Origin: Deltaproteobacteria bacterium
GTDB taxonomy: Bacteria; SAR324; NAC60-12
Length of the DNA stretch: 15,330 nt
Assembly (NCBI GenBank): GCA_002683785.1
Contig: NYUB01000042.1
Location: forward strand, 22,080 to 37,409
Direction of reading: 5' to 3'
A program made the translations under genes and the position numbers. Below the pieces are notes generated by a model. It did no database searches. It was not told where the DNA came from and saw only the letters and a program-made list of their open reading frames with translations. Below, piece by piece: positions 1 to 15,330 of the stretch. Each line of letters begins with the position of its first letter. Within the stretch, counting starts at the first letter, position 1.

Positions 1-340
1 TTCCGTCATCACTGGTAGACCCTGCATGGATGCCCAATTTGGACTCGGTGTGTTCAAGCAGTTCCTCTCCACCGACTAGGCAGCAGGGGACACAAGTACA
101 GATCTGGAGGTGGTATTTACCAGGTTTCTTAAGTTTGTACATGGTGTAGAAGGAAATTACCCCTTCCACATGGGTTTCTGAAACCTCGCATACTTCCGCA
201 ACGAACTTGATCGATGCTTCACTCAGCCAACCCTCGTTTTCCTTCTGTGCAAGATGCAAGATGGGTAGCAGTGCATTCCTTTTAAAGGGGTAACGGCTAA
301 GCAGTCGTTCCAGTTCTTTTTGACCTTCTTCTGAAAACAA
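1..340 (-). CDS. NuoE-family thioredoxin-like [2Fe-2S] subunit (NADH:quinone oxidoreductase 24-kDa subunit, or HoxE/HndA-like diaphorase subunit); 3' end runs off the window
   Basis: Minus-strand translation from TTG at 340 gives MFSEEGQKELERLLSRYPFKRNALLPILHLAQKENEGWLSEASIKFVAEVCEVSETHVEGVISFYTMYKLKKPGKYHLQICTCVPCCLVGGEELLEHTESKLGIHAGSTSDDG. This has the conserved N-terminal helices, the FY motif and the first CxxxxC cluster ligands of NuoE/Nqo2-type proteins. An AGAAGGGA Shine-Dalgarno-like motif lies 4-5 nt upstream of the TTG, and there is an in-frame stop 15 codons further upstream. The ATG-initiated 64-aa ORF 223..417 in the track is the +1 frame of the same DNA and is not supported. 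Confidence 0.6.
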   Translation of the reverse strand, partial: MFSEEGQKELERLLSRYPFKRNALLPILHLAQKENEGWLSEASIKFVAEVCEVSETHVEGVISFYTMYKLKKPGKYHLQICTCVPCCLVGGEELLEHTESKLGIHAGSTSDDG

Positions 341-417
341 TTTTTCCCTTCTGGTAAAATTCCACGTAAATTCTGTGGAGACTTAGACATTAGAACCAAA
401 GGTCCAGGAAGAATCAA

Positions 418-710
418 TGAAAATCTCCTACAGCTTTGAATGCTTCTTTAATCTATTTTAAAAGCTACAAATTCACTTCTTGAGAAGAAAAAACAAAATC
501 CTTATTTATCTTTAAATTTATAGTCATTTTGCATTCATGAATTCAATATTGTCCTATAACTAATATTATTTGCGCTAAGTTGAGATAATTTTTATATCGC
601 ATGATCATTAACTCTATGTTTCATTCGTTTTTTTGCACATTCTTCTTGTGGTAATATATTTAAAATGATATTTTTATGCTTAACATTATCATCTTTATGA
701 CAGGAATTTT
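418..710. promoter_or_regulatory. Strongly AT-rich divergent promoter region between the nuoE-like gene (-) and ilvB (+)
   Basis: About 75% A+T over roughly 300 bp, flanked by about 50% GC coding sequence. It contains several TATAAT-like hexamers (for example TAATAT at about 651). An AGGA ribosome-binding site sits 7 nt before the ilvB ATG at 711. Confidence 0.35.
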
Positions 711-2420
711 ATGAACGGATCCCAGATCATCGTTGAAGCCCTTCGCAGGCATGGTGTGGAATACCTCTTTGGTTATCCCGGAGGAGCCTGCATGCCAATT
801 TTTGATGCATTGGTGGATGCCCCTGAAATCAAAATCATTTTGGTACGACATGAACAGGGAGGGACCCACATGGCAGATGGTTACGCGCGTGCCACGGGCA
901 AACCCGGGGTGGTGCTTGTCACTTCCGGACCTGGCGCCACCAACACCGTCACCGGTTTGCTGACGGCCCTGATGGACTCGGTTCCGATGGTGGTGCTAAC
1001 GGGACAGACGATCACCCCGAATCTTGGCAAGGACGCTTTCCAGGAAGCCGATGTCTTTGGAGTCACCATGCCGGTAGTCAAACACAGCTACCTGGTGCGC
1101 GAGGCCAATGATTTACCACGCATCTTGAATGAAGCTTTCCATCTCGCGACCTCCGGAAGACCCGGCCCTGTTTTGGTGGATCTTCCGAAAGACGTGGCTT
1201 CCAATGAATGCGAGACGGATTTCACCGATGAATTTCACCTGCCAGGCTATGCTCCTCCAGCACGGGGCTCAGCGGACGATCTGGAAAAAGCTGCGCAATT
1301 GATTTCCTCATCCCGCAAACCCTTATTATATGTAGGAGCAGGAGCAATCATTTCCCAGGCATCACGTCAGGTCATCGGGTTTGCCGAAAAACTTCAGGCA
1401 CCGGTCACCACCACCCTGCTCGGCAAGGGAGCTTTCCCGGAAAACCACCCGCTTTCCGTGGGCATGCTTGGCATGCATGGAACCGCTTATGCCAACAAAA
1501 CGGTTGTGGACTGCGATCTTATCATGGCCATCGGTGCACGTTGGGACGACAGAATTACCGGTAAGGTAAGTGAATTCTGCAAGGATGCGATCAAGATTCA
1601 TATCGATATCGATCCTGCCGAATTCGGAAAAATCATCGATCCTGATCTCTCGATTGCAGGGGACGCCAAACTGATTCTGGAAGATCTTATGCCACTGGTC
1701 GATAAGCTCGACAGCCAATCCTGGCTGAAACAGATTGATCGCTGGAAGAATAAATACCCGTTGAAGTTCCCCAAACGCGGGGGATTACGTGCCCAGCAAA
1801 TTCTCAAGGAACTTGACCGTCTCACAGAATCGCAGGCCATCATCACCACGGACGTCGGGCAGCATCAAATGTGGACTGCACAGTTCTGCAAAACCAATGA
1901 GGAGCGAAAATGGCTCTCGAGTGGGGGTGCGGGGACCATGGGTTATGGACTGCCTTCTGCCATCGGGGCACAGTTAGGCCGCCCCAATGATCTTGTGATT
2001 GCCGTTGTTGGAGACGGAGGATTTCAAATGACCATGCCAGAACTTGCAACAGCCGCCATACACAAACTTCCCATCAAAGTTTTGATCATCAACAACAAAT
2101 ATCTTGGAATGGTCAGGCAGTGGCAGCAACTGTTTTTTGACAACCGCGAAAGTGGTGTCGACATGATGGGCAACCCCGACTTTGTCAAAATCGGTGAAGC
2201 CTATGGGATCAAAGGCTTTCATCTCAGACGCACCGGAGATATCACCAAGGTCCTTCAAAAAGCCCTGGACTACAATGAAGGCCCGTGCATCATCGAAGCT
2301 GAAGTGGTAAAAAGCGACAACGTCTTTCCTATGATTCCTGCTGGAGCAGCTGTATCAGAAATGATCATTGAGGAACCACCTTCTGACAAAAAACTAGCAA
2401 AACCTGTAGGAAGTACCTGA
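711..2420 (+). CDS. ilvB: Acetolactate synthase (acetohydroxyacid synthase) large catalytic subunit, ThDP/FAD-dependent
   Basis: 569-aa ORF with an N-terminus typical of AHAS (MNGSQIIVEALRRHGVEYLFGYPGGACMPIFDAL). It has a ThDP-binding GDGGFQM motif and a length typical for IlvB/IlvI. It is followed 90 bp downstream by the ACT-domain small subunit. Confidence 0.93.
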   Translation: MNGSQIIVEALRRHGVEYLFGYPGGACMPIFDALVDAPEIKIILVRHEQGGTHMADGYARATGKPGVVLVTSGPGATNTVTGLLTALMDSVPMVVLTGQTITPNLGKDAFQEADVFGVTMPVVKHSYLVREANDLPRILNEAFHLATSGRPGPVLVDLPKDVASNECETDFTDEFHLPGYAPPARGSADDLEKAAQLISSSRKPLLYVGAGAIISQASRQVIGFAEKLQAPVTTTLLGKGAFPENHPLSVGMLGMHGTAYANKTVVDCDLIMAIGARWDDRITGKVSEFCKDAIKIHIDIDPAEFGKIIDPDLSIAGDAKLILEDLMPLVDKLDSQSWLKQIDRWKNKYPLKFPKRGGLRAQQILKELDRLTESQAIITTDVGQHQMWTAQFCKTNEERKWLSSGGAGTMGYGLPSAIGAQLGRPNDLVIAVVGDGGFQMTMPELATAAIHKLPIKVLIINNKYLGMVRQWQQLFFDNRESGVDMMGNPDFVKIGEAYGIKGFHLRRTGDITKVLQKALDYNEGPCIIEAEVVKSDNVFPMIPAGAAVSEMIIEEPPSDKKLAKPVGST

Positions 2421-2452
2421 ACAGCGTTTTCAAACAGCATCCTGAACATCGC
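2415..2452. repeat. Imperfect 12-bp direct repeat (a/t)CCTGAACA(g/t)CG, present twice 25 bp apart and straddling the ilvB stop codon
   Basis: Read directly from the sequence: acctgaacagcg at 2415..2426 and tcctgaacatcg at 2440..2451, in the ilvB-ilvN spacer. Confidence 0.3.
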
Positions 2453-2510
2453 ATATTATTTTTAAGTCAATTTATTAGTCATCAGCCTCAGACAATCAAA
2501 CGGATCCAAG

Positions 2511-3017
2511 ATGAAAGATACTCCCAATGAAAAAGGTTTTTCTGTCAGCCTTTTCGTCAACAATAAACCCGGGGTTTTGGTCCGGATCGCTCAAACTTTT
2601 GCGCGAAGGGGTTACAACATCGACTCTTTGGTCGTATCAAGCGCTCATGACTCAAGATATTCTCGAATCACTGTAGTCTTCCAGGGGGATCATGAAAACG
2701 TGGACCAGATTCTTAGACAATTAAACAAACTGATTGACGTGGTCCATGCCGTCCAACATGGAACTGATACTTCTGTAGATCGGGAAATGACATTATTTAA
2801 GGTAGGAGTGAAACCCGACAAAAGGGCTGAGGTTTTTCAGATCATCGATGTTTTTCGTGCAAAAACGGTAGACATCACCGATGAATCGATCATCGTTGAA
2901 ACCACAGGAAGTTCCAACAAGATCGATGCATTGGAACGCATGTTGAGTTCCATCGGTTTGCTTGAGATGGTGCGGTCTGGAAAACTAATGATGGCCCGGG
3001 GGCTTGATCCCACCTGA
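2511..3017 (+). CDS. ilvN: Acetolactate synthase small regulatory subunit (ACT domain)
   Basis: 168-aa ORF. The N-terminal ACT-domain signature (SVSLFVNNKPGVLVRIAQTFARRGYNIDSLVV) and its length match IlvN/IlvH. It sits immediately downstream of ilvB on the same strand. Confidence 0.9.
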   Translation: MKDTPNEKGFSVSLFVNNKPGVLVRIAQTFARRGYNIDSLVVSSAHDSRYSRITVVFQGDHENVDQILRQLNKLIDVVHAVQHGTDTSVDREMTLFKVGVKPDKRAEVFQIIDVFRAKTVDITDESIIVETTGSSNKIDALERMLSSIGLLEMVRSGKLMMARGLDPT

Positions 3018-3020
3018 TTC

Positions 3021-3036
3021 AAAGGTAAGCCCCTTT
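3021..3036. terminator. Weak bidirectional hairpin between the convergent ilvN and peroxiredoxin genes
   Basis: AAAGG (3021..3025) pairs with CCTTT (3032..3036), with loop TAAGCC, and is followed by T residues on the + strand and A/T residues on the - strand. The stem is only 5 bp, so confidence is low. Confidence 0.25.
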
Positions 3037-3051
3037 TAGATTTAAAACTTT

Positions 3052-3510
3052 TCAGAACAACTGTCTGCAAATTTCTGCCAGCTCGTTTGCATAACGCCGG
3101 CCCCCAGGTTCCACAGCCTCGGAATAACGGACGATCCCCTGCTTGTCGATGATCACAGTCGAGCGAATGGAGTACCCCTTTTCTTCACTGTAAACCCCAT
3201 AAGCCTTTGCCATTTGTCCTTTGGGATGCCAGTCGCTGAGAAGCGGAAAGTTCACTCCTCCCAGGGAGACTGCCCAGTTTTTGTGGGAATGTTTGGTATC
3301 AATGCTTACACCCAGAACCTGGGTGTCGAGATCCTCAAAAAGCCCTAAATTGGCTTCCAGATCAGGGATCTCCTTGCTTCAGGTACCCGTCCAATCCAAG
3401 GGATAAAAAATCAGCATCACATTTTTGTGGCCCTGAAAATCAGAAAAGGAAACCACCCCATCAGAGGTTTCCAGCGAAAAATCAGGGGCCTGGCTACCAG
3501 TTTCAATCAT
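3052..3510 (-). CDS. Selenocysteine-containing peroxiredoxin of the BCP/PrxQ (AhpC/TSA) family. The in-frame TGA at 3379..3381 (codon 44) is predicted to encode Sec at the peroxidatic position.
   Basis: The minus strand from ATG 3510 to TGA 3052 is a single 153-codon frame whose only interruption is one TGA. The conceptual product is MIETGSQAPDFSLETSDGVVSFSDFQGHKNVMLIFYPLDWTGT-U-SKEIPDLEANLGLFEDLDTQVLGVSIDTKHSHKNWAVSLGGVNFPLLSDWHPKGQMAKAYGVYSEEKGYSIRSTVIIDKQGIVRYSEAVEPGGRRYANELAEICRQLF. The TGA falls exactly where Prx proteins carry the peroxidatic Cys of the PxxxTxxC motif (compare BCP FYPKDDTPGC-TTE). Both halves show peroxiredoxin-fold conservation (APDF..L, GISxDxxxSHKxW, FPLLSD, AYGV). 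The ORF track reports only the 67-aa C-terminal fragment 3052..3255. Confidence 0.72.
3343..3367 (-). promoter_or_regulatory. Candidate bacterial SECIS-like mRNA hairpin starting 11 nt downstream of the UGA
   Basis: The mRNA reads UGA-AGCAAGGAGAU-CCCUGAUCUGGAAGCCAAUUUAGGG. CCCUGA pairs with UUAGGG (6 bp including one G-U pair). An internal loop is followed by an upper UGG/CCA stem with an AAG apical loop. Total length is 25 nt, beginning 11 nt after the UGA, which is the canonical spacing of the E. coli fdhF-type SECIS. Confidence 0.35.
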
Positions 3511-3679
3511 ATCCAACTTTTTGAAATTGTATTAATTTTGAACAATGAATGTTGAAGAAGCATTAGCATTCCTTAAGCATGGGGGATTTGCAAGATTTCC
3601 TAAAGGCATAGTTCCTACCAATCAAAACAATAGGAAAAAACAATTGGATCTGTATTTTTTCAATCGTTACGATAATGCT

Positions 3680-3694
3680 GAACTGAATCAGTTC
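3680..3694. promoter_or_regulatory. Perfect 7-1-7 palindrome GAACTGA-A-TCAGTTC, a candidate operator overlapping the rbr promoter/TSS
   Basis: Read directly from the sequence. It lies 4 nt downstream of a GATAAT -10-like hexamer (3671..3676) and 33 nt upstream of the rbr ATG. The 7-1-7 architecture matches the arrangement of Fur/PerR-family boxes, although the half-site sequence differs. Confidence 0.35.
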
Positions 3695-3726
3695 GATTAA
3701 ATCATCATTCCATTAAAAGGAGTCAA

Positions 3727-4146
3727 ATGCCTGAATTAAAAGGAACTCAAACCCACCAAAATTTAAAAGATGCTTTTGCCGGTGAATCCCAAGCCAACCG
3801 TCGCTATCTCTATTATGCAAAGCAGGCAGATGTCGAAGGATATCCGGAAATTGCTTCAAATTTCAGGGAAACTGCTGAAGGAGAGACCGGTCATGCACAT
3901 GGCCACCTGGATTACATCAAACAAGTTGGCGATCCTGCCAATGGCATGCCCATTGGAGAATCTACCGACAACTTGAAGGCTGCCATCGCCGGTGAAACTC
4001 ATGAATATACTGACATGTATCCTGGAATGGCAAAAACCGCACGTGATGAGGGCTTCAATGAAATTGCTGACTGGTTCGAAACCCTGGCAAAAGCGGAAAA
4101 ATCTCACGCCGGACGTTTTCAGCAAATGCTCGATACCATCAGCTGA
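3727..4146 (+). CDS. rbr: Rubrerythrin-family diiron peroxidase lacking the C-terminal rubredoxin domain (sulerythrin-like, 139 aa)
   Basis: All rubrerythrin diiron ligands appear in the expected spacing: E20 (ESQANRRY), E53xxH56 (EGETGHAH), E94xxE97 (GETHEY), E128xxH131 (AEKSHAG). No CxxC...CxxC rubredoxin module is present. A strong AAGGAG ribosome-binding site lies 4 nt before the ATG. Confidence 0.85.
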
Positions 4147-4204
4147 TTCCCTTTAATACCGCCCTGTAACATACGGGAATCAGAAACTCTTTGATTCCCG
4201 TATG
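4143..4204 (+). promoter_or_regulatory. Pair of mutually exclusive RNA hairpins between rbr and the Fe-S protein gene (possible terminator or attenuator)
   Basis: Hairpin A pairs CTGATTCCC (4143..4151, overlapping the rbr stop) with GGGAATCAG (4175..4183). Hairpin B pairs CATACGGGAATC (4170..4181) with GATTCCCGTATG (4193..4204), a perfect 12-bp stem with an 11-nt loop. The two share the GGGAATC segment and so cannot form together. No U-tract follows hairpin B immediately (the T-run starts about 16 nt later). Confidence 0.35.
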
Positions 4205-4261
4205 ATTCTGATATAAATAGTTTATTTTGTCATAAATATAATCATTTTTTTTAAGGTATTC

Positions 4262-5620
4262 ATGGAGGCCAAAAAGGACCGGATCTCGTATCTTCCAAGC
4301 AATGGAATGAGTTATGACCCGGAAGAACCCAAGTACTGGGACAGTAGTGCCCTGAAGCAGGAAATTGATCGTGCTTATGAAATCTGCCATGGATGCCGCA
4401 TGTGTTTCAAATACTGCGATTCCTTTCCCAACCTCTTCAAATTGTTGGACGAGCAGTATGACGGGAAAGTTTCAGAATTGAAGGACATGGATATTGAACA
4501 TGTGATGGATGCCTGTTTTCAATGCAAACTATGTGAAGTTCAATGCCCCTACACGCCCCGAGACGGTCATGAGTTTCAGCTCGATTTTCCCAAGCTGGTC
4601 CACCGCTACAATGCCCAAAAAGCAAAGACACGAGAAAAGCCCTTACGCGACCGGGTTCTGGGAAACCCCGATGGGAGCGCGAAGCTGGCCCGCATGTCCT
4701 TCGGAATGGCGAACAAGATGAATCGTGTCAAAATCCATAGGGTTTTAATGGAAAAGGTACTCGGCATCCACCGTGACAAGGATCTTCCAGATTTCTGTGC
4801 GCAAACCTTTGAAAAACAGGCAGAATCCAAAGGCATGATTTCCAAGGAAAATCCAGAAACCGTATTGTTCCAAACCTGTTACGTTCAGAACAACGAACCT
4901 GAAATCGGGTTTGACACCCTCGAAGTTCTCAAACACAACGAGGTGGAATGTGGATGTGTCAAGGGCCTTCAATGCTGCGGCATGCCTTCATGGGAACAGG
5001 GAGATCTGGAAAGCCTGCGGAAACAGGCGAAGCATAATCTGGATCTGCTCATGCCTCACGTGAACCGAGGCTCGAAAATCCTCGCACTCAACCCGACCTG
5101 CTCCATGATGATGAAACGGGAATATTCTGAGTTGCTGGAGGGCAATGACCGTGAATCTGCACAAAAGCTCGCAGAAGCGGTTCAAAACCCAACAGAATAC
5201 CTCTGGGATATCCGTAAAGAGGAACGTTTTAAACGAGATTTCAAAAGCACACCTGGTCAAAAGGTCGCGTACCATGCCCCATGCCATCTGCGTACGCAAG
5301 GAGCCGGATTTCGAGGCAGAGATCTGTTGAAACTGATTCCAGATCTTAAACCTCAGTTGACCATGGAATGCTGTGGGCATGATGGAACGTATGCGATGAA
5401 AACCGAGTCCTTCGAAGCCTCGATCCGGATTGGAGAAAAAGCATTCAGCAGCATGAAAAACACCGGTGCCGAAGTCTGGGCTACCGACTGTCCACTGGCA
5501 GCAATTCAGTTTGGCCAGCATGCCGGAAGAAAACCGATGCATCCGATGAGCATCCTCGCAAGGGCTTATCAGGAGGATGGATTTCCAACCAAAATAGAGC
5601 CTTCGGAAAATAAAGAATGA
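4262..5620 (+). CDS. Iron-sulfur oxidoreductase with an N-terminal 2x[4Fe-4S] ferredoxin domain and two C-terminal CCG cysteine-rich domains (HdrD / GlpC / LutA-like)
   Basis: 452 aa. There are two CxxCxxCxxxCP motifs (CHGCRMCFKYCDSFP; CFQCKLCEVQCPYTP). Two CCG motifs follow (ECGCVKGLQCCGMP; MECCGHDGTY). An AAGG ribosome-binding site lies 8 nt upstream. The stop overlaps the next gene's start in an ATGA arrangement. Confidence 0.85.
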   Translation: MEAKKDRISYLPSNGMSYDPEEPKYWDSSALKQEIDRAYEICHGCRMCFKYCDSFPNLFKLLDEQYDGKVSELKDMDIEHVMDACFQCKLCEVQCPYTPRDGHEFQLDFPKLVHRYNAQKAKTREKPLRDRVLGNPDGSAKLARMSFGMANKMNRVKIHRVLMEKVLGIHRDKDLPDFCAQTFEKQAESKGMISKENPETVLFQTCYVQNNEPEIGFDTLEVLKHNEVECGCVKGLQCCGMPSWEQGDLESLRKQAKHNLDLLMPHVNRGSKILALNPTCSMMMKREYSELLEGNDRESAQKLAEAVQNPTEYLWDIRKEERFKRDFKSTPGQKVAYHAPCHLRTQGAGFRGRDLLKLIPDLKPQLTMECCGHDGTYAMKTESFEASIRIGEKAFSSMKNTGAEVWATDCPLAAIQFGQHAGRKPMHPMSILARAYQEDGFPTKIEPSENKE

Positions 5621-6171
5621 AACCTGTCCAACGTGAAGAAATCCTGGATTACGTCACCTATGGTGAAAAGAGGAATGAAATCCAGCTTTCGGTCTTGAAG
5701 CAAAAAGAACCAAGAAGAATCCATCTCGGAGAATACCTGACCTTCCTTTTCGAAAACACGGAAACGATCCGTTACCAGATTCAGGAAATGATGCGGGTCG
5801 AACAGATCGTCAAGGAAGAGGCGATCCAGCATGAAATAAAAACCTACAACGAATTGATTGGTGAGGAAGGAGAACTCGGATGCGTGCTCCTGATCGAAAT
5901 TGCAGATGCTCAAATCCGACCACAGAAACTCCGAGAATGGCTGGGACTTCAGGAAAAAATTTACCTGGTCCTCGATTCAGGAGAACGGGTTTATGCCGAG
6001 TGGGATAAACGTCAGATCGATGATGAAAAACTATCTTCGGTACAGTATCTCAAATTTGACACTTCAGGCAGAACACCCAAAGGGATTGGTGTGGATCATC
6101 CCGAATTGAAGTGCGAAATGGATCTGTCCAAGGAACAAAGAGGAGCCCTGAACCACGATCTTCAGGGATAA
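5617..6171 (+). CDS. DUF3501-like protein (uncharacterised family usually encoded next to HdrD/GlpC-like Fe-S proteins); family assignment from memory
   Basis: 184-aa ORF translationally coupled (ATGA overlap) to the upstream CCG-domain Fe-S protein. Its size and the conserved-looking core (LGCVLLIEIADAQIRPQKLREWLGLQEKIYLVLDSGERVYAEWD) fit my recollection of DUF3501. An HMM search is needed to confirm. Confidence 0.6.
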   Translation: MKPVQREEILDYVTYGEKRNEIQLSVLKQKEPRRIHLGEYLTFLFENTETIRYQIQEMMRVEQIVKEEAIQHEIKTYNELIGEEGELGCVLLIEIADAQIRPQKLREWLGLQEKIYLVLDSGERVYAEWDKRQIDDEKLSSVQYLKFDTSGRTPKGIGVDHPELKCEMDLSKEQRGALNHDLQG

Positions 6172-6179
6172 ATTATTGG

Positions 6180-6764
6180 TCAGGGTTTCAACAGAAGATT
6201 CACCGTCTCAATCATTTCAGGTGTGTCAACTTTGCTGCTGAACATTTTCCGAATCCTAGCCTTACGGTCCATCAGGTAGACGTAACCGGTGTGGGTTACA
6301 AGGTAACCGATCGCCGACTTGTTCACTTCATCCTTCATGAAAAAAGAACCAAACTTTTTGGCAACCTGCTGCACTTCCTCAAAGGGCGCGTGCAATCCTA
6401 CAAATCCAGGATTGAAGAATTCCAGATAGGTTTTCATCTTCTCCAGACTGTCACGTTCAGGATCGACACTGATAAACAGAACCTGGATCAGCTCGTTTTT
6501 TGGATCCAGTTTTTGAACAGCCTGCTTGATCACGGTCAACGTTGTAGGGCAAACGTCTGGACAGGACGTATAACCAAAATAGATAAGCAGTAGTTTCCCC
6601 TCAAAATCCTTAAGGCTGACGGTCTTTCCGAGAGTGCTATCCATCTCAAAGTCGCCTCCGAGGGTATCATAAACCGGAAGGACTTCCGCTTGGAGCATCC
6701 CTAACCGGCAACCGAATATAAAAAGAAACAGGAACGTGGGCAGGAATGGGTGCTTCTTCAGCAT
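6180..6764 (-). CDS. sco1: SCO1/SenC family copper chaperone (thioredoxin-fold, cytochrome c oxidase CuA assembly), with N-terminal signal/anchor
   Basis: 194 aa with a hydrophobic N-terminus. It carries the hallmark CxxxCP motif (YFGYTSCPDVCPTTL) and a conserved downstream His (GYLVTHTGYVYLMD). Confidence 0.85.
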   Translation of the reverse strand: MLKKHPFLPTFLFLFIFGCRLGMLQAEVLPVYDTLGGDFEMDSTLGKTVSLKDFEGKLLLIYFGYTSCPDVCPTTLTVIKQAVQKLDPKNELIQVLFISVDPERDSLEKMKTYLEFFNPGFVGLHAPFEEVQQVAKKFGSFFMKDEVNKSAIGYLVTHTGYVYLMDRKARIRKMFSSKVDTPEMIETVNLLLKP

Positions 6765-6897
6765 ATTTGAATCAAATGATACGATTTAGCTTTCATCACA
6801 GCAAAGCCTGCAGCCATGGGGATAAGACTCATGCCCGGATGAACCAGGCTGAGGAGATATAGGAACCGCTATAATTTTACTGATTCTTTGGGGCGGT

Positions 6898-7941
6898 TTA
6901 TTGCTTCGAGGCTGCCTTCTGCAGTTCGTTGAGAGGAAGAAATGGGAGAAGGTTTTTGCCAACCTGCTCATCAGCAATCACCTTGTTCACTTTGGGCATG
7001 ATCACCTCCATCGTTTCAAGCATGATCCGCTCCCGGGTGACCTCTTTGGCTTTACGATATTCCTCGTAAATTGAATTGAAACGCTTGGCTTTACCTTCTG
7101 CAATCAGGGTGGTCTTCTCTGCGTACCCCTCTGCTGCATTGATGATCTGTTTTGCTTCCCCTCGAGCCTGAGGGATGAGATTGTTCATATACCCTTCCGC
7201 TTCGTTGATCAGTTTTTCACGATCTTCCCTTGCGCTGACAACGTCTTTGAATGCTTCCTTAACCTGGTCCGGAGGGTGGACATCCTGAAGTTTGACGTTT
7301 CCGATCAAGATCCCCGAATTATAACCCTTCATAGTCTCCTGAAGCAGGTTTGCAGTAGTCGATTCAATTTTTGCTTTCCCGACGGTCAGGGCTTCTGTCA
7401 CAGTGGTATCCCCGATCACTTCACGCATCGCCGATTCCGCAGCTGATTTCACGGTCTCGTCCGGATTCGTGAGATTATAGAGGTAATCTTCGATCTGTGC
7501 GATTTTGTACTGAACGGTGAACTGCACATCGACGATGTTTTCATCACCCGTCAGCATCAACGATTCTTTCTTCACCTGACGATATTTTGCCGGAGGCCCC
7601 GGATCGATGGTGCGAAATCCTATCTCGATCCGTCTGACTGCGGTCACAGGTTCGATTTGAACGGTCTCGATCGGGCTTGGCAGATGGTAATGCGGACCTG
7701 GCCCGACGATATCATAGACCTCCCCGAAACGTTTGATTACCGCCTGTTCCTGAGGATCGACGATGAAGATTCCAGTAGCGAGCCAGACCACAGCCAGGAC
7801 CACCAGGATCAACAGACTCAAGTTTTTCTGGGGCATTCCGAATTTGAATTTTCCCTGAAGATTGTTGAGCAACTCATCAATGTCAGGGGTGGGGTTGTTT
7901 TTGTCCCACGGAGATTTATTGGGTGGCTTGTTCCATTCCAT
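6898..7941 (-). CDS. hflK: FtsH protease modulator HflK (SPFH/band-7 domain membrane protein)
   Basis: 347 aa. The N-terminus (MEWNKPPNKSPWDKNNPTPDIDELL) is HflK-like and is followed by a single TM and an SPFH domain. The C-terminal LLPFLPLNEL motif is also present. No hflC gene follows it. Confidence 0.82.
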   Translation of the reverse strand: MEWNKPPNKSPWDKNNPTPDIDELLNNLQGKFKFGMPQKNLSLLILVVLAVVWLATGIFIVDPQEQAVIKRFGEVYDIVGPGPHYHLPSPIETVQIEPVTAVRRIEIGFRTIDPGPPAKYRQVKKESLMLTGDENIVDVQFTVQYKIAQIEDYLYNLTNPDETVKSAAESAMREVIGDTTVTEALTVGKAKIESTTANLLQETMKGYNSGILIGNVKLQDVHPPDQVKEAFKDVVSAREDREKLINEAEGYMNNLIPQARGEAKQIINAAEGYAEKTTLIAEGKAKRFNSIYEEYRKAKEVTRERIMLETMEVIMPKVNKVIADEQVGKNLLPFLPLNELQKAASKQ

Positions 7942-8114
7942 AGTGAAGATCTGGTGAGGTTGGCACTCCTAAATTGATTTGATCACCGCCTTTTCTGGTT
8001 CGTCGATGGAGTCTGAGGCGTCTAGAATTGTGTCAAAAGGTTTATTTTATAAGATAAGAAGCAAGGCCCGCAGGTACAAGCAGAATCCGCCTGGAATTCG
8101 CTCCGGGACAAGCC

Positions 8115-9032
8115 TCATCCCGTCAGTACATCGTAGCCTTCTGCAGTGACATGAATCGTATGCTCCCACTGGGCGGAAAGTGAACCGTCCACCGTGACTG
8201 CCGTCCAACCATCCCCGAGGATCCTGCTTTCGGGACGTCCCATGTTGATCATCGGTTCAATGGTAAATACCATGTCCTGCTGCATGATGTCTCCGCTGCC
8301 TGTTGAGCCATAATGAAGGATCTGGGGTGCTTCATGAAATTCCACACCTACCCCATGACCGCAGAAATCACGGACCACCGAATATCCAAGGCTTTCGGCA
8401 TGGTTTTGGATCGCATACCCGATGTCTCCGGTCCTACCCCCCGGGCGAACCTGGGCGATTCCCAGTTCCAGGCATTTCTTGGTTTCCTCAACAAGTTCCC
8501 TGGTAGAATCCGGGATCTCGCCTATGATGAACATCCGGCTCGCGTCTCCGAAATAACCGTCAAGGTTGCAGGTCACGTCGACGTTGATGATGTCTCCGTC
8601 CGCCAGGATACGTTCATTGGGGATACCATGGCAGATGACCTCGTTGATCGACGTACAGACACTTTTAGGAAAAGGTTTCCCTCTTGGCCCCTTGCCACGT
8701 CCATAATTGAGCGGTGCAGGATCAGCTCCCTGAGCCAAAGTCTCTTCGTGTACCCATTCGTTGATCTGGTTGGTAGTCACTCCAACCTGGATCCGTTCTT
8801 CAAGCATATCCAGCAGATCCCGGGTCAGTATGCTGCTTCTGCGGATTCCCTCGAGCTGCTCCTCGGTCTTGATCATAATCCGGCGAGGGTTTTGAGGTAC
8901 CGGGTTCTTTGGCCGTGCAGGTGGCTGGTCCTTGCCGAGGTGGCATTTCTTGAATTTTTTCCCGCTTCCACACCAGCAGGGGTCATTCCGTGAAAGTTCT
9001 TTCAGGGACTCAGGGCCTTCCTTCATCGACAT
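8115..9032 (-). CDS. map: Type I methionine aminopeptidase with an N-terminal SEC-C motif zinc finger extension
   Basis: 305 aa. The MetAP catalytic core has metal ligands in context (DGDIINVDVTCNLDGYFGD, HGVGVEFHE, FTIEPM, EHT). It is preceded by about 55 aa containing CWCGSGKKFKKCH, a SEC-C motif. The second ATG (9026) has a better GGAG spacing, so the start may be 9026 rather than 9032. Confidence 0.9.
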   Translation of the reverse strand: MSMKEGPESLKELSRNDPCWCGSGKKFKKCHLGKDQPPARPKNPVPQNPRRIMIKTEEQLEGIRRSSILTRDLLDMLEERIQVGVTTNQINEWVHEETLAQGADPAPLNYGRGKGPRGKPFPKSVCTSINEVICHGIPNERILADGDIINVDVTCNLDGYFGDASRMFIIGEIPDSTRELVEETKKCLELGIAQVRPGGRTGDIGYAIQNHAESLGYSVVRDFCGHGVGVEFHEAPQILHYGSTGSGDIMQQDMVFTIEPMINMGRPESRILGDGWTAVTVDGSLSAQWEHTIHVTAEGYDVLTG

Positions 9033-9117
9033 GCTCCGTCATTTCGTGTGGGATTATGATTTCTTCCATCCATTGCTAAGATCGAATGCTGCACAGGCAG
9101 TTTGACAAATACATGAT

Positions 9118-9966
9118 TCATTTCAAAAACGAAAACATCCGGCCGAGCTGATAGCCGTCGAAAAAACTCTCACGGGGATCATGATTCCAGTAGATCATCT
9201 GTCCCTTGCCCACGACGCTTGAAGCCTCGACAAAACCCCAGAAGCGGCTATCGGCACTGTTGTATCGGTTGTCTCCCATCACAAATATCTTACCCTCTGG
9301 AATCCGAACTGGACCGAAATTGCTGACCGGATAAGCGGCCGCCCCCGCCCCCATCACTTTGCGCTGCTCCGGGTCAAAATAAGCATAGCTTTCCTTGAAC
9401 AACTGGTCATTGATGTAGACCTGGTCCTTGCGGATTTCCAGAGTTTCTCCAGGCATGCCGATGACCCTTTTGATGTAATCAATGTCCGGATCCCGGGGAT
9501 AGGGAAAGATGACGATGTCCCCCCGGTTAATCGGCTTTTCGAAAAGCTTGCTGCCGGTGAGGGGAATCGGAGAGCCATACGAATACATGCTAGCAAAGAT
9601 GTGATCCCCGATTTGAATCGTTGGAATCATGGATCCTGAGGGAATCTGGAATGGGGCAAACAGATAAGTCCGTACAATGGTCGCAACCACCAGAGCGAAT
9701 ATGATCGCCTCGACCCACTCGCGCAGGGTTTTGTTCCTGATCCAGCGGTCGAGCCGGAAATAGCCTTTAGCTACTTTCAGCAACTGTTTCTCACGGGCCA
9801 TGATTTCATCCGCGCTTTCCAGCCTGCTCACCCGCTTCATAAAAGTTTCCGGGGATTCAAAAAAAACATCCTCCATCGAACGAAGTTCGGTGACCGCCTT
9901 TTCACTCAACCCTTTCTTCTTCAGAGTTCCTATGGATTTGCTGGACAATTTGTAGCTGATAATCAT
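9118..9966 (-). CDS. lepB: Signal peptidase I (LepB) with an approximately 75-aa N-terminal cytoplasmic extension
   Basis: S26-family motifs are present: the catalytic Ser in FQIPSGSMIPTI, KRVIGMPGE, GDNRYNSADSRFWGFV. A single TM (EAIIFALVVATIVRTYLF) sits at about residues 85-105. The start codon is uncertain; internal Met codons (such as the one in MAREKQLLKV) could be the true start. Confidence 0.85.
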   Translation of the reverse strand: MIISYKLSSKSIGTLKKKGLSEKAVTELRSMEDVFFESPETFMKRVSRLESADEIMAREKQLLKVAKGYFRLDRWIRNKTLREWVEAIIFALVVATIVRTYLFAPFQIPSGSMIPTIQIGDHIFASMYSYGSPIPLTGSKLFEKPINRGDIVIFPYPRDPDIDYIKRVIGMPGETLEIRKDQVYINDQLFKESYAYFDPEQRKVMGAGAAAYPVSNFGPVRIPEGKIFVMGDNRYNSADSRFWGFVEASSVVGKGQMIYWNHDPRESFFDGYQLGRMFSFLK

Positions 9967-10045
9967 TTCTTTTTAGCGACTTTCATGATGCTGGTAAAAT
10001 ATCCCCGGCTTGCAATTCCCGCAAACCTTGCCCAACAGACCGGAA

Positions 10046-10059
10046 TTGACAGTGGTCAA
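10046..10059. promoter_or_regulatory. Inverted repeat TTGAC-N4-GTCAA upstream of argA (candidate operator)
   Basis: Read directly from the sequence, about 45 bp upstream of the argA ATG in the lepB/argA divergent intergenic region. Confidence 0.25.
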
Positions 10060-10102
10060 CGCATCTGCTGAAAATAGTTTGTTTGGATCCCCTAAATGAT
10101 GC

Positions 10103-11368
10103 ATGAAATCATTCGTATCTACTGAAAATAACCAAAGTTTTGCCAGACATCTGCGTCAGGCACTTCCTTATTTCGAGGAATTCCAGGGGCAAATCCTGGT
10201 CTTCCACCTCGGAGAATTTCCTGCTCCGGAGGAGGATTCACGAATCATCGAAGACCTCGTCCTGCTCAACCGGGCAGGGCTGCAGATCATCCTCGTCCAT
10301 GGTCCTGGAGAACCATCCATTTTTTCAAATTCTCCGTCGGAATCCCATTTCAATGAAATACGCCGTTCGATTGCCTCTGCCAATTGGGAACTGCAAACCC
10401 GGATACACAGCATCAGCCAAAAGGTTCAAACCTTCTCCGCGCATCTGATCAAGGCGGTACCCTCCGAAATCCATCCGGAGGAACGGCGTTTGCCCAAAGG
10501 CAGGGTATCGGGAATCCTGCTCGACCCCCTGCACGAGGCATTGAACTCAAATAAACTAATTATAATACCATCCTTTGGCATCGGAGAAAAGGGGCGCTTG
10601 TGGCTTCTTGATTCATGGGAAACCTCGATCGAAGTCGCCTCAGCGGCCCATGCCAAAAAACTGGTCCATTTGGGAACCCAGAACCAAGCCCATTTCAGCA
10701 GGCTTCCTTCCAATGAAATGAACACCTCCGCCATGCGGCTCTGGCTGGAACAGGAAAAAATACCCGAAGAAGCCGGAAGGGTCTGGCAAGGTTTGCTGAA
10801 CGCCTGTGAAAGAGGAGTGGAGCGCTGTCATGACCTGGACTCAGGGGTAGACGGATCGTTGCTGCAAGAGATACTGACCCCGGGAGGAATCGGGCTGATG
10901 GTGACCAACAGCGACTACCGCAAGATCCGCTCTGCACGGATGAGCGACCTCCAGAGGATCAGCGAACTGCTGGGAGAATCCTCCACAGAAAAGACAGTGG
11001 TCTACCGCAGTCGGGAGTACCTGGGACAGCATGTCGATGACTTCCACGTTTTCTGCATCGATGAAGAAATCACAGGATGCGTAGAATTCCATACCTCTCG
11101 CGACAGTCCCGCAGCACTGATTGGCAGTCTGACGGTTTCGGCCTCCCACCGCAATCAGGGCATAGGCCGAGAATTGGTCGAGGCGGTTATTCAGGAAGCT
11201 CAAAAACGTGAATTTCGAAACCTCTTCGCACTAACCATGTCTCAATCCAGCATCTTCGTCCAATGCGGATTTGAGGAAGTTGAGCCGGAAGAGTTACCGG
11301 ATTGGAAACTGAAAGATTTTGATTATCCCGAATCCCGTGTCTTCCGTTTCAAGATCAACCGCAGTTGA
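10103..11368 (+). CDS. argA: Amino-acid N-acetyltransferase (N-acetylglutamate synthase), with an amino-acid-kinase-like domain plus a C-terminal GNAT domain
   Basis: 421 aa. The N-terminal region aligns with ArgA (FARHLRQALPYFEEFQGQILVFHLGE...LQIILVHGPGEP versus E. coli [23 protein letters not shown]...IRLVVVYGARPQ). The central RGVERCHDLDSGVDGSLLQEILTPGGIG matches the ArgA motif [28 protein letters not shown]. The C-terminal GNAT acetyl-CoA site reads HRNQGIGRELVE. Confidence 0.75.
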   Translation: MKSFVSTENNQSFARHLRQALPYFEEFQGQILVFHLGEFPAPEEDSRIIEDLVLLNRAGLQIILVHGPGEPSIFSNSPSESHFNEIRRSIASANWELQTRIHSISQKVQTFSAHLIKAVPSEIHPEERRLPKGRVSGILLDPLHEALNSNKLIIIPSFGIGEKGRLWLLDSWETSIEVASAAHAKKLVHLGTQNQAHFSRLPSNEMNTSAMRLWLEQEKIPEEAGRVWQGLLNACERGVERCHDLDSGVDGSLLQEILTPGGIGLMVTNSDYRKIRSARMSDLQRISELLGESSTEKTVVYRSREYLGQHVDDFHVFCIDEEITGCVEFHTSRDSPAALIGSLTVSASHRNQGIGRELVEAVIQEAQKREFRNLFALTMSQSSIFVQCGFEEVEPEELPDWKLKDFDYPESRVFRFKINRS

Positions 11369-11377
11369 AAAATCGGA

Positions 11378-11935
11378 TCACACGGTTCCGGAGGAGATGA
11401 ATCCTGCTGTCAGTGGATCGATGCCGAGGTTTTTCAGAGTCGTTTCCCAGCGTAGCCCGTAATCCATTTCCATCAGCAATTCTTCATCGAGAGGTCCTAA
11501 CCACCATGATTCATGTTGGATTTCACCATCCAATTGCTGTGGTCCCCAACCCGAATAACCGCATCCCATATGGCATGTTTCCGGCAGCCCATTTGTTTCC
11601 AATTCATTGATCAACTCCTTGGCGGAGCTGAGTCTGATTCCAGGAGAAAGTGTCGTGGTCGATTCCCCTTCGTAATCCGGACCATGGACCGCCCAGAACA
11701 TTTCGGGTTGAACGGGGCCTCCGAGAAGAAGTGGAATGTTAAGCAGTCCGTCCTGGGAAGTTTCCTCCTTCAAAATCTCGCGCACCTGAGACCCAGAGGT
11801 ATGATTCATCACCAGTCCCATCGCGCCTTCCTCATTGTAGTTGCACAGAAGGATCACCGTTTTCTCGAAATAGGAATCCTTCAGGCCCGGCAGGGCTACG
11901 AGGATACCAGGAACTTCACTGTCAGGCAGGGTCAT
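11378..11935 (-). CDS. yqgE: YqgE/AlgH family protein (UPF0301 / DUF179)
   Basis: 185 aa. Family-typical motifs are present: GILVALPGLKDSYFEKTVILLCNYNEEGAMGLVMN and CHMGCGYSGWGPQQLDGEI. Confidence 0.8.
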   Translation of the reverse strand: MTLPDSEVPGILVALPGLKDSYFEKTVILLCNYNEEGAMGLVMNHTSGSQVREILKEETSQDGLLNIPLLLGGPVQPEMFWAVHGPDYEGESTTTLSPGIRLSSAKELINELETNGLPETCHMGCGYSGWGPQQLDGEIQHESWWLGPLDEELLMEMDYGLRWETTLKNLGIDPLTAGFISSGTV

Positions 11936-11987
11936 GCTACAAAAAGGAGTCTCTGATTCATGAAATACTTGCGTAGATAATTACATT

Positions 11988-13073
11988 ATGACTGAAGTCC
12001 GCGGAAAAAGAAAAAGAACTCCGAGAAAAAAATCTTCATCCCAACAAACTGAAGCAGAACAGCTCAGTGGTTTTCTGCGCTCCATCGGCTACCGTAAAGC
12101 GAATGACGACTCATCGTATGGCAATGCCCTCGAGGTGCTCAAGACGATTTTCGAGGCCACTGGACAACAGCATTTGCTCGAACTGGTCAAGTTGCGCCGG
12201 CTCTGGTACAGGGAAATCGGGGGGTTCATGGCAAGCCACGCCCAACCAAGCAGGATCTCAGTCGAACAGCATTTCGAAGTCGACAGTGCCTTTTTGGAAA
12301 AACTTCGAATCGCCGCACCAGCGATGGACCTGATGCAGATCACCGAAGACCTGAACGGAAGGGTTTATTCCGAATGGCGCGATTTCCAGTCCGCTTTGCG
12401 TCGCAGGCTTGGCAGGCCCCTGAAAAAAGAAGAGATCCACTTGCTCCGAAGACATTCACAGTTTGTCCCACGCCATGCGGTATTGCACCTGACGGTCTAC
12501 GACGGAAGCATCGCCCAGGCGGTTCAGTTTGAGGAAGCAACCTACCTCCAGCGTTTTCGGGAACTCTTGCCTGAACTTCCATTGGGTGCGATACGATGTA
12601 AGGTCGGAGATCTCGGCAGGACCAGCCATGACCAGAGGGGACTCGAGGAGATGCTTTCACGCTGGCAGGAACTTCAGCCCAGGAAGATATTCGAAAACTG
12701 CCTCCCGGACCACATCCATCGTGTGAACGAGGACCAAGCCGTCCTCATCCTGAATTGCAGCACTGCATCTGAGGCTAAGCTGCTCCGTCTTCACCCTGGA
12801 GGACCAGGGATGCTGAAGATGATCCACCAAGCTTTCCCAGACCTCGAGGAACTGTTCCAGCAGGTGGCATACGTTTCTTCCTCCTCCAAAAAAATCTTGG
12901 CTCCTGAAGACACTTTGCCTGAACCTTCAGGAGAATCTCTTCAGCAAACACCCCCGCTAAAATCTGGAAAGTCCAGGAAGAATCCGAATCCTTCTGCTTC
13001 GGACAAAGTGCGGGTGCAGGAAATCATCAGGCGCTTGAGAGAATCGAGAGGAGAAATGGAGCCGAAAGGATGA
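11988..13073 (+). CDS. Hypothetical protein with three tandem DUF721 (DciA-like) repeats. It has a basic KRKRTPRKK N-terminus and a low-complexity basic C-terminal tail.
   Basis: 361-aa ORF. Three segments (about aa 72-135, 150-210 and 230-297) share a V-x-[VL]-x-S-x-A-x-x-x-L ... LP-x-L pattern (FEVDSAFLEKL; LTVYDGSIAQAV; ILNCSTASEAKLL). This resembles the DUF721 signature (V.V.SSAWAQEL) that I recall from DciA-type proteins. There is no obvious Shine-Dalgarno sequence. Family assignment is from memory. Confidence 0.55.
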   Translation: MTEVRGKRKRTPRKKSSSQQTEAEQLSGFLRSIGYRKANDDSSYGNALEVLKTIFEATGQQHLLELVKLRRLWYREIGGFMASHAQPSRISVEQHFEVDSAFLEKLRIAAPAMDLMQITEDLNGRVYSEWRDFQSALRRRLGRPLKKEEIHLLRRHSQFVPRHAVLHLTVYDGSIAQAVQFEEATYLQRFRELLPELPLGAIRCKVGDLGRTSHDQRGLEEMLSRWQELQPRKIFENCLPDHIHRVNEDQAVLILNCSTASEAKLLRLHPGGPGMLKMIHQAFPDLEELFQQVAYVSSSSKKILAPEDTLPEPSGESLQQTPPLKSGKSRKNPNPSASDKVRVQEIIRRLRESRGEMEPKG

Positions 13074-13083
13074 CAGGAGTTGA

Positions 13084-13941
13084 TCAGGAAGAAAGCGAGT
13101 CGTAGATCATGCCATAGCTCCGGTAGCGTTCTTCCGTGATCTGCCCATCCTCCAAGGCCTGTTTGACCCCGCAATCCGGTTCCCGAAGGTGGCTACAGCT
13201 TTTGAAACGGCAGGTTTCGGAGGGTTCCGTAAATTCTTCAAAATAGCTCCCCAGTTCCTGAGGCTTCATCCCGAAGGGCATCAACTCCCGGACCCCCGGG
13301 GTATCCACCAGCCAACCTTCCCCAGGCAACGGATACATGTTGGCCAGGATGGTGGTGTGGCGTCCGGTACCGCTTTTCCGTTTCACCTCTCCCACCTTAA
13401 TCGACCATTCCGGGAAAAGGATCTGGATCAGGGACGATTTGCCCACTCCGGAGTGTCCGCAAAGTACGGATTTTGCTCCGCTCAACAATTCCCTCAGTTC
13501 CTCCATTCCACTGTTTTGGACGACACTGGTTTGAATCACACGGTAACCGATGCCCCGGTAAAGCCGGGTTGGAATTTCCAGCTCTTCCGCTTCGGCCAAG
13601 TCAGACTTGTTGAACAGGATCACCGGCGTCAGGCCTCCCTGCAGACCCACGGCAATCAGTCGATCAATAACCCCGTATCGGAACGCGGGGCGTTTCATCG
13701 CAGAAACGATGATCAGCGTTTCCGCGTTGCTCACGAGTACTTGGGCTTCACTACGGTCTGCCGCCCTGCGAGTCAGTTCCGTGCGGCGTGGCAGGCGTTC
13801 GAGGATCCAACCGGTTTCATGGGGAGGTTGAAATTCGACACGCACTTCGTCTCCGACGGCGATGCGAGATTCCCGGGGTTCCTGGTGAAAAAGATTGGAG
13901 CGAATGCGACAAAGACGAGGTGAACCTTCTCCAAGGTCCAC
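13084..13941 (-). CDS. rsgA: Ribosome small-subunit-dependent GTPase A (RsgA/YjeQ/CpgA). The annotated GTG start probably truncates the N-terminal OB fold.
   Basis: 285 aa from GTG 13941. The circularly permuted GTPase motifs appear in RsgA order (NKSDL, then GHSGVGKSSL, then DTPG). A C-terminal zinc finger CRFKSCSHLREPDCGV follows. The frame stays open and RsgA-like (…LQSGTIVRRTRSHYYVDL, compare B. subtilis CpgA MPEGKIIKALSGFYYVL) for 26 more codons upstream, as far as the ntrC-like stop codon. Confidence 0.85.
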   Translation of the reverse strand: MDLGEGSPRLCRIRSNLFHQEPRESRIAVGDEVRVEFQPPHETGWILERLPRRTELTRRAADRSEAQVLVSNAETLIIVSAMKRPAFRYGVIDRLIAVGLQGGLTPVILFNKSDLAEAEELEIPTRLYRGIGYRVIQTSVVQNSGMEELRELLSGAKSVLCGHSGVGKSSLIQILFPEWSIKVGEVKRKSGTGRHTTILANMYPLPGEGWLVDTPGVRELMPFGMKPQELGSYFEEFTEPSETCRFKSCSHLREPDCGVKQALEDGQITEERYRSYGMIYDSLSS

Positions 13942-14019
13942 ATAGTAATGGCTGCGTGTGCGCCTGACGATGGTCCCGGACTGCAGAGGCAGACCTAGGC
14001 GTGGGTCAACCGGACCGGC

Positions 14020-15330
14020 TCAGTTCTCGGCTTCGACTTCAATGTCTTCGCCTTCGGCACGGTATTCATTGAGTTTGTTGCGCAGGGTACGGATGCTGAT
14101 GCCCAAAATCTTCGCCGCCTTGGTACGGTTACCCCCGGTTTCCCTCAGGGTTTCGAAAATGAGCTTCTTCTCGGCTTCCTTCATTGACATTCCAACCTCG
14201 ATGCCGAGTGCGGATTCCTTGCTTTCCGGCGTCGCTGCTTCGGTTTCGGATGCAGGCTGGACGGAGGTTGCGCGGGCCAGGTCCTGGTTAATGCTCTGCT
14301 TGCCCATCTGTGAATGCATCAGCAGATTGTGCGGTTTGATCTCCTTGCCATCACAGAGCAACAACGCCCGTTCCACCACATTTTCCAGCTCACGGACATT
14401 GCCGCGCCAACGGTAGTCCTTCAGAATAGCCATCGTTTCCGGACTGACTGCAGGACGTTCGCGTTTGTTCAGACGTGCATGCTTGTCCAGAAAATGCTCT
14501 ACGAGGATTGGCAGGTCATCCATCCTTTCACGCAACGCCGGCAGGGCGAGTGGAATCACATTGAGGCGGAAATAAAGGTCTTCACGGAATTTTCCGGATT
14601 CAACCATTTCAAGCATGCTTCGGTTGGTGGTTGCCACCACCCTGACATCCACCTGGATCGGCTCCTTGCCTCCAACTTTGTCGATTTCATGTTCCTGGAG
14701 CACCCGCAGCAGTTTTGCCTGCAGCGGCATCGCCATTTCACTGATTTCGTCGAGCAGGATGGTTCCAGTATGGGCCTGTTCAAATTTTCCACGGTGATCC
14801 TGGTTGGCGCCGGTAAATGCACCTTTCTTATAGCCGAACAGTTCACTCTCCAGCAACGTGTCCGGAAGTGCCGCACAGTTGACGGCGACAAAGGGCTTGC
14901 CGACCCGTTCGGAATTGTCGTGGATGAAGTGTGCCAGCAGTTCCTTGCCCGTCCCGCTCTCACTCTGGATCAATACCGTCGCCTTGCTCTTGGCAATGTT
15001 CTGGGACACGTCAAGCAGGCTTCCCATTTCCTGATTCTGGGTGACGATCTCCTTGCTTGTTTCCGTGACGCGCCCCTTGATCGATTTGGCTTCCTCTAGG
15101 GGAACCATCGAACCGGTGTGCCCCTTGAAGGCCAACGCACGTTCCACCAGAAAGAGAAAGGAATCAAAGTCGATTGGTTTTTTGATGTAATCGAAAGCAC
15201 CATGCTTCATCGCCTCGACTGCGGTCTCCACCGTCGCATAGGCAGTGGCCATGATCACCGGCTTGGCGGCATCCAGACGCTTGATGTCCTTCAGCAACTC
15301 CAGCCCACTGCGTTTGGGCATGGTCATGTC
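14020..15330 (-). CDS. Sigma-54-dependent two-component response regulator (NtrC family); N-terminal receiver domain truncated by window edge
   Basis: Partial receiver domain (DMTMPKRSGLELLKDIK...DYIKKPIDFD). AAA+ sigma54-interaction domain (SESGTGKE Walker A, ESELFGYKKGAFTGA, GTILLDEI Walker B). C-terminal Fis-type HTH (NRTKAAKILGISIRTLRNKL). The frame continues past position 15330. Confidence 0.88.
   Translation of the reverse strand, partial: DMTMPKRSGLELLKDIKRLDAAKPVIMATAYATVETAVEAMKHGAFDYIKKPIDFDSFLFLVERALAFKGHTGSMVPLEEAKSIKGRVTETSKEIVTQNQEMGSLLDVSQNIAKSKATVLIQSESGTGKELLAHFIHDNSERVGKPFVAVNCAALPDTLLESELFGYKKGAFTGANQDHRGKFEQAHTGTILLDEISEMAMPLQAKLLRVLQEHEIDKVGGKEPIQVDVRVVATTNRSMLEMVESGKFREDLYFRLNVIPLALPALRERMDDLPILVEHFLDKHARLNKRERPAVSPETMAILKDYRWRGNVRELENVVERALLLCDGKEIKPHNLLMHSQMGKQSINQDLARATSVQPASETEAATPESKESALGIEVGMSMKEAEKKLIFETLRETGGNRTKAAKILGISIRTLRNKLNEYRAEGEDIEVEAEN

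Follow-up and report, generated by a model that had tools for sequence, protein, structure and literature searches.

The window analysed here, a 15,330-nucleotide stretch from a pelagic marine SAR324 bacterium, carries on its minus strand a peroxiredoxin gene, prxU, whose neighbours are ilvBN and a rubrerythrin/RFO/DUF3501 cluster (Table 1). From its ATG at 3510 to its TGA stop at 3054..3052, prxU comprises 152 sense codons, one selenocysteine (Sec) codon included, plus the stop. The frame is interrupted only by the TGA at 3381..3379, around which it reads FYPLDWTGT-U-SKEIPDL, and the tryptic peptide across residue 44 of the predicted product is NVMLIFYPLDWTGT-U-SK. Re-reading thus bore out the initial annotation, which had described a single minus-strand frame from 3510 to 3052 with one in-frame TGA at codon 44. 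The start, MIE(T/V)G, is kept across all orthologues.

Table 1. Features of the prxU locus (window coordinates).
Feature	Position	Strand	Evidence or remark
prxU, AhpE-like peroxiredoxin gene	3052..3510	minus	one frame, AhpC-TSA match, AhpE match, fold model
Cys148 codon, C-terminal helix (AEIC-RQLF), candidate resolving Cys	3067..3069	minus	putative role
Arg116 codon	3163..3165	minus	R116 column invariant in alignments A1, A2, A6
bSECIS-like mRNA hairpin	3328..3372	minus	nt +10 to +54 from U of UGA
Hairpin apical loop AAUUUAG, one G	3345..3351	minus	begins 27 nt past UGA
In-frame UGA, codon 44, predicted selenocysteine at peroxidatic (Cp) position	3379..3381	minus	
Active-site loop P37-L-D-W-T41-G-T-U44 (PxxxTxxU motif)	3379..3402	minus	direct from translation
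prxU-rubrerythrin divergent spacer	3511..3726		
Weak promoter-like hexamers for prxU	3555..3526		2 sites vs 1.1 expected by chance, not significant
51-aa ORF in spacer, called by pipelines	3545..3700	plus	no family match
Aerobic-type rubrerythrin without rubredoxin domain, divergent from prxU	3727..4146	plus	Pfam Rubrerythrin 4.6e-31; PMC5114695
RFO, HdrD/GlpC-like CCG protein	4262..5620	plus	GlpC model 259.8 bits vs cut-off 278; Pfam CCG 5.4e-14; PMC5114695
DUF3501 protein, gene 3 of rubrerythrin cluster	5617..6171	plus	DUF3501 3.8e-50

Upon inspection of the active-site loop, we found P37 to be invariant in alignments A1, A2 and A6, and T41 to be invariant in the Sec-clade alignment A2, with serine in some Cys-type rows. 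Arg116 is the conserved active-site arginine of peroxiredoxins, whose catalytic role we take as established for the family. Of 63 Sec-type genes, 43 encode a cysteine within the last 16 residues, versus none of 88 Cys-type genes; judging from the sequence, Cys148 could act as a resolving cysteine. The PxxxTxxU motif of Sec-peroxiredoxins has been described previously (PMC13188914, PMC1088965).

Standard gene finding does not recover this gene intact. The ORF list holds just a 67-residue C-terminal piece of it (3052..3255), and public pipelines either split it into a 43-residue N-terminal and a 53- or 67-residue C-terminal fragment or read the TGA as Trp, in line with the expectation of the initial annotation that automated calling would miss it. 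Very probably, prxU is a real gene for a selenocysteine peroxiredoxin that gene finders have overlooked.

With U replaced by C, the translation matched the Pfam AhpC-TSA profile (PF00578) at 127.4 bits (E 3.8e-37, residues 5-129, gathering cut-off 26), a check that the initial annotation had proposed and that came out in its favour; the domain spans the UGA. Among sequences in the PDB, the top match was AhpE of Mycobacterium tuberculosis (7.7e-32, residues 1-139), ahead of the Prx1 type (4.8e-21) and Bcp (2e-16). For the structure we modelled the database protein P0001, which is 96% identical and has W at site 44, in place of the prxU product. The model (pLDDT 94.8) retrieved AhpE at all of PDB ranks 1-12, superposed over the full length with TM scores of 0.91-0.93 and an rmsd of about 1.3 A, and Bcp4 at rank 13. 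These sequence matches and the fold model place the prxU product in the AhpE-like subfamily, with M. tuberculosis AhpE as its closest characterised relative in both sequence and structure.

The BCP/PrxQ-type assignment of the initial annotation has to be abandoned. The Bcp matches in the PDB trail that of AhpE by about 15 orders of magnitude, and the dedicated family models fell far below their cut-offs (52.2 bits against 140 for NF006960, the E. coli-type BCP; 50.1 against 260 for NF053650, the Deinococcus PrxQ). We likewise rejected the PrxU equivalog (NF040737), because the match, to profile positions 35-185 of 233, scored 86.2 bits against a cut-off of 270.

The UGA occupies the position of the catalytic residue. 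It aligns with the peroxidatic cysteine of M. tuberculosis AhpE and, in every Cys-type homologue (n=88), with a cysteine, which confirms the placement at the cysteine of the PxxxTxxC motif that had been read from the window alone. Of 154 loci, 66 have TGA as the Cp codon, 85 have TGC and 3 have TGT. The 66 TGA loci are independent, with 46-97% amino acid identity to the window protein, and the recurrence of TGA at the same codon in so many of them is far beyond chance. TGA-bearing prxU is carried by five distinct GTDB species and many metagenomes, and each of the six environmental contigs that belong to the species of the window retains both the TGA and the frame. Computed against the homologous loci L089 and L090 (dS about 0.9-1.6), omega is 0.07-0.08 upstream of the UGA (43 codons) and 0.05-0.07 downstream of it (108 codons). 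Both flanks of the UGA are thus under purifying selection, in agreement with the earlier argument that flanking conservation speaks against a pseudogene; the gene has no further lesions. When we looked for additional selenoprotein genes by reading through TGA in 42 SAR324-type loci, prxU alone was recovered, and every other candidate proved to be an ordinary stop with junk behind it.

The mRNA downstream of the UGA, where the initial annotation had suggested a bSECIS prediction, can fold into a SECIS-like hairpin. Its lower stem pairs GAGAUCC with GGAUCUC and its upper stem GGAAGCC with GGCUUUU (MFE -19.4 kcal/mol). Each of the 51 unique Sec-type sequences has a hairpin, whose predicted apical loop of 3-13 nt starts 22-34 nt past the UGA (median 28) and contains a G in only 38 of the 51. 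In the window, no other 48-nt segment of prxU is as stable as the hairpin segment, which has z = -3.56 against dinucleotide shuffles, although the 67-nt fold that includes the UGA reaches just z -0.9. Under the same shuffles, the site averaged z -2.59 in Sec forms and 0.04 in Cys forms. Randomisation of synonymous codons gave a mean z of -2.35 at the Sec site, with 90% of values below -1, compared with -0.3 at other sites of the same genes and -0.29 in Cys forms; for the window hairpin z was -3.38, and none of 60 randomisations was equally stable. Synonymous codon choice therefore favours the post-UGA hairpin, and it does so in Sec forms only.

RNAalifold detected little or no strict column-wise covariation of the hairpin, because the register of the stem shifts between subclades. 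Applied globally to the 51 post-UGA segments, aligned by codon, it predicted no pairs and hence no consensus; one subclade gave an 8-bp consensus with only 2 compensatory pairs, and another gave nothing. We therefore relied on the per-sequence thermodynamic tests above, with Cys homologues, other sites of the same genes and synonymous randomisation as controls. Rfam searches of the whole window at the gathering threshold, and at E<=10 around the UGA, returned only chance miRNA matches and no curated bacterial SECIS family.

The genomic setting of prxU differs between Sec and Cys forms. The rubrerythrin/RFO/DUF3501 cluster lies within 6 kb (<=6 kb) of the peroxiredoxin gene in 19 of 50 Sec-type loci versus 2 of 79 Cys-type loci, and the divergent pairing of prxU with this cluster suggests a peroxide-defence locus. 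Scans for promoter and terminator consensus sequences around prxU did no better than on shuffled sequence, and a search of the spacer between prxU and the rubrerythrin gene for a conserved palindrome found none. A monothiol glutaredoxin-like gene stands directly 3' of prxU in 39 of 51 Sec-type loci versus 0 of 82 Cys-type loci; the window prxU has no such gene adjacent to it. One database protein, P0075, is a fusion of peroxiredoxin and glutaredoxin.

Hairpins 3' of stop codons can in general stimulate read-through, a point in favour of a reading in which a near-cognate or suppressor tRNA, aided by the hairpin, inserts Cys or Trp at the UGA without any selenocysteine. Such decoding would suit a lineage that truly lacks SelA and SelB, and two SAR324 single-cell genomes were reported in 2016 to contain an 'orphan' SelD only, and to lack selenoprotein genes and the rest of the Sec machinery (PMC5029168). 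Our own searches also returned no Sec machinery: ARAGORN detected no tRNA of any kind, hence no tRNA-Sec, in either the window or 12 SAR324 loci; no sel genes lie within about 10 kb to either side of the window (about 35 kb of genome in all); and local tblastn of 170 loci (1.96 Mb) with approximate E. coli SelD and SelA queries gave no matches. The absence of selA, selB, selD and tRNA-Sec from the window, flanks and 170 loci is, however, uninformative, because these represent a tiny part of the genome; the single-cell genomes are themselves incomplete, and SelD is present in SAR324. Against read-through without selenocysteine stands the placement of the UGA exactly at the catalytic cysteine of a thiol peroxidase and its pairing with Cys codons in 88 homologues, the classic Sec/Cys signature. 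If the cell wanted Cys, TGC and TGT are one base away, yet TGA is retained in 66 loci; if it inserted Trp at site 44, the enzyme would be dead, yet omega is 0.05-0.08. The same clade has, moreover, been accepted as a selenoprotein in two surveys (PMC1088965, PMC2398784). We consider read-through without selenocysteine to be very improbable.

That gene callers return only fragments, and that TGA differs from TGC and TGT by a single base, would fit a pseudogene or an assembly or sequencing error in a Cys-peroxiredoxin gene. Six independent contigs from this one species nevertheless share the identical TGA, and the full set of 66 loci that have it reaches down to 46% identity; the set spans five GTDB species and many metagenomes and is not one clonal artefact. 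Together with the otherwise lesion-free frame, the low omega on both sides of the UGA at near-saturated dS and synonymous-site selection on a hairpin confined to the TGA forms, this effectively refutes decay or error, to which we give hardly any credence. An alternative genetic code with TGA as a sense codon (table 4 or 25) could explain why ENA-derived predictions such as P0001 and P0016 show W at position 44, but this W arises as an artefact of gene calling on short contigs. TGA terminates 13 of the 15 window genes, prxU among them, where homologues predict the end, and no other gene of the window requires TGA to be read through; TGA is therefore not reassigned, and stop-codon usage refutes this reading, whose probability we regard as negligible.

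We thus favour, at a probability of roughly 90%, the reading of prxU as the gene for a 152-residue AhpE-like Sec peroxiredoxin with a UGA-encoded U44, hairpin-driven insertion and the catalytic cycle set out below. Direct support comes from the gene itself, the conserved UGA/Cys pairing, purifying selection, selection at the synonymous sites of the hairpin and the AhpE-like fold. The insertion of Sec, the catalytic cycle and the reductant that we infer would operate as follows. By the standard bacterial mechanism, the hairpin 10-54 nt past the UGA would recruit SelB loaded with Sec-tRNA(Sec), and the ribosome would insert Sec at the UGA rather than terminate. The U44 selenolate, held in the PxxxTxxU pocket with Arg116, would then reduce H2O2 or organic hydroperoxides and be converted to a selenenic acid, which a thiol would resolve. 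Candidates for this thiol are the clade-specific Cys148, or glutathione together with a monothiol glutaredoxin-like protein. Within this interpretation, the label 'orphan' seems wrong for SAR324 SelD. The initial annotation therefore stands in its core, a Sec peroxiredoxin with UGA at Cp that gene callers missed, and fails in its choice of subfamily and in the anaerobe setting that it invoked.

A wider proposal would make the Sec-peroxiredoxin one arm of a selenium-dependent peroxide-defence module that draws electrons via RFO and DUF3501 in a SAR324 that genuinely uses Sec. Here RFO, as a (selenenyl)disulfide reductase, would recycle the peroxiredoxin, either directly or via the monothiol glutaredoxin-like protein, and would serve rubrerythrin as well. 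We regard this proposal as unlikely in its entirety. If true, it would provide the first concrete biochemical role for DUF3501 and RFO, and SAR324 would be a genuine Sec user despite its earlier listing.

The significance of prxU lies mainly in annotation. Most public gene catalogues fragment this conserved antioxidant enzyme of an abundant ocean bacterium or mistranslate it with W for U, which skews the tally of both peroxiredoxins and selenium use in SAR324. On our reading, Sec-dependent peroxide removal is confirmed beyond anaerobes, in a lineage of the oxygenated water column. What is known of selenoproteins is unchanged, because the family and the orthologous group were described in 2005-2008. 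Our additions are modest: a near-universal monothiol glutaredoxin-like partner gene and a recurrent linkage to the rubrerythrin/RFO/DUF3501 cluster, both of which offer testable leads on how a Sec-containing AhpE-like enzyme is recycled.

The orthologous group of prxU is already known from ocean metagenome surveys that catalogued Sec-peroxiredoxins in 2005 and 2008, and Prx (TxxU) is a long-known, abundant marine selenoprotein family. Zhang, Fomenko and Gladyshev listed marine Sec-peroxiredoxins from the Sargasso Sea as 'Prx (TxxU, pfam00578)' in their supplement (2005; PMC1088965), and the supplement of Zhang and Gladyshev contains members of the same family from the GOS data (2008; PMC2398784). 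Motif, domain and post-UGA hairpin agree between this family and prxU. Sargasso contig AACY01104450, which has its u at the matching position, is 83% identical to prxU over 121 residues, and GOS read JCVI_READ_941135 starts MIETGSQAPDF...FYPLDWTGTUSKEIPDLEANLGLF. The survey entries are unassigned reads or short contigs, whereas prxU is seen in a 15-kb context that places it in SAR324 and reveals the genes around it; the surveys filed the family under COG1225 (Bcp), whereas the closest characterised relative of prxU is AhpE.

The first Sec-peroxiredoxin to be demonstrated biochemically was PrxU of Eubacterium (Peptoclostridium) acidaminophilum (Sohling et al. 2001, cited in PMC13188914). It resembles prxU in its recoding principle and in being an AhpC/TSA-fold peroxidase with a peroxidatic Sec, but belongs to a different subfamily, is longer (233 model positions) and comes from a strict anaerobe. 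With BCP/PrxQ proteins, the prxU product has in common a thioredoxin-fold peroxidase architecture, a PxxxTxxC-type active site and a similar length.

AhpE (Rv2238c), the 1-Cys enzyme of M. tuberculosis by which the AhpE subfamily is defined, matches the prxU product in size (153 aa) and Cp position and is 46% identical to it over 139 aligned residues. Sec replaces Cys at Cp in prxU, and the clade-specific C-terminal cysteine is missing from actinobacterial AhpE. Mycothiol and the glutaredoxin-like mycoredoxin-1 together recycle AhpE. Mycothiol is not expected for prxU because its host is not actinobacterial, but the likeness extends to the partner, since most Sec-clade relatives of prxU, though not the window gene in its immediate vicinity, possess a glutaredoxin-like partner gene of their own.

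The minus-strand gene prxU is very probably a genuine, functional gene predicted to encode a selenocysteine (Sec) peroxiredoxin; we put the probability at about 0.9, and not higher mainly because of the question of the Sec machinery. From ATG to stop it forms one frame of 152 sense codons, and its sole interruption, the TGA at codon 44, reads ...FYPLDWTGT-U-SKEIPDL.... Translation of the locus agrees with the single frame and in-frame TGA described in the initial annotation, and with U replaced by C the product matches the Pfam AhpC-TSA domain expected there (3.8e-37, residues 5-129).

Table. Features of the prxU locus and related loci (positions in the window unless a locus is named)
Feature	Position	Strand	Remarks
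prxU	3510..3052	-	ATG at 3510; in-frame TGA 3381..3379; stop TGA 3054..3052
SECIS-like hairpin	3372..3328 (nt +10 to +54)	- (mRNA)	by folding, MFE -19.4 kcal/mol; lower stem GAGAUCC/GGAUCUC; upper stem GGAAGCC/GGCUUUU; loop AAUUUAG
Mechanically listed ORF	3052..3255	-	67-aa C-terminal piece of prxU
51-aa ORF	3545..3700	+	prxU-rubrerythrin spacer
Rubrerythrin without rubredoxin domain	3727..4146	+	divergent from prxU
GlpC/HdrD-like CCG iron-sulfur protein (RFO)	4262..5620	+	
DUF3501 protein	5617..6171	+	
SCO1/SenC copper-chaperone-like protein	6180..6764	-	thioredoxin fold; signal or lipoprotein-like N-terminus
Glutaredoxin-like gene, examples	L003:10545-10775; L004:1393-1626; L001:6871-7101		about 36 other loci

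As the initial annotation had anticipated, automated annotation loses this gene. The mechanical ORF list holds nothing of prxU except the C-terminal piece, and on contigs with the same locus, the longest of them 119 kb, gene callers give a 43-aa AhpC-TSA fragment stopping at the UGA, on some of them together with a C-terminal fragment of 53 or 67 aa. In many public protein predictions of the clade Trp stands at the Sec position: six 'full-length' products of other pipelines (P0001, P0006, P0008, P0013, P0016 and P0028) carry W at position 44, among them P0016, whose cluster comprises 551 member sequences. For two of the six we compared the DNA: on the contig of P0001 (L081) the W codon is TGA, and so it is in L004, whose product equals P0013 apart from the W. 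The W entries apparently stem from short contigs translated with a table in which TGA means Trp, and they mask a selenoprotein as a seemingly ordinary protein whose active site is dead. A further database protein, P0031 (156 aa), joins a Cys-type N-terminal half (FHPLAFTPVC) to a C-terminal half identical to the Sec-type orthologue of locus L001, which makes it either an assembly chimera or a Cys/Sec recombinant.

The UGA falls at the peroxidatic Cys, where the initial annotation had placed it: it aligns with that residue of Mycobacterium tuberculosis AhpE, and across all classified loci TGA stands there in 66 (Sec-type), and TGC or TGT in 85 and 3 (Cys-type). Scanning one genome for each GTDB species returned five orthologues from SAR324 or 'Deltaproteobacteria' MAGs, at 59-63% identity and all with TGA at this codon, and many more came from a scan of metagenomes; among the TGA forms, identity to the window protein ranges over 46-97%. 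Against L089 and L090, orthologues 84-86% identical to prxU at a dS of ~0.9-1.6, omega is 0.07-0.08 upstream of the UGA (43 codons) and 0.05-0.07 downstream of it (108 codons). Six environmental contigs, all conspecific, keep both the TGA and the frame. Because selection is purifying on both sides and the TGA persists in conspecific contigs, a pseudogene and a sequencing error are excluded. A genetic code with TGA as an ordinary sense codon is excluded too, since 13 of the 15 window genes, prxU among them, stop at TGA.

Every Sec-type sequence folds a hairpin 3' of the UGA. Relative to dinucleotide shuffles, the 48-nt segment from +10 to +57 has a mean z of -2.59 in 51 unique Sec-type sequences (88% below -1), against 0.04 at the homologous site of 85 Cys-type sequences; relatedness inflates the p-values of this comparison, and the evidence lies in the contrast with the controls. 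The window segment (z -3.56) is the most stable 48-nt stretch of prxU. Bacterial SECIS elements sit within coding sequence, and we therefore added a synonymous randomisation in which the amino acids were fixed and each gene kept its own codon usage. The post-UGA site of Sec forms again stands out (mean z -2.35, 90% below -1) against two control sites of the same genes (-0.30 and -0.32) and the same site in Cys forms (-0.29); for the window hairpin z is -3.38, and none of 60 randomised sequences was equally stable. In Sec-type sequences the apical loop, 3-13 nt in length, begins 22-34 nt past the UGA (median 28), which fits the range of the bSECISearch model; in 38 of 51 a G is present in the loop, in line with the small G-bearing loop emphasised in the literature.

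RNAalifold on the gap-free codon alignment predicted no pairs globally and none in a mixed subclade; in one marine subclade it found an 8-bp consensus with two compensatory pairs. The global covariation signal is missing because the register of the stem differs by a few nucleotides from one subclade to the next, and selection appears to act for 'a hairpin here' rather than for fixed pairs. Seven conspecific environmental contigs (L082-L088) differ from the window prxU by three nonsynonymous changes (G55E, A103T, I147F) and no synonymous one. G55E (GGG to GAG) falls within the upper stem, in its 3' arm beside the apical loop, and weakens the hairpin from -19.4 kcal/mol in the window to -16.3 kcal/mol in the other strains.

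Our sample of the genome for Sec machinery is negligible: there are no tRNA genes of any kind in the window or 12 SAR324 loci, no sel genes in the ~10-kb flanks, and no match to approximate E. coli SelA and SelD probes in 1.96 Mb of compared loci. On this question our literature search yielded only one item: Table 1 of PMC5029168 (2016) classes two SAR324 single-cell genomes, AAA001-C10 and AAA240-J09, as 'orphan SelD' organisms, in which SelD is present and no other Sec component or selenoprotein was detected. The conserved prxU of SAR324 MAGs suggests instead that SAR324 SelD serves Sec synthesis, and that these two genomes are incomplete or prxU was missed in them. Single-cell genomes are, in general, incomplete.

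Because its best sequence and fold matches are AhpE and the BCP and PrxQ models fall short, the prxU product is AhpE-like and not, as first proposed, of BCP/PrxQ type. Among solved structures it matches best AhpE (Rv2238c), a 1-Cys peroxiredoxin of M. tuberculosis (7.7e-32, residues 1-139), followed by Prx1/AhpC-type (5e-21) and Bcp structures (2e-16 or weaker). The NCBIfam equivalogs BCP, PrxQ and PrxU score 52, 50 and 86 bits, far from their cut-offs of 140, 260 and 270. An AlphaFold model (pLDDT 94.8) built from P0001, which is 96% identical and has W at position 44, has AhpE for its top 12 PDB matches (TM 0.91-0.93, rmsd ~1.3 Å, full length), and Bcp4 ranks 13th. The active site carries the signature P37-x3-T41-x2-U44, together with Arg116; neither P37 nor R116 varies in any of the three protein alignments, and T41 is invariant inside the Sec clade and Ser in some Cys-type relatives. 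In two Sec-type loci, L122 and L139, Val replaces the otherwise invariant Pro of PxxxTxxU (FYVLDWTAT-U). Of the Sec-type genes, 43 of 63 encode a C-terminal Cys (C148 in the window, in most cases within AEC[QK]K), versus 0 of 88 Cys-type genes.

The Sec-type genes also differ in their neighbors. In 39 of 51 eligible Sec-type loci, versus 0 of 82 Cys-type loci, prxU is directly followed in the same orientation by a glutaredoxin-like gene of ~78 aa; the products of this gene match Pfam Glutaredoxin at 1e-7 to 1e-8, with CxxS active sites in 40 and CxxC in 9, and one database protein of the clade, P0075, is a Prx-Grx fusion. The gene is absent at 3017..3052 in the window and from the window's subclade (L088-L090 and L092), which has lost or moved it; in the window, ilvN is convergent with prxU 34 bp past its stop. 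On the other side, the genes from 3727 to 6171 form the published 'aerobic-type rubrerythrin - RFO - DUF3501' cluster (PMC5114695). Members lie <6 kb from prxU in 19 of 50 eligible Sec-type loci versus 2 of 79 Cys-type loci (the window, L001, L002, L003, L094, L096, L104, L111-L115, L117 and L135 show the linkage); at least three arrangements occur, namely divergent, convergent, and upstream in the same orientation. Our literature search found no description of a link between this cluster and Sec-Prx. The spacer between prxU and rubrerythrin is conserved only inside the window's subclade, and the 51-aa ORF that public pipelines call in it, with no Pfam or NCBIfam match, is probably spurious. 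The SCO1/SenC-like gene directly past DUF3501 adds one more redox protein to the locus.

Mycoredoxin-1, a glutaredoxin-like protein, recycles AhpE together with mycothiol. By analogy, a likely cycle for the prxU product would begin with U44-Se(-) reducing peroxide and becoming Se-OH; C148 or glutathione would resolve the Se-OH, and a glutaredoxin-like protein would carry out the last reduction step.

Seven window proteins are matched residue for residue in marine metagenomes from Tara Oceans and JGI, and in NCBI MAG records (MAA89657 onwards, HJO453xx) that bear the names 'SAR324 cluster bacterium' or 'Deltaproteobacteria bacterium'. The Sec-peroxiredoxin identity given in the initial annotation stands; its subfamily and its ecological framing, which pointed to surveys of anaerobes, do not.

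Peroxiredoxins with a TxxU motif (pfam00578) are an established bacterial selenoprotein family, with PrxU of Eubacterium acidaminophilum shown biochemically (Sohling 2001, as cited in PMC13188914) and 253 genes in the GOS ocean survey (PMC2398784). The orthologous group of prxU is itself present in the supplements of the Sargasso (2005; PMC1088965) and GOS (PMC2398784) papers. Sargasso AACY01104450 (MLFFYPLDWTVTuSKEIPDLEANLGLFKDLDTQVLGVS...AEICKKVL) shares 83% identity with the window protein over 121 residues, and GOS reads JCVI_READ_941135 and JCVI_READ_738385 start MIETGSQAPDF...FYPLDWTGTUSKEIPDL. Because both supplements print orthologues, this selenoprotein group is already known, in the literature since 2005, and only the genomic context and the SAR324 assignment are new; what the finding still offers is annotation repair for SAR324, along with the glutaredoxin-like and RFO/DUF3501 links as leads to the reductant.

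Follow-up and report, generated by a model that had tools for sequence, protein, structure and literature searches.

A standard copy of the aerobic-type rubrerythrin system beside a selenocysteine peroxiredoxin gene in an uncultured SAR324-like marine bacterium

Gene trio, junctions and conservation

The window analyzed here, a stretch of 15,330 nucleotides from an uncultured SAR324-like marine bacterium, contains three genes on the + strand: rbr (3727-4146), encoding an aerobic-type rubredoxin-less rubrerythrin of 139 aa (PF02915) with a complete diiron site; rfo (4262-5620), encoding a GlpC/HdrD-like Fe-S protein of 452 aa in which two 4Fe-4S motifs are combined with two CCG domains; and duf3501 (5617-6171), encoding a protein of 184 aa (PF12007). 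The products are referred to below as RBR, RFO and DUF3501. As the original prediction had pointed out, rfo ends and duf3501 begins within an ATGA (5617-5620, + strand) that combines the stop codon of the one with the start codon of the other and by which, judged from the sequence, the two genes are translationally coupled. Of 71 related loci, 26 have this 4-nt overlap and 8 others an overlap of 1 nt (34/71 in total). The genes had been described as co-directional with short or overlapping junctions, which applies to their common strand and to the ATGA but not to the junction between rbr and rfo, where the spacer is 115 nt long.

Within this spacer, RNA folding and structure conservation identified a 15-bp stem-loop (4170-4204, + strand). 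The fold of positions 4140-4265 reaches -30.1 kcal/mol (z -3.87), a stability attained by none of 200 shuffled sequences, and of 64 related loci, 45 have significant structure (z < -2) in the equivalent spacer, compared with 1 of 75 coding controls. The stem-loop is likely a partial terminator or a stabilizer of the transcript 3' end. Because of the spacer and the stem-loop, rbr may form a separate or attenuated transcription unit, and its co-transcription with rfo-duf3501 may be doubted.

To place the trio in context, 80 DUF3501 loci from GTDB species genomes were surveyed, 75 of which had enough upstream DNA. The genes rbr, rfo and duf3501 occur in the same order and on the same strand in 71 of these 75 untruncated loci, among them members of the Acidobacteriota, Myxococcota, SAR324, Marinimicrobia, Krumholzibacteriota and other phyla, and the gene order of the Burkholderia trio matches that of the window. 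Locus L014 has the genes for RBR and DUF3501 without a nearby rfo, and in three planctomycete loci DUF3501 stands by itself within 6 kb. DUF3501 loci thus mostly have rubrerythrin and RFO genes as neighbors, and the expected functional linkage of the three genes is borne out by their conserved order and strand; that they are one conserved functional unit is strongly supported. The 115-nt spacer with its stem-loop is the one feature that would fit a coincidental adjacency of three functionally unrelated genes, but this explanation was ruled out by the constant order and strand across many phyla, and it is also at odds with the published co-occurrence of the genes (PMC5114695) and their co-induction in Burkholderia (PMC4175613).

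The cluster was defined and its members named RBR, DUF3501 and RFO by Cardenas, Quatrini and Holmes in 2016 as the "aerobic-type rubrerythrin system" (PMC5114695), and that article already proposes RFO as the substitute for the missing rubredoxin domain. The hypothesis was restated by Gray et al. in 2020 (PMC7050145) and again in 2025 (bioRxiv 10.1101/2025.06.01.657255). The trio had been called an uncharacterized module, which holds for its biochemistry but not for the cluster and the RFO hypothesis. The 2016 article (PMC5114695) reports all three genes in 185 of 4461 genomes, DUF3501 and RFO without RBR in only about 1-2 of the 4461, and RBR and DUF3501 without a nearby RFO in 25 genomes (Thermoproteales and some deltaproteobacteria); it further describes an RFO unlinked from RBR-DUF3501 in Hydrogenobacter and Thermocrinis and an RFO-DUF3501 fusion in Nitrosomonas. 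The aerobic-type rubrerythrin system was later traced to the mitochondria of many protists.

The window locus is a standard, ordinary copy of this known system. It shares with the published one (PMC5114695 and PMC7050145) the three families, the common gene order and the rubredoxin-less RBR, and the published RFO likewise belongs to COG0247, has a CCG domain and is most closely related to GlpC. Nothing essential is different; the SAR324-like copy adds a divergent selenocysteine (Sec) peroxiredoxin and an OxyR-type box. In the passages of these two articles that were consulted, we found no description of the rbr-rfo stem-loop, of the PerR/OxyR association or of the four-Cys CCG sites reported here.

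Peroxide sensors and the divergent peroxiredoxin

The gene divergent from rbr (3052-3510, - strand) encodes a selenocysteine peroxiredoxin of the AhpC/TSA type, as recognized from its translation and from NCBIfam PrxU/AhpC-like matches. Its in-frame TGA (3379-3381) takes the position of the peroxidatic Cys in the motif PLDWTGT-U-SKEIP. As had been predicted for this gene, a Sec codon is indicated by conservation: a TGA is present at the same position in five related loci (L003, L004, L052, L067 and L070), and distant homologues in L047 and L076 have a Cys there. A weak SECIS-like hairpin starts 10 nt past the TGA (-19.4 kcal/mol, with a z of only -1.72). The peroxide context and the divergent Sec-peroxiredoxin agree with the description of the locus as a compact peroxide-defense island, but such an island is lineage-specific, since a peroxiredoxin gene is adjacent to the trio in only 13 of the 80 loci and only members of the SAR324-like group have the Sec form.

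An OxyR-type operator, ATAG-N7-CAAT-N7-ATAG-N7-CAAT, is located in the divergent promoter region between the peroxiredoxin gene and rbr (3608-3644, no strand assigned). In a search with the pattern ATAG-N7-CTAT-N7-ATAG-N7-CTAT allowing up to 2 or 3 mismatches, this box was the sole match in the window at either threshold, and none of 200 shuffled sequences gave a match at 2 mismatches. Across 840 kb of related loci there are eight distinct box matches, every one of them no more than 300 nt upstream of rbr. Three of the eight box-bearing loci also encode an OxyR-like regulator; the window contains no oxyR gene.

The most frequent neighbors of the trio in the 80 loci are PerR-like regulators (28/80), peroxiredoxins (13/80) and OxyR-like regulators (7/80), and where a PerR-like gene is present it is directly upstream in 27 of 28 cases. 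In total, 35 of the 80 loci have an adjacent PerR-like or OxyR-like gene; including five loci with the box only, a peroxide-sensor gene or an OxyR-type box is found beside the trio in 40 of the 80 loci. At the level of sequence, this arrangement makes it likely that the trio is under peroxide-sensor control, and in the window the regulator is probably OxyR, acting through a box common to rbr and the divergent Sec-peroxiredoxin gene. Experimental support for a peroxide response comes from the Burkholderia cluster, where H2O2 co-induces bpss1837-1839 and sigmaE is required for this effect (PMC4175613). Together with the sensors and boxes and the peroxidase activity of ferriperoxin (PMC3317640), this co-induction gives good support to the peroxide-defense context that had been proposed. 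Two kinds of finding that had been named in advance as speaking against the proposal were looked into, and neither went against it.

RBR, RFO and DUF3501

The RBR protein matches PF02915 with an E value of 4.6e-31. All seven diiron ligands (E20, E53-x2-H56, E90, E93 and E124-x2-H127) are present and invariant in 70 orthologues, and since not one of its 139 residues is a cysteine, RBR has no rubredoxin domain, as originally described. Its match to NCBIfam RuberyRbr is confined to profile positions 1-145 of 194 and scores 141.7 bits against a cutoff of 200. The closest sequence relatives are solved single-domain members, namely the B. pseudomallei Rbr (BpRbr; PDB 4DI0/9ONM, E 7e-66) and sulerythrin (1J30, E 4e-54), while classical Rbr is matched with an E value of 1e-26 (1B71). 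Like RBR, the ferriperoxin of H. thermophilus, the sulerythrin of S. tokodaii and BpRbr are single-domain diiron four-helix bundles of ~140 aa, and the literature on these three proteins describes a domain-swapped dimer and hydroperoxide reductase activity. Ferriperoxin is a proven hydroperoxide reductase, dependent on NADPH and FNR in vitro without RFO (PMC3317640), and Hydrogenobacter cannot grow aerobically without it; BpRbr is promiscuous in its binding of Fe, Mn and Co (bioRxiv 10.1101/2025.06.01.657255). RBR itself is very probably a hydroperoxide reductase with a diiron site, of the ferriperoxin/sulerythrin/BpRbr type.

Classical Rbr (D. vulgaris, P. furiosus) shares the diiron peroxidase core and likewise needs electrons delivered one at a time to the diiron site, but its C-terminal rubredoxin domain is fed by NAD(P)H:rubredoxin oxidoreductase (NROR) and rubredoxin. 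Since RBR has neither such a domain nor a Cys, electron entry must use a separate protein; no rubredoxin or NROR gene was found near the trio. Generic donors encoded elsewhere (FNR/ferredoxin, rubredoxin) might reduce RBR in vivo, with RFO and DUF3501 being regulatory or redox-sensing, for example by gating RBR to the respiratory redox state. Ferriperoxin does function with NADPH and FNR, the assay having included neither RFO nor DUF3501 (PMC3317640), RFO is unlinked from RBR-DUF3501 in Hydrogenobacter and Thermocrinis (PMC5114695), and a redox-sensor role was at one time suggested for Rv0338c, the EtfD homologue of M. tuberculosis, going by the title of a paper. However, ferriperoxin assayed with FNR has a Km for H2O2 that exceeds the 35 μM of P. 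furiosus Rbr more than 40-fold, so that the FNR system may not be physiological. Moreover, the strict co-occurrence and co-induction of the trio fit a stoichiometric machine better than a sensor, and profile searches of the trio proteins revealed no DNA-binding or signaling domain. We therefore regard reduction by generic donors as highly doubtful.

In RFO, the CCG family PF02754 is matched in two stretches (E 5.4e-14), in addition to a 4Fe-4S dicluster domain. The two [4Fe-4S] motifs (CX2CX2CX3C at residues 42-52 and 85-95) and the two CCG motifs (238-240 and 370-372) are those that had been attributed to the 452-aa protein, and no transmembrane segment is present. Across 70 orthologues, 15 Cys, including all 8 ferredoxin Cys, and six His (H103, H114, H338, H342, H373 and H427) are invariant, and C371, a Ser in Burkholderia, is conserved in 65. 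Each CCG domain has four conserved Cys, C206/C238/C239/C280 and C341/C370/C371/C410, and in 70/70 orthologues these domains are without the second Cys in the CXXC that ends the HdrB-type motif. An HdrB/HdrD-type five-Cys site (CXnCCGXmCXXC), the kind that binds a noncubane [4Fe-4S] cluster, was thus rejected on sequence grounds: HdrB has five Cys per CCG site, RFO four and a nearby invariant His.

The best NCBIfam match of RFO is GlpC, which aligns over the full length but remains below the cutoff (NF008369, 259.8 vs. 278 bits), and TIGR03379 scores 194.3 bits against a cutoff of 279.9. With scores below the cutoffs and no GlpA/GlpB partner genes, an identity as GlpC was rejected, and the "GlpC" labels on public RFO homologues, which have no recurrent dehydrogenase neighbor, are therefore probably over-annotations. 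A Foldseek search with the AF2 model of RFO (pLDDT 87, pTM 0.88) retrieved LutA (9A6L, TM 0.80), EtfD (9OJN, 471 columns) and HdrB (5ODC/7BKB). HdrD, GlpC and EtfD resemble RFO in combining a CCG domain with two [4Fe-4S] motifs, but EtfD and HdrDE have a membrane or haem-b domain, of which RFO has neither, and RFO differs from HdrD, GlpC, EtfD, LutA and HdrB in having RBR and DUF3501 as partners. The clusters D1-D4 of EtfD form a wire that carries electrons from a protein donor, showing that an RFO-like module is able to act as a pure electron wire. A corresponding role of RFO is favored by the alignment of its model to EtfD over 471 columns, and also by the genes beside the trio, which in the 80 loci include no recurrent gene for a dehydrogenase (GlpA/B, GlcD/E, LutB/C, HdrA) or for FNR.

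The CCG-domain proteins of Hdr and TfrB are catalytic. RFO-DUF3501 might accordingly turn over a substrate of its own, for example as a thiol/disulfide or small-molecule oxidoreductase comparable to HdrD, TfrB or GlpC, with RBR as an accessory that removes peroxide made by, or harmful to, the Fe-S clusters of RFO. The full-length match just under the GlpC cutoff would agree with this, and the stem-loop suggests that rbr and rfo-duf3501 are separately expressible. However, the partner genes of such enzymes are not recurrent near the trio, the regulators adjoining it are peroxide sensors, and DUF3501 and RFO hardly ever occur without RBR (PMC5114695). In addition, the RFO sites do not have the fifth Cys of the catalytic HdrB sites, and in EtfD, CCG clusters whose coordination is altered have been described as lacking a catalytic role. 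That RFO-DUF3501 has a substrate of its own is, in our view, quite unlikely.

The family assignment of DUF3501 proved correct (PF12007, E 3.8e-50). Its fold, a β-sandwich with a helical hairpin, is that of PDB 3FJV, a B. pseudomallei K96243 protein (YP_111841.1) with only 30% identity to the window protein, deposited as a DUF3501 "novel protein of unknown function"; we found no paper on 3FJV in the literature searched, and the deposited structure carries no functional annotation. Other fold matches share 5-13% identity and represent generic Ig-like sandwiches. DUF3501 has no conserved Cys and no redox-cofactor motif, and carboxylates and Tyr are abundant in its conserved core (E46, E57, E62 and Y77). 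Metagenomic proteins were found in which DUF3501 is fused to a peroxiredoxin (P0132) or to a ferritin-like domain (P0126).

Such a core would suit a maturation or repair factor that, with reducing power from RFO, serves the RBR diiron site (Fe(II) selection or insertion, re-reduction, re-metallation) instead of a reductase of the catalytic cycle. The pairing of DUF3501 with RBR even without RFO (L014; PMC5114695) and the fusion to a ferritin-like domain point in the same direction, and the promiscuity of BpRbr for Fe, Mn and Co makes metal selection a real problem. On the other hand, the fold matches are only generic, the fusion partner in P0132 has no metal site to mature, and a 452-aa wire with four clusters far exceeds the need of a chaperone. 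That no bound metal appears in the deposition title of 3FJV is weak evidence against such a factor. A maturation role of DUF3501 therefore appears unlikely.

Electron delivery to RBR

The best explanation, which we consider probable, is that the locus encodes the standard RBR, RFO and DUF3501 system, in which RFO would pass electrons to RBR and DUF3501 would serve as an adaptor. RFO would be a soluble or peripheral HdrD/EtfD-like electron wire, in which two cubane [4Fe-4S] clusters come after two CCG-domain clusters. At the CCG end it would take electrons from a housekeeping donor encoded outside the cluster, most likely a quinol or a thiol or protein donor; the neighborhood of the trio indicates no donor candidate. 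From RFO the electrons would reach the RBR diiron site in place of the missing rubredoxin domain. DUF3501 could be a cofactor-less docking adaptor that holds RBR on RFO and would be made 1:1 with RFO through translational coupling. The conserved rbr/stem-loop/rfo-duf3501 layout implies an excess of RBR over its partners, and the stem-loop after rbr may allow RBR to accumulate in excess of its reductase.

The adaptor role is favored by the absence of a conserved Cys in DUF3501, its coupling or fusion to RFO, its pairing with RBR where RFO is absent, and its fusions to peroxiredoxin and ferritin-like domains. For a physical complex, the RFO-DUF3501 fusion of Nitrosomonas and these metagenomic fusions are indirect evidence. 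The reduction of ferriperoxin in vitro by NADPH and FNR without RFO (PMC3317640) counts against RFO as the reductase, and given the 25 genomes and L014 with RBR and DUF3501 but no nearby RFO, RFO is not a universal reductase.

The re-reduction of rubredoxin-less rubrerythrins in aerobes poses a genuine question, for which RFO and DUF3501 are the obvious candidates. Both the question and the RFO hypothesis are some ten years old, and the window locus gives no new handle on them. The context added here consists of the consistent PerR- or OxyR-type placement of the trio, the rbr/stem-loop/rfo-duf3501 layout, an EtfD/HdrD-like RFO with reduced-Cys CCG sites, and a DUF3501 without a cofactor motif that is sometimes fused to a peroxiredoxin. 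It sharpens the design of biochemical experiments and leaves the overall picture unchanged.

As a tentative and more far-reaching possibility, RFO-DUF3501 could be a dedicated rubrerythrin reductase whose variant four-Cys/His CCG clusters receive electrons from the quinol pool of respiration or from a thiol couple, which would make RBR-RFO-DUF3501 a hydroperoxide reductase linked to the respiratory chain, with DUF3501 as a cofactor-less docking module that also recruits thiol peroxidases. If true, such a respiratory-chain-linked hydroperoxide reductase would be common to aerobic bacteria, archaea and the mitochondria of protists. The recruitment of thiol peroxidases by DUF3501 is suggested by the DUF3501-peroxiredoxin fusion and by the frequent peroxiredoxin neighbors of the trio.

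The trio and its place in a known system

The three open reading frames named in the original prediction were recovered on a single strand at exactly the positions given there. The first, rbr (3727-4146, plus strand), encodes a rubrerythrin (RBR) of 139 aa (PF02915, E 4.6e-31) in which sequence motifs reveal the full set of seven diiron ligands (E20, E53, H56, E90, E93, E124, and H127). Since RBR does not contain any cysteine, it has no rubredoxin domain, so that both features ascribed to this protein were borne out. The second gene, rfo (4262-5620, plus strand), encodes an Fe-S protein (RFO) of 452 aa with a 4Fe-4S dicluster domain and two CCG stretches (PF02754), and the third, duf3501 (5617-6171, plus strand), a protein of 184 aa (PF12007, E 3.8e-50). 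The predicted ATGA overlap of rfo and duf3501 is present, but a spacer of 115 nt separates rbr from rfo, and the description of the junctions as short or overlapping thus applies to the rfo/duf3501 junction only.

The module had been put forward as uncharacterized, but the cluster has been described since 2016, when Cardenas, Quatrini and Holmes defined an 'aerobic-type' rubrerythrin lineage without rubredoxin domain (PMC5114695). [quoted passage not shown] The name 'aerobic-type rubrerythrin system' was used by Gray et al. (2020), who report that many protists have the complete set of proteins and target it to mitochondria (PMC7050145). As the idea that RFO stands in for rubredoxin has already been published, the original hypothesis is reasonable but not new. 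The part of the claim that stands concerns biochemistry: a literature search found none for RFO or DUF3501, and in a 2025 preprint on structures of BpRbr, the rubrerythrin of Burkholderia pseudomallei, the operon partners are still hypothetical electron donors (bioRxiv 10.1101/2025.06.01.657255). The trio in the window is a SAR324-like member of this already known system, and its interpretation is plausible and previously published. The stem-loop, the association with PerR or OxyR, the four-cysteine CCG sites, and the fusion of DUF3501 to a peroxiredoxin described below are incremental and unsurprising, yet they are helpful for designing a decisive experiment.

Conservation of the gene linkage

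A DUF3501 alignment was scanned against one genome per GTDB species, and the 80 best loci (52-65% identity) were taken; they come from Acidobacteriota, Myxococcota, SAR324, Planctomycetota, Marinimicrobia, Krumholzibacteriota, and other lineages. Upstream DNA was long enough for assessment in 75 loci, and in 71 of these rbr, rfo and duf3501 follow each other in this order on a single strand. DUF3501/CCG pairs therefore do not occur mostly without a rubrerythrin, an outcome that would have refuted the proposal. The overlap between rfo and duf3501 measures 4 nt in 26 related loci and 1 nt in eight. RBR and DUF3501 without RFO were found in one of the 75 loci (L014), and three planctomycetotal loci (L011, L023, and L041) carry DUF3501 alone, with neither RBR nor RFO within 6 kb. 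Against this background, a merely coincidental adjacency of the three genes is next to impossible. Read from sequence alone, the upstream neighbor in two of the three planctomycetotal loci is DUF72-like. L014 also has a second ORF upstream (171 aa), with two ExxH motifs in its sequence and a ferritin-like look, which gave no NCBIfam match.

The same gene order is found in Burkholderia cenocepacia, where the identity amounts to 72% for RBR, 34% for RFO, and 31% for DUF3501. In a plasmid collection, DUF3501 was encountered only on Burkholderia megareplicons, which are without annotation in the plasmid table and were used solely to confirm gene order. Across the phyla represented among the 80 loci, identity to the window proteins is 74-91% for RBR and 52-72% for RFO and DUF3501. 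The high conservation of RBR suggests that this protein is very strongly constrained, that the cluster has spread horizontally, or both.

RFO and DUF3501 as candidate partners of RBR

RFO carries CX2CX2CX3C motifs at residues 42-52 and 85-95, with all eight ferredoxin cysteines kept, and CCG motifs at 238-240 and 370-372. The two [4Fe-4S] motifs and two CCG domains originally assigned to it are therefore present, with the correction that only four cysteines are conserved per CCG domain (C206/C238/C239/C280 and C341/C370/C371/C410, together with the invariant H338, H342, and H373), whereas the HdrB-type motif has five. Burkholderia RFO has a serine at the position of C371. The best NCBIfam match of RFO is GlpC, at 259.8 bits versus a cutoff of 278, and GlpA/B neighbors are absent from related loci; the public labels of many orthologues, 'glycerol-3-phosphate dehydrogenase subunit C' or 'heterodisulfide reductase-related', are therefore likely over-annotations. 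No hydrophobic segment was found in the RFO sequence, searching PDB sequences with RFO returned nothing, and an identical RFO (P0271) is encoded on a 38-kb ENA metagenome contig. The AF2 model of RFO (pLDDT 87, pTM 0.88) superposes on LutA (TM 0.80), on EtfD of Mycobacterium smegmatis (471 columns), and on HdrB. In EtfD, two CCG domains and two ferredoxin motifs make up a four-cluster wire that takes electrons from a protein donor; its CCG clusters of altered coordination are held to be non-catalytic by the authors, who see in this a possible adaptation to aerobic conditions (PMC13083937). It is quite unlikely that RFO and DUF3501 form an independent catalyst with RBR as its protector.

For DUF3501, a structure from B. 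pseudomallei, PDB 3FJV (match E 1.9e-20), is solved but unpublished; literature searches on 3FJV and on PF12007 returned nothing relevant. Among 92 diverse members, the conserved core comprises Y15, R19, K30, R33, R34, G38, F45, E46, T50, Q54, E57, E62, and Y77, and includes neither a conserved cysteine nor a His-rich site, which makes a built-in redox cofactor unlikely. A role of DUF3501 and RFO in metallation or repair is an unlikely alternative.

The assignment of RBR as a predicted diiron hydroperoxide reductase is well supported. Within the RBR lineage, ferriperoxin of Hydrogenobacter has been proven to reduce hydroperoxides in an NADPH/FNR-dependent manner, and it is essential for aerobic growth (PMC3317640). 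For the whole, we moderately favor a scheme in which RFO would act as an HdrD/EtfD-like electron wire, fed with a quinol, thiol, or protein donor of housekeeping origin from outside the cluster; RFO would stand in for the absent rubredoxin domain by reducing the diiron site of RBR, and DUF3501, acting as an adaptor without a cofactor, would dock RBR to RFO. When the flanking ORFs of all 80 loci were clustered, no recurring dehydrogenase, FNR, or rubredoxin gene was found among them. Two observations count against RFO as the reductase, namely that RBR and DUF3501 pairs occur without RFO and that FNR supports ferriperoxin turnover in vitro (PMC3317640). A further alternative, in which RBR is reduced generically and RFO and DUF3501 form a sensor, is likewise quite unlikely.

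Among the best 150 of 1788 DUF3501 representatives (50% clustering), P0132 joins DUF3501 to a complete AhpC/TSA peroxiredoxin, P0126 is a fusion with a ferritin-like domain, and a recurrent class of ~300 aa has a C-terminal extension of ~105 aa without Pfam match; P0195, P0199, P0243, and P0252 are DUF3501 proteins listed with these. No natural RFO-DUF3501 fusion was found in the 80 loci, these 150 representatives, or the best 120 RFO homologues. An apparent RBR-DUF3501 fusion, P0125 (309 aa), was rejected as a probable frameshift or assembly artefact because its RBR part ends before the last ExxH helix, and the similar P0270 has the same look.

Control region, spacer and flanking genes

In the clustering of flanking ORFs, the commonest neighbor was a Fur-family PerR/Irr-like regulator (28 of 80 loci), whose gene immediately precedes rbr and shares its strand in all but one of these 28 cases; peroxiredoxins were found in 13 loci and OxyR-like LysR regulators in seven. 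The window encodes neither a PerR-like nor an OxyR-like regulator. A motif match to an OxyR-type box with four elements (ATAG-N7-CAAT-N7-ATAG-N7-CAAT) lies at 3608-3644, between rbr and the divergent gene of a selenocysteine peroxiredoxin (Sec-Prx). It is the sole match in the window (0 of 200 shuffles), and 840 kb of related loci contain eight distinct matches, all within the 300 nt that precede rbr; among the loci with a box, three encode an OxyR-like protein and none is of the PerR type. These in silico data are consistent with peroxide-responsive control of the trio and agree with the transcriptome of B. pseudomallei, in which bpss1837 (hypothetical), bpss1838 (ferredoxin), and bpss1839 (rubrerythrin) appear in the same list as induced by oxidative stress and sigmaE-dependent (PMC4175613). 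That the three genes form one unit under peroxide-sensor control is well supported. An inverted-repeat search of 3480-3740 returned none. A perfect 7-1-7 palindrome, GAACTGAATCAGTTC, at 3680-3694, located 33-47 nt ahead of the rbr start codon and beside a GATAAT -10-like hexamer, was set aside: it is neither conserved among relatives nor statistically unusual.

The 115-nt spacer (-30.1 kcal/mol, z -3.9) contains a perfect 15-bp stem-loop at 4170-4204. Of the spacers between rbr and rfo at 64 loci, 45 are significantly structured (z < -2), versus one of 75 control segments within rfo, and a stem-loop 3' of rbr is a conserved design feature. Several of these spacers carry a U-tract and resemble canonical intrinsic terminators (L036 and L027; L004 less clearly). 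The hairpin of the window was missed by the terminator scan, and no U-tract directly follows it; we therefore refer to it as a stem-loop and not as a proven terminator. We infer that partial termination or stabilization of the 3' end would raise expression of rbr above that of the tightly coupled rfo and duf3501, whose products would be equimolar. A sigma-70 promoter scan of 3000-6900 is uninformative, as it yielded no plus-strand promoter and its counts were at shuffle level. A perfect TATAAT (4237-4242), paired with a poor -35 element, is a possible but uncertain internal promoter of rfo. Nothing was detected when the window was scanned for Rfam families and tRNAs.

The Sec-Prx gene (3052-3510, minus strand) has an in-frame TGA (3379-3381) at the position of the peroxidatic cysteine (PLDWTGT-U-SKEIP), followed by a weak SECIS-like hairpin (z -1.7). 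This TGA is kept in five SAR324-like relatives, and distant homologues have cysteine. Convergent with duf3501, with stop codons 8 nt apart, lies a gene for an SCO1/SenC copper-chaperone-like thioredoxin-fold protein (6180-6764, minus strand) with a CPDVC motif and an N-terminal hydrophobic segment. None of the 80 related loci has such a gene 3' of duf3501, and in some SAR324 relatives Sec-Prx occupies this site. The upstream ilvB-ilvN (711-3017) and downstream hflK-map-lepB (6898-9966) genes show synteny with SAR324 MAGs, their proteins being 62-79% identical (SAR324-like loci L052, L067, L070, L003, and L004). An uncultured SAR324-like bacterium of marine origin is therefore the most likely source of the window. 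Judged by sequence reading only, the methionine aminopeptidase-like ORF (8115-9032, minus strand) starts with a SEC-C-type zinc motif, DPCWCGSGKKFKKCH.
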